A stretch of DNA of 64,000 nucleotides from IMG/VR virus record IMGVR_UViG_3300037725_000018, positions 159,358 through 223,357 of that record; one strand, given 5' to 3'. Position 1 is the stretch's first letter, and every line of letters begins with the position of its first letter. Position numbers and translations under genes: made by a program. Positions 1-64,000 of this stretch are shown here, piece by piece. Under the pieces are notes generated by a model. The model searched no databases and had not been told where the DNA came from. It saw nothing but the letters and a program-made list of their open reading frames with translations.

Positions 1-1
1 A

Positions 2-172
2 GAGAGGGGAATGATTCCCACGATCCAAGAATCCACGTCTTCGCGGGATCGGCGTTCGAAGATCACGGAAGCCACCAAAGAAATTGAGCCGCTTGTGACT
101 TCGGTTCTTGAAGAGTTTGGCCTTGACGACACGAAGGCAGCAAGCCGCTGGAGCAAGGCAGGGCTTTTCTAA
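2..172 (+). CDS. 3' end of hypothetical protein truncated by window start
   Basis: Frame 2 open from base 2 (ERGMIPTIQES...SKAGLF*) to TAA 170-172, followed by a terminator-like hairpin. Confidence 0.45.
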   Translation, partial: ERGMIPTIQESTSSRDRRSKITEATKEIEPLVTSVLEEFGLDDTKAASRWSKAGLF

Positions 173-190
173 AAGGCGTTCGCTTCAAAC

Positions 191-222
191 AAAGGGAAGG
201 GCAAAGGCCCCTTCCCTTTTTT
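191..222 (+). terminator. Intrinsic terminator-like hairpin
   Basis: AAAGGGAAGGG..CCCTTCCCTTT stem followed by T-run. Confidence 0.7.
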
Positions 223-251
223 TATTTGAAAGCGATATAGGTGGTACTGAC

Positions 252-431
252 ATGATTGTGCTTTACGAGTCTAGAAAAGAGTGGGGGGAAATCCGCGAAT
301 TTTCTGTTGGTCCCAACCCCACGATAGAGCTTCGGGGAGAAACGTGCTCGATTGAAAACTTAGGTGATAACATTACAACCGTCAAATTCAAAAAAATTAA
401 AATCAAGCGGGCCTTAAAAGAAATTTCATAA
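252..431 (+). CDS. Family A small protein
   Basis: 59 aa from internal ATG of track ORF 108..431; starts MIVLYES, basic C-terminal helix IKRALKEIS. Confidence 0.75.
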   Translation: MIVLYESRKEWGEIREFSVGPNPTIELRGETCSIENLGDNITTVKFKKIKIKRALKEIS

Positions 432-438
432 AAAAGTA

Positions 439-466
439 GGAACCGGGCTTTATTCTCCCTGTTAAA
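439..466 (+). promoter_or_regulatory. Class B ECF-like promoter for 515..796
   Basis: GGAAC-N17-GTTAAA, then AAAGAGGGAACCCTTTT 5' hairpin. Confidence 0.65.
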
Positions 467-514
467 GCAAACGGAAAAAGAGGGAACCCTTTTCACCAAC
501 GAACCCTGTTTGCT

Positions 515-796
515 ATGAACGCCACGAAAGAAGAGATCCGCGAAAAGTTTTCTCTTCCGTCTGACAGTCGGGCAAGGAAGCTTCGGGACATGTTTTCGAA
601 GCACGTCACGTATCTGGACAAGAGCCTAAACCGGGCTTGGAAGGGTCCGGTCGAAGCGGTTGTGCCGAAAGAGAAGGCTAAAGACATGCGGGAAGCAATG
701 AGCTTCATCGGTGCTCATGTGGATAAGACCGAAAGCCTTCCGGGTGGCCGCGTTCGGCTTTACAGCCGGGGCTACTACGTTCACGTTGGGGCTTAA
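515..796 (+). CDS. Hypothetical phage protein (class B cassette inserted in family A array)
   Basis: 93 aa ORF with own promoter, 5' hairpin and terminator. Confidence 0.75.
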   Translation: MNATKEEIREKFSLPSDSRARKLRDMFSKHVTYLDKSLNRAWKGPVEAVVPKEKAKDMREAMSFIGAHVDKTESLPGGRVRLYSRGYYVHVGA

Positions 797-829
797 ATGA
801 AGCGACAGCTTCCCATTCAAACCCGCAGG

Positions 830-863
830 AAGGCCCACAGGGGGAAACCTCTTGTGGGCCTTT
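830..863 (+). terminator. Intrinsic terminator-like hairpin
   Basis: AAGGCCCACAGGGGG-AAA-CCTCTTGTGGGCCTT after 515..796. Confidence 0.7.
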
Positions 864-953
864 GCCATACCCTTTTCGGTTCCGAAAACTTCTTAGAAAC
901 AATTGTGTGGACAGGCAATATCTACCAGTAGACAAAGAAAAATAACAAAGAAA

Positions 954-1175
954 ATGATTGCAGTTATAGTCTCGACGCCAAAAGACTACGGAGAAGCTTC
1001 AAAGCTTCGGATCTATCTTTCCGTTAATGACGTTTTTAAAGAAGGAAAAAAAGACTCCAAAGAAATTCAGGTTATTTCAACCCCAAATTTCACCCGAAAG
1101 CAAAACAACCAGATTGAAGAAAAGAGTTGGTTTAAAAATATAAGGTCTAAAAAAGAACAAGTAAAAAACCTTTAA
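954..1175 (+). CDS. Family A small protein
   Basis: 73 aa, MIAVIVS (internal ATG of track ORF 903..1175). Confidence 0.75.
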   Translation: MIAVIVSTPKDYGEASKLRIYLSVNDVFKEGKKDSKEIQVISTPNFTRKQNNQIEEKSWFKNIRSKKEQVKNL

Positions 1176-1179
1176 CGGC

Positions 1180-1332
1180 ATGATCATCATACTTAGCGAA
1201 ACAGAAGAAGAAGATTATAAAGTGGAAGAAGTATTTGAATATGGCCCCGCTTCTATGTCTTGGTATCTTACAGATGATGAAGTTTCGAGAGAAGAGATTA
1301 GACACATAAAAAAAGACCTAAAAACATGGTAG
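1180..1332 (+). CDS. Family A small protein
   Basis: 50 aa, MIIILSETEEE...IRHIKKDLKTW; below track cutoff, read by hand. Confidence 0.7.
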   Translation: MIIILSETEEEDYKVEEVFEYGPASMSWYLTDDEVSREEIRHIKKDLKTW

Positions 1333-1658
1333 TTTTCTTTGAATCAAAAACGGAATTTTCAAATGCGCTTTCGAACTCTACGTCCAAAAACACACTTCTT
1401 GATCTTTCGGTTCGCGTAAACGGTGTTAAGCTTTCGTACGCGGAACACGAAAAGACATACAAAAAACATGTAAGTCCCAAATCTTTAAAGTTAGCGCAGA
1501 AGCAGGGGACGGTATTTGGGCTTTCCGACGAAAAAAAGCGGCTTACTCTGTCCGGTGGAAAGCTTGTATACAATTCGGGTTCATTTGCACTTTCTTCTGC
1601 TTTGTTTTCAACGTTTAAGTCAATATCCGGCTCGCACAAAACTGGCAATATAATATAA
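1326..1658 (+). CDS. Family A small protein (VNG subfamily)
   Basis: 110 aa, MVVFFES...VRVNG. Confidence 0.75.
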   Translation: MVVFFESKTEFSNALSNSTSKNTLLDLSVRVNGVKLSYAEHEKTYKKHVSPKSLKLAQKQGTVFGLSDEKKRLTLSGGKLVYNSGSFALSSALFSTFKSISGSHKTGNII

Positions 1659-1674
1659 CACAAGTTGAAAACCC

Positions 1675-1845
1675 ATGATTATCGTTGTGTCTGAAAATGA
1701 AAGAGATCGAAGAAGTCTTGTTGGCTTTCCTCTTCACAACAAGGGAGGATGCAAGCACGTACTAAACACAAAGCAATCTAAAGCCGCAAACTTGAAAAAG
1801 TCTATCGTGGCTAGAATTGAAATTGTGAACTTGCACGGTTGGTAA
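1675..1845 (+). CDS. Family A small protein
   Basis: 56 aa, MIIVVSENE; read by hand. Confidence 0.7.
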   Translation: MIIVVSENERDRRSLVGFPLHNKGGCKHVLNTKQSKAANLKKSIVARIEIVNLHGW

Positions 1846-1851
1846 AAGAAG

Positions 1852-2031
1852 ATGATTTTCATAATGTACGAAACAAAAAAAGAGCAGAGGCGTTCTTACA
1901 TTAACGCAAATGGAGAAGGTTTTTGTTTTTTTGGTTGGGAGGGAATGAAACTTTTGCCGGAAACAAAACTTAAAAGAATTGTAATCGAAAGGTTCAGAGA
2001 AGCTAGAGTGAAAAATGGTCGTCATTTTTGA
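1852..2031 (+). CDS. Family A small protein
   Basis: 59 aa, MIFIMYETKKE; read by hand. Confidence 0.7.
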   Translation: MIFIMYETKKEQRRSYINANGEGFCFFGWEGMKLLPETKLKRIVIERFREARVKNGRHF

Positions 2032-2260
2032 AACAGAAAAAGAAGTCGTTGACGCAATTTCATATAAAAACGTTCCCGCAAAGTGGGAAGTCAACGGAAA
2101 ACCAGTAGAGGCAAAAGAGGTTATCGTAATGCCAAATAACCTAACAAAAAATCACTTTCCCGCCCACAAACAAATTGTGAAACGAAATCTTCACGAAAAG
2201 CAAGAAGACCTCTCGATTCTAAAAAAAGTTTGGTCGTTTGCAGCGTCAATCTTCAACTAA
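2015..2260 (+). CDS. Family A small protein (VNG subfamily)
   Basis: 81 aa, MVVIFETEKE...WEVNG. Confidence 0.8.
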   Translation: MVVIFETEKEVVDAISYKNVPAKWEVNGKPVEAKEVIVMPNNLTKNHFPAHKQIVKRNLHEKQEDLSILKKVWSFAASIFN

Positions 2261-2262
2261 AA

Positions 2263-2442
2263 ATGCCCATGCCCATAATCGTCGGAAAAAGAAAGGAGCT
2301 TAAAGAGGCTTACGTTATCCCAATGACACAAAGACAGTCCCGGACCTACAAATGGTTTAAGCATTCTGAAGTAAGAAATATGGGAACTAAGATGGTCAAG
2401 GAGTTAATCAGAGAAATATCATCTGAACTTAAAAGAAATTGA
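2263..2442 (+). CDS. Family A small protein (atypical start)
   Basis: 59 aa, MPMPIIVG...MVKELIREISSELKRN. Confidence 0.65.
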   Translation: MPMPIIVGKRKELKEAYVIPMTQRQSRTYKWFKHSEVRNMGTKMVKELIREISSELKRN

Positions 2443-2452
2443 AACCCAAGTT

Positions 2453-2638
2453 ATGTTCATTGTATTTGAAAGCGAAAAAGAGCGAAAAGAAGCTGTAAAC
2501 ACCGACAAATCATCGGTTCGTTCATTTTGGATTGAGGAAGAAATGATTTCAATTAAAAACGTCATGCGGGTTTACAGTTGGGACAACATGCGGCTCGGAA
2601 AGTCTCAGGCACGCAAAAAAGTAGCACATAGGCTTTAA
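2453..2638 (+). CDS. Family A small protein
   Basis: 61 aa, MFIVFESEKE. Confidence 0.8.
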   Translation: MFIVFESEKERKEAVNTDKSSVRSFWIEEEMISIKNVMRVYSWDNMRLGKSQARKKVAHRL

Positions 2639-2645
2639 TAAGGAT

Positions 2646-2831
2646 ATGCAAATTATATTCGAGACGTACCTAAAATTTCAAGCTCACTCCACGCCGGAGC
2701 TTAGTTTTTCCGGCTTCAAGGTCGGGGAAGCAAGAGACGTGCCTTCCCGTTGCATCCATGTTAAAAACACAGACACGATCCGGTCTATAAAAAAGCGGCT
2801 TCGAAAAGGGCTCGCGCAAGGCAAAAATTGA
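2646..2831 (+). CDS. Family A small protein
   Basis: 61 aa, MQIIFET...IRSIKKRLRKGL. Confidence 0.8.
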   Translation: MQIIFETYLKFQAHSTPELSFSGFKVGEARDVPSRCIHVKNTDTIRSIKKRLRKGLAQGKN

Positions 2832-2919
2832 CTTCCATATCGAGACCGGGTAGAGAAACGATTTCAAAAGACCTACCCCCCTTCAAATAACAAGTTCAAT
2901 TGACCCCCCCCCCTTAAGG

Positions 2920-3081
2920 ATGGTTTTGATTGCACATTCGCATAAAGAACTTCAAATTGCAGTTAGAATGTCACACGACCTTCTTCTTGTTCACGATTCG
3001 GTTTTCTTTCCCCGCTCTTCATACTGGATTCGAAACAAAGAAAATATGCATCGGTTCATAAAAAGTGATTTGAAAGTGTAA
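2920..3081 (+). CDS. Family A small protein
   Basis: 53 aa, MVLIAHSHKE...HRFIKSDLKV; read by hand. Confidence 0.65.
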   Translation: MVLIAHSHKELQIAVRMSHDLLLVHDSVFFPRSSYWIRNKENMHRFIKSDLKV

Positions 3082-3098
3082 AGATTAGTAGTAACATC

Positions 3099-3308
3099 AT
3101 GGTTGTTGTATATACAAAGAAAACATTAAGGAAGATAGAATCAAAGGTCGTGGAAAAGTTTTTAGAAGAAGATGAGGACGCTTTTATTATGCCAGTGGAG
3201 CTTCCGGTGTTGAACTACAAGACGCAGCGGAGCATTGTCCAAAACGCGATTCAGTCTACGTCGTGGGAAGAATACACAAACCCTGAAATGCGACCTCAAA
3301 ACATATGA
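3099..3308 (+). CDS. Family A small protein
   Basis: 69 aa, MVVVYTK. Confidence 0.75.
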   Translation: MVVVYTKKTLRKIESKVVEKFLEEDEDAFIMPVELPVLNYKTQRSIVQNAIQSTSWEEYTNPEMRPQNI

Positions 3309-3487
3309 TCATTATCCTTCCAGAAAACGAAAAAGAACACGGGGCAGCTCTTTGGCGTCGGTGGGACAAAAATCCCAAGATACTTGTCCTTCCATACCGA
3401 ATGTCAAGTTTTCAAGGAGAAGGTGGGGCAGCCGTTTTCGGGAGGGTAAGGTTTCACGTAAAAGACAAACTAAGTAAAAAAGCATGA
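3305..3487 (+). CDS. Family A small protein
   Basis: 60 aa, MIIILPENEKE; ATGA overlap with upstream gene. Confidence 0.8.
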   Translation: MIIILPENEKEHGAALWRRWDKNPKILVLPYRMSSFQGEGGAAVFGRVRFHVKDKLSKKA

Positions 3488-3678
3488 TGGTTTTGATCTT
3501 TCAAGATGAAGAGTAAAGAAGTAAGGTTCTTGAGCAGCCCGGAGCAACCTTTTTTTCAAAAGTCAAATGCCACGACAAGAACATTAGAATTAAAGAAACG
3601 TGTGAATTTCTTCAAGGCAGGCTAAGAAACTCTAAAAAGCTGTCTAAACTTTTGAGGCTAAAAATTAAAACGGCTTAA
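3484..3678 (+). pseudogene. Family A member with in-frame stop
   Basis: MMVLIFQDEE*RSKVLEQ...KLLRLKIKTA*; single TAA at 3514-3516, frame otherwise open to 3678. Confidence 0.65.
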
Positions 3679-3686
3679 TAGAAGAA

Positions 3687-3881
3687 ATGCAAATCATCTT
3701 CAACGACATAGACGAAATCAAATCGTGCATCGAAGAGTCAATATATGCCAACTCGAAAACGCGCACCCTTAGAGGAACAAATGTTTCCATAAACGTTTGG
3801 GACATGTGGCACACCGATTATGTGCGAGCTAATGGAGCAGAGGTTATAAAAAAAGTTAGATCCAAATTGAAAGAAGAATGA
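3687..3881 (+). CDS. Family A small protein
   Basis: 64 aa, MQIIFNDIDE...VIKKVRSKLKEE. Confidence 0.8.
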   Translation: MQIIFNDIDEIKSCIEESIYANSKTRTLRGTNVSINVWDMWHTDYVRANGAEVIKKVRSKLKEE

Positions 3882-4093
3882 TTATATACTTCGAACGTGG
3901 CGAAAAACAAAAAAGCCACCTGCGCGGCCTTTTTGGAAGGCAAAAGAAAACAGACCTTTCCTTCCACTTCGGAAAGATTGAAGACACAGACTGCTATTGG
4001 TATAACATTTCCGGAAACACAAAACGAAAAAGACCGGGTGAAGGTCTTAGAAGCAGAGAGCACTTAAAATTCATAACCGAAATTGCAATTTGA
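3878..4093 (+). CDS. Family A small protein
   Basis: 71 aa, MIIYFER; ATGA overlap. Confidence 0.8.
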   Translation: MIIYFERGEKQKSHLRGLFGRQKKTDLSFHFGKIEDTDCYWYNISGNTKRKRPGEGLRSREHLKFITEIAI

Positions 4094-4100
4094 AAACCCC

Positions 4101-4286
4101 ATGCATATACTTTTTGAGGACACACGCGAATTTAAAAAATACGACGGGACGTTTTATTACTTCAACGGTGGGCCGGAAATTTACGCGCATGAAGCAAGTG
4201 TTTTGACATACAGACGCAAAAAACTTACATTAGACAAACAAAAAAGAAAGCGCGTAAAAAAGAGGCTCAAAAAAAACATCGCATAA
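4101..4286 (+). CDS. Family A small protein
   Basis: 61 aa, MHILFEDTRE...RVKKRLKKNIA. Confidence 0.75.
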   Translation: MHILFEDTREFKKYDGTFYYFNGGPEIYAHEASVLTYRRKKLTLDKQKRKRVKKRLKKNIA

Positions 4287-4305
4287 CGGCGGCAGCAGGC
4301 AAAAA

Positions 4306-4491
4306 ATGGTTATTATAGTATCGGAAGAAAACACAAAACAAAAAACGTGGACGTTTTACGATAAAAATTTTTTTTCAGATCACAAGACGTGGTTTATCCC
4401 CACGGAGTCTTATGAAATAGAGCAAGGAGAAAGGTTCCCAAGCGTCCGGAGAAAAGCGAATACATCCCATATCATCAAGTCTCTTTCTTAA
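4306..4491 (+). CDS. Family A small protein
   Basis: 61 aa, MVIIVSEE. Confidence 0.8.
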   Translation: MVIIVSEENTKQKTWTFYDKNFFSDHKTWFIPTESYEIEQGERFPSVRRKANTSHIIKSLS

Positions 4492-4495
4492 ACCA

Positions 4496-4663
4496 GTGAT
4501 TATAGCAATTCCAGAATCCAAATTTGAGTGGCAAGTTTTCTATCAAGACTTACCTTTTAAAGATTTAAAAGTTGTCCCGGAACCCCGAATTTACGATAAC
4601 TACATAGAAATGTCAAGAAAAAGAACGGTTCTTTCGATAATAAAGGAACAAACAACTTCTTGA
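4496..4663 (+). CDS. Family A small protein (GTG start)
   Basis: 55 aa, MIIAIPES; read by hand. Confidence 0.65.
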   Translation: MIIAIPESKFEWQVFYQDLPFKDLKVVPEPRIYDNYIEMSRKRTVLSIIKEQTTS

Positions 4664-4665
4664 AA

Positions 4666-4725
4666 ATGATCATCACGATTCCAGCGGAGAATAATAAAGA
4701 AAGAGAAAAATGGGAATGCTTGTAA
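4666..4725 (+). pseudogene. Truncated family A stub
   Basis: 19 aa MIITIPAENNKEREKWECL*, overlapped by next member. Confidence 0.5.
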
Positions 4726-4892
4726 TCTTTGAAAATTTTGAAGAAATGGACAAAGTTTCAAAACCGAAGGGAAAGTACGAGCTTGTCGGGGAAGCAAAAG
4801 TCCCCGCGTTCAACGTCCACGTCAAAAGAAACTTCAAACGCCCAAGCGTGTTTAGAAGAGAAATGAAAATAGCTGTGTTCTCTAAGTTGTAA
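4716..4892 (+). CDS. Family A small protein
   Basis: 58 aa, MLVIFENFEE. Confidence 0.75.
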   Translation: MLVIFENFEEMDKVSKPKGKYELVGEAKVPAFNVHVKRNFKRPSVFRREMKIAVFSKL

Positions 4893-5431
4893 GAGCAAAA
4901 GCAATAAGACAGCCATCCCGACCACTTTTCCTTGGACATGATACAGACAAAGAGTATTACAACATCCGGTCACACAAACCCGAAAGCGGTTTATTAGTAG
5001 GTGGTTTGCATATAAACGGGGAAAAGCTTTCTAGCCATTGGATATATGTCAGGTGAGTGAATGGAAGAAAGCCCCACACAAGGCAAATAAAACCTCACGT
5101 GAGGTAAAATATGGTTTTTATATTGAGACCGGGGCGAAAACCATTTCATTTTTACCGGGGGTACCGATTATAGCAAGTTATTTTTACCCCCACCCCCCTG
5201 TAGAATGTACACAGCCTTGTAGTAGATGGTAGAATGTACATGTGAATTCAAAAAGCCGTTTCAAAACGAAATGCAAAAGCTTCAATTCAAGACAAAGCAC
5301 ATGTAGTTTTTACCGTTTGCAGTTTTGGCATGGAATTTGCCTTCTGCGTCAAAACAAGACGTGTAGCTTTTACAAGGGAGGTGGGCGTTGGCATACAGTT
5401 TGCTTTAAAAAACCATAAACAGATAATTGGC

Positions 5432-5593
5432 ATGATTGTTGTTATCGAAAGAAGAGAAGACATAAACGGCTCCAGCCTTAAATTTTTTGATTCTGAAATA
5501 AGGCTAAAAGTAGGCAGGGCAGTTGTTCGTAGGTGGTGCCCGTCTGGGTGGCCTTTACGATACAAAAGAGAGTACATCCGAAAGCATATTTGA
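5432..5593 (+). CDS. Family A small protein
   Basis: 53 aa, MIVVIER...REYIRKHI (internal ATG of 5330..5593). Confidence 0.7.
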   Translation: MIVVIERREDINGSSLKFFDSEIRLKVGRAVVRRWCPSGWPLRYKREYIRKHI

Positions 5594-5612
5594 AAACCAG
5601 TTGAAAAAAGAT

Positions 5613-5786
5613 ATGATCGTTATCCTTGTTGAAGAGAAGGCCAATTCTTTTAGCGTCGAAGACTTTGAAAAAGAAGTTGCAGTTATCCCAAGTGCAAAGG
5701 CGTACGTCTCTCTTTCGGTTCTTTCAAATGTTCAAGGGCTAAAGATGCGGAGGCGACATGTGGATAATGCCATTCGAAAGCTTTAA
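5613..5786 (+). CDS. Family A small protein
   Basis: 57 aa, MIVILVEE (internal ATG of 5523..5786). Confidence 0.7.
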   Translation: MIVILVEEKANSFSVEDFEKEVAVIPSAKAYVSLSVLSNVQGLKMRRRHVDNAIRKL

Positions 5787-5859
5787 TAGAAGCCTCTGTC
5801 TTTTCTTCTAAGAAGTTTTTCATGTGTGCCCTTGCGGTGGGATAGGCAAATAAAAAAAA

Positions 5860-5893
5860 CCCCACACAAGGCAAATTGGCGCCTCGCGTGGGG
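5860..5893. terminator. Repeated bidirectional terminator-like hairpin (CCCCACACAAGGC family)
   Basis: CCCCACACAAGGC..GCCTCGCGTGGGG at a convergent junction; same left arm at 5072 and 11510. Confidence 0.65.
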
Positions 5894-5920
5894 AATTGGG
5901 TGCCCGAATGTGGCCGACGT

Positions 5921-6166
5921 TTACAGATTCATCGCCATAGCCGAAGCCAAGTGCTTCAAGAAGTGATGGATATCTCCGTTTTTGAAATCAATCTTTCGAA
6001 TGATCCTTTCAATCCGTTTCCTCTCTTGTCCCCGCGTCTGTTTGATCTGTTCAATCACATTTGAAGCTTGGATGTAGTTGACGGTTCCGTTTTCAGACTC
6101 GACGGTGTAAGTGCGGGTAGTGTCAACGTCTGCTTCCTTGAAGTACGTCGTGATGAAGTCGTTCAT
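5921..6166 (-). CDS. Hypothetical phage protein (class B)
   Basis: 81 aa MNDFITTY...; start chosen downstream of promoter and leader. Confidence 0.75.
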   Translation of the reverse strand: MNDFITTYFKEADVDTTRTYTVESENGTVNYIQASNVIEQIKQTRGQERKRIERIIRKIDFKNGDIHHFLKHLASAMAMNL

Positions 6167-6219
6167 CGGCTTTTTGTTTTGTGAAAGAGTCTCCATTGTC
6201 ACGTCTAACAACACAATTA

Positions 6220-6247
6220 AAAAACGAGCGCCCCCCAAGGATGTTCC
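6220..6247 (-). promoter_or_regulatory. Class B promoter inside terminator hairpin (weak -10)
   Basis: GGAAC-N17-GTTTTT; hairpin nearly identical to the one at 6586-6630. Confidence 0.45.
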
Positions 6248-6270
6248 CAAGGGAGGCGCTCGTCTTGGTT

Positions 6271-6540
6271 TTACCAATCCCAACTGTCCCAATTGTTTTC
6301 GGTTTCAAAAACCACTTCTCCGTCTTCGACTCGCTGAATAATGTTTTTGTTATACAACGTGTACGTTCTCATTCGCCCGTCAGAATACTTCATGACAAGC
6401 GAGTGGTCGGAAGGAAGAGTCTTCGTCTCCCGGCCTTCATTTTTGGAAAAACGAAAGTAATGCTTTGCTTCTTCTTTCCGGTAAAACACATTCAAGTGTT
6501 CATCGGAGAGAACAAAAAACGGGGCTTCGTAATCAAACAT
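6271..6540 (-). CDS. Hypothetical phage protein (class B)
   Basis: 89 aa MFDYEAPF...WDSWDW. Confidence 0.75.
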   Translation of the reverse strand: MFDYEAPFFVLSDEHLNVFYRKEEAKHYFRFSKNEGRETKTLPSDHSLVMKYSDGRMRTYTLYNKNIIQRVEDGEVVFETENNWDSWDW

Positions 6541-6585
6541 GTTTCTGTTTGCTTTTATGAAGTTTCCTCTCTTTAAGCCAGTGCA

Positions 6586-6613
6586 ATAAACAAGCGCCCC
6601 CCAAGGGTGTTCC
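6586..6613 (-). promoter_or_regulatory. Class B ECF-like promoter
   Basis: GGAAC-N17-GTTTAT. Confidence 0.65.
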
Positions 6614-6656
6614 CAAGGAAGACGCTCGTTTTGGTTTTTCAATTGCAACTTCCTTT

Positions 6657-6827
6657 TTACGAAGGAAGTGGAACTTCCGTCACGTTGGGTTCGCCATAGT
6701 TTTCTTCTAGCTCTTCAATCGAATCGTACCCGGCGTCGTCTACGTAATACGCCAAAGCATCTTCTTTGCTTTCGGCGGCGTAGAGGCCCAACATGGTTCC
6801 GTTTGCGGAAATCTCAAATGCTTTCAT
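6657..6827 (-). CDS. Small acidic hypothetical protein (class B)
   Basis: 56 aa MKAFEISANG... Confidence 0.7.
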   Translation of the reverse strand: MKAFEISANGTMLGLYAAESKEDALAYYVDDAGYDSIEELEENYGEPNVTEVPLPS

Positions 6828-6867
6828 GAGCTTCGGTGGTTTTTGTTTTCTTTCCCTGTGCAACCTT

Positions 6868-6895
6868 GTAAACCCACAGCCTACGAGTATGTTTC
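6868..6895 (-). promoter_or_regulatory. Class B ECF-like promoter
   Basis: GAAAC-N17-GTTTAC, with a TTCA box 11 nt upstream. Confidence 0.6.
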
Positions 6896-7153
6896 ACGAA
6901 CGCACGTGAACGTTTCTTCCGGCCACGGGGGACCGGAGATTTCCCGAAGCTGCCTTCCGTCTTCATCAATCTCAAAGACTTCCACATCTTCGAGCTTCGC
7001 CTCTTCCCACGGGAACAGGTTTAGCTCCATGTGGGCTTGATTTCGAGCGTTGTCTACCGCCTTTTGTGGACTTGCACTTGACCGGGCATAGACAAACCCG
7101 TATCGGCCCGAGTCCTTGCCAGTTGCAACTGCCGATGCTTCGTAGGTAGCCAT
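6881..7153 (-). CDS. Hypothetical phage protein (class B)
   Basis: 90 aa acidic ORF with A/C-rich leader. Confidence 0.75.
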   Translation of the reverse strand: MATYEASAVATGKDSGRYGFVYARSSASPQKAVDNARNQAHMELNLFPWEEAKLEDVEVFEIDEDGRQLREISGPPWPEETFTCVRETYS

Positions 7154-7199
7154 TTGTTTCTTTTGTCTTTGTGAACAGGTTCTCTTTTCTAAGCCACTA

Positions 7200-7220
7200 C
7201 AACAACAACAACAACAACAA
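7200..7220. repeat. (CAA)7 microsatellite in promoter region
   Basis: Seven perfect CAA units. Confidence 0.9.
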
Positions 7221-7289
7221 ACAAAAGGGAAGGGGAACTGCTCCCCTTCCCGTGTGAAGATTTGTTTAACTAGTGAAACTTAGCTTCAG

Positions 7290-7484
7290 TTAAGAAGAAG
7301 ACTTAGGGTAGATGATTTCCGAACCAACAGTTCGGGCGTCTTCGTCTTCGTAGCGGTAGAGAACTTCCGCGTCTTCCCCAAGACGCTTTGCGTGGTTTAT
7401 AGCCTCTACCTCCGAAAGATAAAACGCGGTGTCCGGGCCGTAGTTTCCATCGGGGGAAACAAGGTATTCTTCTGAAATCGTCAT
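7290..7484 (-). CDS. Small acidic hypothetical protein
   Basis: 64 aa MTISEEYL... Confidence 0.7.
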   Translation of the reverse strand: MTISEEYLVSPDGNYGPDTAFYLSEVEAINHAKRLGEDAEVLYRYEDEDARTVGSEIIYPKSSS

Positions 7485-7537
7485 ATCGGTTTTTGTTGTT
7501 AACTGTCTGTCTTGAAGCTTTGAGTTTCCTGTTAACC

Positions 7538-7819
7538 TCACACACTTGCCCAATCGGGATCTTCCCCTTCACGGGTAATGTCTTCGGCAGAAAAGCTTCG
7601 GACCCGGTGAGGAAAGAAATACACCTTCATATTTTCCCCATCGATAGAAGCGACGTATCCACCACTTCCTTCGGTGGCCTTGTCAAGTTGACGCCGCACC
7701 TCGTAGGATTGGGGAGTGTCGTCAAACTCGACGGTAATGGTTCCTTCTTCCTCAAGCTGGTGCCAGAACTCTTCAGTTGCCGGGTGCGGGTCTTCAACGT
7801 GAACGTGAATGTTATCCAT
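7538..7819 (-). CDS. Acidic hypothetical protein (class B)
   Basis: 93 aa MDNIHVHVED... Confidence 0.75.
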   Translation of the reverse strand: MDNIHVHVEDPHPATEEFWHQLEEEGTITVEFDDTPQSYEVRRQLDKATEGSGGYVASIDGENMKVYFFPHRVRSFSAEDITREGEDPDWASV

Positions 7820-7870
7820 AGGGTTAAGTGTTTGGGATGTTGCGGATTGTCTGCCGAAAAATGCGTGTGC

Positions 7871-7898
7871 TTAAAAAGGTGTTGGAAGATGAAGTTCC
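7871..7898 (-). promoter_or_regulatory. Class B ECF-like promoter
   Basis: GGAAC-N17-TTTTAA preceded by four TTCAC boxes (7898-7933). Confidence 0.6.
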
Positions 7899-8166
7899 GT
7901 GAAGCTTGTGTGAAGTGTGAATACTCTGTGAAGAGGGAACACTTTGTTGGTTTGAAGGTTTAAGTTAGTGCAGGGGGAGGAATATCTTTTTTTGCGTAAG
8001 TAGATTCTGTGAAGTGGAATGAATATTGCTTCGGTAGCAAATTCCATTCCAACCCTTCCGGCAGGTGTTCATTCAATATTGATTTATGTTTCCTGTAGAG
8101 ACTCAAGTAAACTTATTTTAGCCCCCAACCCTCTTAGACGCCGTTGAACGGGCTTTGGGCTTTTAT

Positions 8167-8192
8167 TTGAATATTGAATATTGAATATTGAA
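8167..8192. repeat. TTGAATA tandem heptamer repeat
   Basis: ttgaata x3 plus ttgaa in a gene-free interval. Confidence 0.85.
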
Positions 8193-8596
8193 CGCCAAGT
8201 GCCAACCAACCTGCCTTCAGCGGCTACAGACGTAGATTCTATGTTTCTCGCTCGGGGTTTGGTAAACTTATTTATTGTTGGAACGGGTTTTGCTACCGTA
8301 GACATACAATAACACATCAAATACTATGCCACACCCCAAGGCACATAGATCGCCTCTAAGCGGTTTAAGTGTTTGTAGGTATGTGGGGCAAGGCCATGTG
8401 GCGAAATCCACGCACACACGCGCACGTGCGCCCGTGAGGCTTGTCTTGATGTTAGCGGTGCAACGCTGTCCCCGCGTCTTTTGACACACGCTCCCTTGTG
8501 AGCTTAGGGACCTAAGTATGAGAAAAGATGCGGGGACGCTTTTCACGTGTCCCCGTTGACAGACGCCGAAGTTTTTTGATACACATTTGCCGGGTG

Positions 8597-8625
8597 GGAA
8601 CAAACTTATAGTTTCCCCCGTTTTA
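8597..8625 (+). promoter_or_regulatory. Candidate promoter for family A array 2
   Basis: GGAAC-N18-GTTTTA within a hairpin, 13 nt before ATG 8639. Confidence 0.45.
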
Positions 8626-8638
8626 GCGCCAAAAAAAG

Positions 8639-8812
8639 ATGATCGTCGTTATAGACAAAAAAGAAAGAGAAGACTTCGCTGCAACCAAGTTTCACAAGTT
8701 CGTAAACGTCCCTCCGGGTATGAGAAAAGACGTGGGGTGTCTTCATAACTTAGAAGACGGGTCCGGGCACCTTCTTCGGTTTGCAAAAGTTTTAGTCAAG
8801 TCTTACTTGTGA
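8639..8812 (+). CDS. Family A small protein
   Basis: 57 aa, MIVVIDKKERE; read by hand. Confidence 0.7.
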   Translation: MIVVIDKKEREDFAATKFHKFVNVPPGMRKDVGCLHNLEDGSGHLLRFAKVLVKSYL

Positions 8813-8886
8813 AAGAAAAAGCTGACGTGCGTGGTCCCCGTATACAATTTTTATTAGCCAATGCCAATGTCAATTTTTATCCGTTT

Positions 8887-9099
8887 ATGGTTGTTCTTAT
8901 TGAAACAAAAACAGAAGACGAAGAGTTTTACAATTACGTGTCCGGGATGCGGGTTTTGGTTTTGGGGACTTTTGAAACGGTCCCTTTATATCGAATACCG
9001 GATTTTGAAATTTTTAAGGTAGCCAAAACTGAAGGCTTCTGTGTAAAGGAGAATGGTCGGCTCACAATTCTTCATCACGGAATAGCAAAAGTGAGGTAA
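8887..9099 (+). CDS. Family A small protein, paralog of 9105..9308
   Basis: 70 aa, MVVLIET; shares FET..LY...F.....K.EG....E.GRL. Confidence 0.8.
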   Translation: MVVLIETKTEDEEFYNYVSGMRVLVLGTFETVPLYRIPDFEIFKVAKTEGFCVKENGRLTILHHGIAKVR

Positions 9100-9104
9100 A
9101 AAAG

Positions 9105-9308
9105 ATGGTTCTTGTTTTCGAAGACGAAACAGAAAAAGAAAGGTTTGACAAACAGGTGTCCGAAACGGGCGTGGGAGTGTTTGGCCTTTTTGAAACCCTT
9201 TCTTTGTATAAAGAAAAAGCATTTAAGGTTCTTCGGTTTGCCAAAAGAGAAGGGCTAATTACAAGAGAAGACGGGCGTCTCATTTTAGTTTACTATGGAG
9301 TAGAGTAA
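9105..9308 (+). CDS. Family A small protein
   Basis: 67 aa, MVLVFEDETE. Confidence 0.8.
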   Translation: MVLVFEDETEKERFDKQVSETGVGVFGLFETLSLYKEKAFKVLRFAKREGLITREDGRLILVYYGVE

Positions 9309-9324
9309 AACGTAGGGAAAAAAG

Positions 9325-9549
9325 ATGGTTATTCTTGTTGAAAACAAAAGAGAAAAAACCCCTTTGAAAAAAGCGTGTGGGGGAAGAGTTGAAGACGAAT
9401 TTGAACTTTTAAAAGAGCGGATTCTGTTGCACGCGGGGCACTCGTCTCCGATGGATTTTCTAGTGTACATCAAAAAAAGGCTCCACTCTTGCCCAAGCAC
9501 CGGAAGACTTACCTGCGACATAACGCCAATACGTAACAACAAAAAATAA
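9325..9549 (+). CDS. Family A small protein
   Basis: 74 aa, MVILVEN. Confidence 0.75.
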   Translation: MVILVENKREKTPLKKACGGRVEDEFELLKERILLHAGHSSPMDFLVYIKKRLHSCPSTGRLTCDITPIRNNKK

Positions 9550-9558
9550 CAGACAGTT

Positions 9559-9756
9559 GTGGTTGTTATCATTGAAGACTCGAAACTTGTTTCAGAAATT
9601 CAAGACTACTTCTCCGTCTGTTTAGAGGAAAATCTTGATGTGTATGAGCAGGTTTGGCTTTGCCGTGTGGATAGCAGCAAGCCGGAATATTTGCGTTTTA
9701 TGAAAAAACGCGGATTTGACAGGATAGAAGAGAACAAAAGAATGATTTTTAAGTAA
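9559..9756 (+). CDS. Family A small protein (GTG start)
   Basis: 65 aa, MVVIIEDS. Confidence 0.75.
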   Translation: MVVIIEDSKLVSEIQDYFSVCLEENLDVYEQVWLCRVDSSKPEYLRFMKKRGFDRIEENKRMIFK

Positions 9757-9808
9757 GCATACGCAAGGGAAAAATTAGCTCCTTCATCAAAACTGCGTAA
9801 AGTGTGCA

Positions 9809-9994
9809 ATGATTGTTTTCGTTGTTGAAAGCACAGAAGGCAAGTCCGCGTTTTTTGATTTGACAAACAAAAACCGGAAAAACTTTGGAAGCGGCGTAAG
9901 CGTGGTTTTCTCTCATAAGTACGTCGGCTCCGGAACGGCCCGAGAATGCGCTTTGAAAGTCAAACAAAAGATCAAAAAATCCAAGCAAAAGTAA
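9809..9994 (+). CDS. Family A small protein
   Basis: 61 aa, MIVFVVESTE. Confidence 0.8.
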   Translation: MIVFVVESTEGKSAFFDLTNKNRKNFGSGVSVVFSHKYVGSGTARECALKVKQKIKKSKQK

Positions 9995-10000
9995 TGAGCC

Positions 10001-10186
10001 GTGGTTATCCTAATAGAAAGCAAAAAAGAGGAAAAAGAGCTTAATAACTTAGTGAGGAGTTCTGGTTTTGAACTTGACTTTCTTGAAAGACTTCCTGCCT
10101 TTTGGCACGTGCCGGAACTTTTGCTGCGTGACCTGAAAACGGTAGGTTTTAAAACAGAACAAAGGCGATTAAAATTTAATCGGTAG
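10001..10186 (+). CDS. Family A small protein (GTG start)
   Basis: 61 aa, MVILIESKKE. Confidence 0.8.
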   Translation: MVILIESKKEEKELNNLVRSSGFELDFLERLPAFWHVPELLLRDLKTVGFKTEQRRLKFNR

Positions 10187-10201
10187 TAACCGAATCAGCT
10201 A

Positions 10202-10396
10202 ATGATTGTCATTTTGAAAAACATACAGGAGGGCAGGCATTTAGAAAATGTTAAGGGGGTGGGTCCCAAAAGAGAAGAGGTCGTATACGAATATAGATAT
10301 GGGCCACGCCTGCGGGTTCAAATCCTAAGAGATTGCAGAAAAGGGGCAAAAGAAGGTGGGGAGCGGCTGAAAATTCCGGGCCGAATACGTCAGTAA
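10202..10396 (+). CDS. Family A small protein, paralog of 10413..10613
   Basis: 64 aa, MIVILKN; shares R...L.D.R.G.K..G.RLK.P. Confidence 0.8.
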   Translation: MIVILKNIQEGRHLENVKGVGPKREEVVYEYRYGPRLRVQILRDCRKGAKEGGERLKIPGRIRQ

Positions 10397-10412
10397 AAAC
10401 AGATATGTAAAT

Positions 10413-10613
10413 ATGATCGTCATTGCAAATAACTTAAATGAAGACCGTTGGATAGTGGGACACCCGAATATCGAAAGAAAAGAAATTGCCTACGTTTACG
10501 TGTGGACACGGGAAGAGAGGACCCGTCTTTTAAAAGACTTCAGGCGGGGGATAAAAAAGAGTGGCAAAAGGCTAAAAATGCCCGATCACATGGAAACAAG
10601 TAAAAAATGGTAA
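10413..10613 (+). CDS. Family A small protein
   Basis: 66 aa, MIVIANN. Confidence 0.8.
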   Translation: MIVIANNLNEDRWIVGHPNIERKEIAYVYVWTREERTRLLKDFRRGIKKSGKRLKMPDHMETSKKW

Positions 10614-10624
10614 AAACGCTTCCC

Positions 10625-10816
10625 ATGATATTCATCTTCAAAGAGTTTGAGTACTCAAACAACATTGACTTCTTTAAAGAGACGATTATTTCAAGCGACG
10701 GGTTGGTAAAGTCCGGTTCTGTCGTTGCCGATTCTCCCGGAACAATCCCTCTAACAAAGAGTTCATACAAAAAAATCAAAGAATACGTCAAAACCCGGTT
10801 GTCAAACAAACAGTGA
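10625..10816 (+). CDS. Family A small protein
   Basis: 63 aa, MIFIFKE...KKIKEYVKTRL. Confidence 0.75.
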   Translation: MIFIFKEFEYSNNIDFFKETIISSDGLVKSGSVVADSPGTIPLTKSSYKKIKEYVKTRLSNKQ

Positions 10817-10998
10817 TCATCATCGAAGAAAACATGTTTGAACAGAAGCTAACGTTTCCCATTCGGCTTGCCCCCGAAGAACGAGTAAGCCGAAAAGACG
10901 CTTTCTTAAACGGGTGTATCTCTGCGCTTACTTTGCATAACCCAAGTGAAGGCTGGACGAAAAGGCGGCTTTGTTTAATCACCGAACGTTACCAATAA
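10813..10998 (+). CDS. Family A small protein (GTG start)
   Basis: 61 aa, MIIIEEN; GTGA overlap. Confidence 0.7.
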   Translation: MIIIEENMFEQKLTFPIRLAPEERVSRKDAFLNGCISALTLHNPSEGWTKRRLCLITERYQ

Positions 10999-11017
10999 CG
11001 AAACCCTTTGAAAAGAT

Positions 11018-11215
11018 ATGGTCGTTTGCTTTGAAAACGAAAATGAACTTGTTTCCAATACAACGATTCTTTTCGGGCGCAAGTCCGTAAACGGAATCAT
11101 TCTTGACCCTGAAGAAATTTGTATAGTCAAAAGACCGGATAATATCCATGCCCAAGTTGAAAAAAGCTTTTCGACCTGTCGCCTCACCTGTTTTGTAAAA
11201 AGTTCACGCACATAA
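11018..11215 (+). CDS. Family A small protein (VNG subfamily)
   Basis: 65 aa, MVVCFENENE...SVNG. Confidence 0.8.
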   Translation: MVVCFENENELVSNTTILFGRKSVNGIILDPEEICIVKRPDNIHAQVEKSFSTCRLTCFVKSSRT

Positions 11216-11226
11216 AAACCGGACTC

Positions 11227-11427
11227 ATGGTTGTCTATTTTGAAAAAAGAACGGAGTTTCTAAACCATTCACAATTCACAAATCGATTTCGAACAACAAT
11301 AACCGTTAACGGGCAGGTTCTTGTCAATTGCGAATATATCGTCTCGCCCAATAAAAAAGCGCCCCTTCAAATAAAAGAAAAGGACGTTCCTTTGTATCCG
11401 GGAACGCGCCTTGTTTTCGTTTTTTAA
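11227..11427 (+). CDS. Family A small protein (VNG subfamily)
   Basis: 66 aa, MVVYFEKRTE...TVNG. Confidence 0.8.
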   Translation: MVVYFEKRTEFLNHSQFTNRFRTTITVNGQVLVNCEYIVSPNKKAPLQIKEKDVPLYPGTRLVFVF

Positions 11428-11509
11428 ACGCTTGCCCAAAGCTTTGCAGAAGGCGCAAGACGGGTTTTCGGCTTTCGGTCTTTAAGGTACCCTTTACATA
11501 CAGAGAAAA

Positions 11510-11543
11510 CCCCACACAAGGCGTCCATTTGCCTCATGTGGGG
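11510..11543. terminator. Repeated bidirectional terminator-like hairpin (CCCCACACAAGGC family)
   Basis: CCCCACACAAGGC..GCCTCATGTGGGG at a convergent junction. Confidence 0.7.
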
Positions 11544-11571
11544 CCTCTTTTGTTTATGTGTTGGGGGGGGA

Positions 11572-12051
11572 TTACAAAAGCCTTCTTAGGGCTCGAAGAA
11601 GCGCCCCGCGAAAGTAGTTTCCGCTTTGCCGGGGGTCTCCGTCTCCGTAGGATCGGTACTTAACAAGCCCCCTACGCCGAAGTGCCCTCTTTGTTGCCGT
11701 TGGGTTTGCTGAAGTGACAAGCGGTTTGGTCGGGTCGTCTGCGTGAATGACGGTTGCGCGAATCACCTCCTTCATGGTTTCGGAAAGCTCTTCGGTGGAC
11801 TGAAGGCGTGCAAGCTCGACCATTGACTTGCAATCCTCCGGGTCCCACATCCGATACCAACCGTCCGCTAAGTTGCGTGCAGGGTTAATGTCAAGAAACT
11901 CCGCAAGCCGATCAAGAGCCTCCTTGACCTCCTTTTCGCTTATGTTAACACCATCGGCATTTAAAGCCATGTAAACGTCATGGGCGGTGAAGGCTTGCCC
12001 GTCCTCGTATTCGTTTTTCACCGTACTTGCAGTTTTCAAAATTACGTCCAT
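11572..12051 (-). CDS. Hypothetical protein, possible winged-helix DNA-binding domains
   Basis: 159 aa; FTAHDVY..L...EVKEALDRL and KRALRRRGLV patterns resemble wHTH. Confidence 0.65.
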   Translation of the reverse strand: MDVILKTASTVKNEYEDGQAFTAHDVYMALNADGVNISEKEVKEALDRLAEFLDINPARNLADGWYRMWDPEDCKSMVELARLQSTEELSETMKEVIRATVIHADDPTKPLVTSANPTATKRALRRRGLVKYRSYGDGDPRQSGNYFRGALLRALRRLL

Positions 12052-12103
12052 CGTCTCTTTTGTTTGTTTGTTGGAAAGGACTTCCCTCTCTGTTTCGTGT
12101 GCT

Positions 12104-12131
12104 TAAAATAGAAAAGCCCGTGGACAGTTCC
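12104..12131 (-). promoter_or_regulatory. Class B ECF-like promoter in hairpin
   Basis: GGAAC-N17-ATTTTA; upstream TTAAC..CTTCAC box. Confidence 0.65.
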
Positions 12132-12167
12132 ACGGGCCGTGTGAAGCGTTTGTTAACAAGTGATTTT

Positions 12168-12428
12168 TTAAGAAAGGTCCCACGTGATCGATTCAACCGC
12201 ATCAGCCTTATTTCGGACACTTTCCAAATCCGAATGCACTTGAATCATCTTTTTGCGCTGGAAGGCAAGACCGGCCTTCCCATCAATTTGAATGTACGCC
12301 ATTGCGACGTTTGCGGTTTTTTCCGGGTCGTAGTATTCGGGGTCCCCGTAAGAGTGTCTTCCTCGCTCTCGAAGCCGGGACTCGATCTCTTCTTGAATTT
12401 TCGAAAGCGCGTCTTCTACGATGCTCAT
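12168..12428 (-). CDS. Hypothetical phage protein
   Basis: 86 aa ORF. Confidence 0.75.
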   Translation of the reverse strand: MSIVEDALSKIQEEIESRLRERGRHSYGDPEYYDPEKTANVAMAYIQIDGKAGLAFQRKKMIQVHSDLESVRNKADAVESITWDLS

Positions 12429-12461
12429 GGGCTTTTGGTTTTGGTTTGTGAAAATTCGGCT

Positions 12462-12671
12462 TTAAGAGAAAGGATCTCGAAGATAGTCGTACCGGATATC
12501 GAAGTATGCCATTTTCTTCGTGTCAGTTACCCCGACGATGTTTCCGGTATCTTCGTCCTTTACGTGCCACTCGCTTAGGCTTTTTCGGACTTCAAAAGAC
12601 CGACCGTCTTCTCGTTTTGCGCGGTAGCGGCCCCGCTCGATCTTGCTTGTTTCAATTTCAAACGTGTCCAT
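12462..12671 (-). CDS. Hypothetical phage protein (class B)
   Basis: 69 aa ORF. Confidence 0.75.
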   Translation of the reverse strand: MDTFEIETSKIERGRYRAKREDGRSFEVRKSLSEWHVKDEDTGNIVGVTDTKKMAYFDIRYDYLRDPFS

Positions 12672-12724
12672 TTTTCAAGCCTTGTTTTATCGTTTGAAAA
12701 CGACCTCCCCTTTCTTGCGTGTAT

Positions 12725-12752
12725 ATAAACTGGTGGCCCACTGGACGGTTCC
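12725..12752 (-). promoter_or_regulatory. Class B ECF-like promoter in hairpin
   Basis: GGAAC-N17-GTTTAT; CTTCA 11 nt upstream. Confidence 0.7.
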
Positions 12753-12795
12753 AGTGGGCCACATGAAGATTCGGTAAAATAAAGCCCGTAGCCTG

Positions 12796-13002
12796 TCACA
12801 TCTTTCGGGAAGGGTTTCGGCTCTTTTCAAGGGTGTGCCGGGTAAACCCGTTTAGCCACCACTTTCGAAACGTTGAGCCTATCGCATACGGGCAATCGCT
12901 TACCCACCCGCCTTCCTTTTTCGCAGCATATCCTTCCTTGCGAATTTCTTCTTTTAGGTCCGAATGAGGGAGAGGCTCCATGTTTCCAACAAGGTCTTTC
13001 AT
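12796..13002 (-). CDS. Rmf/CrpP-fold-like small protein
   Basis: EGYAAKKEGGWVSDCPYAIGSTFRKWWLNGF matches the ribosome modulation factor pattern GYxA..G....CPY......R..WL.GW. Confidence 0.6.
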   Translation of the reverse strand: MKDLVGNMEPLPHSDLKEEIRKEGYAAKKEGGWVSDCPYAIGSTFRKWWLNGFTRHTLEKSRNPSRKM

Positions 13003-13043
13003 CGTCTTTTTGGGTTGGTTGGTAAAGGTCTTGTGGATTTGAT

Positions 13044-13277
13044 TTAGCTGAAGTTTCGGGCAAGAACCATCATGGCAGCTTTCATAAGCTGCTTTTCGGT
13101 CACGTCCGCTTTAGTATGCACAGACAGGTACTTGTACGACGAGCCGGGGCGAACCCCAAGGGTCACGTCAAAATCCATGTAGTGACCGGAGGACTCCAAG
13201 AGGTCTTTAACTTTTTCCCCCTGACCCGGAAGAATGTACCCAAGGTTTGCAGTCGTGCGGCTACCAGAAGTTTCCAT
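13044..13277 (-). CDS. Hypothetical phage protein (class B)
   Basis: 77 aa ORF. Confidence 0.7.
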   Translation of the reverse strand: METSGSRTTANLGYILPGQGEKVKDLLESSGHYMDFDVTLGVRPGSSYKYLSVHTKADVTEKQLMKAAMMVLARNFS

Positions 13278-13311
13278 TGCGTTGGGAAGCTTTTAAGTTC
13301 AACAGGCGGCT

Positions 13312-13339
13312 TTGAAAAAAACGCCGGAAGGCGGGTTTC
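13312..13339 (-). promoter_or_regulatory. Class B ECF-like promoter in hairpin
   Basis: GAAAC-N17-TTTCAA. Confidence 0.5.
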
Positions 13340-13377
13340 ACCCCCCGGCGCGTTTGGCTACTTTTGATTTTGGATTA

Positions 13378-13602
13378 TTAGAAGAACTGTTCGTCAAGCC
13401 ACTCCTCAACGATGTGGAATTCTTCGTCGGTGATCTTCTCACCGTCCTTTTCCCCATCGGAGGGGTAGTGCTCGATCCAAACGGCCCGTTCGACCTCGAC
13501 GGACGTTTCCGCAGGGGAACGCCGCGTTGCCTTCATGTGGCTAACGCTCATGTCAACTTCGATCACGCCGTCTTCGTGATGAACCGATTCGGTAACTGTC
13601 AT
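13378..13602 (-). CDS. Acidic hypothetical protein (class B)
   Basis: 74 aa ORF. Confidence 0.75.
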   Translation of the reverse strand: MTVTESVHHEDGVIEVDMSVSHMKATRRSPAETSVEVERAVWIEHYPSDGEKDGEKITDEEFHIVEEWLDEQFF

Positions 13603-13666
13603 GGCTGTAAGCTGCTTTTGTTTGAAAGATCAAACCCGAAGGGGCTTTCCCCCTTCTTGCGCTACT

Positions 13667-13694
13667 TTACACACGCGAAAAACGGATTGGTTCC
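13667..13694 (-). promoter_or_regulatory. Class B ECF-like promoter
   Basis: GGAAC-N17-GTGTAA; TTCAC..CTTCAC upstream. Confidence 0.7.
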
Positions 13695-13736
13695 CGGCCA
13701 AAGTGTGAAGCCTTTGTGAAGCCAAGCCCCGGCCCG

Positions 13737-14018
13737 TTAAAGAAGCTCACCGAGCCGGATCGGTTCCGGGGAAGAGCGGAGGGCTTCCCGCTCGCGCTTG
13801 CGGGACCGAAGCGCGGACATGCGCTTTTTGATGTTGCGCCTCTGCTCTTTGGCTTGCCGCTCTTTTTCGCGGCGAATGGCTTCTTTATACTCCGCTTTGG
13901 AGTCGTAAGAAGTCCAGTAGCGGCCCAAAGGCCCGTCCCACTCGATCCGCAGGCCATCAAAGTCGCTAAAGCGGGTGGAAGCGCGAACGGCTTTTTGGGT
14001 AGGCTCGCAAATATTCAT
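13737..14018 (-). CDS. Hypothetical protein with basic coiled coil (class B)
   Basis: 93 aa ORF. Confidence 0.7.
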   Translation of the reverse strand: MNICEPTQKAVRASTRFSDFDGLRIEWDGPLGRYWTSYDSKAEYKEAIRREKERQAKEQRRNIKKRMSALRSRKREREALRSSPEPIRLGELL

Positions 14019-14056
14019 TGTCTTTGGGGGATTGGTTCCCTCTCTTTCGCAATACC

Positions 14057-14084
14057 TTACACGCGGGGAAAGCGGGTCTGTTCC
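14057..14084 (-). promoter_or_regulatory. Class B ECF-like promoter
   Basis: GGAAC-N17-GTGTAA; CTTCA 11 nt upstream. Confidence 0.7.
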
Positions 14085-14290
14085 GGTTTAGGATGTGAAG
14101 AAGCTGTAAGCTCCTTCGGGCCTTTTGTTTTGCTTTTAAGCGTGTTTTGAACCTGCCTTTCCCCTACCCATTTCCACGGAGAGAAAAGTCCTTGTGGGCT
14201 TTCACAAAAACCTCAAAAGCCGCTGCGTAAAGGCGTGCCCCGCCGAAAATGGGCAGGGCACGCAGGCGCTACTTGCTTTTTTGGTTTCTT

Positions 14291-14503
14291 TTAAGCTTCC
14301 GGCGTGTAGGAAACAAACGCCGGGTCGCTTTCGCTTTCGAGCTTTTCGTCAATCCCGGAAAGCTCTTCCCGTTCGATCTTGTTGCGAACGTCGTAGTGAA
14401 CCACGTCCCAACCACCACGGGCGTCAAGAAAGTAAATCACCTTCTCCCCCGGCTCGATGTGGTTTTCGGCGTAGTCACGCGCTTGGGCAAGAGTCATAAC
14501 CAT
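14291..14503 (-). CDS. Acidic hypothetical protein (class B)
   Basis: 70 aa ORF. Confidence 0.75.
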   Translation of the reverse strand: MVMTLAQARDYAENHIEPGEKVIYFLDARGGWDVVHYDVRNKIEREELSGIDEKLESESDPAFVSYTPEA

Positions 14504-14558
14504 AGCAGCTTTAACTTTTTTGTTTGCTTGAAGGGGCCTTTCCCCGTCTTGCGTGTGT

Positions 14559-14586
14559 GTAAACCCACCGAAACCGGGGTTGTTTC
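14559..14586 (-). promoter_or_regulatory. Class B ECF-like promoter in hairpin
   Basis: GAAAC-N17-GTTTAC; CTTCAC..CTTCAC upstream. Confidence 0.7.
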
Positions 14587-14634
14587 GGTTTTGAATGTGA
14601 AGCGTCTGTGAAGGAAGGTTTCTTGGCAGACATA

Positions 14635-14671
14635 AAAAAGCGGGTCACGGAAAGCCCGTGACCCGCTTTTT
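14635..14671. terminator. Bidirectional intrinsic terminator
   Basis: AAAAAGCGGGTCACGG..CCGTGACCCGCTTTTT perfect stem. Confidence 0.85.
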
Positions 14672-14690
14672 GGTTCTGTGTGGCTGACTT

Positions 14691-14993
14691 TTAGCTAAGA
14701 GAATCAAGGTAGCCGGAAAGAGCGCCAACCGAAAGCCGCTTGGACTCTCCGGTTTTCATGTCGCTAACCTTCACGCGACCGTCTTCTTTAACGGAAAGCA
14801 CGTAGCGGTCAAACTCTGCAATCGACCACCCGTGACGCTCTTCCCGAACGGTCGGGCCGAAAGAGATTCCCGTGACTTTAAGCTCGTCACGGCCAATCTT
14901 CTCCCCGGTGCTAATGTCCGGGTTGGTGTATCCGGCGCTGAAAAGCTTCTGGTTGGCTTTCCGGTAGATTTCGTTTTTGGCCTTGTCAGTCAT
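14691..14993 (-). CDS. Hypothetical phage protein (class B)
   Basis: 100 aa from MTDKAK. Confidence 0.75.
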   Translation of the reverse strand: MTDKAKNEIYRKANQKLFSAGYTNPDISTGEKIGRDELKVTGISFGPTVREERHGWSIAEFDRYVLSVKEDGRVKVSDMKTGESKRLSVGALSGYLDSLS

Positions 14994-15038
14994 GGGCTTT
15001 CTCTTTTGATGAGGGGTTTCCCTTCCTAAGTGCAATAT

Positions 15039-15066
15039 GTAAATGCGCTTTTATAGGAGCAGTTCC
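15039..15066 (-). promoter_or_regulatory. Class B ECF-like promoter
   Basis: GGAAC-N17-ATTTAC; CTTCA 11 nt upstream. Confidence 0.7.
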
Positions 15067-15085
15067 AAGCTCTCTTGTGAAGACT

Positions 15086-15397
15086 TTATGAAGACAGAGA
15101 GCTTTCAAGGTCTTCAATCACCATTTCAACGCGGCTTAAAACCGGGCTTTCCTTCTCTTCGGATACAGACGTTCGGTACATTTGTCCGGTCATTTCCATA
15201 AGCCTCTCGTACGCAAATCTAGACGGGCTTCCGTATGGAAACGTTTCCACGTCTTTCATGTCTTCTGCGTGAGCCGCCAAAACCTTGTACGTGGCCTTTA
15301 AGTCCGAATAGGTGCCACGGGTTATGATCGCCTCTTTTATCTTTCGAAAATGGCTTAGAAGGCGTTGTGCAACCTCTCGCTTGCGTTTGTCTTTCAT
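15086..15397 (-). CDS. Hypothetical helical protein (class B)
   Basis: 103 aa from MKDKRK. Confidence 0.7.
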   Translation of the reverse strand: MKDKRKREVAQRLLSHFRKIKEAIITRGTYSDLKATYKVLAAHAEDMKDVETFPYGSPSRFAYERLMEMTGQMYRTSVSEEKESPVLSRVEMVIEDLESSLSS

Positions 15398-15442
15398 GTC
15401 GGCTTGGTTTTGTTTTTCTAAAAGTAGAGTGAATGCGCGTAC

Positions 15443-15470
15443 GTATACAAAAAGAAAAGGTCGGTGTTCC
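15443..15470 (-). promoter_or_regulatory. Class B ECF-like promoter
   Basis: GGAAC-N17-GTATAC. Confidence 0.6.
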
Positions 15471-15547
15471 CGCCTTTTTTGGAACACACAAGGCCACCTG
15501 TTAGTTTGGGCCTCTTGTAGAAAGCCAACAAACAAAAAGCGAAACCG

Positions 15548-15748
15548 ATGATACAAGTTGTTGTGGATACAAGTGAAGAATCCGCTTGGATGCAGACGTT
15601 TTCAAAAGAGTTTCCAACTGAAGAAGTGGACTATTTTCATTCTGGTAAGGCAATGGAAGAGCTTGGGCTAGCCCCAATAGAAACCGGATATCGAATCTAC
15701 ATTTCAAATAAGCTTGAACACAGGTTTAAAGCGACAAAAAAGACATGA
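15548..15748 (+). CDS. Family A small protein
   Basis: 66 aa, MIQVVVDTSEE. Confidence 0.7.
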   Translation: MIQVVVDTSEESAWMQTFSKEFPTEEVDYFHSGKAMEELGLAPIETGYRIYISNKLEHRFKATKKT

Positions 15749-15900
15749 CGATATTGATTGAAAAACCCAATGAGGCAAACCGTTTTTTAAACTTTAAGAT
15801 ACGGTCGGGTGAACGCATGATTGCAAAACCTAGTTCCCTCAAAAACAAAATTATTGCATTGCGCCAAATCAAAGAATCTGTAAGGGCCGAAAAGAAATGA
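15745..15900 (+). CDS. Family A small protein
   Basis: 51 aa, MTILIEKPNE; ATGA overlaps at both ends; read by hand. Confidence 0.7.
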   Translation: MTILIEKPNEANRFLNFKIRSGERMIAKPSSLKNKIIALRQIKESVRAEKK

Positions 15901-16121
15901 TCATCATTGAAAGACAAAGTCAAAAACGGTGGGAAGTTACGGTTCGCTCTGCAAAAAGGGAAGTTTTTACCAAAGAAACACATTCGGAAATGGGGGGTAG
16001 AATCGAAAAAAAGTATTCCGTCAAACATCAAGACTCCAATGTAAAAAGAGTCTTGCGCCACATGCTAAATAATTACGACCACGAATACTCTTTAGTTACC
16101 GCTAGCAGCTTCTTGAATTAG
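15897..16121 (+). CDS. Family A small protein
   Basis: 74 aa, MIIIER. Confidence 0.7.
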   Translation: MIIIERQSQKRWEVTVRSAKREVFTKETHSEMGGRIEKKYSVKHQDSNVKRVLRHMLNNYDHEYSLVTASSFLN

Positions 16122-16679
16122 TTCCTTGACAAATTCAACCCGAACGCTGTCAACGCCTGTTGGAACGCCAGCTTGAGACTTGTCAACTGCAGGAACCTCT
16201 TCGGTTCCCAAAGCTGCCGGGACGTAAGCTTGAAGAATAAAGGCGATTTGCTCGTGTGGACGCCTCATGTACCGGGAATTAAAATTAATATTGTCAACGG
16301 GAACGCCAAACATCTTGAACATAATCGGGGTTCTGTTTGCGATTTCAACAGAATCGGCTAAAAGTTTTGTGTCCATTTCCCCCGTGTTGTGGTGAAGAAG
16401 GTGAATGATCTCGTGGTTTAAAGTTTGGCTGTCCCGCCACTTTGCAAGAACGATTTCCCCCTCTTTGCGATACATACCCGCAATTGTGTTCTTTTCGTTG
16501 ATTTTGTCCAAAACTTCAACGGGAATGTCTTGCCCGATTTGGTTTTCCAAGGCCGAAAGAACCTCTTTTTCACCACGAGTGAGCCCGTGCCCGTTTTTTT
16601 TCTTATCTACGAACGTGAAGAGAAAGAAAAGGGTCAAAAACGAAATCAAAAAAGTGCGTGAAATTTTCATTGGCTTCAT
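16092..16679 (-). CDS. Membrane-anchored/secreted HExxH zinc metallopeptidase-like protein
   Basis: N-terminal hydrophobic segment (FLISFLTLFFLFTFV); TLNHEIIH motif; downstream HEQIA candidate third ligand. Confidence 0.7.
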   Translation of the reverse strand: MKPMKISRTFLISFLTLFFLFTFVDKKKNGHGLTRGEKEVLSALENQIGQDIPVEVLDKINEKNTIAGMYRKEGEIVLAKWRDSQTLNHEIIHLLHHNTGEMDTKLLADSVEIANRTPIMFKMFGVPVDNINFNSRYMRRPHEQIAFILQAYVPAALGTEEVPAVDKSQAGVPTGVDSVRVEFVKELIQEAASGN

Positions 16680-16724
16680 TTTTGCTGTTTGTGGAAAGAA
16701 ACTTTCTTTTGTCGTCTTTGTTAC

Positions 16725-16752
16725 GTGAATAGACAAACGACGAAAAGGTTTC
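16725..16752 (-). promoter_or_regulatory. Class B ECF-like promoter for the metallopeptidase
   Basis: GAAAC-N17-ATTCAC followed by AAAGAAAGTTTCTTT 5' hairpin. Confidence 0.55.
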
Positions 16753-16764
16753 TTTTTTGCTTAT

Positions 16765-16941
16765 ATGATTTTTATTATCACCGAAGACCGAAACGAGTTT
16801 TTCGAAGCTTGTGGCATGTACCAACACAGGCACGCGCCAAGTGCTCTTGCCCAAGTGCTTCCGGACCACGTTGAAATCGCTTCCCTGCCATACAGAAACA
16901 AGTTTGCAATCAAAAAACACCTTTCAAAAACCCCAAAGTAA
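16765..16941 (+). CDS. Family A small protein
   Basis: 58 aa, MIFIITEDRNE...FAIKKHLSK; read by hand. Confidence 0.7.
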   Translation: MIFIITEDRNEFFEACGMYQHRHAPSALAQVLPDHVEIASLPYRNKFAIKKHLSKTPK

Positions 16942-16943
16942 AC

Positions 16944-17228
16944 ATGTACGTAATAATTAGCGCCGAAGAAAAACGTAAGCTTTCAAAACAAAACTTCCTA
17001 TCCGGCCTAGAGTGGAGGCTGGACGTGCCTTCCTCAATTCGCGTAGTAAGAAATTTAAAGATAAACAGACAAAGAATCAAAGAAACCAAATCTGACATAG
17101 CAAGGCATTACCTCCGAAAAATGAAAACAGATAGAACTTGGATCACCGGAAGTTTAAAGGACAAAGAGGCGCTAGAGATCATTCAAGGCAAAAAGTTAAA
17201 AGACTGTCATGATCATTATTTTGTATAG
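16944..17228 (+). CDS. Family A small protein
   Basis: 94 aa, MYVIISAEE. Confidence 0.75.
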   Translation: MYVIISAEEKRKLSKQNFLSGLEWRLDVPSSIRVVRNLKINRQRIKETKSDIARHYLRKMKTDRTWITGSLKDKEALEIIQGKKLKDCHDHYFV

Positions 17229-17367
17229 AACAAATAAAGAGTGGGACGGAGTTCACGACGCTTTTAACACAGAAGCCTCTGACCCTTCCGAAGACTTGTT
17301 TATCATTCCGGATGAAAAAAGCCACTACTTTACCGCGAAACTAATTTTTGGCACAAAAAACGCTTGA
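17209..17367 (+). CDS. Family A small protein
   Basis: 52 aa, MIIILYRTNKE; read by hand. Confidence 0.65.
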   Translation: MIIILYRTNKEWDGVHDAFNTEASDPSEDLFIIPDEKSHYFTAKLIFGTKNA

Positions 17368-17386
17368 AGACAGCTTTGGCCGTTAG

Positions 17387-17869
17387 TTAATAGTCGTACA
17401 TCCCCTTTCGAAGCGGAACTTCTCCGAAGTGAAGAAACGCGCAATTTGGGCACACGATTTTTAAGTTTTCCCAACGGTGGTCTCTTTTGTCCCCGTTTTC
17501 GTGCATCAAAACAAGCGGGACTTTCTTATCTGTTACTCTCCGCTCGTCAAATCCACAGATTTCACATTCTTCTTTTTTATACCCGGAGCGAAGAAGCCTC
17601 TTTTTTAGTTTTACAGAATCGTATCCGGGCTTTTTCCCGTCAATAATGTCGTCAAGCGCGTCTTTTCCTTCATGAAGATTATGTGGGTTTGGAATCCCTT
17701 TCCCCGCTTGGTTTTTCTGCTCCTCGAAAAGCCCGTACATCTTGGCGTACTTTTTGTAGGTGTTATACGAACAGCCTAAGTATTCAGCCGCCTGCCTGCA
17801 AGACTTTGTTAGGTCATTTGCATTTTCAATCTCCGCTTTCGAGAAGTTGTATGAACTTGTATCGGGCAT
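17387..17869 (-). CDS. HNH endonuclease-like protein with N-terminal HTH (possibly degenerate)
   Basis: CEICG...LVLMHENGDKRDHRWENLKIVCPNCA; usual final His after CPNC is Ala. Confidence 0.75.
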   Translation of the reverse strand: MPDTSSYNFSKAEIENANDLTKSCRQAAEYLGCSYNTYKKYAKMYGLFEEQKNQAGKGIPNPHNLHEGKDALDDIIDGKKPGYDSVKLKKRLLRSGYKKEECEICGFDERRVTDKKVPLVLMHENGDKRDHRWENLKIVCPNCAFLHFGEVPLRKGMYDY

Positions 17870-17909
17870 AACAGTTTAAAAAAGGATTACTACTGTTAAT
17901 TGATAATGA

Positions 17910-18200
17910 TTAATAAAAAGCGTCTAAGCCGCCTAGAACGTTTAGGTCAACAACGTTTTCGATTGCCCCTGTAATGTTGTCCCAATTGAGCATAGCACCC
18001 GGATACGCCAAAATATAGACGTTTTCAGGCACTCGAATCGATTGGTTTGTGTAGTCTTCGGGGCGAATTTTAATCAAAACCCGCTCGTCTGCCGTGGAGT
18101 TTTGGGCCGCGTCAAATACTGCTTTTGAAAGCTCTGATGGGCTGTAATATTCGCGGTGCGCGTCGTTGTTTTTTGAAACTGTAATTAAACTTGTGTTCAT
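17910..18200 (-). CDS. Small tail-associated protein, homologous to N-terminus of 38333..39043
   Basis: RPEDY..I.VP..V.....PGA......G..ENVVDLN shared. Confidence 0.7.
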   Translation of the reverse strand: MNTSLITVSKNNDAHREYYSPSELSKAVFDAAQNSTADERVLIKIRPEDYTNQSIRVPENVYILAYPGAMLNWDNITGAIENVVDLNVLGGLDAFY

Positions 18201-18223
18201 TTTCTTGTAAGGCGTTTTCTTCG

Positions 18224-18604
18224 TTACAAGTCTTCAAATTGATTTTCTGCGTCTGCGAAGAACGAAAGGTTGCCTCGGGCGTCTGTCCACCACACCGGGT
18301 TGGGCTCCACGCTGTCCGGAGCGCCTTTCTCCGTGCCTTTTACGTAATTGTATGCGACCACGTAAATGTTTTCGCCACCTACAATAGCACGCTGATAAAT
18401 GATTTCGAGATCGGGCTCGGAAACCGTGTAGCTTTTGCGAGCAGCGATTCCTCGCCTTGGGTATTGAAGCCTTCGTGCTTGGTTTTCGTACCCGGCGAGT
18501 TGGATTTGCCCGGTCTTGTTGATCTTGTCAATGGTTACTGAACTGATAATCCAATATGATGCCGTGACGCCTCTCGGCGTTTCCATGTCTTTAATTAGTG
18601 CCAT
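18224..18604 (-). CDS. Putative tail fibre assembly/accessory protein
   Basis: 126 aa directly downstream of the largest fibre gene; MALIKDMETPRGVTASYWII-type start. Confidence 0.55.
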   Translation of the reverse strand: MALIKDMETPRGVTASYWIISSVTIDKINKTGQIQLAGYENQARRLQYPRRGIAARKSYTVSEPDLEIIYQRAIVGGENIYVVAYNYVKGTEKGAPDSVEPNPVWWTDARGNLSFFADAENQFEDL

Positions 18605-18625
18605 AAGAATGTTGAGTGGTTTAGG

Positions 18626-21600
18626 TTAATAGATTTCCCAATCGTCGTTCGTTGAGTTGTAAACAAGCGTAACGGAGTTGTTGTCTGTCGGAATAGTTGC
18701 GTTTGTGGAATCGTCAATGGTCGAAGATCCGGCAGTTTCAATCGTTACTGTTCCAGAGCCGTTGTTTTTAACGTTGATTTCTTTTCCGTCAATGTTTTCA
18801 GAAGATTGAATTGTTAAGGTAACGTTCCCGCTGGACGTGTCCACAGAGTAGTATCCGCTTCCGTCTGTGTTTTGTGTTGAAGAAACGTCTAAGCGGTCGT
18901 TGATGAGCGTTCCACCTATAAATTGAAGGTCGGTGTTTGTTACGACCCGATCTCCACCAAGACCAACGTAGTTTGAAGTTGAAATGGTGATGTTTCCGAT
19001 TGCAACTGCATTGTCTGCGCCAACTGTGGACCCGGAACCGACCGCAAAACTACCATTTACAGTAATAGCGCCGTTATCTAAACTTCCATTAGCTAAAAGA
19101 ACGGTATTTTCAACATCTTGTGAAAGACCGTTTCCTGACCAATAAGCTGTGATTGCGCCCTGCCCAACTCTAAATATGTTTCCCGGAAGAATAGGACCGG
19201 AAAAGTCAAAATCACTTAAATCAGAAACCCCAAGAAGGAATAGATTTTGAAGAATATTTCCGGAAGGAAATGCGTTTGTGTTGTTTCCGGATTTCCAAAG
19301 AAAGAGATCATTTGCGCTATCGGTGTTTAAGTTAAGATCGCTTCCTAAAAGAACTGACGTTGTGAGAATTTGATCTCCGGAAAATACGCTGTCTCCAATC
19401 AAAATTCCGTTTGCGTTTGAACTGGACGTTCTTCCAGATACGTCGTTTGTAGTTCCGAAGAATATCGATCCGGCTGGAGAAAATGAAAGCGCGTCTTGTG
19501 AAGCGGAAGGATTAACAGTTGCCACATAATTGGAGGTATAAACTGTAGCTTCGGTTTCGTCACTTCCACGCCGAACTACAAATGAATCTCTGCGGGAGAA
19601 TGATGTGCCCGATCCCACAACAAAGTCTTCTTCTTGATTATTCCATTCACCAACAGCCACTCCAGCTTCTTCAGTCATTTGAAGACCACGTCCAATTGTA
19701 ATTGCTGAATTATTTTCTGCGGTATTTGCTGCATTTTCTTCACCACCAAGAACAATAGAAGAAGGAAACTTTGAAGAACCTACTTCTCTAAATCCAATTG
19801 TAAATGCAAAGTTTTCATCATATGATGCTCCAAATCCCTCCGCACCAAAGTCTGTGGATTCAAGGGTTCGAAGTTCTCCCGTGGAAGTGTCTCGTATGAC
19901 AAACTCACCACCAACATCTTCAGCATTTCTAACATGATGGGTAACTACCCCGGTATCGGAAACGCTAAACGCTTTGTCAATTGAGTCTCCAACAGAAGTG
20001 TTGTATAGGTTAATGCTAAACACGTCAGATATGCTTCCACTCGACTGTTTAACAACAACACCCTCTGTATCTCCAAGAACAACACGGTTCTCGGTATCCG
20101 CAACTGCGGTTCCACCAATTGCAATAGAGTTGGTTCGGGCTTCACCTTTAATGGCAATAGCGTCAGAACCGCGAACATCACCTTTAATCGAAACGGAACG
20201 CCGCGCTTCATTCAAGTATGTCCCTGTGTCCGGATCTCTTTCGATACTTCCGTCTGCAAAAACTGCCGAATTTTCTGCCAAGTTGTCAAAATCCGATGAA
20301 GAAAAGAACGCTCTAAACGCTCCACCAACTTTGAAAAGGTTTTCAATTGAAGATGAATAAAGAGAGGTTTCTCCAACCACCGATAAGTCGTCAACTCCAA
20401 ATAAGATTGCTGACTCGATTCTTGTAGAAGGTGTAGATGAATTTCCGTTGCCACTTTCCCAAAGAAGCGATTGCACTATGTTGTCATTCGGTACAATATC
20501 GCTAGAAACAAGAATTGAGTCAAGTATATCAGACCCACTACCTATTGTAGTTTTTAGGATAATGGAATCACCTACCGAATTCGTACCCATTCCGGTAAAG
20601 TCGGAAAAATCTCCTACAACAACAGACCCTTGAACATCTACGTCTTGTTCAACGGGGTCGGAGGCAGAACTTGGAGAAAATCCTGAACTCAAAAAGGCAT
20701 TTGCATAAACTACGCTTCCATCCGAACCTTCTCGCACGTAAAAAAGATCGGATCTGTCACCATCCGATACCCCATTACCTACAGTAAATTCATAATCATT
20801 TGCGTTGTACTGCCCAAGAACAACTCTATTTGCATTTGATATATCAATTCCTCTACCAATTGCATATGAAGAACCAGTAAATGCAGGTGGATTTACGTTA
20901 ATATCTGCGCCAATTCCTATACTTAATGCCTCCGATACGCTAACTCCAAAATTATTTGAAGAATCCCCACCACCTATGGCTATTGTGCTTTGGTCATTTG
21001 CGGACACGTTCCTACCGATTGCAATGCTATCTTGTCCGCTAGCCCCTGTTTTATCTGTAGAAGTTCCACCAAAAACAATGGAATTATTACCCGTTGTTCC
21101 GGTTCTATAGCCAAATGTGAATGAATTATTGTTTCCACCGTACTTTGCTTCAAGATTATCCGAATCAGAAAGTGTAATCAACTCTCCGGTGGAAGAGTCT
21201 TGAAGGATGAAATTTGACTCAGTATCGGCTTCGGTGATACCAAGTCCAACGGAACCACCAACATCACCTTGAACGATTGTTCCGGTTTCATCTATCTCGA
21301 AAACTGTCTCGTACTGGCCCAAGCTGGCGTTATAAGCGTCAACAGAAAGGCCGTGACGAACATGGGTTCCATCCCGATACGTTACGTACAGCCCATCCAC
21401 TTCCCCGCGACCATCATAATATATGTTATCTCCGGGGCTTGCGGCAGGCGCTCCGTCCCCAACCCCAACTGCAAATATCCGGCTAGAATCTGTTAGGTTG
21501 GCGATTTGATTAATTTTGCTTGCCAGATAGTCTTCGTTGTATGTCCCCACCGTAAAGTTTGCCACGTTTTTGGAAACGGTGGCTCGCCCAATTGCCGCTG

Positions 21601-24496
21601 AATCGTTTGCGGTTGCCGTGGCGTTTCGCCCCACGGTAACAGAGAAGTTTCCGGAAGACTCTAGCCCCCGGCCAATGGCAATCGCGGCAAAGCCGCTTGC
21701 CTCCGAATCCCCAATCACGATGCTGTCGGAGCTTTCGTTTCCAGACCTTTTTCCGAACGTGAACGCCCCGTTCCCACCGTACCTAGCCGATAGGTTCGAG
21801 CCGGATAGGGTAATGAGTTCTCCGGTGGAAGCATCTTGAAGGACAAATTCGCTTGCGGCGTTTTGCCCGGTAACGTCAACGCTAACCGTAGTGGCTCCTG
21901 TGGACGGATTGAACGCGGAGGTAAGACCAATTCCAGTTTGAATGTTTGACGTGCCGCCACCGCCTCCAAGCAACGAACCGTCTACGTACTCAAGCTCTTT
22001 TGTGCTTGGGTTTCGAACAAGAACCTGTGAAGTGTTCGACCCGGAAGTGATCTCCCTTCCGATAGACAGAACGGACTCATACGTTCCGAGACTTTCGTTA
22101 TAAGCGTCAACAGAAAGGCCGTGGCGAACATGTGTCCCGTCACGATATGTGACATACAGCGAATCCACGCGGCCTCGACCGTCGAAGTAATCGTTGGCAC
22201 CAGAATTTGCTGAAGGGTTGTCTCCAGCACCAACTTGAAGCACGCGGTCGGAGGCGGCGATTCCTGAAATAGATCCGGGCTCCGTTCCCACGTCCTCGTT
22301 GTAGTTACCTATAGCTGCGCCTCCGTGGAATCCGGCTCGCGTGAACGATCCCGTGGCCAGAGCGCCAAGTCCGCTAGCCACGGTTTCGGAACCTGCGGCT
22401 AGGCTGGCGAATCCAGAGGCAACGGTGAATCCACCGAATGCGGCTGCGACGTTGTTGGTGGCTTCGGTGAACCGACCGAAAGCAACGGCATTGGGCGCTG
22501 TAGCTTTCACATTAGTTCCTTGCGTGAACGCGGACTCGCCCGTGCTGTCGTTGAATATGCCGAAGGCAACCGAACCGACGCCACTGGCCTCGTTGAAACT
22601 GCCCACCGTGAAACTGTTGCTTCCAACACTGCCCGAGCGCCCACCGAACGTGACTGCGCCGTTGCCTTCATACGTTATTTCGGAGTTTTCGACAAGCTCG
22701 CCTGAAGACTTGATGAACCCAAAGCCTGCAGCCACGTCTTCGCTACCGGGGTTCAGGTTCACCGTAAACTCGTCCGTGCTGGCGTTATAAAACGTGCTGA
22801 TGCTTGTGCCACCTGTAACGTTCACAGCTCCCGACATCAAACTGCTCCCGGCAACGTATTCAAGCTCGTTGGTGGAGGGATTGCGAACAAGAACCTGTGA
22901 AGTGTTCGTTCCAACAGAAAGGTCATTGAGCTTTAGAGTGGTTAAGATGTTCACGGAACCCCCCGATATTACTTCTAAGGCGTTCGAACGGTCAGAGTCT
23001 CCGGTTCCGTTTCCGATTATGAAAAGACGATCTTCATCGCTTGAAGTATCGCTTGGAATAGTATTGTACTCTCCAATTACAGTTGTGTGTATTTCATCTT
23101 TATAATTTAAAGAAAGTCCACGACCACTTCCAAATGTCAAGCCAAAATTATTGTTTGTATATCCACTGGTATTAAGTTCATTTTCTTTCCCAAATACAGT
23201 CAAGTTTGAAACAACTGGTCCATCATAAGTTGTAATTTCATTTAGTGATCCTGAGACAAAACCTCTCGTTAATTGTTTTGTGGAAAAACTAAAAGAAGGA
23301 ACAAATTGGAGGTCTTTTCTATCAAAAGAAGAAATATCGGTATCATTTAAAGGATTCGATGATGGAAAGGTGAGAACGTATTCGTCTGTACTCGAATTAT
23401 ACTCAACGGTGTCAGGTGTAGTCCAGTTTCCGGAACCCAACTTTCCAATTGAGTTATACTTCCATCGACCATCCAAAATGGGATTGTTTTCTAGGTTCGC
23501 ACCTATAAGACGAAGTTCATTTGTTGTAGAATTATATGAAAATCCAGCGTCTCCTCGAAATACTATGTTTATCGAATTTTCAGCTCCCTGAACAAAAACC
23601 GTATTAGCAAACGCTATAGAACTTTCTCTACTAAAATTAGCTAAATTAATAACTTCTTCTGCAGAAACGCTGTCTCCCGCAGCAAAAAAACTTTGGATAT
23701 TATTCCAATGCTGACTTTCGACACCGATTGAAGCTGATTGTACAAATTCATTTAGAACACCGGGCATTTCGCCAATGATTAAAGAACCTTCCACCGAAAA
23801 AGATTCTACCTCTTCATCTACCCTGTCAGACACAATAACAGAGTGGTTCGCCCCGTCAAATGATCCGTTCTCTTCGCTATCCCCCTGCAAAAGTATAACA
23901 GAATTGCGACTTTGTGAATTTAGCTTGGTATTATTTAATGAAATAAAAGATCGTTCTAAGTTACCATCAACTTCTCCGGAATTAGACGTAAAGAAACTTC
24001 CTTCTATATTACCACCCGAGCTTGGAATAGTGCCTGTTGCTGATACGAAACTAGTTGTTGTGCCAAGATTACCAAATGAAGCAGTGTCTCCGGACAAATA
24101 TGATGCTTGATGTCCTCCGCTACCAACGTCAAAAGCAAATCCTATAAATGAAGAGTATAAAGACACAAACGTTTGTGAGGAGAAGTCTACATCACTCCCC
24201 ACAACTAAATTTTGTATTCCCGATTCAACATTAGTTATCGTATCTCCAAGGGCTAACCCGGAACCGGAACCTTCAATTTTTAACAGGTCGTTACTTTTAT
24301 CATAAACAAAGGTAGAGTCAGATCCAAAACTTCCAGCGTCATTGAAGATGATCTCCCCGTCAGAGCCGGGTGCGATAACGTCGCTGCTATCTACACCAAC
24401 ACTAATATCCGGAAGTCCTGTGGATTGGTTGATAAAAGCGGTAATATTGGAAGATCGGTCCAAGTCTTCGACCGTTACGTGCGTCTTTTTTGCCAT
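18626..24496 (-). CDS. Giant modular tail fibre/adhesin with YadA-head-like repeats
   Basis: 1956 aa, G/S/D/N-rich and acidic; repeated A.G...A.G beta-roll turns; internal repeated modules. Confidence 0.8.
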   Translation of the reverse strand: MAKKTHVTVEDLDRSSNITAFINQSTGLPDISVGVDSSDVIAPGSDGEIIFNDAGSFGSDSTFVYDKSNDLLKIEGSGSGLALGDTITNVESGIQNLVVGSDVDFSSQTFVSLYSSFIGFAFDVGSGGHQASYLSGDTASFGNLGTTTSFVSATGTIPSSGGNIEGSFFTSNSGEVDGNLERSFISLNNTKLNSQSRNSVILLQGDSEENGSFDGANHSVIVSDRVDEEVESFSVEGSLIIGEMPGVLNEFVQSASIGVESQHWNNIQSFFAAGDSVSAEEVINLANFSRESSIAFANTVFVQGAENSINIVFRGDAGFSYNSTTNELRLIGANLENNPILDGRWKYNSIGKLGSGNWTTPDTVEYNSSTDEYVLTFPSSNPLNDTDISSFDRKDLQFVPSFSFSTKQLTRGFVSGSLNEITTYDGPVVSNLTVFGKENELNTSGYTNNNFGLTFGSGRGLSLNYKDEIHTTVIGEYNTIPSDTSSDEDRLFIIGNGTGDSDRSNALEVISGGSVNILTTLKLNDLSVGTNTSQVLVRNPSTNELEYVAGSSLMSGAVNVTGGTSISTFYNASTDEFTVNLNPGSEDVAAGFGFIKSSGELVENSEITYEGNGAVTFGGRSGSVGSNSFTVGSFNEASGVGSVAFGIFNDSTGESAFTQGTNVKATAPNAVAFGRFTEATNNVAAAFGGFTVASGFASLAAGSETVASGLGALATGSFTRAGFHGGAAIGNYNEDVGTEPGSISGIAASDRVLQVGAGDNPSANSGANDYFDGRGRVDSLYVTYRDGTHVRHGLSVDAYNESLGTYESVLSIGREITSGSNTSQVLVRNPSTKELEYVDGSLLGGGGGTSNIQTGIGLTSAFNPSTGATTVSVDVTGQNAASEFVLQDASTGELITLSGSNLSARYGGNGAFTFGKRSGNESSDSIVIGDSEASGFAAIAIGRGLESSGNFSVTVGRNATATANDSAAIGRATVSKNVANFTVGTYNEDYLASKINQIANLTDSSRIFAVGVGDGAPAASPGDNIYYDGRGEVDGLYVTYRDGTHVRHGLSVDAYNASLGQYETVFEIDETGTIVQGDVGGSVGLGITEADTESNFILQDSSTGELITLSDSDNLEAKYGGNNNSFTFGYRTGTTGNNSIVFGGTSTDKTGASGQDSIAIGRNVSANDQSTIAIGGGDSSNNFGVSVSEALSIGIGADINVNPPAFTGSSYAIGRGIDISNANRVVLGQYNANDYEFTVGNGVSDGDRSDLFYVREGSDGSVVYANAFLSSGFSPSSASDPVEQDVDVQGSVVVGDFSDFTGMGTNSVGDSIILKTTIGSGSDILDSILVSSDIVPNDNIVQSLLWESGNGNSSTPSTRIESAILFGVDDLSVVGETSLYSSSIENLFKVGGAFRAFFSSSDFDNLAENSAVFADGSIERDPDTGTYLNEARRSVSIKGDVRGSDAIAIKGEARTNSIAIGGTAVADTENRVVLGDTEGVVVKQSSGSISDVFSINLYNTSVGDSIDKAFSVSDTGVVTHHVRNAEDVGGEFVIRDTSTGELRTLESTDFGAEGFGASYDENFAFTIGFREVGSSKFPSSIVLGGEENAANTAENNSAITIGRGLQMTEEAGVAVGEWNNQEEDFVVGSGTSFSRRDSFVVRRGSDETEATVYTSNYVATVNPSASQDALSFSPAGSIFFGTTNDVSGRTSSSNANGILIGDSVFSGDQILTTSVLLGSDLNLNTDSANDLFLWKSGNNTNAFPSGNILQNLFLLGVSDLSDFDFSGPILPGNIFRVGQGAITAYWSGNGLSQDVENTVLLANGSLDNGAITVNGSFAVGSGSTVGADNAVAIGNITISTSNYVGLGGDRVVTNTDLQFIGGTLINDRLDVSSTQNTDGSGYYSVDTSSGNVTLTIQSSENIDGKEINVKNNGSGTVTIETAGSSTIDDSTNATIPTDNNSVTLVYNSTNDDWEIY

Positions 24497-24580
24497 TTAA
24501 CTATTTAGCTAGTTTAAAATTCGCCTGTGTTTCAAAAAGATGTGAAAACCTTTTAAAGTCTTTGTTAATATATAGGTAGT

Positions 24581-27500
24581 TTAAATCTCTTCAGATGTTA
24601 CGTTTCCGTTGTTGTCTACTGCAATTCGGTATTGGGTAGTTCCATCCGGTGTCGTGACAACCACTCCGTTTCCGGGGGTTTGAATGTCGATTTCATCATC
24701 AACAATGGTTACGTTTCCACCATAAAAGTCTGTGCCTCCTGTGTCCCCGATTGCAACTGTGTTTGACGTGGAAACTGACGCAATTCCACCGATTGCTACA
24801 GAGTTGTTTGCACCATCTGAAACATTTCCACCGGAAATGGAAGTTGCATTTGAAGCATTGCCGATGAATCCACCATTTTTCCCGGCTATGATAACAGACC
24901 CATCCCGTTGAAGACCACCCGCATAGGCTAAAATTTGCTTTTCGTTATATGCAAAAACCGTTACATTTGAAGTTGAATTGTTTTGTTGTCTAAACTCATC
25001 TATATTTGAAGAATCTATATCTGTTTTTATAAGGAACGTACCAAAGTCTATAGTAGCGTCAACTCCGTCAACGCTACTTGTAAACATGGCATTATCGAAG
25101 AAAGTAAGATTACTAACGTTAGTTAAAGAACTATTATAAAAGAAACTGTCGGCAACTCCCGCATCCCCCACGTCAGAATTTAGCAAAAAACTTTGACTTG
25201 GAGACCCATCTCCAGTAGAGTTAATTATTATAGAATTTGTAGGTGAACCGAATCCCGTATCGTTTAGGGTTGAATCTGTAGATGAAGGGAGATGAACAGA
25301 TGTTGTAGTAAAAATGGGAGTACCAGTTTTTACCTCTATAAACGCTCCAGTAATTCGTGTGCTGTCATTTTCACCCACCCCGACTTCAAATGAAGCATCT
25401 GACACGCCTTCATTATATGTTCCTATCAAAGTTTTACCGCTGCCAAATCCCCCCGAATTTAAGTTTAAGTTATTCCCTAAAACAACCGTTTCAGTTGGAG
25501 AATTTGTAACATTGTTTTGAAAACCAATGATTAAAGTTTCATCTGAAGAGTTTGTGTTTCCTATTCCAAAGGCAAAAGAGTTGTTTGCTTCAATGTTTTG
25601 CCGGGTTCCAGAAAAAGAACCTGCACCTCCTATGGCAACGGATCTTTCACCTCTAATATAATTTCCATAGCCCAAAGCCGCAGAAAAACGTGCTTGGTCG
25701 AAGCTACCGCTATTAATCTCGTTATAATGACCCACTATAACATTTCCTTCACCATTAGCAAAGTTTTCGGTATCTGAAGCAAGGCTTGGGTCTGCACCAC
25801 CAAAAACGGAACTATACTGTCCTGTATCGGTGCCTCTTCTATATCCTACCGTAAATGATCCGTTTCCTTCATGTTTTGCCGTGAGATCCGCACCACTAGA
25901 AAGAGAAATCAACTCTCCGGTGGAAGAATCTTGAAGAATCATATCCGATTCTGTATCGGCTTCAACCGGGTCAACATCAAGCGTTGTATTTCCTGTAGAG
26001 GCGTTGAATGTAGATGTAAGCCCAAGTCCTGCAAGAATTGCTCCACCGTTTCCACCACCACCGTTAAGTGCATTTAAGTCAAACGTCTCAATCTCTCCGG
26101 TGTTTGGGTTTCGAACAAGGGCTTCAGATATGTTAGAGCCAGAATCCGGCTTTCCGATTTTGATTGTTCCATCATCTTCAACTGTGAAAACTTGATTTAC
26201 AGCGTCTCCAACAGAAGTGTTGTATAGATTCACAGAGAAAAGGTCTGCTGTAGAACCTTGAACCTGCTTGACAACAGTTCCGTTGTCGTTTCCAAGAACA
26301 ATTCTATCCGAAGTGTTCACTTCAACATTTGGCCCGATACCCACAGAACGTGGAGCCCTCATTGTTGCCCCGCGAATGGAAAGAGAGTTTTGAACGTCTT
26401 TGATCGGGCTATCAACAGATCCGGTTCCAACCAAAACAAGCGATCCTTCTCTTTCGTTGTTTGGACCAACGGCTTGATAAGCCAAAATGGTATCGTCGTT
26501 GAACGCAAATACACTAATCGGTCCTGCTCCAGTTTCCGTTACGGCAAACTTTCTGCTGTTATCGTTATTCCCCTGACCGTCTTGACCAATTCTAGTTGAG
26601 TGAATAAAGGCATTTTCGTAAATTTCCGAAACACTATTTTGTGGAGTTAATTCGGCATTGATAAACATAGAGCCATCTCCACCTTGAGTTACGCCTTCGG
26701 ATACAATACTGCTGTTTAAAACGAAAGAACCACCTAGTTCACCCTCTCCAATTATAGAGTCAACAATAATGCTGTTAGATACGAAAGCACTACCTTCATT
26801 TACTCCGGATTCTACAGAGCTGGAAATAACGATATTTCTCCCACCGCGAAGCCCCCTCCAAGATGCTGTCGGGTCAATGTTGAGATATAGGTTATCTAGG
26901 TGAGTAACAGTTTCCTCATCTGCATTTCCTAAACGTTTAACAGCCAGTGCATTTCTTCGGGCCGAATCAGTTCCGCTTCCAACAAGAAAAGCCAAGTCCG
27001 TGCTTGAAGCAATGTCTAAGTTTCCAGACCCAATAATTACAGTTGGAAGAAAGGACGTATCTCCACTTCCCCAAGAAATATCATTACCGATAGCAAAGGT
27101 ATTATCTGATGCATCTTGAAAAATCGTGTTATTTTCACCTATTGCATAAAACGATTCAGAACCAAATGAGCTTTCAAGAGTATTATTACGCCCAAAAGCG
27201 TATCCATTTTCTGGATAAATTGTATTTCCTATTCCTATTCCAACGGTTCCGGTATTTTCTAACGTGTTGTTCGAGCCAAAGGCAAAAGACAGGTTAGTTT
27301 CGGTATTGAACGTAGAGTTAAATCCTACTGAATTTCCCGGCCCAATTGCAACGTTGTTTGTTCCGGGAGCCGAAGACGGATTGGATTCGGTAGCGCCGAT
27401 AACAACGCTGCTTTCGCCAATTCCATTTGAAACGCTTCTGTATCCAAGTGTAAGCGCCCCATTCCCTTCGTATCGTGCCCCAAGTGCAGGTGAACCACCA

Positions 27501-27781
27501 TCATCGAGCGTGATCAACTCCCCTGTTAGAGAGTCTCGAACAAGCAAATCGCCAGCCGAATCCCCGCCGTTAGGGTTGGCAAGCGTGACTTCGCCAAACT
27601 CGTTGACTTCAAACACAGATTCTTCTGTTCCCGTGCTTGGGTTAAACGATTTCACGGAAAGGGAAGACTGTTCGGTTCGAGTCAAAATTTCATCTTCTTC
27701 AAACCGAATCGCAGCGCCGGAATAATCGTAGTCTACAGAAACCGTAGGTTGATTTTTAAGTTGTGTTTCTATAAGTGCCAT
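24581..27781 (-). CDS. Modular tail fibre/adhesin with YadA-like repeats
   Basis: 1066 aa; shares modules with neighbours; C-terminal TTPDGTTQYRIAVDNNGNV motif. Confidence 0.8.
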   Translation of the reverse strand: MALIETQLKNQPTVSVDYDYSGAAIRFEEDEILTRTEQSSLSVKSFNPSTGTEESVFEVNEFGEVTLANPNGGDSAGDLLVRDSLTGELITLDDGGSPALGARYEGNGALTLGYRSVSNGIGESSVVIGATESNPSSAPGTNNVAIGPGNSVGFNSTFNTETNLSFAFGSNNTLENTGTVGIGIGNTIYPENGYAFGRNNTLESSFGSESFYAIGENNTIFQDASDNTFAIGNDISWGSGDTSFLPTVIIGSGNLDIASSTDLAFLVGSGTDSARRNALAVKRLGNADEETVTHLDNLYLNIDPTASWRGLRGGRNIVISSSVESGVNEGSAFVSNSIIVDSIIGEGELGGSFVLNSSIVSEGVTQGGDGSMFINAELTPQNSVSEIYENAFIHSTRIGQDGQGNNDNSRKFAVTETGAGPISVFAFNDDTILAYQAVGPNNEREGSLVLVGTGSVDSPIKDVQNSLSIRGATMRAPRSVGIGPNVEVNTSDRIVLGNDNGTVVKQVQGSTADLFSVNLYNTSVGDAVNQVFTVEDDGTIKIGKPDSGSNISEALVRNPNTGEIETFDLNALNGGGGNGGAILAGLGLTSTFNASTGNTTLDVDPVEADTESDMILQDSSTGELISLSSGADLTAKHEGNGSFTVGYRRGTDTGQYSSVFGGADPSLASDTENFANGEGNVIVGHYNEINSGSFDQARFSAALGYGNYIRGERSVAIGGAGSFSGTRQNIEANNSFAFGIGNTNSSDETLIIGFQNNVTNSPTETVVLGNNLNLNSGGFGSGKTLIGTYNEGVSDASFEVGVGENDSTRITGAFIEVKTGTPIFTTTSVHLPSSTDSTLNDTGFGSPTNSIIINSTGDGSPSQSFLLNSDVGDAGVADSFFYNSSLTNVSNLTFFDNAMFTSSVDGVDATIDFGTFLIKTDIDSSNIDEFRQQNNSTSNVTVFAYNEKQILAYAGGLQRDGSVIIAGKNGGFIGNASNATSISGGNVSDGANNSVAIGGIASVSTSNTVAIGDTGGTDFYGGNVTIVDDEIDIQTPGNGVVVTTPDGTTQYRIAVDNNGNVTSEEI

Positions 27782-27796
27782 AAAATTTTTATGAAT

Positions 27797-30700
27797 TTAA
27801 AGTTCTTCTGATACAATCGTACCGTCGTTCTTGACTTTCACGCGAAATCTAGTTCCATCGGGGCTTTTCAAAATTTGCCCAAGCCCCGGCGTCGTAACCT
27901 CCATTTCTCCAGACGTGACCCGAACAGAACCGCCGAAGTCAACTGCTTTCGCCACAACGTCCGAAAGCTCTACGGTGAAAGCGTCCGTGCTAGCGTTGTA
28001 GCTGGAGTCAATTCCTATGCCGCCAACAACGTTTGTCGAGCCGCCACCACCGGAAAAGTTGCTTGCATCTATGTATTCTAGCTCTTTCGTACTTGGGTTT
28101 CGAACAAGCACTTGTGAGGCGTTGGTGCCCTCTGCGATTTCACGTCCAATTGACAGAACGGTTTCAACTTGTGTTACGCCATCTACGTTCTTAATGTATT
28201 CGCCTGTGGAGTCGTTTACCTGAAATCGTTCAACCGTTAAGCCTTCACGAACATATGTTCCGTCCCTGTAGGTGACGTACAATCCGTCTGCTCTTCCAAG
28301 TCCGTCATTAAATTCACTACCAAATCCTTGTTGACTTGGATTATCACCAACTCCAACAGCAAGTAAGCGGTCCTGCGGCGTGATATCTTCAATACCGTCG
28401 GGCTCGTTGCCTGTGCCAAGGTAATCTTCATTATAAACACCTTGAGCGATTCCAGCATACGTGCGAGAGATTGTATAGTTTCCCATTGCTGTGGAACTAT
28501 AGCCTTTTGCTTCTGTGTAAATTCCCATCGCGGTAGATCCAATGCCGCTTGTTTCTGTGTTGGACCCCATTGCAACGGATTGGTTGGCGTTTGCTATTGT
28601 GCTAATTCCCATTGCAATGGAGTAAAAACCGTTTGCTTCTGTGCCAGCCCCTATTGCCGTGGAAAAACCACCGCTTGCTTCTGTGTTCTCTCCCATCGCA
28701 ACAGAATTAGCACCAACCGCACCCGCACGTGAACCCAACGTGAACGCCCCATTTCCTTCGTATTTTGCGAAAGCACTTGACCCGTCAAGCGTAATCAACT
28801 CTCCGGTGGACGAGTCCCGAAGAATCATATCCGATTCCGTATCTGAAATAATTGGATCAACGTTGAACGTCGTATCGCCTGTTGACGGGTTGAACACGGA
28901 TTCAAGCCCAGTTCCTGCAACAATGGTTTCGCCTCCACTACCCAACGTGGACCCATCTACGTATTCAAGCTCGTTTGTGTTGGGGTTTCTGACGAGAACT
29001 TGGCTTGCGTCTGTGCCCTCAGAAATCTCCGGGCCAATTCGAAGCTCGGTTTCATAGTCCCCCAAACTAGCGTTGTAACTGTCCAGAGAAAGCCCGTGCC
29101 GGATGTGCGTGCCTTCACGAACTGTAACGTACAGCCCGTCCACTCTTCCGCGACCGTCAATGTAATTCCCGTCGCCGGGGCTTGTGCTTGGGTTTTCACC
29201 CACGCCCACCGCGAATATGCGCTCAGAAAGGGATTGGAAGTCCTCGATCCCCTGCTGTGCGGGTGGTGGATTCTGGGTGAGACCGCCAAGATAGTCTTCG
29301 TTGAAGAACCCAACAACCCGGCTTGCATACGGCCACGCCACGGTGTTGTCTCCCCCGGCGTGAGAAGATCGCCCTCTAGCAAGCGTGTCGGAACCTTCGC
29401 TGTGAGAACTTGTTCCAAGAGCTTCAGTCCGAAACCCCTCGGCGTGAGCAGCCGCGCCCCCCCCGGCGACGGTCGAGTTACCTTCAGCAACGCAGTTTGT
29501 CCCCACCGCTTGGGTTCCAAGGCCCAGAGCGACGGCACCAGAATCAGTCGCCTGCGCTCCCTGTCCAGCGGCGAACGCGCCTATGTCCGTGGCCCTAGAA
29601 CCGCTTCCTAAAGCAACTGCGGCTGTGGAAGTGGCCTCTGTGTTCTCGCCAAGGGCGATAGATGCTTCTCCGGTCGCAATAAGCCCGGTGCCTCCTGCGG
29701 CGAACGAGCCGTTTCCTATCGATTGGGCTGAATCTCTCTGCCCGAAGGTGAACGCTCCACTGCCTTCGTAACGCGCCCGGTCGCCCGGAGTACGCGCAAC
29801 TTCCCCGGAAACGTCTGCGTTCATCAAAAGCCCGCCCGTTTCGGCGCTTGATGAAATTTGTCGAGTCGTAAAAAATATTTTCCCGAACGTTTCATTTTGC
29901 TGCGGGATATCCGACTGGTCCAATCCGGGAAAGTTGCTAAGAAGCGTTCCCTGCCCGGTATCCACAACGCTTGTTGTTGTGGTGTCGGTGATCTCCGCAA
30001 TAAGCCTGTAATCAAGGCTAAAGGTGCCACTGTCGAACTGCTCGACAATAACGTAATACTTCTCTGCCGACGAATTTTCTTGCCAATTCACTTCAACGGG
30101 GTTGCTGGAGTCAGGCGTTGGAAGGCTTTGGCGAAAGTCACCGTCCCTTGCGGTGAGAAGCCCACCCGGCGTCTCAGCTAAGACGAACCACGTCAGAAAA
30201 AAGTTTCCCGAATTAGAGTGCTGGACGTTCACAGTTGTCGGGATATCGGGAACAAAACCCATGTCAAACGTGCCACCCGGTTGGACGGTGAAGCCTGAAG
30301 AAATAAGTGAAGACCCGTTGAACGCAAGGTCTGGGCTTGCCCCTAGACTTCCGTTATCGTTAAATTGAACTTCATTATCATTTCCAGAAGCAACAACGTC
30401 GAAGATGGTTTCGCCCGTTGAAGCGTTAAATGTGGAGGAAAGCCCAAGTCCCGCCTGTATGGTTGAACTCCCATTCCCGCCACCGGAAAATTGACTACCG
30501 GAAACTTTTTCTATTTTTCCGGTCGTTGGGTTGCGAACAAGAACTTGATCTGTATTAGAAGCATTTGAAGGTTCTGTTATTTCGATATCACCATTTTTTC
30601 GAAAAACAAACCCGTCACTTCTGTTCCCATCATTGTTTCCATTTCCAATGACAAATAGTTTGTCATTGTCTGTAGCTGTGTCGGTTCCGGCTTCATTAAA

Positions 30701-32179
30701 TTCGCCAAATATAGCCATTGGAACTTCGTTTGAATAATCAAGATTGAGACCATTACCGAACGCAAACTTTGAACCGTATGCGTCAGATTCTGTAAACGTT
30801 TCGGTATTCATCTCATTTCCGGTACCGAACACATAAATATCGCTAGTGGAACCAGCTTGATTTTCCCCTATAGCGTTTATTTCATTAAATCTACCAAAAA
30901 CGAAAACTCGGTCATTGCCCGTACGGAACCCGCCCGGTCGATAACGAAGAACGCCTTGATTAAAATCAAATTGACTAAGATCAGAGTTGCTTAATGGCTC
31001 ACTATTAAAACTTACAGTCCAAACATTTGTTGATGAATTGAAACTAGAATTTCCAGCTTCAACATAAGAAGACCCATTTACGCTTTGGTTATCAAACTCA
31101 AAAAGACTAAAACTTGGGTTTCCAAAAAGTTCGGGACCGTCTTCTATTTTTAATTCATTTGTGGTGCTGTTGTATTCAATTGCAAGGTCTGAAACATCTC
31201 TGTAATTGACGAAATTATCAATTCCAAAGTTTCCGGAATAATCGGAATCTACAAGTGATCCGGAACTACTAAACATCAAAGAGGTTAAAGTAGAATCAAT
31301 CAAGCCTTGTTGCCCAGCCTTAATTGAATTTCTAATCCCCCTAGCCGCCGCAGATTGGGCACCTATAAAGAGATTTGATGATGAATCATTCAAATTTCCA
31401 AACTCTACCTTGTCCGGGAGAAGTCCAAGATATGCATTATACTTTCCCCCATTAGCGTTAAAGTTTCCGCTTGCTAATCCTACTATTAAACTTTTGTCAA
31501 TGTTTTCTATTGTATTTGAGCTTGTAGAGGCAACATTGACAAAAGAGTCAGTTATGTTATTTAAGGACACGCCACCGTCTGCGGCATTAACAAAACTTCT
31601 TTCTGTATTACTTATTGAACCACTACGAACATTTGCAAAAGTATATTCTACGTCTTCACCAAATGTACCACCATCCCCTGTAAGAAAGGAAGCAATTTTA
31701 TCTGTGCCAAATCCAGCCCCGGAATACGTCATATCGTTTCCGGTTGCAAAAGTAAAACCAATGTTGGAAACTTCGGAACCTTGACCCGTGACAATCGAGT
31801 TTTCTACAACGCCGGGAATTGTAATGTTAACCCCGGTAATAAAACTTTCTTTTGCGGGAATTGCAAAATCAGCAATATCTACCCCAAATCCAGTAACAAA
31901 GTTAGATTCTCCAAATTCTGTTGACGTTGGGTTTCCAAGAACAACTTGTCCGGGTTCTCCAACCGAAAGGTCCCCAATGTTAGCGTCAAACGTTAGGTCC
32001 GGGCTTGAACCAAACGTACCTTGATCGTTGAATTGAATTTCGGTGTCGTTTCCTGCTACGCTAGCAAGGATATCGGCGTCAACGTCGAAAACGTAGTTTC
32101 CCGTTGAACTGTTGAAGGTAACGGAAACGTCACCGTCAGCAAAAAGTAGATCGTCTTCTGTTATGTGAAGTCCTGCCAT
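27797..32179 (-). CDS. Modular tail fibre/adhesin with Hep/Hag YadA head repeats
   Basis: 1460 aa; tandem S.AMG..TEA.G repeats; C-terminal KSPDGTRFRVKVKNDG. Confidence 0.85.
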   Translation of the reverse strand: MAGLHITEDDLLFADGDVSVTFNSSTGNYVFDVDADILASVAGNDTEIQFNDQGTFGSSPDLTFDANIGDLSVGEPGQVVLGNPTSTEFGESNFVTGFGVDIADFAIPAKESFITGVNITIPGVVENSIVTGQGSEVSNIGFTFATGNDMTYSGAGFGTDKIASFLTGDGGTFGEDVEYTFANVRSGSISNTERSFVNAADGGVSLNNITDSFVNVASTSSNTIENIDKSLIVGLASGNFNANGGKYNAYLGLLPDKVEFGNLNDSSSNLFIGAQSAAARGIRNSIKAGQQGLIDSTLTSLMFSSSGSLVDSDYSGNFGIDNFVNYRDVSDLAIEYNSTTNELKIEDGPELFGNPSFSLFEFDNQSVNGSSYVEAGNSSFNSSTNVWTVSFNSEPLSNSDLSQFDFNQGVLRYRPGGFRTGNDRVFVFGRFNEINAIGENQAGSTSDIYVFGTGNEMNTETFTESDAYGSKFAFGNGLNLDYSNEVPMAIFGEFNEAGTDTATDNDKLFVIGNGNNDGNRSDGFVFRKNGDIEITEPSNASNTDQVLVRNPTTGKIEKVSGSQFSGGGNGSSTIQAGLGLSSTFNASTGETIFDVVASGNDNEVQFNDNGSLGASPDLAFNGSSLISSGFTVQPGGTFDMGFVPDIPTTVNVQHSNSGNFFLTWFVLAETPGGLLTARDGDFRQSLPTPDSSNPVEVNWQENSSAEKYYVIVEQFDSGTFSLDYRLIAEITDTTTTSVVDTGQGTLLSNFPGLDQSDIPQQNETFGKIFFTTRQISSSAETGGLLMNADVSGEVARTPGDRARYEGSGAFTFGQRDSAQSIGNGSFAAGGTGLIATGEASIALGENTEATSTAAVALGSGSRATDIGAFAAGQGAQATDSGAVALGLGTQAVGTNCVAEGNSTVAGGGAAAHAEGFRTEALGTSSHSEGSDTLARGRSSHAGGDNTVAWPYASRVVGFFNEDYLGGLTQNPPPAQQGIEDFQSLSERIFAVGVGENPSTSPGDGNYIDGRGRVDGLYVTVREGTHIRHGLSLDSYNASLGDYETELRIGPEISEGTDASQVLVRNPNTNELEYVDGSTLGSGGETIVAGTGLESVFNPSTGDTTFNVDPIISDTESDMILRDSSTGELITLDGSSAFAKYEGNGAFTLGSRAGAVGANSVAMGENTEASGGFSTAIGAGTEANGFYSIAMGISTIANANQSVAMGSNTETSGIGSTAMGIYTEAKGYSSTAMGNYTISRTYAGIAQGVYNEDYLGTGNEPDGIEDITPQDRLLAVGVGDNPSQQGFGSEFNDGLGRADGLYVTYRDGTYVREGLTVERFQVNDSTGEYIKNVDGVTQVETVLSIGREIAEGTNASQVLVRNPSTKELEYIDASNFSGGGGSTNVVGGIGIDSSYNASTDAFTVELSDVVAKAVDFGGSVRVTSGEMEVTTPGLGQILKSPDGTRFRVKVKNDGTIVSEEL

Positions 32180-32193
32180 AAAAATACTTTAGT

Positions 32194-34050
32194 TTAGTAT
32201 GTTAAAGGTTTTTTACTAATTTTGTAGATTGCCTCTTCATCTTCGGTACTCGTTTCATCCGTGAAATAGATATTTCCTTTATACTCTCCAATAAAAGAGC
32301 CGAACCGTCCCGTAGGACGTTCACCACGATTTCTAGGTGCCCACCAAAACGAGCGTTGCCTGTCAAGATCGTAAACGTATCTCCCCGGATCTCCAGAAAA
32401 CGTGTTGAAGTGAATTTGATTGTTAGCCACTCCTTCTCGTGCTACCGTAACGTCTTCGGGATTTTCATCTGCGTCTCCTACAACGGATGGATCAATAGGA
32501 ACTGGCGTTATTTCTAAAGTTTGAAGATTTAGTTTCCTATACCCCTCCAGTATAATATTACTTCCATTTATCGAAGTAATACCGCCGATATAAGAGTGGT
32601 TATTATCGTCTGGAACTTCCCATTTCCGGTAGTAGTCTATGCTTTCGGTAACGATATCGATAACCACAATCTGTTTATAATACTTGTTATTAGCTGTGTC
32701 CAAACTAGCTGGAACATCCACATAAAGTTTACGGTTTTCCGAAGATATAAAAATGCTGTGGTCCGAAGTGGGAGTTATGTATTTTTGATCAATGTTTGAA
32801 GACCCTATTTGTATTTCACTATCAATTTCAAGAACACTAGATACCGTTTGATTCTCAATGTCGAAACGAAGAATTTCGGTATCCGCTCTAATGAAATACA
32901 AATACTCATTTCCCTGTATGTCCACATAGTAGCTTAACCCCTGAATACTGTCCGGTATGCCGGGATCGAAAATTTTTGTAACATAAGGTTCTCCGGTGCT
33001 AGGATTTATATCATTCAAGTCAATTTTCCATATGTTTCCACCACCCGGTTCATCGGCAAAGTAAAATGTGTCCCTTACAAGATTTAAGTCTGTTGGAAAG
33101 TCAACTTCTGTGGGCTGGTCAACCAAAACAAATTCTTCGGTGTCTAAGTCCAGAATGGAAATTGCATCTATGCCATCAAACCCACCGTTATTGAATTTAA
33201 ACACATACTTTCCTATTACTTGGTTTCTTGTGCCTTGAGACAAAGCTGTTGTTCCGTCGTCTATGATTTCATAAGACGTATCATATACATCGCCTTGAAC
33301 AAACTCTATACTATCATTGTTTACTTTGAATTCAGCGGTTTTGTTTGGCTTCACAACTTCTGTGGGGGACTTCCCTTCCGATTCTGGAAACCGAACCGGA
33401 TAATCTGTGCGGTTTTCTATGGTGAACTTTTGTCCATCTCCAAGATCGTCAAATTCGCTAGGCTTAAATTCATTGTAACCACGATTAAATGGGTCTTGAA
33501 CGTCTCCGGTGTCCCAAGGCGTTTCAGCGGTAAACACAAACGTATCACCATCAGAAATTTCTTCAACTTCATAAAATCCTGAGTCAATGGTCGTAGTCTC
33601 TGGTTCCACCGGAAATGAGGTTTTACCGAAGACTAATTCTCCCCCGGAATTATAGTTTGATAAAGACTCTCCCGGTGGAACAGATACAAAGTCTTTTCCT
33701 TCTACTCCACCTGTAAAGCCAAAAGAAGACGAGTCAGGTGCAACTAAAACCTTAACAGAAGCGCGGTTTTTAATTGTCACTTCTCTGTTTTCAGAAAAAG
33801 AAGAAGGTGGAAGAACTACATTTATTTGTATCAGTTCAGATCCTGTGTTCTTTATCACGTATACATCACTTTCTACGTTATCCTCCCCAACTAGATTTAT
33901 TCCGGCTGTACCATCTACATCTATAATGCGAGATTTTAGTTTTCTTTCATCTGTTACTTCAAATTCTCCTGTGGAGGCGTTAAAAGAAAAGTCAACGTCC
34001 CCGGATGAATTTTCAAATGAATCTTTCGTTGAGTAGCTATCTACTGCCAT
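32194..34050 (-). CDS. Tail-associated protein, probable C-terminal beta-propeller
   Basis: 618 aa acidic; FNASTG motif; repeated four-strand patterns in C-terminal half. Confidence 0.6.
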   Translation of the reverse strand: MAVDSYSTKDSFENSSGDVDFSFNASTGEFEVTDERKLKSRIIDVDGTAGINLVGEDNVESDVYVIKNTGSELIQINVVLPPSSFSENREVTIKNRASVKVLVAPDSSSFGFTGGVEGKDFVSVPPGESLSNYNSGGELVFGKTSFPVEPETTTIDSGFYEVEEISDGDTFVFTAETPWDTGDVQDPFNRGYNEFKPSEFDDLGDGQKFTIENRTDYPVRFPESEGKSPTEVVKPNKTAEFKVNNDSIEFVQGDVYDTSYEIIDDGTTALSQGTRNQVIGKYVFKFNNGGFDGIDAISILDLDTEEFVLVDQPTEVDFPTDLNLVRDTFYFADEPGGGNIWKIDLNDINPSTGEPYVTKIFDPGIPDSIQGLSYYVDIQGNEYLYFIRADTEILRFDIENQTVSSVLEIDSEIQIGSSNIDQKYITPTSDHSIFISSENRKLYVDVPASLDTANNKYYKQIVVIDIVTESIDYYRKWEVPDDNNHSYIGGITSINGSNIILEGYRKLNLQTLEITPVPIDPSVVGDADENPEDVTVAREGVANNQIHFNTFSGDPGRYVYDLDRQRSFWWAPRNRGERPTGRFGSFIGEYKGNIYFTDETSTEDEEAIYKISKKPLTY

Positions 34051-34086
34051 TTTGCTGTTTTTTACTTGGTTTTTGTTTGAAAATCG

Positions 34087-34758
34087 TTAAACTGTTTCTG
34101 TTTTCAAAAGCCCGTCGTTTCCAAGCCGAACACGTTTTCTTTCGTTTCCGTCCGGACTTACAAGAATAATCCCTTTTCCCGGCTCATAAAACTCTGCATC
34201 CCCACCAACGTTTAAAGTGAATATTTCGCTAAGGCTTGAGTCTTCTGCCAAAATAAGCGGGTCCGTTTGCCCGGAGTTGGCCGTAATTGTGATTTGGTTG
34301 AGTCTTGTGTCGTCTGTTTGCCCGGAACCTACAAGACTTGTTCTCAAGTTTCCGGAATTTGTAACGTCAACAAGCCACTCGTTTCCGTTATCGGATTGAA
34401 GAACAATTCCGTCCGGGTCAATTGAAACTTCTGTTGCTCCGGTGGATGCATTAAAAGAAGTGACAATTCCGTTCTTACCGTCTAAATTCGCAGTAACGGC
34501 TTGGCTAAGTTCATCTTCTGTAACAACGCTTTGGACTGCCCCACCATCGTCGGGGTCGGTTCCGATTTTCCACTCCTCGCTTATGTTGTCATAATAAAGA
34601 ACCGCAGAAGGTTTGTTTCCGCGCCCAATCCGAAGACCTCCAAACTCCGGAAGAGCCGTTAACGTAGGGTCGGGCGTATTGACAAAATCGCTATTAAAAT
34701 CAACGATCTTGTCTTTTGCCTTAAAGTCTTCTACAAGTGTATCTACTAGTGTTGCCAT
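34087..34758 (-). CDS. Short tail fibre/structural protein
   Basis: 223 aa; FNASTG linker; LQSDNGNEW and LVSPDGNERKRVRL motifs. Confidence 0.7.
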   Translation of the reverse strand: MATLVDTLVEDFKAKDKIVDFNSDFVNTPDPTLTALPEFGGLRIGRGNKPSAVLYYDNISEEWKIGTDPDDGGAVQSVVTEDELSQAVTANLDGKNGIVTSFNASTGATEVSIDPDGIVLQSDNGNEWLVDVTNSGNLRTSLVGSGQTDDTRLNQITITANSGQTDPLILAEDSSLSEIFTLNVGGDAEFYEPGKGIILVSPDGNERKRVRLGNDGLLKTETV

Positions 34759-34817
34759 TCAGTTGCCGGGATTTCAAACGTGCATAGAAATTGTAAACCA
34801 TACTTTAAAAAAGATTT

Positions 34818-36149
34818 TTATGAAAGGCGATCAACTTCCTCTTTCAAGTCTTTCACGCTTTGAATCAAAACGCTAACCATCCGGGAGTAATTTACAGATT
34901 TTGGACCATCTTCATCAAAGCTTACAAATTCCGGGTAGACCTCGGCAACCTCCTCGGCAACAAGCCCGTACTGCTCTTCCCCGTGTTCGGTTTCATATGT
35001 GACCGGGCGAAGGCTTGAAATCTTCTCAATTTGGCTTTCTGTGCCGACAATATTGTTCTTAAACCGCTCGCTAGAAAGTTCTGTAAGTTGGTTGCATGTG
35101 ATTTCTCCAAGCCCTGAACTTCTCGTTGCCGTTGCGTCTAAGTTTCCTTGCAACGTAAGCGTTCCGGCGTTGTTGAGACTAACGTTTTCGGCGTTCATTG
35201 TCAAAACCCCGTTTCCAGTTGCAGAGCCACCGTCAAGCCCGGTAGAGTTATCCACGATAAGGGAACCGGAGTTGAAGTTGTATGTCCCCGATCCGGTGTT
35301 TGAACCTGTCGTCTTGATATAATTGTTGTCAAGGTAAGTTGTGTCAACGGAAACCTCATAATCATTTGTTCCCGTTGGGCCAGAGAGATTGATTCCGGTT
35401 CCCGCCGTTAATACTGTTCCAAGGTCAACTCTTAGCTCTAAAGTTCCCGCCGATTCATTGGTAATAGATTGAAGTCCATATGTGGAATCTACAATAATGT
35501 CAAGCCCACCAGAAGTTGCTCCACTTGGAAGATTTTGAAGGACGCCATCTAGAAATCTTCCCGTGTACACGTAGCAAGAAAGAAATGCCGAACCAACTCC
35601 AGACGTTAAAAGCTGTTCAAGTTCTTGACTTGCAACGATGATTGAGGCAACCGGGTCAACTTGCCACTCAACCGGATCTCCACCAACGGTAGCAACCGGA
35701 CTTACGCGATTGGAAGCGTTGGCAGGCGTGTTTTTGAAAAGGTCAAACCCATATCCACCTCCCGTTTCACTTGAAGACGTGTCAAGTTTTTGGGGAATGA
35801 TCTGTGTCCAGTTTCGGACTCGGCGTTGGTTCGGAGTTTTCCCGCTCATGTCCACGGAGCCAGATTTAAGTTGAAGCGTCACGCTTTCCGGAAACAGAAG
35901 TTCATATGAAAATCCCGGCTGTCCTCCACTTGGAGTTGCGCCAAGTTCAAGTTGAACTTTTTGAGCAACTCCATTGGAAACAGCCGAAGCCGGATTTTCC
36001 GATATTTCTTCTCCAAAAACCTCCGTGGCCCCAATTGAAATCTGGCTTGGGATAGACTCGTTATAAAAGGCGTTTTGGTCCTGTGTATTTGCAAATCCGA
36101 TAAGTTTCTTAAAGGATATCGCAGACCGTGTTGCGTCAGATAGTGCCAT
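34818..36149 (-). CDS. Tail fibre protein with C-terminal intramolecular chaperone (Peptidase S74)
   Basis: LSSERFKNNI...LRPVTY...YGLVAEEV.EVYPEFV...VNYSRM..coiled coil. Confidence 0.85.
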   Translation of the reverse strand: MALSDATRSAISFKKLIGFANTQDQNAFYNESIPSQISIGATEVFGEEISENPASAVSNGVAQKVQLELGATPSGGQPGFSYELLFPESVTLQLKSGSVDMSGKTPNQRRVRNWTQIIPQKLDTSSSETGGGYGFDLFKNTPANASNRVSPVATVGGDPVEWQVDPVASIIVASQELEQLLTSGVGSAFLSCYVYTGRFLDGVLQNLPSGATSGGLDIIVDSTYGLQSITNESAGTLELRVDLGTVLTAGTGINLSGPTGTNDYEVSVDTTYLDNNYIKTTGSNTGSGTYNFNSGSLIVDNSTGLDGGSATGNGVLTMNAENVSLNNAGTLTLQGNLDATATRSSGLGEITCNQLTELSSERFKNNIVGTESQIEKISSLRPVTYETEHGEEQYGLVAEEVAEVYPEFVSFDEDGPKSVNYSRMVSVLIQSVKDLKEEVDRLS

Positions 36150-36229
36150 TTTTTATTTTAAAGTTTCATTAATATTTGATACAAAGTTGTGTAACAGGTT
36201 TGAATTTGAAATTAAATGAACTTATGTTA

Positions 36230-38266
36230 CTACACTCCACCCCAAACAACTTCGATGCTTTCAATTTCTACGTTTGAAGCGTTGCCCATTGTAATGCGGT
36301 AAAACATCCGGTCTTGGTGGTTGGCCGTAAACTTCGTTTGCGTAGTGACCCCAATCGGAGTTCCGTCAAGCGTTTGGTTATCGTTCACCCCGGCGTCAGG
36401 GTTATATGCACCGTCTTCATCGGAAATGTTTCCCGTTACAAACTGTTCGGAAACGTCAAGCCAACCCGTTCCCGTTTCTCCGGAATTAGGGTCAGCTATT
36501 GACTCGTCTCCAACACGAATTTCCATGATAAACTGGTTCGTTCCAAGAGAAGACGTTCCGGCGTCAACCATCGAACCGGAGCCTTGAATTTTCAATGCAA
36601 AGTTAGCAACAGATTGAGTATCTGTAAAGTACCCAATATACCTACGAGTTCCGGTGAGCGTGTCGTACTCAATTCCGGAATTTCCCGGCCCGTAGTCGAT
36701 ATCTCCACCATTTGAAGTGTTTCGAAAATCTCCCTTCGGGTAAACAAGTTTTCCACCAAACACTTGAAGCTCATTAGTTCCAGAAAGACTTGCGGTGTTG
36801 TCATAATTTGGACTTACGTTTGCGAAGTCTCCGGTTGTTTCTTCAACCCTTCTGTTTTCGTTGATAAAGTCGTTTTGAAGGTCTGGATTTGTTTGGGAAG
36901 TCACGCTATCCACCAAGAACTTTCTATTTGCTTGAATAGTAAGTGGCGTTGGGTTGTCTTGCGTTTCATCGTTTACGCTAATTTGGAATGAAGGTTGTCC
37001 TCCCGGTGTGGAAGAGGTTCCAACAACAACCGGGGAACTTGTTCCGTTTCCAAGTTCACCTGTTTCCGTCACGTTCAAGACTTCAGCGTATGAAGACGGT
37101 GAAGGAACTGTTGGAGCGGAAATGTCAAAATCTGAAAGCTGGTCAAATGTAAGGCCGTTTTCGTCGTATGTGTAATAATACAAGTTTGCAACGTCAATGT
37201 CAGTTTCTACAGAAGCAAGCGTAAAGTAGTCAACACCACTTACAGTTTTTGAACCTGACGTTACGACAGTTCCATAGTTATAACCGTCTCCGACCGTTCC
37301 TTGTCGGGTAATTGAAATATTTTGACTACCGTTTTGAACGCTTGGGTCGTAATAGAAAACGGCTGTGTTTGTGTCCCCAATCTCGCTAGACGTGGACGGG
37401 TCAAAATGAACAACCTCAATTGTGTGAAGTCCAAACGAACCAAAGCCGCTTTCAACAACTTGAAATTGTGCGGTTCTATACCTGTTTCCAGTTGGAGAAC
37501 CATCGACAAATGTCACGTCGTCGCTTGCGTCAACAACAAACCCTGTTCCTGTTCCGAAGTTTGTTCCGCTTCCTCCGGTTGTGTTGATTGAACTTTGCGT
37601 GCTTGTAAGGTCTACAGAATCAACTTGGGTCCCATCAACGTAAAGGCGAAGTTCTCCGGTGTCTCCTTGCGTAAATGCATCGTCTGGATATTGCCCGGTT
37701 GCACCTGCCTTATCGAAATTTAAAGTTCCACGGATTCTTCCCTGCGCTCCTTGACCATCAAAAATTCCCGTTTCATACGGGTCGTTTGTCTGGTTTTCAG
37801 AGTTTGAAAAACTGTAGCCGGAAGAACGGTTGATTGTTCCAGAGCGGGTATTTGCGGATTCATTCAAACTTAGATTTTGGCTTGCTCCTTGGTCGGAGCT
37901 TGTCGTTGAAAGTACCTCCGCGTTTGGAAGAAGCTGTTCTAAAACTTCACCAACTCTTCGCCCATTGTCGTCTAAAACGAAGTCAAACGCTCGAACCGCG
38001 CCTTCAACGTCAACTTTTTCTCTTGGGGTTCCGGGCGTACCTGAAGGGAAGTTTGATCCATTTCCAATAAGAACAGAACCATCACTTGATCCCGGAAAAG
38101 CTCCGGAGTCAGACGTTGTTCTCATAACTTCAATTTGACCCGAAGAAATGTCTTGTTTTAAAAGAAGAGCAATATTTTCGTTGTTTTCATCCACGCGACC
38201 GGGTTGACCAACTTCTGGTTCGTTATCCGGATCGTTGGAAATTACACTTGAATTAAGTCTTGCCAT
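36230..38266 (-). CDS. Structural (baseplate/tail) protein
   Basis: 678 aa acidic beta-rich protein in the virion cluster. Confidence 0.65.
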   Translation of the reverse strand: MARLNSSVISNDPDNEPEVGQPGRVDENNENIALLLKQDISSGQIEVMRTTSDSGAFPGSSDGSVLIGNGSNFPSGTPGTPREKVDVEGAVRAFDFVLDDNGRRVGEVLEQLLPNAEVLSTTSSDQGASQNLSLNESANTRSGTINRSSGYSFSNSENQTNDPYETGIFDGQGAQGRIRGTLNFDKAGATGQYPDDAFTQGDTGELRLYVDGTQVDSVDLTSTQSSINTTGGSGTNFGTGTGFVVDASDDVTFVDGSPTGNRYRTAQFQVVESGFGSFGLHTIEVVHFDPSTSSEIGDTNTAVFYYDPSVQNGSQNISITRQGTVGDGYNYGTVVTSGSKTVSGVDYFTLASVETDIDVANLYYYTYDENGLTFDQLSDFDISAPTVPSPSSYAEVLNVTETGELGNGTSSPVVVGTSSTPGGQPSFQISVNDETQDNPTPLTIQANRKFLVDSVTSQTNPDLQNDFINENRRVEETTGDFANVSPNYDNTASLSGTNELQVFGGKLVYPKGDFRNTSNGGDIDYGPGNSGIEYDTLTGTRRYIGYFTDTQSVANFALKIQGSGSMVDAGTSSLGTNQFIMEIRVGDESIADPNSGETGTGWLDVSEQFVTGNISDEDGAYNPDAGVNDNQTLDGTPIGVTTQTKFTANHQDRMFYRITMGNASNVEIESIEVVWGGV

Positions 38267-38332
38267 TTATCTTTTCTTTATGTGTGGTATTCTTAGTGTA
38301 GACTTTGCTTGACTTCTGATTATATATAGAAA

Positions 38333-39043
38333 CTATGAAGTAACCTGTTGCAACTTTTTATCTAGCTCTTGAACCGCCTCTATAAGAACGGATGTAAGTT
38401 TTGAGTACTGGACGCCTAGGGGGTTTCCATCTTCATCTTTGGTCACAAATTCCGGGTACACGTCGTTGACTTCTTCGGCAATAAGACCTTTACTTTTCTC
38501 CCCATTTTCTTTCCATGTAAAATTTACCGGGTTTAAATTTCGAATCTTTTTAAGTTCTCCGTTAAGCGGACTTATATCTTTCTTTAAGTCTCTTCTTGAA
38601 AGTTCGGTAAGAGAATTACATGTGATGTTGTCGTCAACAGTTAACGTCTCTTTTACCCGAAGATTTTTTTCAAAAGTGGATTCGTTACTCGATGTGTTGT
38701 TTTGAACGGTTAAATTTCCGTTAACTGTTAGATCGTCTGGAAGAGAGAAGTTCGAGCCTGCAAGTTTGTTTAGATCCACCACGTTTTCGGTAGATCCGGT
38801 AAACGCTCCGTCGTCAAACTCTGCTCCCGGAAGAACAACAACGTTAACATAACTTGGGACGTTGATTCCGGTAATACCGCTATAATTTCCGGGCTGAACA
38901 GTTACTTGGTATTCGTTGTTGTTTCCCGGATCGGTGTCAACGTCAATAATATCTTTGATCTGCCCAAAATCAGACGGAAGAAGTTCAAACCCTTCCAAGT
39001 CTTCATTTGGTTGTGACCGCGATACTCTAGATACAATTGCCAT
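38333..39043 (-). CDS. Tail fibre protein with C-terminal intramolecular chaperone (Peptidase S74)
   Basis: LSRRDLKKDI...LNPVNFTW...GLIAEEV..VYPEFV...VQYSKL. Confidence 0.85.
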   Translation of the reverse strand: MAIVSRVSRSQPNEDLEGFELLPSDFGQIKDIIDVDTDPGNNNEYQVTVQPGNYSGITGINVPSYVNVVVLPGAEFDDGAFTGSTENVVDLNKLAGSNFSLPDDLTVNGNLTVQNNTSSNESTFEKNLRVKETLTVDDNITCNSLTELSRRDLKKDISPLNGELKKIRNLNPVNFTWKENGEKSKGLIAEEVNDVYPEFVTKDEDGNPLGVQYSKLTSVLIEAVQELDKKLQQVTS

Positions 39044-39531
39044 TACGTTTTGTCAATCCACTTTTCAAAGGTTAATGTTCCGGTTCCGTCTTGCGCTTGC
39101 GTTTCAAACGTCGCCTGCTTTTGAAATCTACCGGGGATCTCCGGGTAGAAAACGTCGCAGCCGTGCGTTCCGGGAATTCGTGTAACGATGATTTGATCCG
39201 TGAGACGGTCTACCGTCTGTCTATAAATAGATGATCCACCGCAGATGTAAAGATTGTGATATCGGTCGGAGAGAGACCTTAGCTGCTCTAAAGTGAGGTA
39301 ACGAACGTTTTCGTTTTTATTGGACTTTGACCTTGGATTTCGAGTTAAAACGAAAAACGAGCGATTCGGAAGAGCACCCATGTTTTCAAATGTTTTTCTG
39401 CCAACAGCGCACCTGCCCCCAGTCGTGTGAAACCGAAACCAAGATAGGTCTTTCGGGTAGCTCCACGGAATCCCGTGTCCGGTTTTTCCAATGCCCCGGT
39501 CTTCGTCAAATGCAACAATTTGTGTAACCAT
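39043..39531 (-). CDS. folA: Dihydrofolate reductase
   Basis: IVAFDEDRGIG..GIPWSYPKDLSWFR..T...VGRKTFENM.ALPNR...ICGGSSIY..CDVFYP. Confidence 0.92.
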   Translation of the reverse strand: MVTQIVAFDEDRGIGKTGHGIPWSYPKDLSWFRFHTTGGRCAVGRKTFENMGALPNRSFFVLTRNPRSKSNKNENVRYLTLEQLRSLSDRYHNLYICGGSSIYRQTVDRLTDQIIVTRIPGTHGCDVFYPEIPGRFQKQATFETQAQDGTGTLTFEKWIDKT

Positions 39532-39552
39532 AGTTTATATAGGATTTAGTGT

Positions 39553-39993
39553 TTATTTAAATTCAACAGTAACAAATCCCGCATCGTCTTTTCCAAAACT
39601 CACGTTTTGAAACTTTGAACGAATAGCTTTTCTGTATATTCTTTCTCTTTTTGCTGTAGACCCATCGTAGGCGTATCCTTTAAGATACGGATAATCTGAA
39701 AGCTCGGTCTTCCAAAGGTCCTGCGCTATATCAAAAACAGTTGAAACCACCTTTGTTGCTTTATCTTCACCTGTAAGTTCAAGCCAGCTTCCACCACGAA
39801 CTGCAAAGTTTATGTCAACATACTCTCTTCCATTGTTATCAAATACAACGAAATAATTGTTTTCATTTGTTTCGAAGCTAGCCTTTACGTCTACCTGTAC
39901 AGTATCTCCACGTCTGTTTATATTCTTAGTGTTATATTTCCATTCATATTGTTCATCAAAAATTTCCGTAAGTAAGTCGTTCAGCTTTATCAC
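39553..39993 (-). CDS. Hypothetical protein, possibly virion-associated
   Basis: 146 aa; MIKLNDLLTE N-terminal helix. Confidence 0.65.
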   Translation of the reverse strand: MIKLNDLLTEIFDEQYEWKYNTKNINRRGDTVQVDVKASFETNENNYFVVFDNNGREYVDINFAVRGGSWLELTGEDKATKVVSTVFDIAQDLWKTELSDYPYLKGYAYDGSTAKRERIYRKAIRSKFQNVSFGKDDAGFVTVEFK

Positions 39994-40000
39994 TTGGCCG

Positions 40001-40678
40001 CTAGTAATGTTTTAAGTATTCTTGATTTTGGACTTGGGTTTTGCTCCAAGCCGCGTATTCGGTTTGTCCGTTTCGGTTTTTGTATGCAGACAAGTTTTCG
40101 TTTCGGTTCTGCCTGTCTTGAACGTGAGACACGTGAATCCACCCGGACTCCCCAAACTCGTAAATGATTTGGTCATACGGAAGACCACTCTCTACAACAA
40201 TCCATTCGTAAACGGTAGACAAACTTTCATTTGAAACTTGAAAGTCGATTGCTTGGCCTGTGGTGTGTTGTGAATTGTCATGGGAACCAATAGCCCGGTT
40301 AAGTTTCAATGAGCGATACCCGCTTGTCACGATAACGGGTTTACCGAAGTGAGTTCGAACAGGCTCCATAACGTTTTGAAGAAGCTTTCGAAAGTTGTCC
40401 ACGTGCTTCTTTGGTGGGGTATTGTCAATCCCAAGACGCTTTGCGGTATTGGAGTGAATCATTTCTCGATACCGAAAGTGCCTTGTAAGATGGTCTTGGG
40501 GCTTTGGACGGACCCAACGCTTTTCTTGAGGCTCATATTCTACGTCTGTCGGGTCTTCTTCTTTTACGCCTACCTTAACCTCTGGAGGCTCCACAACGGA
40601 AGGCTCAAAGGAAGGTGACGGTTTATCTTGATTTTCAGATTTGAAAAACGAAGCTGCCTTTTTAAAAATGTTCTTCAT
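40001..40678 (-). CDS. Peptidase M15A (D-Ala-D-Ala peptidase-like), probable endolysin
   Basis: HFRYREM..S.TAKRLGIDN...VTSGYRS..LNRAIG...SQH..GQAIDF...WIHVS; start placed after TATATA motif. Confidence 0.88.
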   Translation of the reverse strand: MKNIFKKAASFFKSENQDKPSPSFEPSVVEPPEVKVGVKEEDPTDVEYEPQEKRWVRPKPQDHLTRHFRYREMIHSNTAKRLGIDNTPPKKHVDNFRKLLQNVMEPVRTHFGKPVIVTSGYRSLKLNRAIGSHDNSQHTTGQAIDFQVSNESLSTVYEWIVVESGLPYDQIIYEFGESGWIHVSHVQDRQNRNENLSAYKNRNGQTEYAAWSKTQVQNQEYLKHY

Positions 40679-40720
40679 ATTACACATCTTTTTGTGTATA
40701 TATAGGGCAAAAATAAAAAA

Positions 40721-40746
40721 GGGAAGACCTGTTTTCAAGTCTTCCC
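40721..40746 (-). terminator. Terminator-like hairpin downstream of tRNA
   Basis: GGGAAGAC..GTCTTCCC stem with A/T-run. Confidence 0.55.
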
Positions 40747-40770
40747 TTCGTTCTTAAAAAAGTAAGTGAG

Positions 40771-40843
40771 TACCCAAGGCAGGACTCGAACCTGCAACCT
40801 TCGGATTAGGAATCCGACGCTCTTCCGGTTGAGCTACATGGGT
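40771..40843 (-). tRNA. tRNA-Arg(CCU)
   Basis: ACCCATG/CTTGGGT acceptor stem (one mismatch), TAGCTCAA D-arm, TCGGA-TTCCTAA-TCCGA anticodon arm, GGTTCGAGTCC T-arm; no encoded CCA. Confidence 0.9.
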
Positions 40844-40863
40844 AGCCAATCTGTTTTGACTAA

Positions 40864-41178
40864 TTAGAAGCTCACGCCAACAAAAGCTCCAACGTCAACA
40901 ACGTCAAACGGCCCGACGCTATCGTTGGTTACAGAAAACGGTGTGCGTACCATAATAGAAGCGTAAATCGGATCGTTGAGGTTATCTTCGGTTAGGCGAA
41001 AGCCCACTTGGGAAAGAAGTCGGTCTTCTCCTTCAAAATCCATGTCCTTTTTCCGAAAATCCCCAACAGACACGATATCTTTTTCCGACATGACTTGATT
41101 TCCAAGCCGATCACACGTGCCATGTGTGATTAACGTATCTGTTGGGTTCCAATGCTTACAAGATTGGCAGTATTTCAT
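40864..41178 (-). CDS. Hypothetical Cys-containing protein
   Basis: MKYCQSCKHW...GTC. Confidence 0.65.
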   Translation of the reverse strand: MKYCQSCKHWNPTDTLITHGTCDRLGNQVMSEKDIVSVGDFRKKDMDFEGEDRLLSQVGFRLTEDNLNDPIYASIMVRTPFSVTNDSVGPFDVVDVGAFVGVSF

Positions 41179-41200
41179 GATTTCTTCTTAATTTGATTTT

Positions 41201-41443
41201 TTACCACCGGACTTCCCGGTACACTTCTTCTCCATTCACTTCAAACCGGGTAAAAGGCAAAGACTGAACCGTTTCTTCGGCGTTAAACTCTTGCCTGTAG
41301 ATGGAATTTTTATTTCCACCTGCAACGGCCTTTACCTTTTCACCTTCTTCGGTTTCCCCAACGTAGGTGAACGAATACTTGTAGTAAGATGAAAATTCAA
41401 GTTCAACTTCGCCGTACTTTTCTACTACTTGGGAGTATTCCAT
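41201..41443 (-). CDS. Hypothetical phage protein
   Basis: 80 aa, SSYYKYSFTY motif. Confidence 0.75.
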   Translation of the reverse strand: MEYSQVVEKYGEVELEFSSYYKYSFTYVGETEEGEKVKAVAGGNKNSIYRQEFNAEETVQSLPFTRFEVNGEEVYREVRW

Positions 41444-41454
41444 TGGTTTGCCTC

Positions 41455-41613
41455 TTAGTAGTAGTTTGCAAGAAAGGATTTGTGCTTGCGGTTTTCCGCT
41501 TCGTCCTCTTCCGGGAACGATTCTTCTTCGATCTCTTCTTCAAGGTCTTCGAAGAATCCGTAACGGAAGCGGTCAGCGGCTTCAAGGCTTTCGGTAGACA
41601 GAAAATCATCCAT
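41455..41613 (-). CDS. Small very acidic protein (class B)
   Basis: 52 aa MDDFLSTE...EDLEEEIEEESFPEEDE. Confidence 0.65.
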   Translation of the reverse strand: MDDFLSTESLEAADRFRYGFFEDLEEEIEEESFPEEDEAENRKHKSFLANYY

Positions 41614-41663
41614 CGGTCTTTGGCGTTTTTTGTTCAAGGAACTTCCCTTCTTAATCCACTACG

Positions 41664-41691
41664 TTAAATGACAAAGGGCCGGGTTGGTTCC
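41664..41691 (-). promoter_or_regulatory. Class B ECF-like promoter in hairpin
   Basis: GGAAC-N17-ATTTAA; CTTAAC..CTTCA upstream. Confidence 0.7.
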
Positions 41692-41725
41692 GGCCCTTTG
41701 TTTGAAGCGTTTGTTAAGAAGCTAG

Positions 41726-41968
41726 TTACTCTTCTTCACGTTCCCATTCGTCCATTTCGTGATAGACGGGAAGAACGGTAAACCGCGAATACCCGTACTT
41801 TTCGGCACCGAACTTTACCGCTTCTTCTTCGGTGTCGAAATCATCGTACGTTTGCCTCTTTCGCCCGTACGTACCGATTTGGCGAACGTTAAGTACCGAA
41901 TGGCATTCCCCGTCCACGCGCCGTTCCCGAAGCTTGTAAACGCGGTACTGCTTTTTGACGTTATCCAT
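41726..41968 (-). CDS. Hypothetical phage protein
   Basis: 80 aa ORF. Confidence 0.75.
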   Translation of the reverse strand: MDNVKKQYRVYKLRERRVDGECHSVLNVRQIGTYGRKRQTYDDFDTEEEAVKFGAEKYGYSRFTVLPVYHEMDEWEREEE

Positions 41969-42007
41969 AGCGGTTTTAAGCGGTTTTGATTAGAAAGAAA
42001 GGTGATG

Positions 42008-42481
42008 CTACTTAGAAGTGAAAACGCCTTCTTCAAGCCCTTCCTTCGGGCTTAGAGCGCCCATCTGGAGCCGGGTAAACACCATACCTACAATCTCGTC
42101 GGCAATTTTCACCAAGGCTCGTTCAAACCGCGCCTGTTGCTTCGAGTTGTGTTCATCTTCGAAGTAGGAAACATAATCCTTTCGCTCGACCGCCCGGAGA
42201 TTGTAGTACATCATTTCCGCAAGGTCAGTGGCCTTTTCGGAAAGATGATCTTCGCTAAGGCGAACAAGCTCACTTGCCATGTCCGTCCGGGCGTTGCACG
42301 AACCGTTGTTGTAGTGGTCGTATGTAAGATTCGAAATCGACCGAAGAAGCTCGCCTTCCTCTGTGCTTGCAGGTCCGGTAGACGGAACCAAGGCGTCGTA
42401 ATACTTCGAGTAAAGGTCGAACAGATCCGCTTCCCGGTTCCAATAGGTCTTTTCCGGGGAAGTGTCGGCAGTAGCAGGCAT
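42008..42481 (-). CDS. Hypothetical phage protein (class B)
   Basis: 157 aa; YW...LVPSTG.A.TEEGELLR..S...YD.YNNG pattern. Confidence 0.75.
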   Translation of the reverse strand: MPATADTSPEKTYWNREADLFDLYSKYYDALVPSTGPASTEEGELLRSISNLTYDHYNNGSCNARTDMASELVRLSEDHLSEKATDLAEMMYYNLRAVERKDYVSYFEDEHNSKQQARFERALVKIADEIVGMVFTRLQMGALSPKEGLEEGVFTSK

Positions 42482-42527
42482 GACGCTTTCTTTGTTGGTA
42501 AAAGGTCTCTTTCCTTAATGCAGTAGC

Positions 42528-42555
42528 TTTAATGTCCGTTAGGCACGTTTGTTTC
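42528..42555 (-). promoter_or_regulatory. Class B ECF-like promoter
   Basis: GAAAC-N17-ATTAAA; CTTCA 11 nt upstream. Confidence 0.65.
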
Positions 42556-42859
42556 AACGATCCGTTTGAAGATTTTTTGAAACTGCTGAAATGACTTCTT
42601 CACTTTCAATTTGAGACAGAATCTCACGTCCGGTGTGGGGAATGAGGTTAAAACTCCACCCCCTATCGTATCGCATAACAATCCTTTCTTCTCGCTCGTT
42701 GGTCACGTCAAGTTTGCTAACGTGGCCTTCTGCGCCAAGATCGGTGATTGCAAAGTCTTCACTTGGCTCCGGGTACACCTTCGCAGAAAAGGCAAACGGT
42801 ACACTATCGATTGTCACGGTGCCTCGTACCCAATTTCCTTTAACGCTTGTGATGTTCAT
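42554..42859 (-). CDS. Hypothetical phage protein
   Basis: 101 aa ORF. Confidence 0.75.
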   Translation of the reverse strand: MNITSVKGNWVRGTVTIDSVPFAFSAKVYPEPSEDFAITDLGAEGHVSKLDVTNEREERIVMRYDRGWSFNLIPHTGREILSQIESEEVISAVSKNLQTDR

Positions 42860-42904
42860 AGTAGATTTTTTGTTTTGGTTTCGTTGGTTTAGAGAGTTAT
42901 TAGA

Positions 42905-43147
42905 TTAGAAGTTTTGTGGAGTCAAGACCTTCTTTTCTTCAACGCCAAACTCGTTTGCAAATTCCGTTTCAAGATTTTCCGCAAAACTAAGGTCCGAAAC
43001 GCGGTCAAGCTCGGAGTTTTCAAACGGGGGGCTAAAAAACCAAACAACGCCGTGATCAAATTCCCGACGCACAAACGATCTTGGCTCTCCGCTTTTTTGT
43101 GGGGTTAAGTGGTGACTAACGTGGTGGTCGATAAACTTGCTTTTCAT
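42905..43147 (-). CDS. Hypothetical phage protein (class B)
   Basis: 80 aa from MKSKFIDHH; start re-called downstream of promoter. Confidence 0.7.
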   Translation of the reverse strand: MKSKFIDHHVSHHLTPQKSGEPRSFVRREFDHGVVWFFSPPFENSELDRVSDLSFAENLETEFANEFGVEEKKVLTPQNF

Positions 43148-43185
43148 TTTCTCTGTTGGGTCAGTTCCTTTGATAACGCAACAAG

Positions 43186-43213
43186 TTAAATGGAAAACAG
43201 CCAAGCTAGTTTC
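43186..43213 (-). promoter_or_regulatory. Class B ECF-like promoter
   Basis: GAAAC-N17-ATTTAA; CTTAAC..CTTCAC upstream. Confidence 0.65.
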
Positions 43214-43234
43214 CAACCGGACGTGAAGCGTTTG

Positions 43235-43435
43235 TTAAGAGACGAAGTGTTCAAGAGGGAACGGAAAATTTTCAAAACGGTGAAATGGGGGGCTTATCTT
43301 TGTGACGTGTGTTCTGTCTTTTTCGCCAATTCCCCGCTCCCAAACCAAAAATGTAGTGCCTTCAACGTTCCTATACAAATCTTCAAGCTCTTTTTCGTGA
43401 TCGGAAAGTTCTTCGTAGGTTAAAAGAACGTGCAT
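43235..43435 (-). CDS. Small acidic hypothetical protein
   Basis: 66 aa ORF. Confidence 0.7.
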   Translation of the reverse strand: MHVLLTYEELSDHEKELEDLYRNVEGTTFLVWERGIGEKDRTHVTKISPPFHRFENFPFPLEHFVS

Positions 43436-43448
43436 GACTTGGAAATAT

Positions 43449-43793
43449 TTAGCTAAGAAGATTGTGCGGATACATCCATCCCCGAACGGACGTGTTTTCC
43501 TTTCCGTCCCGAACGAAGGTGACTTTCACTCGGCAATAGCCATACTCAGAGCCTTTACGACGCCACGTGCGACCCGTAACTTCGACGTTCACGGCCACTT
43601 TAAGGTTTCGCCCGTCATTGTACTGCGGGTGTTTCCTTCCGGTGTCGAGCCGAAACTCAGCTTCTTTCCAATTGGTGCAATCGGAAATCAAGCCGCCTGC
43701 ACCCGGCCCGTGCTGCTCTTCCCACGAATCGGGAAGAATGTAATCTCCTTCTTGCGGGAGGTAGTCTTTCGGGGAAGAAGTCAAGCCTTTCAT
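43449..43793 (-). CDS. Hypothetical phage protein (class B)
   Basis: 114 aa ORF. Confidence 0.75.
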   Translation of the reverse strand: MKGLTSSPKDYLPQEGDYILPDSWEEQHGPGAGGLISDCTNWKEAEFRLDTGRKHPQYNDGRNLKVAVNVEVTGRTWRRKGSEYGYCRVKVTFVRDGKENTSVRGWMYPHNLLS

Positions 43794-43843
43794 ATCGGCC
43801 TCAAAGTGTTTGGTGAAAAAGTCTTCCTTGCCAAAGCACTACA

Positions 43844-43871
43844 TCAAATAAGAAAAGCCGGGGTTGGTTCC
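43844..43871 (-). promoter_or_regulatory. Class B ECF-like promoter in hairpin
   Basis: GGAAC-N17-ATTTGA; TTCAC..CTTCAC upstream. Confidence 0.7.
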
Positions 43872-43901
43872 CGGCCTTTCTGTGAAGGTTGTGTGAACAG
43901 A

Positions 43902-44060
43902 TTAGAAAAGAAACATAAGCAAAATCCCAAGCGTGATAAGAACCGCAAACGATTCAAGTGGGTTAACGGTAAACTCAAGTTCCCTCAAGTTTCCGCGTTC
44001 ATCTTCCCACGGGTAAAGAGTAACGACAAAAAGGTATGTGGTTCCACGTGGATAAAGCAT
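43902..44060 (-). CDS. Small protein with C-terminal transmembrane helix
   Basis: 52 aa MLYPRG...FAVLITLGILLMFLF; read by hand. Confidence 0.55.
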   Translation of the reverse strand: MLYPRGTTYLFVVTLYPWEDERGNLRELEFTVNPLESFAVLITLGILLMFLF

Positions 44061-44094
44061 TTCTTTGTTTTTGTTTTATTTGAAGGTTGTTTGG

Positions 44095-44340
44095 CTAGCA
44101 GCGCGGATCATCGATGCAATCGATCCACTCGTAGTTTCCAAACTCGTCAATTTCGTAAACGTCAATAAACGCCCCGTGTTCCGGGTCCTCGTTAAGAATA
44201 TCCTGTTTGGACTCTTTAAAGCTACTGCGCTCTTTAGCACACGTCTTTTTAGCTGACGCAAGATCATCGTCTCTGTCTTGAGGTGGGTTTGTCCACCACC
44301 ACGCTTCGTAAACTTTCGTTCCCGGCTTTTTACTATTCAT
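44095..44340 (-). CDS. Acidic hypothetical protein
   Basis: 81 aa ORF. Confidence 0.7.
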   Translation of the reverse strand: MNSKKPGTKVYEAWWWTNPPQDRDDDLASAKKTCAKERSSFKESKQDILNEDPEHGAFIDVYEIDEFGNYEWIDCIDDPRC

Positions 44341-44475
44341 AGCTACTGCCTGTTTTTATGGAATTTAGCTTTAACGTCGCACATCTTAAAAAAAGCGGTG
44401 GGGGACTTCAATCTCGCTTTCAATAACCATAGCAGGCTTTTTGCCTTTGGTGAAGGGTTTCCTGTCTTAACTTCA

Positions 44476-44862
44476 CTACATTACACGCCGTATCCACCGG
44501 ACAGGTTTCAAAAGATTGTGTGAAACGCGGTTCCATCCGGTAAAGTGCTCTTCTTTAACGTCAACAGTCTTTTCCTTCCACTTCACGTCTCCACGTACAG
44601 AACAGATCCCGTCGTAAAGGTCTTTTGCTTCTTTTCTTCCAGACACGTTGTACTTCTTTTTGGCGTACCAGAAGTATTTTGGCGACGTAGACTGGAAAAC
44701 ATACTTTCTTTTTTGGTGAAGAAAAAGGGAGTGATATTCATAAGTGTCTGTTTCGTAAACCGCTAAGAAGTCTCCGGTTTCGCTAACGTAAAGAAAATCT
44801 TTTCTGGACCGAAGTTTCTGATCAAGCTGATTTCTTTTTCTTTTCACCACGTCTCTTTTCAT
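44476..44862 (-). CDS. Hypothetical basic protein
   Basis: 128 aa ORF. Confidence 0.6.
   Translation of the reverse strand: MKRDVVKRKRNQLDQKLRSRKDFLYVSETGDFLAVYETDTYEYHSLFLHQKRKYVFQSTSPKYFWYAKKKYNVSGRKEAKDLYDGICSVRGDVKWKEKTVDVKEEHFTGWNRVSHNLLKPVRWIRRVM
44481..44509 (-). promoter_or_regulatory. Class B ECF-like promoter (18-nt spacer)
   Basis: GAAAC-N18-GTGTAA with CAGGAAACCC leader. Confidence 0.5.
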
Positions 44863-45064
44863 TTTGTAACAATTTCTTCAAATACAATATAAGTTCGATA
44901 TCGTTTTGAAAATTTTCCGTCCATTTTCCTTCTTCTGACCCCTCTTTTGTATAATATTTAAATCTAAAAGAAGGAAACGCTTGGGTATCAAATATAATAA
45001 GGTCTTTCTTCACGACCGAAACAGAATATGGGTTTCGGAAAGCTTCTTTCGTTATAACGATCAT
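44822..45064 (-). CDS. Family A small protein (dispersed)
   Basis: 80 aa, MIVITKE. Confidence 0.7.
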   Translation of the reverse strand: MIVITKEAFRNPYSVSVVKKDLIIFDTQAFPSFRFKYYTKEGSEEGKWTENFQNDIELILYLKKLLQNEKRRGEKKKKSA

Positions 45065-45077
45065 GATACTTGCCCGT

Positions 45078-45326
45078 TCAAATGTGGTCTTTTATTTCCT
45101 TCCGGGTTCTTCGTCTTGCTCTGCTCCCCGAAGTAGAATCTTGAGTTAGCCAGTTATATATCACTAAAGATACAAAAGACGCAACGTTTTGTTCCCACTT
45201 ATATAACGTGAAAAACTTCTCTTTTTTGGTTTCTCGAAAGAGCAGGTCTTTTTCTTTGAACTCGGGGTTGTCTTCGGCATCCGGCATATATGCCGGGGGG
45301 TCTTGTCTGTTAAGAATAATCAGCAT
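45078..45326 (-). CDS. Family A small protein (dispersed)
   Basis: 82 aa, MLIILNR...RKEIKDHI. Confidence 0.7.
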   Translation of the reverse strand: MLIILNRQDPPAYMPDAEDNPEFKEKDLLFRETKKEKFFTLYKWEQNVASFVSLVIYNWLTQDSTSGSRARRRTRKEIKDHI

Positions 45327-45499
45327 AGCCTGCGTGTTGAAATTTGAAATTCAATAATCATTCTAGTTTTTCCGAAAATTGCGTGTTCTTTTAAACAGAA
45401 GATGTTTGCTTTTGTTCCTTTTAGAATATAAATCTTGTCTCCGTCTCTCAAAAAGTCGTCTTCAATCAATCTTTGATCTGTTCTCTTTACAACAGTCAT
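45320..45499 (-). CDS. Small hypothetical protein coupled to thyA stop
   Basis: 59 aa from MTVVKRTD; ATGA overlap. Confidence 0.5.
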   Translation of the reverse strand: MTVVKRTDQRLIEDDFLRDGDKIYILKGTKANIFCLKEHAIFGKTRMIIEFQISTRRLC

Positions 45500-46410
45500 A
45501 CCGCAATCGGGGCCTTGATCCAACTTCCGCTTTCGTACCCTTTTAGATTAAAATCTTCAAACTCAAAGTCGTCAATCGACGTTTGACCTTCGGAAACTTC
45601 AAGAGAGGGGAGGGAATAGCTTTTTCGGTTCATCATTTCAACGGCAGGCTCGAAGTGATTTTTATACAAATGCGCGTCCCCAATTGTATAGACAAGTTCG
45701 CCGGGAACGTGTCCGGTAAGCCGCGAAACCATGATTGTAAGAAGAGAATAGGAGGAAATGTTAAATGGAAGGCCCAAAAACGTGTCGTTGGACCGAATGT
45801 AAATCTGGCAGTCCAGCGCCCTTTTTGGAACGTCGTATGTTTGAAGAACAGACTCGTTAACGGGTTTGCTGCACGGGCCACCTAAAACCTCTTCTTCAAG
45901 TGCCGTTACCCGCTCTTGAAAAGAAAGCGTTCGGCTGTAGAATTGAAACATGATGTGGCAAGGAAATAGGTTCATGTCTTCGAGCTTCCCTGCGTTCCAA
46001 GCGGAAACGACGTGTCTTCTACTGTCCGGGTTGGAGTTGATATTGTCAATAACGTTTTGAAGCTGGTCAATGCGGTTTCCGTCCTTGTCTTCCCACTTTC
46101 TCCATTGAACGCCGTACAACGGGCCAACATTTCCATCTTCGTCTGCCCACTCGTCCCAAATTCCAACTTCGTTTTCAACAAGGTACTTGATGGATTCTTC
46201 CCCCCGAAGAAACCATATAAGCTCGTGAACTAAGCTTCGAAACTTTGTTTCTTTAACTGTAACAATTGGAAAGTTGTCTGTTGAAACCGGGAACCTCATT
46301 TGGTGGCCGAAAACCGAACGGGTTCCTGTTCCTGTTCGGTCTTCTTTGTCTGTTCCCGTTTGGATAATTTTTTGAATTAGGTCTGTATACTGCTTATCAA
46401 CAATGTTCAT
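45496..46410 (-). CDS. thyA: Thymidylate synthase
   Basis: DRTGTGT, YGVQWR, RRHVVSAWN, FPCH, YIRSNDTFLGLPFNI (Asn, dUMP type), GDAHLY. Confidence 0.95.
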   Translation of the reverse strand: MNIVDKQYTDLIQKIIQTGTDKEDRTGTGTRSVFGHQMRFPVSTDNFPIVTVKETKFRSLVHELIWFLRGEESIKYLVENEVGIWDEWADEDGNVGPLYGVQWRKWEDKDGNRIDQLQNVIDNINSNPDSRRHVVSAWNAGKLEDMNLFPCHIMFQFYSRTLSFQERVTALEEEVLGGPCSKPVNESVLQTYDVPKRALDCQIYIRSNDTFLGLPFNISSYSLLTIMVSRLTGHVPGELVYTIGDAHLYKNHFEPAVEMMNRKSYSLPSLEVSEGQTSIDDFEFEDFNLKGYESGSWIKAPIAV

Positions 46411-46597
46411 GTTTTGATATGTGTTTGATAACTTTGTTTCTTATGTTTAACTTATCTTCGATTTTTGTTTTTCCGTATTTAAACTCCGGAAATGAACGGT
46501 ATTTGTTCTTGTAGTTTACCGGGTATACCTTATCTGAAGTAGAAGCTGGCTCTTTGAAAAGCTCAAATGTAAGCGCACGTTCAAACAAAATAATCAC
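46397..46597 (-). CDS. Family A small protein (GTG start, dispersed)
   Basis: 66 aa, MIILFER...IRNKVIKHISKH. Confidence 0.7.
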   Translation of the reverse strand: MIILFERALTFELFKEPASTSDKVYPVNYKNKYRSFPEFKYGKTKIEDKLNIRNKVIKHISKHEHC

Positions 46598-46598
46598 G

Positions 46599-46751
46599 TC
46601 ACATCTTTTCCTTAACGAATGACTTGATTCTTCGCCTTTTCTTTTCGCTTCGGAAATAGTCAACGGAGTGGATGCAATCGATGGAGAAGCTATTCTTCTC
46701 AATGACGCTCCATATTCGAAGGTTTTCTGAATTTCGAGTTAAAATCACCAA
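46599..46751 (-). CDS. Family A small protein (TTG start, dispersed)
   Basis: 50 aa, MVILTRNSE...RIKSFVKEKM; read by hand. Confidence 0.55.
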   Translation of the reverse strand: MVILTRNSENLRIWSVIEKNSFSIDCIHSVDYFRSEKKRRRIKSFVKEKM

Positions 46752-46768
46752 CGTCTAACGCTTGTTTG

Positions 46769-47350
46769 CTAGAGCCTTTGAATATCAATATCTACCTTAC
46801 CGCTTAGAGTTCTCCCGTGTGCCCCGGCAGAGTGTGGCATGGTCCACCAACGGGCAAGGCTTTTGCTTTGTCTTGGAAAAGAGACGTACCTATTTTCTTT
46901 CATGTACTCGAAGATCGTTTTGTCTTCGGTCACGTCAATTTCAACAAAGAACGGCTCCCCGTTTTCTACAGTCCCAAGCTTCTTCATAAAATCTCTGTTT
47001 TGAAGCTCTTGTCGGCTTGCGGTGGAAGGGCCAAGTCCGTTTCTGTAAACATAAGCATGAACAGAGATTTTGTCTCCGTTTTTAACCGCAACAATCCGGT
47101 CGCTGTCTTCGTGGGTTGGGCTAAAAAGCTGTCCCCAACCACCGTTTTTGACTCTTTGGTAGCTAAACGGCCTCACTTCGCTAAAACCAACGAGTTTGAT
47201 GGATTCCCCGTCTTTTACGTTTTCGCCAAAGTCAACTCGAAGCTTCCAAACTTCCCGGCTTTGGAAGGTAAAGCCCACAAAGCAGTTGTAAACCGCTCGT
47301 TTCCAAAACGGGCGAACCCACGTCTTGTCTTTTGGAATATGAAATTTCAT
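46769..47350 (-). CDS. Hypothetical beta-rich protein
   Basis: 193 aa from MKFHIPK; ATGA overlap with upstream gene. Confidence 0.65.
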   Translation of the reverse strand: MKFHIPKDKTWVRPFWKRAVYNCFVGFTFQSREVWKLRVDFGENVKDGESIKLVGFSEVRPFSYQRVKNGGWGQLFSPTHEDSDRIVAVKNGDKISVHAYVYRNGLGPSTASRQELQNRDFMKKLGTVENGEPFFVEIDVTEDKTIFEYMKENRYVSFPRQSKSLARWWTMPHSAGAHGRTLSGKVDIDIQRL

Positions 47351-47667
47351 GTCAATTCTGCAAAAATTTTGAATGTGTCTGAATCTAACCTTTTGAGTCG
47401 GATTCCACACAGAACAAGCGTGGAACCTGACTGCTCGGCAAACGAATTGATCTGTTTATAAATGCAAAGAGAAATGGACTCCATAACCTTTTGGATACGC
47501 TTCTTGTCCCTTTTATACTTGTACAAAGGGATTGCGTTCCGGTCAACCTCGATTTCAAGGTCTATAAGGTCCCCGGACTTTGAATAGTCAATTGTAAAGG
47601 AAATGTCAAACTGGTCGTAGACCTCTTGCAAATGTTTTTCGATAACTTTCTCTTTTGAAGAGTTCAT
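47347..47667 (-). CDS. Hypothetical protein
   Basis: 106 aa ORF. Confidence 0.7.
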   Translation of the reverse strand: MNSSKEKVIEKHLQEVYDQFDISFTIDYSKSGDLIDLEIEVDRNAIPLYKYKRDKKRIQKVMESISLCIYKQINSFAEQSGSTLVLCGIRLKRLDSDTFKIFAELT

Positions 47668-47676
47668 CGTTTTTTG

Positions 47677-48093
47677 TTAATTCACAAGTGCGGATTTGAT
47701 TTCTTCTCTACGGTCTTCTAAGATTTCAAACCACTCTTCCTTTCGAATTTCGTTAGTTCCAAGGTAATACTCCCAATCTTCTTCATCTACCTGTTGAATA
47801 TACGCCTCGTCTGGAACAACCGTCTTTCTTCGAAGGGCCGGGACCATATCGATTTGGTGGACAAAAGAAATTTCAACGTCTCCGTCTTTTTCCTTCCGGC
47901 TTGTCCAGTTGTCCCCACAAACGATGCACGTAAAAAACGCATTTTCCTCGCTTGTGTCATATACATCTTGATCTCGAATATCCATAAACTCCCCGTTTGC
48001 TGGCCCCTCTTGGATTTGCGGAACTACGGACTTGCAGCCGCAGCATTTGCACTCGATAAACGGGGAATCGTCGGTTTCGTGTGGTTCAAACAT
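47677..48093 (-). CDS. Zinc-ribbon protein
   Basis: CKCCGC and CIVCG motifs. Confidence 0.7.
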   Translation of the reverse strand: MFEPHETDDSPFIECKCCGCKSVVPQIQEGPANGEFMDIRDQDVYDTSEENAFFTCIVCGDNWTSRKEKDGDVEISFVHQIDMVPALRRKTVVPDEAYIQQVDEEDWEYYLGTNEIRKEEWFEILEDRREEIKSALVN

Positions 48094-48104
48094 ATAAGTT
48101 TTTA

Positions 48105-48830
48105 TTAGTTTAAGGCTTTATGAATTTCTTTACGAATGAATGTTCGAAGCGATTCGTTTTTTTCGTCTTCGTCCGGGTCACTTGACGTGTATGTTGGTTC
48201 GTCGGAATCCCCGTCTTCGGAGCTTTGATCCGCGTCGTCGGATTTTACAGATTGACGTTTCTTTCTAACAAGCTCTTCTTTTTCTTCGTCAGAAAGTTTT
48301 TCTGCCTTTGATTTTGGAACGCATTTTGGGTACTCGTGTTCCGGATTGTCTTCTCTATCTTCGTCGTCGCTTGACGCTCCACACGGCGGGTGCTCTCCGT
48401 CAACGGTTCTTGAAATATCTACCCAATTTTCCTCATCGAACCAGTTATCCAAATCTTCATCTTCGTTTAACATTCGAGAAACAGACTTGAACGTGTCAAC
48501 GTCTTCTCGAATTTGATTTCGAATGAAAGTGCGAATAACGGACTCGGATTTTCTTTGGTCGCTTGGATCTGAACTTACCATGTCTGGATCTTGCTTGTTG
48601 TCGTTGTTTTTACGTCTTTTCCGGCGAACCAAACGCTCTTTTTCTTTTTTTGTCATTTGATCCGCTTTCTTTTTCGGAACGCATTTTGGATAACCTTTCT
48701 TTTCTGTGTTCTCTCCACATTCAGGGTGAGAACCGTCGTCGTTTGTCCGGGATATATCAACCCACGTTCCACCCCCTTTGCTAGAGTCAAACCACGTGTC
48801 AAGACCGTCTTTTTCGCCTAAGATTCCCAT
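48105..48830 (-). CDS. Protein with two tandem WF..W.DISR...HP.CG...YPKCVP domains (DUF5872-associated type)
   Basis: Domain repeated twice, each copy followed by an amphipathic (I/L)RTFIR helix. Confidence 0.75.
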   Translation of the reverse strand: MGILGEKDGLDTWFDSSKGGGTWVDISRTNDDGSHPECGENTEKKGYPKCVPKKKADQMTKKEKERLVRRKRRKNNDNKQDPDMVSSDPSDQRKSESVIRTFIRNQIREDVDTFKSVSRMLNEDEDLDNWFDEENWVDISRTVDGEHPPCGASSDDEDREDNPEHEYPKCVPKSKAEKLSDEEKEELVRKKRQSVKSDDADQSSEDGDSDEPTYTSSDPDEDEKNESLRTFIRKEIHKALN

Positions 48831-48835
48831 AACTG

Positions 48836-49624
48836 CTACTTGCCGATTTGCCTTTTGATTTCTTCACGGACCACCTTCCGAAGCATTTGTTCTTCAACGG
48901 TTTCCCACTCGCCCCCAAGTTCTTCGTACCTTTGAACAGCCCAACCATTAGCGTAAGCGGAATTTCCGGTAATTGTTACTGTTGACCCTTGACGCATAAC
49001 CCACGTTCCGTGTTCAGTCTGTGGGCACCAAACATCTTCTCTTCCGTCGTCTTCAATGTGCATGTTTTGTAAACCTCGGTGGCGGCGCTCTACGTCAAAA
49101 CTTGATAATTCTTCAAGGGCTTCTCCTTCAACACTTTCCGAAAGCTTCGCAGATGTTAAAAGGTTGTAGCTCGTTGGAAGCTCAGACGTTTCAATGAGCC
49201 TTCGGTCTTCAAACTTGTTTTTTCGAAAGGCAACCCACTTGTGCCCCGGAGTGCAGCGAACATCAAAACTTACCCTGTCTTTTGACATGCGCTTTATCGG
49301 AGCATCTTCGAATCTATGTTTATCTTCAACTTTGCTCCATGAAAGCACATTTTCATCTATATCATAAGCCAAAATTTCATCGCCAATTTCAATTCGGTCA
49401 TGGGCTTTCCAACCTTCGCGAGTCAAGGCTTGACTGTCAAGGGGGACGCAAGGGTAAACGTCAAATCCATCCCCGTCGTTTGGGGCCTCGACGGTTACTT
49501 CCTCCCCGTCCACAGTTCGGGACACGGAGTTTTTTTCGCCCTTGGTTACGGCAAGCACGTCTTGCCAGAGGTCTTCATCTTTTGGCCTGTTATCTGTATC
49601 TTCTGTTAAACGTCTTCTTTTCAT
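48836..49624 (-). CDS. DUF5872-like protein interrupted by a mini-intein
   Basis: Exteins join to FDVYP|SAYANGWAVQRYEELGGEW. Confidence 0.8.
   Translation of the reverse strand: MKRRRLTEDTDNRPKDEDLWQDVLAVTKGEKNSVSRTVDGEEVTVEAPNDGDGFDVYPCVPLDSQALTREGWKAHDRIEIGDEILAYDIDENVLSWSKVEDKHRFEDAPIKRMSKDRVSFDVRCTPGHKWVAFRKNKFEDRRLIETSELPTSYNLLTSAKLSESVEGEALEELSSFDVERRHRGLQNMHIEDDGREDVWCPQTEHGTWVMRQGSTVTITGNSAYANGWAVQRYEELGGEWETVEEQMLRKVVREEIKRQIGK
48962..49450 (-). mobile_element. Mini-intein (Hint domain, no homing endonuclease), 163 aa
   Basis: Starts CVPLDSQALTREGW; block B CTPGHKW; block F DVWCPQT.HGTWV; ends ITGN before Ser +1. Confidence 0.88.
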
Positions 49625-49672
49625 CTGTTTTTGTTACTAATTTATACGACATTCATGCATAACATATATATC

Positions 49673-50266
49673 TTAGTTTTGCCTGACATTCGAGTTTTCA
49701 AGCATTTTTGAAAAGTCGTCAAAACTTACCCGCTCTGCTTGGTCGTTCATGATTTTAACCTTGTCTTTGTACTCTTCTTCATGCTTTTCGATAATCGTGT
49801 GAAGGATCTGCATCCCCTGTTTCATGTACACCGTTCCGAACGCTTCCTCGCAAAGCTCGTATCGGTTTTGAAACAGGTCTTGACTTTCTTCAACAATTTC
49901 ACCCTCAAGTTCGATGTAATACGTCATTTTGTTTGATTTGGCTTTGTTTTGATAAAAGTCTCTATTTGGGTTTTTTGTTTTCATACTGTCGTATTCTTCC
50001 ATGATCCGGTCCCCCTCTTTCGGTTCAAGCATAACAATCATCTGCCCGTCCTCTTCCGGAGAAGGCCGGACTTCAACGTTGTATTTGTCTTTTACTCGTT
50101 TGATTGGTTTTCTTCGCTCTGAGTTCACAAACCGCTCGCTAGAGAACAGAGTTTTAAACACAGAAGAGGTCTTGACATTTTCATACAAATGAGCGATTTT
50201 ATCTTTCGCCCAAAAAAGGAAAGAGAAAGGAAACGCTTCTTTAAGCTTTTGTTTCGGGGTTTTCAT
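49673..50266 (-). CDS. Hypothetical protein
   Basis: 197 aa ORF. Confidence 0.7.
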   Translation of the reverse strand: MKTPKQKLKEAFPFSFLFWAKDKIAHLYENVKTSSVFKTLFSSERFVNSERRKPIKRVKDKYNVEVRPSPEEDGQMIVMLEPKEGDRIMEEYDSMKTKNPNRDFYQNKAKSNKMTYYIELEGEIVEESQDLFQNRYELCEEAFGTVYMKQGMQILHTIIEKHEEEYKDKVKIMNDQAERVSFDDFSKMLENSNVRQN

Positions 50267-50267
50267 G

Positions 50268-50603
50268 CTACTGCCGTGTGTAGTTTATAAATTCATCAAA
50301 TCTTTCGGCGTTAAACGCCTTGTCGTCAACAAATACGTCAAAAGCGGGTTTGCCCATTTTTAACTCGTCGTATTTACACCCCCACCTTTGAAGTTGGCGT
50401 TCTGTAAGGGGCCTCCAGTTTTTCCCGGTCTTTGTTCCTCTTGCGGTCCAATAAACAACGGTATGACCGTCTTCGTAGATTTGGTTGATCTTTTTGATGT
50501 TTTCCTCGATTGGAACCGCGCTTTCGTATGAATAGTCTTCAGGGCCTTCTGTTTGGCCTCTACCTTCACAAATTACGTTATCAATGTCTACATATACGTC
50601 CAT
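50268..50603 (-). CDS. HAD-family (capsule-biosynthesis-type) phosphatase
   Basis: VDIDNVIC, YWTARG, MGKPAFDVFVDDKA motifs. Confidence 0.85.
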   Translation of the reverse strand: MDVYVDIDNVICEGRGQTEGPEDYSYESAVPIEENIKKINQIYEDGHTVVYWTARGTKTGKNWRPLTERQLQRWGCKYDELKMGKPAFDVFVDDKAFNAERFDEFINYTRQ

Positions 50604-50605
50604 AT

Positions 50606-51256
50606 CTAAAATCCGTTTAAACGCTTTCTCATGCTTTCTACAGAACCATCATGTCCGAACATCGTTTTTAGCTTCTGCACATACATACGAATATGTTCGT
50701 CCGTTTGTTCCGAGCACCACCAATCGATGTGCTGGTTTAAATCCAGTGTACGCAACCTTTCGATAAGCTTTTTTGCCCCGGACGGGCGAATCACGTAAGC
50801 CACGAAACCTACGTTTGGCTTCTTTGAATAACTTGATGGACTAGAGTACGCAGGCTTTATTTTCTTAGGGTCGTCTTCAAGCAAATCGTGGTTTGGATTC
50901 GGTCTTCGGGCAAACAGGTTGTAAAAATCCCCGTCTGGAAGCCGGGTTAAAATGCTTTCAATCTTGTCTTCAAGCCCTTTAACAAGCGGAACCGCATCGT
51001 CTTCTAAGACCAAAACTGGTACTTCCATACTTTGAACATGCATCCAAAGAGAAAGGTGGGCAATCGCCGCCCCTGCTCTACCTTTCTTTGAATCTTCATA
51101 ATTGGGATTTTTGACTTTCGACAGCGCCGTTTGCACCCGAACGTCTTCGGGGTTTTCAACCACGTCTACGGGTTCCCACTGCAAAAGATCAAACGGAAAC
51201 TTTTTTTGTTGAAGCCTGAAATCTTTATCACTCGCAATACAAAATGTTTTGAACAT
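50606..51256 (-). CDS. Glycosyltransferase family 25-like
   Basis: GAAIAHLSLW...VLVLEDDA...AYVIRPSGAKKLI...HIDW. Confidence 0.82.
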   Translation of the reverse strand: MFKTFCIASDKDFRLQQKKFPFDLLQWEPVDVVENPEDVRVQTALSKVKNPNYEDSKKGRAGAAIAHLSLWMHVQSMEVPVLVLEDDAVPLVKGLEDKIESILTRLPDGDFYNLFARRPNPNHDLLEDDPKKIKPAYSSPSSYSKKPNVGFVAYVIRPSGAKKLIERLRTLDLNQHIDWWCSEQTDEHIRMYVQKLKTMFGHDGSVESMRKRLNGF

Positions 51257-51259
51257 TCT

Positions 51260-51496
51260 TTAATACTGGTTTTTATGATGCTCGTTGACGGTGGGGTCTT
51301 CAAAACCAAGAGATTTCAAAGCTTTCTTCATTCGATCCGGGTCATTCAAGTCTTCGGTTCGAATCTAATCGGCATAGCCGAGCTTTTCAACACGCTCGTA
51401 ATACATGTCCCAATACCTACTAATCGCTTCAAGTTTTGAAAGATCCGTTGAAAAGTTCGGAAAGCATCGGGTGTGAAGTGATAACCGATTAGTCAT
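51260..51496 (-). pseudogene. Gene remnant with in-frame TAG, possibly a sulfotransferase-like C-terminal fragment
   Basis: MTNRL..CFPNF..EAISRYWDMYYERVEKLGYAD*IRTEDLND..LKSLGF; TAG at 51365-51367. Confidence 0.5.
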
Positions 51497-52276
51497 TTAT
51501 TGAAACATGTCCAATGGAATATTAAAGTAGTTGTCCACAACTTGACCGTCTCCGGGAGAGGGCTTCCAATTTTTGATGTTTCGGACCTTTCCAACAAGAT
51601 TCGAGCGGTCTAGTCTTCTTCTTGACGTGTTTTTATACTTCCAGAGAAGGTTTTCTCGAACGTTCTTCATGTGATGCATATGAACATCTTCAGGATGAAA
51701 AAGATGTCCTACGTTGTCTTCGGTATTTTTAATTTTTCTAGTAGGGTCCACCTTACAAAAGAAATCGTTTGCTATTTTGGTATTTTGATTAATTTCGCAA
51801 ATGAATGGAACATGAAAACGCCCACCTTCAGAGTACCCTTCCTTTTGATAAATGGGAAGATTCCAGTAGTTTTTGATTTTACAGGCGGTAAGAGGCAGCG
51901 TCCGGTTTTTTACTTGCCTCTTTGCCCATTCAAACTCGCGGGTCCTGTAAAATTCGTCTACATCCATAGACACAAAATGCGTACAGCCGTTTTCTAGGCA
52001 GTCTTCAATTCCGGCCATTCGTTTCTTTTTTTCATGACCCTTGGCTATGTCCACAGTTCCGGTGTCTTTTGGGTTCATCTTAATCAACTTATCAACAAAC
52101 CCCTCTTTTCTTAGAGTTTTCAACCGTTTTTTATCTACTTCTCGGATGCCTTGCCCATAGTAAGATTCGGTTTGATATACAACGTTAATATAATCTACGT
52201 GGTTTTGGACAGAAAGAATCGAATACTTTAAAAGCTCAATTCCATCAAATGCAGAATAAGAAAGTGCAAGTTTCAT
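51497..52276 (-). CDS. GT-A fold glycosyltransferase
   Basis: SILSVQNHVDYINVVY; HFVSMDVDEFY DxD motif. Confidence 0.75.
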   Translation of the reverse strand: MKLALSYSAFDGIELLKYSILSVQNHVDYINVVYQTESYYGQGIREVDKKRLKTLRKEGFVDKLIKMNPKDTGTVDIAKGHEKKKRMAGIEDCLENGCTHFVSMDVDEFYRTREFEWAKRQVKNRTLPLTACKIKNYWNLPIYQKEGYSEGGRFHVPFICEINQNTKIANDFFCKVDPTRKIKNTEDNVGHLFHPEDVHMHHMKNVRENLLWKYKNTSRRRLDRSNLVGKVRNIKNWKPSPGDGQVVDNYFNIPLDMFQ

Positions 52277-52277
52277 G

Positions 52278-52901
52278 TCACAAGTGGTTTATCGTTCCTT
52301 CATCAATCCAATGCTGAATAACTTTTGCTTCGTTTTCTAGGTCATGAATCCGGTCCAATGTATTTTCGGAGGCGCTATCGTCGTAGTAGTGAACACCCGT
52401 GTCTCCAGTTTCGGTCAAGCTATCAAATCCGGTGACGTACACGTTTTGATATCTGTCGTCCATTATGCAGTGAGACACAATGATAAGACCAGATGAAAAA
52501 TCTTTTCGTTTATGCATCCCCAGATTGTTTTTTCGGTTGCACCGATAAACGTGTTTTTTTACTCTATTGTAATTGATCGTTTCAAACTGATCTCCCATTT
52601 TTCTTTTAAGCATGTGAAGACCCCTACGAAGACTGGATTTGTGAGTCCACGTCATTAAAAAGTAAACACTTCCAAACTTCTCTTTAAAGTAGTTTTGGTC
52701 GAACTTCTTTTTCATGTCTCGAAGGGTATATATATTCGTGTTAAAAGATATCGAATCTACCTTCGAGCCAACACGGTCTTCATTTTCAAAAATTCCTTTT
52801 TCAAACCCCTTAAATCGAATGACGTGATTGAAGCTGTCAATCACGTCTCCATTTTTATCATCTAATAAGGTGTCTCCGGATGCGGCAATCAAAGTCTTCA
52901 T
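52278..52901 (-). CDS. GT29-like sialyltransferase (divergent)
   Basis: Sialylmotif L-like IDSFNHVIRF...VGSK; S-like SSGL...VYVTGFD; HYY; HDLENE. Confidence 0.72.
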   Translation of the reverse strand: MKTLIAASGDTLLDDKNGDVIDSFNHVIRFKGFEKGIFENEDRVGSKVDSISFNTNIYTLRDMKKKFDQNYFKEKFGSVYFLMTWTHKSSLRRGLHMLKRKMGDQFETINYNRVKKHVYRCNRKNNLGMHKRKDFSSGLIIVSHCIMDDRYQNVYVTGFDSLTETGDTGVHYYDDSASENTLDRIHDLENEAKVIQHWIDEGTINHL

Positions 52902-52929
52902 AATCGTTTCGTCTTTGGTTTGTGCTTAA

Positions 52930-53433
52930 TCAAACCTCCTCAATTATATCTTTCCAAGCAACCTTTCCAAAAACTCTAGCAAGCCTGTACGCGGTCCACC
53001 GAAGATATTCTGAATCTTTCGGGTCTGAAACCAATACAAGGTCTGCCTGTTTTTGAGTCAAACGCCCACCCTTAATTTGCTTCCAGCTAGTTGTTTCTGC
53101 AAATCCAACAGACGGGTTCACAGAGGGTTCTTTAACTTGATAGGTAACTTCCCCTTTGTTTTTATAAATCCAGTCGTGAGCCACCACAGAACCTTCTAAA
53201 GCGTAATAGTCAAAAAGAAGTACCTTCAAAGGTTGAACGGGCCTTGGGATGCTCATTTCATATTCATAACCTTCCGGAACCGTAAGTTTTGCCTTCTGCC
53301 CATTTAAGAGGGGAAAAACGTGTGTATAGTCTTCACATAAGGTTCGTTTTTTCTTTCCGTTTGACGGGTGGCTTTTCGGGCTGTCAACTTGCCCACATTC
53401 CCAATCTGAAATCAATCTTTCTTCGATTCTCAT
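52930..53433 (-). CDS. DUF1353-like protein
   Basis: TVPEGY...SIPR...AHDWIY...QKQADL...Y...RVFG pattern. Confidence 0.7.
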   Translation of the reverse strand: MRIEERLISDWECGQVDSPKSHPSNGKKKRTLCEDYTHVFPLLNGQKAKLTVPEGYEYEMSIPRPVQPLKVLLFDYYALEGSVVAHDWIYKNKGEVTYQVKEPSVNPSVGFAETTSWKQIKGGRLTQKQADLVLVSDPKDSEYLRWTAYRLARVFGKVAWKDIIEEV

Positions 53434-53801
53434 ACTTCTTTTTTGCTAATTCGATCTTGTATAATGATTTCTCCTTCAACCGGAAAACGAGAGTTTTCTT
53501 CGGAAGGAACGTCTACTCTAAGGTCGTAAACCGATTTTCCCGGTGATATAACTTGTACGTCTTCCGGAGCAAGGTTGAACTTGACTTCTGAAGAATCTTC
53601 ATCTAAAGAAAGTCTGCCGTTTTCTATGCTACATTCAAGGAGGCTAGTTTCATCGGATCTTCTTCTTTTTATCCGGACAAAAAAGTTCCACTCGGACACG
53701 TCTTTTGGGGTTCCGTCGCTTTTAAGAAAACGGTCAATTTCTAAGTAAAGACCGTTTCCTTCGCTTACGTGATAGTTTTTCTCTTTAGGCTGTGAGTTCA
53801 T
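53430..53801 (-). CDS. BppU-N/Ig-like phage structural domain protein
   Basis: DGTPKDVSEW.F...IK...V.F.L.PED......VYDL...VEG.III pattern. Confidence 0.6.
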   Translation of the reverse strand: MNSQPKEKNYHVSEGNGLYLEIDRFLKSDGTPKDVSEWNFFVRIKRRRSDETSLLECSIENGRLSLDEDSSEVKFNLAPEDVQVISPGKSVYDLRVDVPSEENSRFPVEGEIIIQDRISKKEV

Positions 53802-54727
53802 TTTCTAAGATCCTTTCTCTTTTCTTTTTCTTCATCTAGGAGCGTTCTTGGCGAGTTCCCGGACAGACTTTTTTCTGTATTCACAAGAATTTCAATAAGC
53901 CGATACATTTCATCCGGCTCCAAAGAAGCAAACTGGTCGCTCCCCCACATATCTCTGTCTAAGGTCACGTGGCGTTCCATCCACTTCGATCCCAAGGCAA
54001 CGGCTACTGCTGCGGTTTCAAGTTCGGTTTCATGCCCGGAGTACCCAAGCTCTTTACCGTGACCCGTTCCGTACATCTGTTGAAGTGTTCTCTTTAGGTG
54101 TCGGATGTATTGAAGTTGAAGATTTTCTGCTTTTGTCGGGTAGCTTGAAACCGAATGCATAACAACGTCCGGGTCGCAGTTCCAGATGCTTTCTTGAATT
54201 TCCCGCTCAGTTGACATTCCCGTTGAGACAATGAGAAAGTCAAACTTTTCTCTTGCGTATTCGGTAAGCTTTTTGTTTGTAAGATGTGCAGATGGAATTT
54301 TGCCTATGTCCGTGTATTGGGCCATAAAGTCAACACTTTCGGTGTCCCATACGCTAGAGAAAATGGAAACATCCAAGTCCCGGACATACCGAAAAAGTTC
54401 TTCAAACTCTTCCTTGCCAAACTCGATATACTCTTTGTACTTAATGTACGGGATAGGGTCCTCTTCAAATGGGGTTTGGCGAAGCTGGCTTTTTTTCCAT
54501 TCGGGGACGCAAACTTCCGGTGTTCTTTTTTGAAACTTCACAAAATCAAACCCACACGTTTCAGACACATCAATTAACTTTTTCGCGGTGTCTACGTCTC
54601 CGTTGTGGTTGATTCCGATTTCGCCAACCGAAGTTACGTTTTTCGGCGTAACTTGACGTTTATCTGTTGATTTTAAAAAAGAGTCGGTTTGGTTTTTTAC
54701 GTCGTCATATGTGTAAAGTGTGTTCAC
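53798..54727 (-). CDS. neuB: N-acetylneuraminate/nonulosonate synthase (short form, no SAF domain)
   Basis: GEIGINHNGD, VKFQKR, KIPSA, IVSTGMS, MHSVSSYP, GYSGHE, ERHVTLDR.MWGSDQ.ASLEP. Confidence 0.93.
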   Translation of the reverse strand: MNTLYTYDDVKNQTDSFLKSTDKRQVTPKNVTSVGEIGINHNGDVDTAKKLIDVSETCGFDFVKFQKRTPEVCVPEWKKSQLRQTPFEEDPIPYIKYKEYIEFGKEEFEELFRYVRDLDVSIFSSVWDTESVDFMAQYTDIGKIPSAHLTNKKLTEYAREKFDFLIVSTGMSTEREIQESIWNCDPDVVMHSVSSYPTKAENLQLQYIRHLKRTLQQMYGTGHGKELGYSGHETELETAAVAVALGSKWMERHVTLDRDMWGSDQFASLEPDEMYRLIEILVNTEKSLSGNSPRTLLDEEKEKRKDLRK

Positions 54728-54777
54728 GTTACTTTTAATAATATCTTGGTAGTTTGTTCTTCAAAACCTGTGTAACA

Positions 54778-55434
54778 CTAGTATTTGATTTGAATTTTAT
54801 CTTGTTGTTGCATTCGTTTCATAAGTTTCTTCTCTGCGCTGTAGTCGTGTGGCCCGGAAATGTCTTGATCCAACTCTTCAAAATAATGTCTTTTTTCCAC
54901 GTCTGACTTCATGTGAAAACCAAAACCATAAAGATCAATCTCTACGTCACTTCCAGAACACTCGCTTAACAGAATCGTCATTAAAAGTCCAAGACTCGCT
55001 TGCCCGTGAGTGTTATACTTTCGAAGCTTACGTTTTGACAGAGAATAAATTCTATTGTTTAAAAACAAAAGCTCGTTTGCCACATCTTCATAAAATTCAA
55101 CTGCCCGTTTTCTGCGTTTTGATCCAGAGGGTTTGAATATAAGACGTTCTCCGTCCGTGATTCGGGCCATATCCTCTTTAGTTGTTTCAGAGGCGTTAAT
55201 TCCGTGTCCTAAATGCATTACGGAGTTTAAACACCGAAACGTCGTCTTCGACCCAACGTGCTTTTCGTACCCCTCTACCTCTGCACCGTTGAACCTTAAA
55301 ACCCAATCATGGTCGTCAATTTCGCTTCCAAGTGTGTTTTCTAACACAACGCCGGAGTTCCCAACAATCGCCACAGATGAAGGGATCGTGTAGTTGAACT
55401 TAGATTGAAAATACGTTGAAATTCCTTTTGGCAT
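54778..55434 (-). CDS. GT29 sialyltransferase
   Basis: Sialylmotif L AIVGNSG..IDDHDWVLRFN....Y..HVGSKTTFR; S-motif; HYF; HDYSAE. Confidence 0.88.
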   Translation of the reverse strand: MPKGISTYFQSKFNYTIPSSVAIVGNSGVVLENTLGSEIDDHDWVLRFNGAEVEGYEKHVGSKTTFRCLNSVMHLGHGINASETTKEDMARITDGERLIFKPSGSKRRKRAVEFYEDVANELLFLNNRIYSLSKRKLRKYNTHGQASLGLLMTILLSECSGSDVEIDLYGFGFHMKSDVEKRHYFEELDQDISGPHDYSAEKKLMKRMQQQDKIQIKY

Positions 55435-55440
55435 TTTGAT

Positions 55441-56082
55441 TTATTTCACAATATCAAATTGATTAGACTCGCAAAACCTGTTCACAACTTCTTCTTCTTT
55501 ATCCCACGTATGAGAACCGTCGTGGTGGTCGCTCCATTGTTCCCAATAATGGCGGTTTTCAACTTTTTCTTGGTGAAACCCAAATCCGTAAAGCGTAACA
55601 TGCTCGCAAAGGCAAGAAAACGTAAGACAAGCAAACATTCCGGTTGAAGGGTGTCTATTTAACTTGTGTTTTACATCTTTTGAAATATATTCTTTAAATT
55701 CTTCAGTAAGCTCGTAAATCGTATTTGAACTATGCGTTAAATTTCGAGCAACGTTTAAAGACCTTTCGTTAACGGGGACGAATATCAAATTTTGATTTCT
55801 AAGCGTTTTAAGCCAGTTTGAAGGCGTAGACGTGTAGTTAAGCGTTTTTCCCTGCTGAAGAAGCCCGTTGACAAGCCGAAACGTCGTTTTTGATCCAACG
55901 TCTTCTTTATGTCCTTTCACTTCTGCGGCGTTCATCCGAACAACACATTCATGGCTGTCAATTTCTTCTCCATTTCCAGAACCGGAAAGGATTCCGCTAT
56001 TTCCCACCACCGCACAATCAGTGAAGCTAACTGTTTTATCTTTGAATATGCGTTGGTGGGGTTTGGGTTGCCGCTTAATCAT
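55441..56082 (-). CDS. GT29 sialyltransferase
   Basis: CAVVGNSGIL..IDSHECVVRMN...DVGSKTTFR; PSTGMF..C..VTLYGF; HYW; HTWDKE. Confidence 0.92.
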   Translation of the reverse strand: MIKRQPKPHQRIFKDKTVSFTDCAVVGNSGILSGSGNGEEIDSHECVVRMNAAEVKGHKEDVGSKTTFRLVNGLLQQGKTLNYTSTPSNWLKTLRNQNLIFVPVNERSLNVARNLTHSSNTIYELTEEFKEYISKDVKHKLNRHPSTGMFACLTFSCLCEHVTLYGFGFHQEKVENRHYWEQWSDHHDGSHTWDKEEEVVNRFCESNQFDIVK

Positions 56083-56779
56083 TCACTTTTTCTTGATATT
56101 GCCTCCAATCTTCTTTTGTGTCTACGTCAATAACTCTGTTGTTTAGTCGGTAATATATAGTATCTTTGTTATAGAGGTTTTTATTTAGAGAATCAAGTTC
56201 GTCCACCCGAAATACAGATACAAAATGGCTGTACTCGTAGACGTTTTCTCCGGAATGGATTTCAAAGTCAAGGTCTTTGAGCTTCCCCTTTGCCTCTTGC
56301 CTACGAAACTTCCCCCTTTCAGATGGAAAAACGTGACGCGCCTTCATCGTATCTGAATCAAGACGCATCATAAGATGTGAATACGTGTCTTCGGTCGGGG
56401 GCTGCAGGCAAAGAAGGGAAGAAGCTTGGTTCTTTTTGTAAAAGCCAAGGATACTTCGAACGTCTCGCTTGTATTCACGCTCCGGGTAGGTAGGGTACAA
56501 AAGAACAATGTCGTCGTTGTCGTAGAAATCAAACTTTGAAAAGACGTGTTCGATTACAGGCTTTATACTTGTTTCATCCTGTGCAAGTTCTTTGGGGCGT
56601 TCGACAAGCTTCATCCGGCTTTCACGAACGAACTCTTGAATTTTCGGGTCGTCTGTTGTCACAATGATTCGGCTTAAAACTCTACGTGGAAATTTTTCTT
56701 TGATGATCGGGACAAGCTTCCGATTTTTATTCGGAAAACCTTTTGATCCCTCTCTTGCAGGTACAATATAGTGGAACAT
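56075..56779 (-). CDS. neuA: CMP-N-acetylneuraminate (acylneuraminate) cytidylyltransferase
   Basis: IVPAREGSKGFPNKN, VTTDD, RPKELAQD, LYPTYP.R, IDVDT..DW. Confidence 0.9.
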   Translation of the reverse strand: MFHYIVPAREGSKGFPNKNRKLVPIIKEKFPRRVLSRIIVTTDDPKIQEFVRESRMKLVERPKELAQDETSIKPVIEHVFSKFDFYDNDDIVLLYPTYPEREYKRDVRSILGFYKKNQASSLLCLQPPTEDTYSHLMMRLDSDTMKARHVFPSERGKFRRQEAKGKLKDLDFEIHSGENVYEYSHFVSVFRVDELDSLNKNLYNKDTIYYRLNNRVIDVDTKEDWRQYQEKVND

Positions 56780-56825
56780 ACGTGTGTAACATTAAATTTT
56801 AGTAAGTGAATAAAGACTGGCGTTG

Positions 56826-57269
56826 CTACTCTACAACGCGGTCAATTTGATCTGTAAGACTTGTTGTGTACACAAACGATTGAATACCGGACATGTTTCG
56901 AAGATCAAATGTCCGGTACGGATTTTGCTCGAACCCAAAACTTACAATCACGCTATCGTAAAAAGACCTTGGGTTTGGAATAAAGAGGTCCAAAACCGGA
57001 AGAAAACCTTCAAGCGTGTCTGAAACGTTGTCCGGTAAAAACCCAAACGCGGTCAAGACCAAATCTAAAATCTCTTGCTCTGAAATATACTTTATATCAA
57101 TTCCGTGAAGTTTAGAATCGACGTTTTTTTCAAGCACAATCACCTTTCTAGTCTCGGTTTTTCCAGAGGATTTCAAATACTTAAACTCAATAAAGTCCCC
57201 GGACTCCACGTCTTGAAGAACCGTTGGTGATTTATCTGATATTTGATCTTCGTGGTCAAATTCTCTCAT
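56826..57269 (-). CDS. Hypothetical protein (SH3/WYL-like N-terminus, YRTF C-terminal motif)
   Basis: IEFKY..SG..ETRKVIVL...LHGID...YRTFDLRNM. Confidence 0.6.
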   Translation of the reverse strand: MREFDHEDQISDKSPTVLQDVESGDFIEFKYLKSSGKTETRKVIVLEKNVDSKLHGIDIKYISEQEILDLVLTAFGFLPDNVSDTLEGFLPVLDLFIPNPRSFYDSVIVSFGFEQNPYRTFDLRNMSGIQSFVYTTSLTDQIDRVVE

Positions 57270-57460
57270 AGCTCTTTAACACGCCTTTCAAGTTTTTTTT
57301 CAAAGCATCCCGGATATGAAAAAACAGAGTCTTGACTAGTTATTTCACAAGACTTCACGTTAAGAAGAGCCGCTCGAACCGAATCGGTTACTAAATCGGA
57401 CGCATACTTGTCATACTTTTCATTGGACTCTCTGTTGCGGTCAAAAAATATGATAACCAT
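57266..57460 (-). CDS. Family A small protein (dispersed)
   Basis: 64 aa, MVIIFFDRNRE. Confidence 0.75.
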   Translation of the reverse strand: MVIIFFDRNRESNEKYDKYASDLVTDSVRAALLNVKSCEITSQDSVFSYPGCFEKKLERRVKEL

Positions 57461-57463
57461 TTT

Positions 57464-57637
57464 TTAAAAACTGTTTGTGATTATACCCTTCACTTTTTTA
57501 GCGCCCCATGAAGGAAGGATAACCTCGTCTTCTACGGAGTCTAACAGATGATCTTCGCTATATACAAATTCAGAAGAGTAAAAGTTAACCAATCCTTCAT
57601 GGAGCTTTTCATCTTTTCTTGAAAATATGATTACCAT
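57464..57637 (-). CDS. Family A small protein (dispersed)
   Basis: 57 aa, MVIIFSRKDE...VKGIITNSF; read by hand. Confidence 0.7.
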   Translation of the reverse strand: MVIIFSRKDEKLHEGLVNFYSSEFVYSEDHLLDSVEDEVILPSWGAKKVKGIITNSF

Positions 57638-57640
57638 GTC

Positions 57641-58093
57641 CTAGCCATAAATCACTTTGCTTTTGGTTCCGTGAGTTTCGCAATGCTTTAGGGTGTTCTT
57701 GGTTCCACGGGACTTTTCATCGTCTCCACGCGCCTCTTCTGGCATAAGGGCAATAACAATTCCTCCAGCTTCGGAAACCACCTTTGCGATTTCTTCGTTT
57801 CGCTCGAAGTAATTTGTGGCCTTGTACTCCTGCCCGTAGTATTCCGGGTCATGTGCAAAGTATTCTTCATATTCGTAATGGGCCGGGGCATACTCTGTGT
57901 AGGTTACGTCTTCGAACTTCTCTTCATTTTGAAGAAGCCACTTCACCATACGGTCTACGCCTTTTGGATTCCCACCGGAAACAATTTCTAGATTTTCAGC
58001 ACCGAACTTGCTAACGGCTTTTTCAATGACTGTCCGGATCTTGTCCCATCCGTGGTCCCAACTTCTACTTCCAACAATTCCAATCTTTTTCAT
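57641..58093 (-). CDS. SLOG/YspA-like (DUF2493-type) nucleotide-binding protein
   Basis: KIGIVGSRS...IVSGG.PKGVD...RNEEI...SRGTKNT. Confidence 0.8.
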   Translation of the reverse strand: MKKIGIVGSRSWDHGWDKIRTVIEKAVSKFGAENLEIVSGGNPKGVDRMVKWLLQNEEKFEDVTYTEYAPAHYEYEEYFAHDPEYYGQEYKATNYFERNEEIAKVVSEAGGIVIALMPEEARGDDEKSRGTKNTLKHCETHGTKSKVIYG

Positions 58094-58136
58094 AATAGTA
58101 GTAATTGTAAACTGTTTTTTGATTCGTTTAATTCTT

Positions 58137-58577
58137 TCAAACTCCAAGGAAACCGTCCTCAGAGCTATTGTTTTCGCTGTTTAGTATAAACTCGTCCAAT
58201 TCAACGCCCGAAAGAACGTCTTGTTCCGAAAGAGAGATAATGCACTCGTAAGCCCCAACGCATTCTCCAACCGGGCTTTCAACGTCTTCGTCCCAAACCA
58301 TATTTTGAATTTCTTTACGGCTTGGGAGAGAAAGCCGATATCCTCCCACATCGATAGAGCTTAATCCGTCTTCTTTCTCTTTGAATTTGAAATCTCTGTC
58401 AGGGTACCGTTTTGTCAATACCCACATAATCGCATAGTCCGGGTTATGGATAAAGTCTATGTTGTTTGCGGCTCTACTTTCCGAATCTGTAAGTTCAAAG
58501 TTCCCCCGCTCAACTAAGTTTTGAAACGAAAGAGTGCTTTGATCTAGTACCGCTTGTATAAGTTCATTTGGGGTCAT
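58137..58577 (-). CDS. Acidic hypothetical protein
   Basis: 146 aa ORF. Confidence 0.7.
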   Translation of the reverse strand: MTPNELIQAVLDQSTLSFQNLVERGNFELTDSESRAANNIDFIHNPDYAIMWVLTKRYPDRDFKFKEKEDGLSSIDVGGYRLSLPSRKEIQNMVWDEDVESPVGECVGAYECIISLSEQDVLSGVELDEFILNSENNSSEDGFLGV

Positions 58578-58640
58578 TGATATATTTGCTACGTTAGTTT
58601 GTGGTTCATCTACTCATAGATATTAAAAACGTAGCCCTCT

Positions 58641-59120
58641 TTACTGTTCCAACTTGCCCCCAACCATTCTCTTTTTTACCTCTCTGTGCAAATCTTTGAA
58701 AGTGTGCCCTCTCTTTTCATACACCTTTTCTCTTTCAAATATCTTGTCTATTTTCTTGCTCAGATCACAACTTCTTTTCAACCGCACAACACTTCCATCT
58801 TTAAGTTTAACATAATACGTATCGCTAATAAAGAGTGGAAAAATGTCAAAAGACTCCGGATAAGCTACCCTTGCCACATACTTTACATTGTCGGTGCGAT
58901 AAAAATGGATCATTTTTTCCTCGGCACATACAGCGTAGTAACCATCTAAAGAAACGTAACCCGGATCTCTTGACAGCCCATAATTTTTTAGGTCTCTTTC
59001 AAGAGAATCGCATTTAGAATATGCCTTACCGTAAACTTGTAAGACAGAAACTTTTTCAAAAACGGGAATAAGAATTGCCAACAACAAAAAGTTGCCAACG
59101 AAAATTAAAAGCAGATCCAT
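58641..59120 (-). CDS. Membrane-anchored protein, paralog of 59131..59613
   Basis: N-terminal TM helix; shared LQ..G...SK, AE..I.FY..D, FP..F...Y....KD. Confidence 0.7.
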   Translation of the reverse strand: MDLLLIFVGNFLLLAILIPVFEKVSVLQVYGKAYSKCDSLERDLKNYGLSRDPGYVSLDGYYAVCAEEKMIHFYRTDNVKYVARVAYPESFDIFPLFISDTYYVKLKDGSVVRLKRSCDLSKKIDKIFEREKVYEKRGHTFKDLHREVKKRMVGGKLEQ

Positions 59121-59130
59121 TGAAATTTAC

Positions 59131-59613
59131 TTAAACGTTATCTTTTTTCCTTCGCTCGATTTCCCGCACGATTTCTGAAAACGAGAGTTCCGTATCAAGT
59201 TCACCATTTTTCGGCCTATGTGTTCCGTTAATAACCGATGAAAAATACCTGTGTAGTTCGCTAAACGGAAAAACAACTGCGCTTTTTTTGCCAAAGTCTT
59301 TTGTTAAGATCACGTAAGAGTGTGGAAAAAACATAAGTGGTGGAAAAAAGCCCCGGCGCATAGCTACACAAAGAGCCTCTTTATCCTCCCCGTAGAAGTA
59401 TATTGCATCTTCTGCAACAATATAGTCCGGGACTCCCTTTTTGCCAGATACCTCTAAGGGGCCTTTGCCATTCTCAATGTATCCCACGACCTCCGGGCGC
59501 TCATCCTTACTAAAAACAAGTCCCCCAAGAATTTGTGCCTGCAAAACCAACTCTATGAAATACAAGGCAACCACGCCTCCAACGGCAATTGAAAAAAGAA
59601 AAATCCAAATCAT
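59131..59613 (-). CDS. Membrane-anchored protein, paralog of 58641..59120
   Basis: N-terminal TM helix and shared motifs. Confidence 0.7.
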   Translation of the reverse strand: MIWIFLFSIAVGGVVALYFIELVLQAQILGGLVFSKDERPEVVGYIENGKGPLEVSGKKGVPDYIVAEDAIYFYGEDKEALCVAMRRGFFPPLMFFPHSYVILTKDFGKKSAVVFPFSELHRYFSSVINGTHRPKNGELDTELSFSEIVREIERRKKDNV

Positions 59614-59628
59614 TATTTTAATTTGAAA

Positions 59629-60141
59629 TTAAAGGGCCTGTTCTACAATTTCGTCGTGTTTCATTTCGTCGATTTTGCTTTTCTCCCCGAAAACATCCCC
59701 ACTTAGTTCTCCAGCATAGTCAAACGCACAAATTCTTCCGTCTACAACACTTTTCCCGACCTGCCTGCAATCGATGTTTTCAGCCCAAGCCGGGACCATT
59801 GATTCAAATCCTGTTTCTTTGTCCGGTTCAGAAAACGGGATCACCCGCTCCATCATAAGAACGTCAATTCCGTTCATCGAAAGCGTTCTACAGGCGGCAA
59901 GCCTATCCCGGTTCTCTGTTTGGTTTTCGTAGTTTTCTCTTTCGTCAGAGTTTTGGTGCCTTGCGGGGTAATCAATGGGAAGCTTCAAAACATAGTCAGT
60001 TCCTTCTTTAGCCCAAACTATTCTCCCCATTCCGGAGCCAATCCGAACAAACCCAAGCTCTTTAAGTCGCTTTTTACACTCCGAAACTTTTCTGTTGTAC
60101 AACTCCGCTTCGTCGCTAAATACCTCTGACACGTCGTTCAT
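59629..60141 (-). CDS. Minimal protein-kinase-like (phosphotransferase fold) protein
   Basis: RIGSGMGRIVW Gly-loop, YVLKLP Lys, N..E helix, LMMERV, D...QVG...FDY. Confidence 0.65.
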   Translation of the reverse strand: MNDVSEVFSDEAELYNRKVSECKKRLKELGFVRIGSGMGRIVWAKEGTDYVLKLPIDYPARHQNSDERENYENQTENRDRLAACRTLSMNGIDVLMMERVIPFSEPDKETGFESMVPAWAENIDCRQVGKSVVDGRICAFDYAGELSGDVFGEKSKIDEMKHDEIVEQAL

Positions 60142-60177
60142 AACAGGCTTTGGGGGTTTGACTTCAAAACTCGATAT

Positions 60178-60264
60178 TTACACGCAAAAAAGACAAAGCT
60201 TGTTCCCGGTTCACACACGCTTAATTTTTAAAACCGGGAACACACTTTTAAAAAGCCTGTTCAA
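60178..60264. promoter_or_regulatory. Divergent pair of class B promoters
   Basis: Minus: GGAAC(60202-06)-N18-GTGTAA; plus: GGAAC(60237-41)-N17-GTTCAA. Confidence 0.55.
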
Positions 60265-60307
60265 AGAGTAGAAATAAATAAGGCCCCAATGACAAAGCTT
60301 ATTAGAT

Positions 60308-60613
60308 ATGAAGCTTCTTTTTTGCCCCCATTGCGACGACATGTTCAAACTTGACAGAACTGAAACCCGCTCTTGCAAGTGCGGAAGAGTCCGGGGAAAG
60401 AAGTCTGACGGTAGCCACGCAGTTACAAACGGCTGTGGAATCCCTGTTGCTATTGACAACCGGGACTTGTTTATGGCGGCTATGAATCTTAATGAAGAAG
60501 ACTCCGGTGATATGCAATATGAAGAATTCCAGAAGAAGTATAAAATTAAAGCTTGGCTTCGGCCCCACGAAGGAAAAGGAAACCCTCGGTCTGTCGTTGA
60601 CGAAGACCTGTAG
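60308..60613 (+). CDS. Zinc-binding hypothetical phage protein
   Basis: MKLLFCPHCDD...SCKCG; only plus-strand gene in this block. Confidence 0.75.
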   Translation: MKLLFCPHCDDMFKLDRTETRSCKCGRVRGKKSDGSHAVTNGCGIPVAIDNRDLFMAAMNLNEEDSGDMQYEEFQKKYKIKAWLRPHEGKGNPRSVVDEDL

Positions 60614-60919
60614 TTAGTTGAGGGGAATCTCTTCGACCGCATTTGTTTTCTCGTTAAACCGAAGATAATACTTTCCAGCTTCCGCACCTGACTCGTAAGA
60701 CATGCAGACGTGTTTGGATATGTAAAGCTGGTGGATACTAGGATCAAAAGGGACCCAAAATATCTTTCGTTTATAGTCGCAAATCGGTGATCGATCTGAG
60801 TACGTAACAGACCAATCGTGTACGTTTCGAAAAAGGTTATACGTGCTTTTGATTCGTCGGTTTATATCAAGAGGTTCCATCATTTTCTTACTAGTCTTCA
60901 TCGATCCATTTATCATCAA
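60614..60919 (-). CDS. Hypothetical protein (start uncertain)
   Basis: 101 aa ORF. Confidence 0.55.
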   Translation of the reverse strand: MMINGSMKTSKKMMEPLDINRRIKSTYNLFRNVHDWSVTYSDRSPICDYKRKIFWVPFDPSIHQLYISKHVCMSYESGAEAGKYYLRFNEKTNAVEEIPLN

Positions 60920-61865
60920 TATATCCTTTCATTCCAGAGGGATACGAGTCGAAACGTTCTCCATCTTGATCACAAATTCCGTACTTTGAATCTCCGTTAA
61001 ACTGCTTTGAAAATGGGCAAAAGGCACACTTGAACTTTTCCGGGCGCTTTTCCATTGGCTCGGTCGTCTTTTTTCCACCCGGAAAGCCTGTCCGGAGAAA
61101 CTCGTTGAGCCAGTTGTCTACTTGTTCATGGGCCTCACTTGACGTTGGTGGAGTCCATTCGTTGATTCGGCCCGAATCCCAACGCGGGTCAACTTCTCTT
61201 TGGGCAATCCAATACGAAACGTCAACTTGCTCTTTTTTTACTCCAAGCTTGTTTGCGTAAAAGTCTCTGTATGCCAAAAGCTGGTTGACGCGCTCTGGCT
61301 CTTGTTTGTCCCACTTGTTCCAACCGCTTGTTGACGTTTTAATGTCAATGATCTTGTAAGACTCGCGGTGCTTTTCTTTTAAGATCACGTCAAGATAGCC
61401 CACAAACACAACTCCGTCTTTTACCTCTTCTTCAATGGGAACCTCAATACCAACAAGTTCAGTAAAGCTCGGATCAAAGTAATAGTCCCGGTACTTTTTG
61501 AACTCGTCAAGTATCTTTTCGGTCTTCTTGAAGTATTCAGCAAGCTCTCTAGGCGTTGTTGGGGTATCTTCGATACTTGCCCAAGGCTCATTTTCGTTCG
61601 TCTGTTTAAACGCCTCTTGAAGCTTCTCTTTAAACATTTGCTTCAAGTCAATGGCCTTAGCCTTTTCTTTTCCCTCCTCGTACAGAACTTTTAGGTAATG
61701 CTGGATTGTTTCGTGAAAAGCCGTTCCCCCGATTGTGTGAATGCTATCTGTCGGAGGTTTATGGCCTTGCACGTACCTGTACTCCCAAGACTTCGGGCAA
61801 CTCACAAACTTTTTCATTTGCGAGTAACTAATTGTGTGACTATCTGACTTTTTTGAGTTTTGCAT
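60891..61865 (-). CDS. PD-(D/E)XK nuclease, Cas4/RecB-like exonuclease
   Basis: ISYSQ....SCP..W; GTAFHETI; IE; GYLD; IIDIKT; QL.AY; CAFCP...C. Confidence 0.88.
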   Translation of the reverse strand: MQNSKKSDSHTISYSQMKKFVSCPKSWEYRYVQGHKPPTDSIHTIGGTAFHETIQHYLKVLYEEGKEKAKAIDLKQMFKEKLQEAFKQTNENEPWASIEDTPTTPRELAEYFKKTEKILDEFKKYRDYYFDPSFTELVGIEVPIEEEVKDGVVFVGYLDVILKEKHRESYKIIDIKTSTSGWNKWDKQEPERVNQLLAYRDFYANKLGVKKEQVDVSYWIAQREVDPRWDSGRINEWTPPTSSEAHEQVDNWLNEFLRTGFPGGKKTTEPMEKRPEKFKCAFCPFSKQFNGDSKYGICDQDGERFDSYPSGMKGYIDDKWIDED

Positions 61866-61892
61866 GAAGAAAGACCTTGTTTGGTTCTTTCT

Positions 61893-62111
61893 TCATATAT
61901 AGTCAGACTGTATTTTATTATGAAGTTCTTGTTTAGATTCTACTCTTAGACTAGAAGAAAATTTTTGGTAGTCGTATGCCCGAATGCCTAGCTTGCTTTT
62001 TTCTCTCCGGATGAAAAGGAGTGAAAAATTTTCATCCTTGATTAAAGAAAGAAACGGATTATCAAAGTTTGGAATACTTTGGTAATATGTGCGATCAAGA
62101 AAGATAACCAT
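61893..62111 (-). CDS. Family A small protein (dispersed)
   Basis: 72 aa, MVIFLDR...LHNKIQSDYI. Confidence 0.7.
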   Translation of the reverse strand: MVIFLDRTYYQSIPNFDNPFLSLIKDENFSLLFIRREKSKLGIRAYDYQKFSSSLRVESKQELHNKIQSDYI

Positions 62112-62117
62112 CGATCT

Positions 62118-62687
62118 TTATCGGTTATCTCCGTCTCCACGAAGAACGTTTCTTTCGCTTCTGTCAAGTAGCTTGTTTACATTTAAGCTCATAACCGTTT
62201 CTAAACTAAAGAATCCGGCATGATGAGATATATGTTTCATGGTGCTAAATATAGTCTTCAAATTTTGAGCAATGTCTTCAATCTTTTCTTCTTTTCCATC
62301 GTCACCGCGAATAATCTTTTTGATTCTTCCATTCACGCGAACAGAACTTAAAAGAAGTTGTTCGGAGTATTCTCCGATTTGTTTAATCTGCGGTCCAAGT
62401 GGGCTTCCGGAAATATCTTGATCTAACTCTTCTTGAAACTGTTCTGTGTCTATATCAAGCTCATCAATAATACGAGCAGTGTACCACATAACGTCTCCAA
62501 GCTCACCCGCAAGACTTTTCCGTTCTTTTTGGCCGTACCTTTTGTTTCTGGCTCCGGCGTATTTAGAAGCCTTTTCATGAAACTCTCCAGCTTCATCGGA
62601 AAGCCCAAGTGCAACATAAGAAATTGCTTTTTCAGATGGATAAACTGCCGTTTCTTTTGTTTTTTCGATGTACTGTTGAATATTCAT
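62118..62687 (-). CDS. MazG-like nucleotide pyrophosphohydrolase with duplicated, degenerate second half
   Basis: LGLSDEAGE...GELGDVMWY; C-terminal N..KL.DR..R.VL.G.GDNR. Confidence 0.85.
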   Translation of the reverse strand: MNIQQYIEKTKETAVYPSEKAISYVALGLSDEAGEFHEKASKYAGARNKRYGQKERKSLAGELGDVMWYTARIIDELDIDTEQFQEELDQDISGSPLGPQIKQIGEYSEQLLLSSVRVNGRIKKIIRGDDGKEEKIEDIAQNLKTIFSTMKHISHHAGFFSLETVMSLNVNKLLDRSERNVLRGDGDNR

Positions 62688-62719
62688 AACTGTATTTGTC
62701 TTATGGCTTTTGTTTGTTC

Positions 62720-63049
62720 TTAAAGGTTATCTCCGTTTTCAAACCAATGGTCATACCGAAAATCGTATCGGGTACGCTCTCTTTTTGTGGCAAATTTCGG
62801 AGGGTGTGTTTCAACCAAGTTCGGCTCCATCCACTCGATTTCAATCTCGTTGACGTTCTTTTTTAGCTTTTCAAACGCCTCTTGAAGAAGCCGATTGTTT
62901 TGCTCGATCTCCCGTCGCATAGACCCAAGACGATCCTCTCCGGTCATTTGCTTGTACTTCTTATATGCCTCTTTTAACTCTTGGTTCTTTTTGGCGTAAA
63001 ACTTACGAATTTCAGAAGGAAATTGAGAGTTTTTGATTCGCTGTTTCAT
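62720..63049 (-). CDS. Hypothetical coiled-coil protein
   Basis: 109 aa ORF. Confidence 0.65.
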   Translation of the reverse strand: MKQRIKNSQFPSEIRKFYAKKNQELKEAYKKYKQMTGEDRLGSMRREIEQNNRLLQEAFEKLKKNVNEIEIEWMEPNLVETHPPKFATKRERTRYDFRYDHWFENGDNL

Positions 63050-63055
63050 AGTCTG

Positions 63056-63424
63056 TTAATATCTTGTGTTGTTTTGTGGTTCGTTTTCTTCGGAAGAAGA
63101 AGGCGTTTGACCTTCTGTTCGTTCTTTATGTAGACTGTACATGATCTTTAGGTAGTTCAAAGCGTCTTCGAACCGCCCGTCAATCTTTTCTTCTTGATGT
63201 ATGTTGTCGCTCTTTGCATATGACATAAGGCTCGTCACATGCTTCATAAAGTAGACTGTAGCAACTAAGATCGGGTCTACGTCAAGAAAGTCCGCAATGA
63301 CCCGGAAGTTTTTATGTACGTCTTTTGCGTCCCCACTATACGCGGGGTTCTTCCTCTCTTCAGTTCTTCTTGCGTTCTTTAAAAGCTTGTTTTTTCTCTT
63401 CTGGTACTTTTTCTTTGTTGTCAT
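63056..63424 (-). CDS. Nucleotide-modification-associated domain 1-like (all-alpha NTP-PPase)
   Basis: KN.AY....DV..NF...KH......I..RF.DA.NY pattern. Confidence 0.65.
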   Translation of the reverse strand: MTTKKKYQKRKNKLLKNARRTEERKNPAYSGDAKDVHKNFRVIADFLDVDPILVATVYFMKHVTSLMSYAKSDNIHQEEKIDGRFEDALNYLKIMYSLHKERTEGQTPSSSEENEPQNNTRY

Positions 63425-63624
63425 GTCTCTTTTTCTTTCCTTAGAAATGTCTTCACAAGATGCTCTTCATCGTCGGTGGTGTAAATGGATTGCCATTTTA
63501 AGGAAACGTAAGACCCGGATCTGTTGTACCGGGTTTTCATTTCATCCCCTTCTTGGCACACAGATTTGAAAAATTCTCTATCTGGTTTATTTTCTCCCCT
63601 AGAAATGTCAAATACGAATGTCAT
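63421..63624 (-). CDS. Family A-like small protein (dispersed)
   Basis: 67 aa, MTFVFD; ATGA overlaps at both ends. Confidence 0.6.
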   Translation of the reverse strand: MTFVFDISRGENKPDREFFKSVCQEGDEMKTRYNRSGSYVSLKWQSIYTTDDEEHLVKTFLRKEKET

Positions 63625-64000
63625 ATCTGTTTGAGGTCTTTAACTTCATCTTCTTCAAGTGGGTAATTTTTCATTACCTCTTTGAACCGGGACTTATGTT
63701 TTTCGTCTTTCATGAAGATTTCAAAATACTCTTTCGCCTCCGAAACAGAGCAGTCGTAAAAGTCAACCAAATACTCGATCATCCAGTCTTTTGGAAAATC
63801 GCTTCCCTCTTCTTCCTTCTTCACATATTTGTAATACGTGTCGTCAGGAGGAAGAAGATGTTTGTACATTTTGTATGCCGCCTCGTCTGGCATTTCCATT
63901 GTAAGGTGTTGTACTTCGTTCACAACCGGACAGAGATCCGGGTTCATGGAAACGCCCCGGTTGACCATGTACGTGTTCCACTGCTTTCTCTCGGACTCAG
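63621..64000 (-). CDS. Clamp loader small subunit (T4 gp62-like), 5' end beyond window
   Basis: WNTYMVNR.VSMNPD...VNE.Q...Y...LP....Y.KY.K...Y.CS..EAKEY; frame open to window end. Confidence 0.7.
   Translation of the reverse strand, partial: ESERKQWNTYMVNRGVSMNPDLCPVVNEVQHLTMEMPDEAAYKMYKHLLPPDDTYYKYVKKEEEGSDFPKDWMIEYLVDFYDCSVSEAKEYFEIFMKDEKHKSRFKEVMKNYPLEEDEVKDLKQI

What the first reader, a model, noticed from the sequence alone, without database searches (positions are those of the whole stretch)
52278..56082. Three GT29 (eukaryote-type sialylmotif) transferases in one phage
Seen: two genes carry near-canonical sialylmotifs L, S, III and VS, and a third is divergent. Established: bacteria mostly use GT38/42/52/80/97/100 for sialylation, while GT29 is mainly eukaryotic with sporadic bacterial and viral members. 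Inference: paralogues with different linkages or acceptors, possibly building oligo/poly-nonulosonate chains, and potentially salt-tolerant biocatalysts.
Basis: partly seen in the sequence, partly recalled or inferred. Interest (0 to 1): 0.65.

Follow-up and report, generated by a model that had tools for sequence, protein, structure and literature searches.

The report
Three sialyltransferase-type enzymes in phage
A 223-kb tailed phage from tidal-flat sediment carries a compact gene cassette that should make an activated sialic-acid-like sugar and attach it with three anciently diverged, small, soluble enzymes of the "animal-type" GT29 family, which I did not find described in phages.

Summary
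Three minus-strand genes (55441-56082, 54778-55434, 52278-52901) score above Pfam's GT29 cut-off. They match only GT29 sialyltransferases in the PDB. All keep motif III and the catalytic His/Glu of motif VS. The third is a real but divergent GT29: both Asn residues of motif L are replaced.

The genome is a complete 223-kb myovirus with portal, tail sheath and SbcC-like genes. The three genes lie in a tightly packed cassette with a SAF-less NeuB-type synthase, a CMP-ulosonate synthetase-like gene, a minimal HAD phosphatase, a GT25 and a probable GT-A protein. The genome has no NeuC, aminotransferase or dehydratase genes and no priming transferase.

Each paralogue has orthologues in related phage contigs, so the duplications are old. 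Relatives carry up to six GT29 genes, together with sulfotransferases and GT10.

Among 50,697 GenBank phage records only one (484 kb, uncultured) holds full-length homologues. PHROGs has no family for the two copies scanned (A, C). Metagenomes hold many short homologues in phage-like contexts.

Best reading: a phage-encoded supply of a CMP-nonulosonate plus three transferases of different specificity that cap a pre-existing glycan. The sugar (Kdn is my guess) and the acceptor (host envelope or virion) are unresolved. The salt-tolerance idea is unsupported.

The parts
56075..56779 (-). CMP-ulosonate (CMP-NulO) synthetase-like cytidylyltransferase, 234 aa. It is the first gene of the cassette and overlaps GT29-A by 8 nt.
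   Evidence: Pfam CTP_transf_3 32.2 bits against a cut-off of 22.6. Best PDB matches are CMP-Neu5Ac synthetases 6IFD (E 3e-9) and 1EYR. NCBIfam PseF scores 48 bits, far below its equivalog cut-off. Orthologues stand beside GT29 genes in L012, L014, L016, L018, L021 and L029. dN/dS against L029 is 0.066.
55441..56082 (-). GT29-A, 213 aa: a minimal soluble GT29 with all four sialylmotifs and both motif L/S cysteines.
   Evidence: PF00777 131.7 bits. Pig ST3Gal-I 2WML matches at E 4e-18, with HYWE and the VS His/Glu aligned. The AF2 model has pLDDT 77.7 and pTM 0.81; Foldseek ranks ST8SiaIII, ST3Gal-I, ST6GalNAc2 and ST6Gal1 at about E 1e-10, ahead of GT42 CstII at 2e-4. No TM segment. dN/dS 0.031. 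Clade with L012, L016 and P0001 orthologues, support 99/91.
54778..55434 (-). GT29-B, 218 aa: canonical motifs L, S, III (HYFE) and VS, but without the L/S cysteine pair.
   Evidence: PF00777 102.3 bits. The PDB matches are only GT29 enzymes, best 2WNB at E 2.6e-11. 30% identical to A. Orthologue in L016/P0013 at 48% and in L029 at 80%; clade support 99/94.
53798..54727 (-). NeuB-family nonulosonate (or NulO-9-phosphate) synthase, 309 aa, lacking the C-terminal SAF/antifreeze-like domain.
   Evidence: PF03102 181.7 bits with no SAF hit. NCBIfam NeuB_NnaB scores 171 bits against an equivalog cut-off of 399.65, and PseI 134 against 340. Best PDB matches are 6NCS, 1VLI and PseI 8H2C. Orthologues at 52-58% identity stand beside GT29 genes in L012, L015, L016 and L017. 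Thousands of SAF-less relatives of 270-285 aa occur in marine metagenomes.
53430..53801 (-). Conserved 123-aa phage protein of unknown role (beta-sandwich lead); its start overlaps the NeuB stop by 4 nt.
   Evidence: phrog_1084 E 1.9e-10, function unknown. The nearest Atlas clusters are all viral; an LtfC-like fold is a lead only, TM 0.72. Orthologues sit directly after NeuB in L012 and L016.
52930..53433 (-). 167-aa accessory ORF (DUF1353 / 'tail assembly chaperone'-like); not part of the conserved core.
   Evidence: phrog_1158 E 1.9e-9. Pfam DUF1353 is weak, 17 bits, below its cut-off. No orthologue in L012 or L016. Strain-variant hot spot.
52278..52901 (-). GT29-C, 207 aa: a divergent GT29 that starts directly at motif L. 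Both motif-L Asn residues are replaced, and the catalytic His/Glu are kept.
   Evidence: PF00777 29.8 bits against a cut-off of 23. hhalign against the A subfamily gives 99.7%, E 6e-27. A profile of its subfamily hits only GT29 in the PDB, ST8SiaIII at E 7e-12. The AF2 model has pLDDT 88 and pTM 0.87, and its top folds are all GT29. Lys at the R-x-N position occurs in 5 of 167 aligned GT29 domains, which are exactly this clade. Orthologue in L012 at 39% identity in the same cassette position; clade support 100/100.
51497..52276 (-). 259-aa probable GT-A-type glycosyltransferase (inferred); 1 nt downstream of GT29-C.
   Evidence: No Pfam, NCBIfam or PHROG hit. It has a D-V-D motif in a beta/alpha context (read). 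The Atlas feature search gives viral clusters, one of them 32% Glycos_transf_2. An orthologue follows GT29-C in L012 at 42% identity.
50606..51256 (-). GT25-family glycosyltransferase, 216 aa (LOS beta-galactosyltransferase type).
   Evidence: PF01755 28.7 bits against a cut-off of 24. phrog_854 'glucosyltransferase' E 7e-7. GT25 genes accompany the GT29 arrays in L014, L018 and L021.
50268..50603 (-). Minimal HAD-superfamily phosphatase, 111 aa; inferred to be the NulO-9-phosphate phosphatase.
   Evidence: All four HAD motifs are readable (DIDNV, T53, K85, DD92-93). NCBIfam TIGR01689 'capsule biosynthesis phosphatase' E 6e-5, below its cut-off. phrog_1238 E 3e-25. Orthologues lie in the L012 cassette and directly after the GT29 arrays of L015 and L017. 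A bacterial GT29 locus has NeuB, CTP_transf_3 and a HAD (Hydrolase_3) in a row.

Best explanation
The region is a phage-borne, operon-like cassette for capping glycans with a nonulosonic acid (NulO). Shown: it encodes a NeuB-type synthase, a minimal HAD phosphatase, a CMP-ulosonate synthetase-like enzyme, three GT29-fold transferases, a GT25 and one probable further GT-A enzyme. Inferred pathway: NeuB condenses PEP with a host hexose or hexosamine (phosphate). The HAD removes the 9-phosphate. The cytidylyltransferase makes the CMP-sugar. The three soluble cytoplasmic GT29 enzymes then transfer the sugar, with inversion and with the motif-VS histidine as base, to three different acceptor positions or linkages on a glycan that the phage does not initiate itself. 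The phage lacks NeuC, aminotransferase and dehydratase genes but keeps a phosphatase. The simplest donor is therefore Kdn made from mannose-6-phosphate; Neu5Ac made from host ManNAc(-6-P) is the alternative. GT29-C has a remodelled donor pocket and may use a different CMP-ulosonate, for example host CMP-Kdo. My preferred acceptor is a host envelope glycoconjugate (LPS/LOS or capsule intermediate) remodelled during infection, for example to block superinfection or stop progeny sticking to debris. Glycosylation of the virion is the main alternative.
For: All three are GT29 by HMM, profile and fold. The catalytic His/Glu and motif III are kept in all three. NeuB, CTP_transf_3 and HAD are identified. 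Intergenic gaps run from -8 to +50 nt, apart from one of 240 nt, and all genes lie on one strand. The module recurs. Of the 15 GT29 contexts fetched, 14 have a CTP_transf_3 gene and/or a NeuB- or KdsA-type synthase within 10 kb: L012, L014-L018, L020, L021, L023, L024 and L026-L029. L025 has none. Constraint is strong: dN/dS is 0.03-0.10 for the CMP-synthetase, GT29-A and NeuB. The three paralogues sit in three separately supported clades, each with orthologues in other phages. The genome has no Epimerase_2, DegT, SDR epimerase, Bac_transf, Glycos_transf_4, GT2 or GT4 Pfam hits. No TM segment is present. The idea that glycosyltransferases of marine myophages remodel the host O-chain comes from PMC7029224.
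Against: No biochemical data exist for any phage or bacterial GT29. The donor sugar is not determined: NeuB and the cytidylyltransferase fall far below every NCBIfam equivalog cut-off. The HAD's role rests on gene neighbourhood alone, and its PHROG carries a different annotation. Kdn is a parsimony argument, not a test. The acceptor is unknown: two phage-typical small proteins (phrog_1084; phrog_1158 'tail assembly chaperone') sit inside the cassette and point rather towards the virion. GT29-C lacks two near-invariant donor-side Asn residues and could be inactive or a binding protein. No RNA run holds the stretch, so expression is not shown. The host is unknown.
Confidence: 0.6

Rival explanations
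1. Virion glycosylation. The cassette decorates the phage's own structural proteins (tail fibres, baseplate or capsid) with an acidic NulO-capped glycan in the cytoplasm before assembly, as virus-encoded enzymes do in giant viruses and some mycobacteriophages.
For: All the enzymes are soluble and the genome has no lipid-carrier priming enzyme. A conserved phage-specific beta-sandwich-like 123-aa protein and a 'tail assembly chaperone'-like ORF lie inside the cassette. A probable tail-fibre module lies 11 kb away. In marine myophages glycosyltransferases cluster with tail-fibre genes (PMC7029224). Relatives add sulfotransferases, GT10 and methyltransferases, which resembles the glycan toolkits of giant viruses.
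Against: No acceptor protein is identified. The annotations of the two small ORFs are weak, and the 167-aa ORF is absent from the related cassettes. In the relatives the cassette's immediate neighbours are DNA-metabolism genes, not structural genes.
Confidence: 0.3
2. At least GT29-C, and perhaps others, is not a nonulosonate transferase. It would transfer another CMP-activated ulosonic acid such as Kdo, supplied by the host.
For: The GT29-C clade alone replaces the Asn of R-x-N by Lys and loses the Asn of GNSG. A short GT29 from the same half of the tree sits beside a KdsA-type DAHP_synth_1 and a CTP_transf_3 in L023. From my own knowledge, plant GT29-like proteins have been proposed as Kdo/Dha transferases.
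Against: The orthologue of GT29-C in L012 also lies in a NeuB cassette with no KdsA. Another member of that half of the tree is linked to a full Leg/Pse-type pathway. The deep branches of the tree are weak, 63/0.
Confidence: 0.2
3. GT29-C is a decayed paralogue: catalytically dead, or kept as a glycan- or CMP-binding subunit.
For: Lowest Pfam score (29.8 bits). Two donor-side Asn residues are lost and YGFG has become TGFD.
Against: The reading frame is intact. The catalytic His and Glu and motif III are kept. The orthologue at 39% identity keeps the same substitutions and the same cassette position, and three relatives at 76-90% identity are known. The fold model is confident, pLDDT 88.
Confidence: 0.1
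4. The sugar is put on phage DNA (a hypermodified base) rather than on a glycan.
For: In this window and in relatives the cassette is embedded among DNA-metabolism genes: ThyA, MazG, a PD-(D/E)XK nuclease, a DprA/YAcAr-like protein, clamp loader and a DNA methylase.
Against: No hydroxymethylase was found; the ThyA homologue is canonical (phrog_160, 349 bits). GT29, GT25, GT10 and carbohydrate sulfotransferases are glycan enzymes. To my knowledge no GT29-type enzyme acts on DNA.
Confidence: 0.03
5. Artefact: bacterial or eukaryotic DNA mis-assembled into, or mis-binned with, a phage contig.
For: GT29 is a mainly eukaryotic family, and the record is a metagenome assembly.
Against: It is a single contig with phage hallmark genes. 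GC in the cassette is 0.40-0.41, like its surroundings. The same synteny (PD-(D/E)XK, YAcAr-like, CTP_transf_3, GT29, NeuB) appears in independent phage contigs, including a 484-kb GenBank phage and a 468-kb NCBI assembly. Identical overlapping contigs tile the stretch in runs not marked as sources, with no joints.
Confidence: 0.01

Closest known systems
Animal Golgi sialyltransferases of CAZy GT29 (pig ST3Gal-I 2WML/2WNB, human ST8SiaIII 5BO6-9, ST6GalNAc2, ST6Gal1)
   Same: Same Pfam family, same GT-A variant 2 fold, and the same sialylmotifs L, S, III and VS, including the catalytic histidine. GT29-A even keeps the motif L/S cysteine pair.
   Different: The phage enzymes are about 210 aa against 300-400 aa. 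They have no signal anchor or stem and shorter loops between motifs L and S. B and C lack the disulfide cysteines. They are predicted to be cytoplasmic and lie in an operon with the genes that make the donor. The donor sugar and linkage are unknown.
Bacterial GT29-like proteins of marine proteobacteria (Petit et al. 2018, PMC5811610)
   Same: They lack a TM segment, mostly lack the L/S disulfide, retain the sialylmotifs and are marine. One bacterial locus found here (L020) likewise links NeuB, CTP_transf_3, a HAD and a GT29.
   Different: Here the genes are in tailed-phage genomes, in arrays of two to six paralogues. The bacterial example is 471 aa and falls outside the three phage clades. I could not fetch Petit's 23 sequences, so the direct relationship was not tested.
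Bacterial GT42 sialyltransferases (Campylobacter Cst-I / Cst-II)
   Same: Soluble or peripheral enzymes of GT-A variant 2 fold that cap LOS with sialic acid and are encoded beside neuB and neuA. This is the closest functional analogue of the proposed mechanism.
   Different: The fold match is much weaker than to GT29 (E 2e-4 against 1e-10 for A). No GT42 family signal and no GT29-type sialylmotifs are shared.
Glycosyltransferase islands of marine T4-like myophages (pelagimyophages and cyanomyophages; PMC7029224)
   Same: Large marine myoviruses with clusters of sugar-synthesis and transferase genes, thought to remodel the host O-chain.
   Different: That paper reports GT8 as the most represented glycosyltransferase family and deoxy-sugar enzymes. 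It does not mention GT29, NeuB or a CMP-NulO module.
Poxvirus GT29 (myxoma virus alpha-2,3-sialyltransferase; from my own knowledge, not checked here)
   Same: A virus-encoded GT29.
   Different: It is a eukaryotic virus carrying a host-derived, membrane-anchored Golgi-type enzyme. It has no donor-synthesis genes and no paralogue array.

Membership tests
CAZy GT29 / Pfam PF00777 | Score above the curated Pfam gathering threshold | tested here: met
   131.7, 102.3 and 29.8 bits against a cut-off of 23. The whole genome has three matches and 14 control genomes have none.
CAZy GT29 / Pfam PF00777 | Sialylmotif L (donor side: G-N-S-G ... R-x-N) | tested here: inconclusive
   A and B are canonical. 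In C both Asn residues are replaced (A/G-S-G; R-F-K). The Lys state occurs in 5 of 167 aligned domains, all in the C clade.
CAZy GT29 / Pfam PF00777 | Sialylmotif S (S-x-G ... Y/F-G-F-G) | tested here: met
   A has PSTG...YGFGF and B has ASLG...YGFGF. C has SSG...TGFD, a partial match.
CAZy GT29 / Pfam PF00777 | Motif III (H-Y-x-E/D) and motif VS with the catalytic His (H-x4-E) | tested here: met
   HYWE, HYFE and HYYD, with His and Glu of VS present in all three. The role of the VS histidine as catalytic base is taken from PMC10225777.
CAZy GT29 / Pfam PF00777 | GT-A variant 2 fold nearest to solved GT29 structures | tested here: met
   For the A and C models, GT29 chains fill the top ranks (E 1e-10 and 4e-8), ahead of GT42. 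B was not modelled, but it hits only GT29 by sequence.
Eukaryotic Golgi GT29 (the classical membership) | Type II membrane anchor plus stem, and the essential motif L-S disulfide | tested here: not met
   No hydrophobic segment: the maximum 19-residue Kyte-Doolittle mean is 1.3 or less. The cysteine pair is present only in A. Bacterial GT29 proteins are the same in this respect (PMC5811610).
CAZy GT29 / Pfam PF00777 | Transfer of a sialic acid from a CMP donor with inversion | not testable with these tools
   Indirect only: linkage to NeuB or KdsA and to CTP_transf_3 genes in 14 of 15 loci.
N-acetylneuraminate synthase (NeuB_NnaB equivalog, TIGR03569) | Score above the equivalog cut-off; C-terminal SAF domain | tested here: not met
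   171 bits against a cut-off of 399.65; PseI 134 against 340; no SAF domain. It belongs to the NeuB Pfam family (181.7 bits) but its substrate is unassigned.
CMP-NulO synthetase (NeuA / PseF type) | CTP_transf_3 fold; equivalog score | tested here: inconclusive
   The Pfam criterion is met (32.2 bits against 22.6). PseF at 48 bits is far below its cut-off of 205.7. The best PDB matches are CMP-Neu5Ac synthetases.
CAZy GT42 (Cst-I/II type) | Closest fold and sequence match | tested here: not met
   GT42 chains rank after every GT29 chain and give no sequence hit.

The most novel reading that the evidence does not exclude
A lineage of large uncultured phages carries a 'Golgi-like' glycan workshop: arrays of GT29 with NeuB and a CMP-synthetase, plus GT25, GT10 fucosyltransferases and carbohydrate sulfotransferases in relatives. 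With it the phages would coat their own virions, or rebuild the host surface, with sialylated and, in relatives, fucosylated and sulfated glycans. Such phages would also be a large, overlooked reservoir and possible vector of the GT29 family, which bears on where eukaryotic sialylation came from.
Probability: 0.25. Interest if true: 0.8.

Novelty: new variant of a known kind. Interest (0 to 1): 0.62.

Why it matters
GT29 is the family that carries out all animal sialylation, and it has been treated as eukaryotic with a few bacterial outliers. Here it appears as a minimal (about 210 aa), soluble and mostly disulfide-free enzyme. It is multiplied into old paralogue families inside tailed-phage genomes and sits next to the genes that make its donor.

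If the enzymes are active, three things follow:
- They are easy-to-express starting points for sialo- or Kdn-glycan synthesis, unlike the Golgi enzymes, which are hard to produce.
- Phages would be able to write acidic nine-carbon sugars onto bacterial surfaces or onto themselves. That would affect receptor masking, superinfection and particle behaviour in sediments.
- The hypothesis of an alphaproteobacterial origin of eukaryotic GT29 would need to take a large viral pool into account.

The finding also flags a very abundant SAF-less NeuB clade in marine metagenomes whose product is unknown.

Tried and rejected
- Near-identical DNA search of the 19-kb end of the window against 50,697 GenBank phages found nothing.
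- tblastn of GT29-A, GT29-C and a marine short GT29 (P0176) against the same collection gave one uncultured 484-kb phage, nothing, and that same phage plus a 23%-coverage fragment in a Stenotrophomonas phage.
- The PHROGs scan found no family for GT29-A or GT29-C.
- The pattern scan of 185,579 prokaryote genomes with the A-clade profile found no relative. Only one peptide pattern was used, so this says little.
- The IMG/VR pattern scan gave only two loci, again limited by the patterns used.
- Metagenome scans for close GT29-C relatives gave nothing, and then only 23-26% identical loci. As a result no dN/dS could be computed for GT29-C.
- The word-based protein search badly under-reported the family (18 hits). 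The exhaustive profile search found 9,516 cluster representatives, of which 65 have E at or below 1e-30.
- Literature searches for GT29, PF00777 or sialyltransferase together with phage found no paper describing phage GT29. The library is limited to open-access papers.
- The promoter and terminator scan was no better than shuffled sequence.
- The 'salt-tolerant' idea is rejected: pI is neutral and there is no acidic excess.
- Recent tandem duplication of the three genes is rejected by the trees. The planned AU test did not finish in time and was dropped, because several strongly supported branches already separate the three.
- DNA modification and mis-assembly were considered and given low weight (see rivals).
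Only genetic code 11 was used. Read laying was given 5,901 letters.

Full report
WHAT IS THERE. Between 52278 and 56082, all on the minus strand, lie six ORFs. Three of them are GT29-A (55441-56082, 213 aa), GT29-B (54778-55434, 218 aa) and GT29-C (52278-52901, 207 aa). Pfam's Glyco_transf_29 model scores them 131.7, 102.3 and 29.8 bits against a curated cut-off of 23. Run over the whole genome, the model finds just these three places, and it finds nothing in 14 control genomes. By sequence, A, B and a profile of the C subfamily match only GT29 sialyltransferases in the PDB (one marginal non-GT29 hit for C at E 0.006). For A the best is pig ST3Gal-I at E 4e-18, with HYWE and the motif-VS His/Glu aligned.

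AlphaFold models of A (pLDDT 77.7, pTM 0.81) and C (pLDDT 88, pTM 0.87) match ST8SiaIII, ST3Gal-I, ST6GalNAc2 and ST6Gal1 first. The GT42 enzymes Cst-I and Cst-II come well behind.

THE MOTIFS. A and B have canonical motifs L (VGNSG ... R-x-N), S (S-x-G ... YGFGF), III and VS. C keeps S-S-G, HYYD and H-x4-E. These include the histidine that the literature identifies as the catalytic base (PMC10225777). C has lost the Asn of GNSG and carries Lys instead of the Asn of R-x-N. Among 167 aligned GT29 domains that Lys occurs five times, and those five are exactly the C clade. C is homologous beyond doubt: hhalign gives 99.7%, E 6e-27. None of the three has a membrane anchor. Only A keeps the cysteine pair that forms the essential disulfide of the animal enzymes. 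Petit et al. describe the same for bacterial GT29 (PMC5811610).

THE GENOME. The window is the last 64 kb of a 223,357-bp IMG/VR virus record that CheckV rates as complete. It encodes a T4-type portal, a tail sheath and an SbcC/gp46-like nuclease. The closest portals are those of an uncultured 484-kb phage (LR756508), Microcystis phage Mel-JY01, Flavobacterium phage 'immuto' and Rhodothermus phage RM378. The DNA occurs in several tidal-flat metagenomes. Two runs not marked as possible sources tile the stretch with identical overlapping contigs, show no joints, and also hold strain variants. It is a real phage population.

THE CASSETTE. The three genes are part of a ten-gene, tightly packed block (50268-56779). 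Gaps run from -8 to +50 nt, with one of 240 nt. In order of transcription the block reads:
- a CMP-ulosonate synthetase-like gene
- GT29-A
- GT29-B
- a NeuB-family synthase without the SAF domain
- a conserved 123-aa phage protein
- a 167-aa accessory ORF
- GT29-C
- a 259-aa probable GT-A protein
- a GT25
- a 111-aa HAD phosphatase
.

The rest of the genome has no NeuC-type epimerase, no DegT aminotransferase and no SDR dehydratase or epimerase. It also has no priming phosphoglycosyltransferase and no GT2 or GT4. The phage therefore brings the last three steps of donor synthesis and the capping enzymes. It must take both the hexose precursor and the acceptor from elsewhere.

RELATIVES. The module is conserved. 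IMG/VR contig L012 has, in the same order, PD-(D/E)XK, a YAcAr-like gene, the cytidylyltransferase, an A orthologue, NeuB, the 123-aa protein, a C orthologue (39% identity), the 259-aa protein and the HAD. L016 and L029 have A, B and NeuB. More distant relatives are expanded:
- Six GT29 genes with NeuB and three sulfotransferases on a 32-kb contig.
- Five GT29 genes in the 484-kb GenBank phage.
- GT29 with GT4, GT25, Sulfotransfer_2 and GT10 on a 179-kb contig, a 468-kb NCBI assembly and others.
- SAF-less NeuB relatives are very abundant in marine metagenomes. In the three contexts I opened they sit in phage-like contigs of about 12-142 kb next to CTP_transf_3 and/or a short GT29.
- One bacterial context links NeuB, the cytidylyltransferase, a HAD and a longer GT29.
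- One viral-looking contig pairs a short GT29 with a KdsA-type synthase, and another pairs one with a full Leg/Pse-type pathway.

In 14 of the 15 contexts a CMP-ulosonate pathway gene lies within 10 kb of the GT29. This is the main indirect evidence for the donor class.

PARALOGY AND CONSTRAINT. In a 167-row tree and in a careful 66-row tree (LG+C20+F+G4), A, B and C fall into three separately supported clades. Each clade contains orthologues from other phage contigs: A 99/91, B 99/94 then 98/99, C 100/100. The duplications therefore predate the divergence of these phages, which fits a division of labour. Against the closest relative (L029), dS is saturated and dN/dS is 0.03 for GT29-A, 0.07 for the cytidylyltransferase and 0.10 for NeuB. 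For B, dN is 0.15 with dS not computable.

HOW RARE IS IT? Rare among described phages, not rare in nature. One of 50,697 GenBank phage records has full-length homologues. PHROGs has no family for the two copies I scanned, A and C. My literature searches found no report. The exhaustive profile search, however, found 9,516 cluster representatives at E up to 1e-3 and 65 at E up to 1e-30. Many of these are 190-260 aa long and come from marine metagenomes, one of them from a Tara <0.22-um fraction.

MECHANISM, AND HOW SURE. Shown: the family, fold and motif state of the three enzymes; the composition of the cassette; its conservation; and the purifying selection on it. Inferred: NeuB makes a nine-carbon ulosonate (or its 9-phosphate) from PEP and a host sugar, the HAD dephosphorylates it, the cytidylyltransferase activates it, and the three GT29 enzymes add it at different positions.

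Kdn from mannose-6-phosphate is my preferred sugar, because it is the only NulO that needs no further enzyme and would give the phosphatase a role. I put this at about 0.4. For the acceptor I put a host envelope glycan at about 0.45 and virion proteins at about 0.3. The two phage-type small ORFs inside the cassette keep the virion model alive. GT29-C's altered donor pocket may mean a different CMP-ulosonate. The salt-tolerance idea has no support.

VERDICT. This is a genuine, well-supported finding. The enzymes are new members of a known family, in a setting that I did not find described: tailed phages, paralogue arrays and a self-contained donor supply. The biology of the product remains open.

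Noticed in passing
window 48836-49624 (-): The 262-aa ORF reads like a mini-intein (starts CVPLD..., has a T-P-G-H block, ends ...TITGN|S) inserted in a small protein with a YP|SAYANGWAVQRY junction. Pfam found nothing at E<0.01.
   Followed up: no
window 48105-48830 (-): A 241-aa, very acidic protein made of two internal repeats of about 110 aa, each with NWVDISRT...HPxCG...YPKCVPKxKA...EKExLVRxKR. No family hit.
   Followed up: no
window 53191-53425 (inside the 167-aa ORF 52930-53433): Hot spot of strain variants in tidal-flat runs: 74 differences on one 961-bp contig, while the neighbouring GT29 and NeuB contigs are identical. The ORF hits phrog_1158 'tail assembly chaperone' and is missing from the related cassettes.
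   Followed up: partly
window 52821-52847: Perfect inverted repeat with an 11-bp stem and a 5-nt loop inside the 5' part of the GT29-C coding sequence. Its meaning is unknown.
   Followed up: no
window 18626-39043 (-): A run of giant ORFs (1956, 1066, 1460, 618, 443 and 678 aa), ending with a 236-aa protein that carries a Peptidase_S74 (endosialidase/tail-fibre chaperone) domain. This is probably the tail-fibre / host-recognition module. The 1460-aa protein has an HNH-like stretch near its C-terminus.
   Followed up: partly
L014, L015, L018, L021 (related phage contigs): The GT29 arrays of relatives are flanked by Sulfotransfer_2 (carbohydrate sulfotransferase type), GT10 fucosyltransferase, GT25, GT4 and methyltransferase genes. 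This set of families resembles the Golgi toolkit for sulfated, sialylated and fucosylated glycans.
   Followed up: partly
L023:7929-12992: A short GT29 lies beside a KdsA-type DAHP_synth_1, a CTP_transf_3, a sulfotransferase and PhyH on a 96-kb virus-like contig. This hints that some short GT29 enzymes use CMP-Kdo.
   Followed up: no
marine metagenome proteins P0197-P0313; loci L026-L028: A very abundant clade of SAF-less NeuB proteins of 270-285 aa, 50-57% identical to the phage NeuB. In the three contexts opened they lie in phage-like contigs, next to a short GT29 (and in L027 and L028 also a CTP_transf_3). Their product is unknown.
   Followed up: partly
L006:5313-7238 (genome 45313-47238, -): A 641-aa protein that combines a ParB-like N-terminal part with cytidylyltransferase-like PHROG hits, far from the cassette.
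   Followed up: no
window 40001-40843 and 45496-46410: A Peptidase_M15 endolysin-like gene, a tRNA-Arg(CCT) and a canonical thymidylate synthase lie between the tail-fibre module and the glycan cassette.
   Followed up: no
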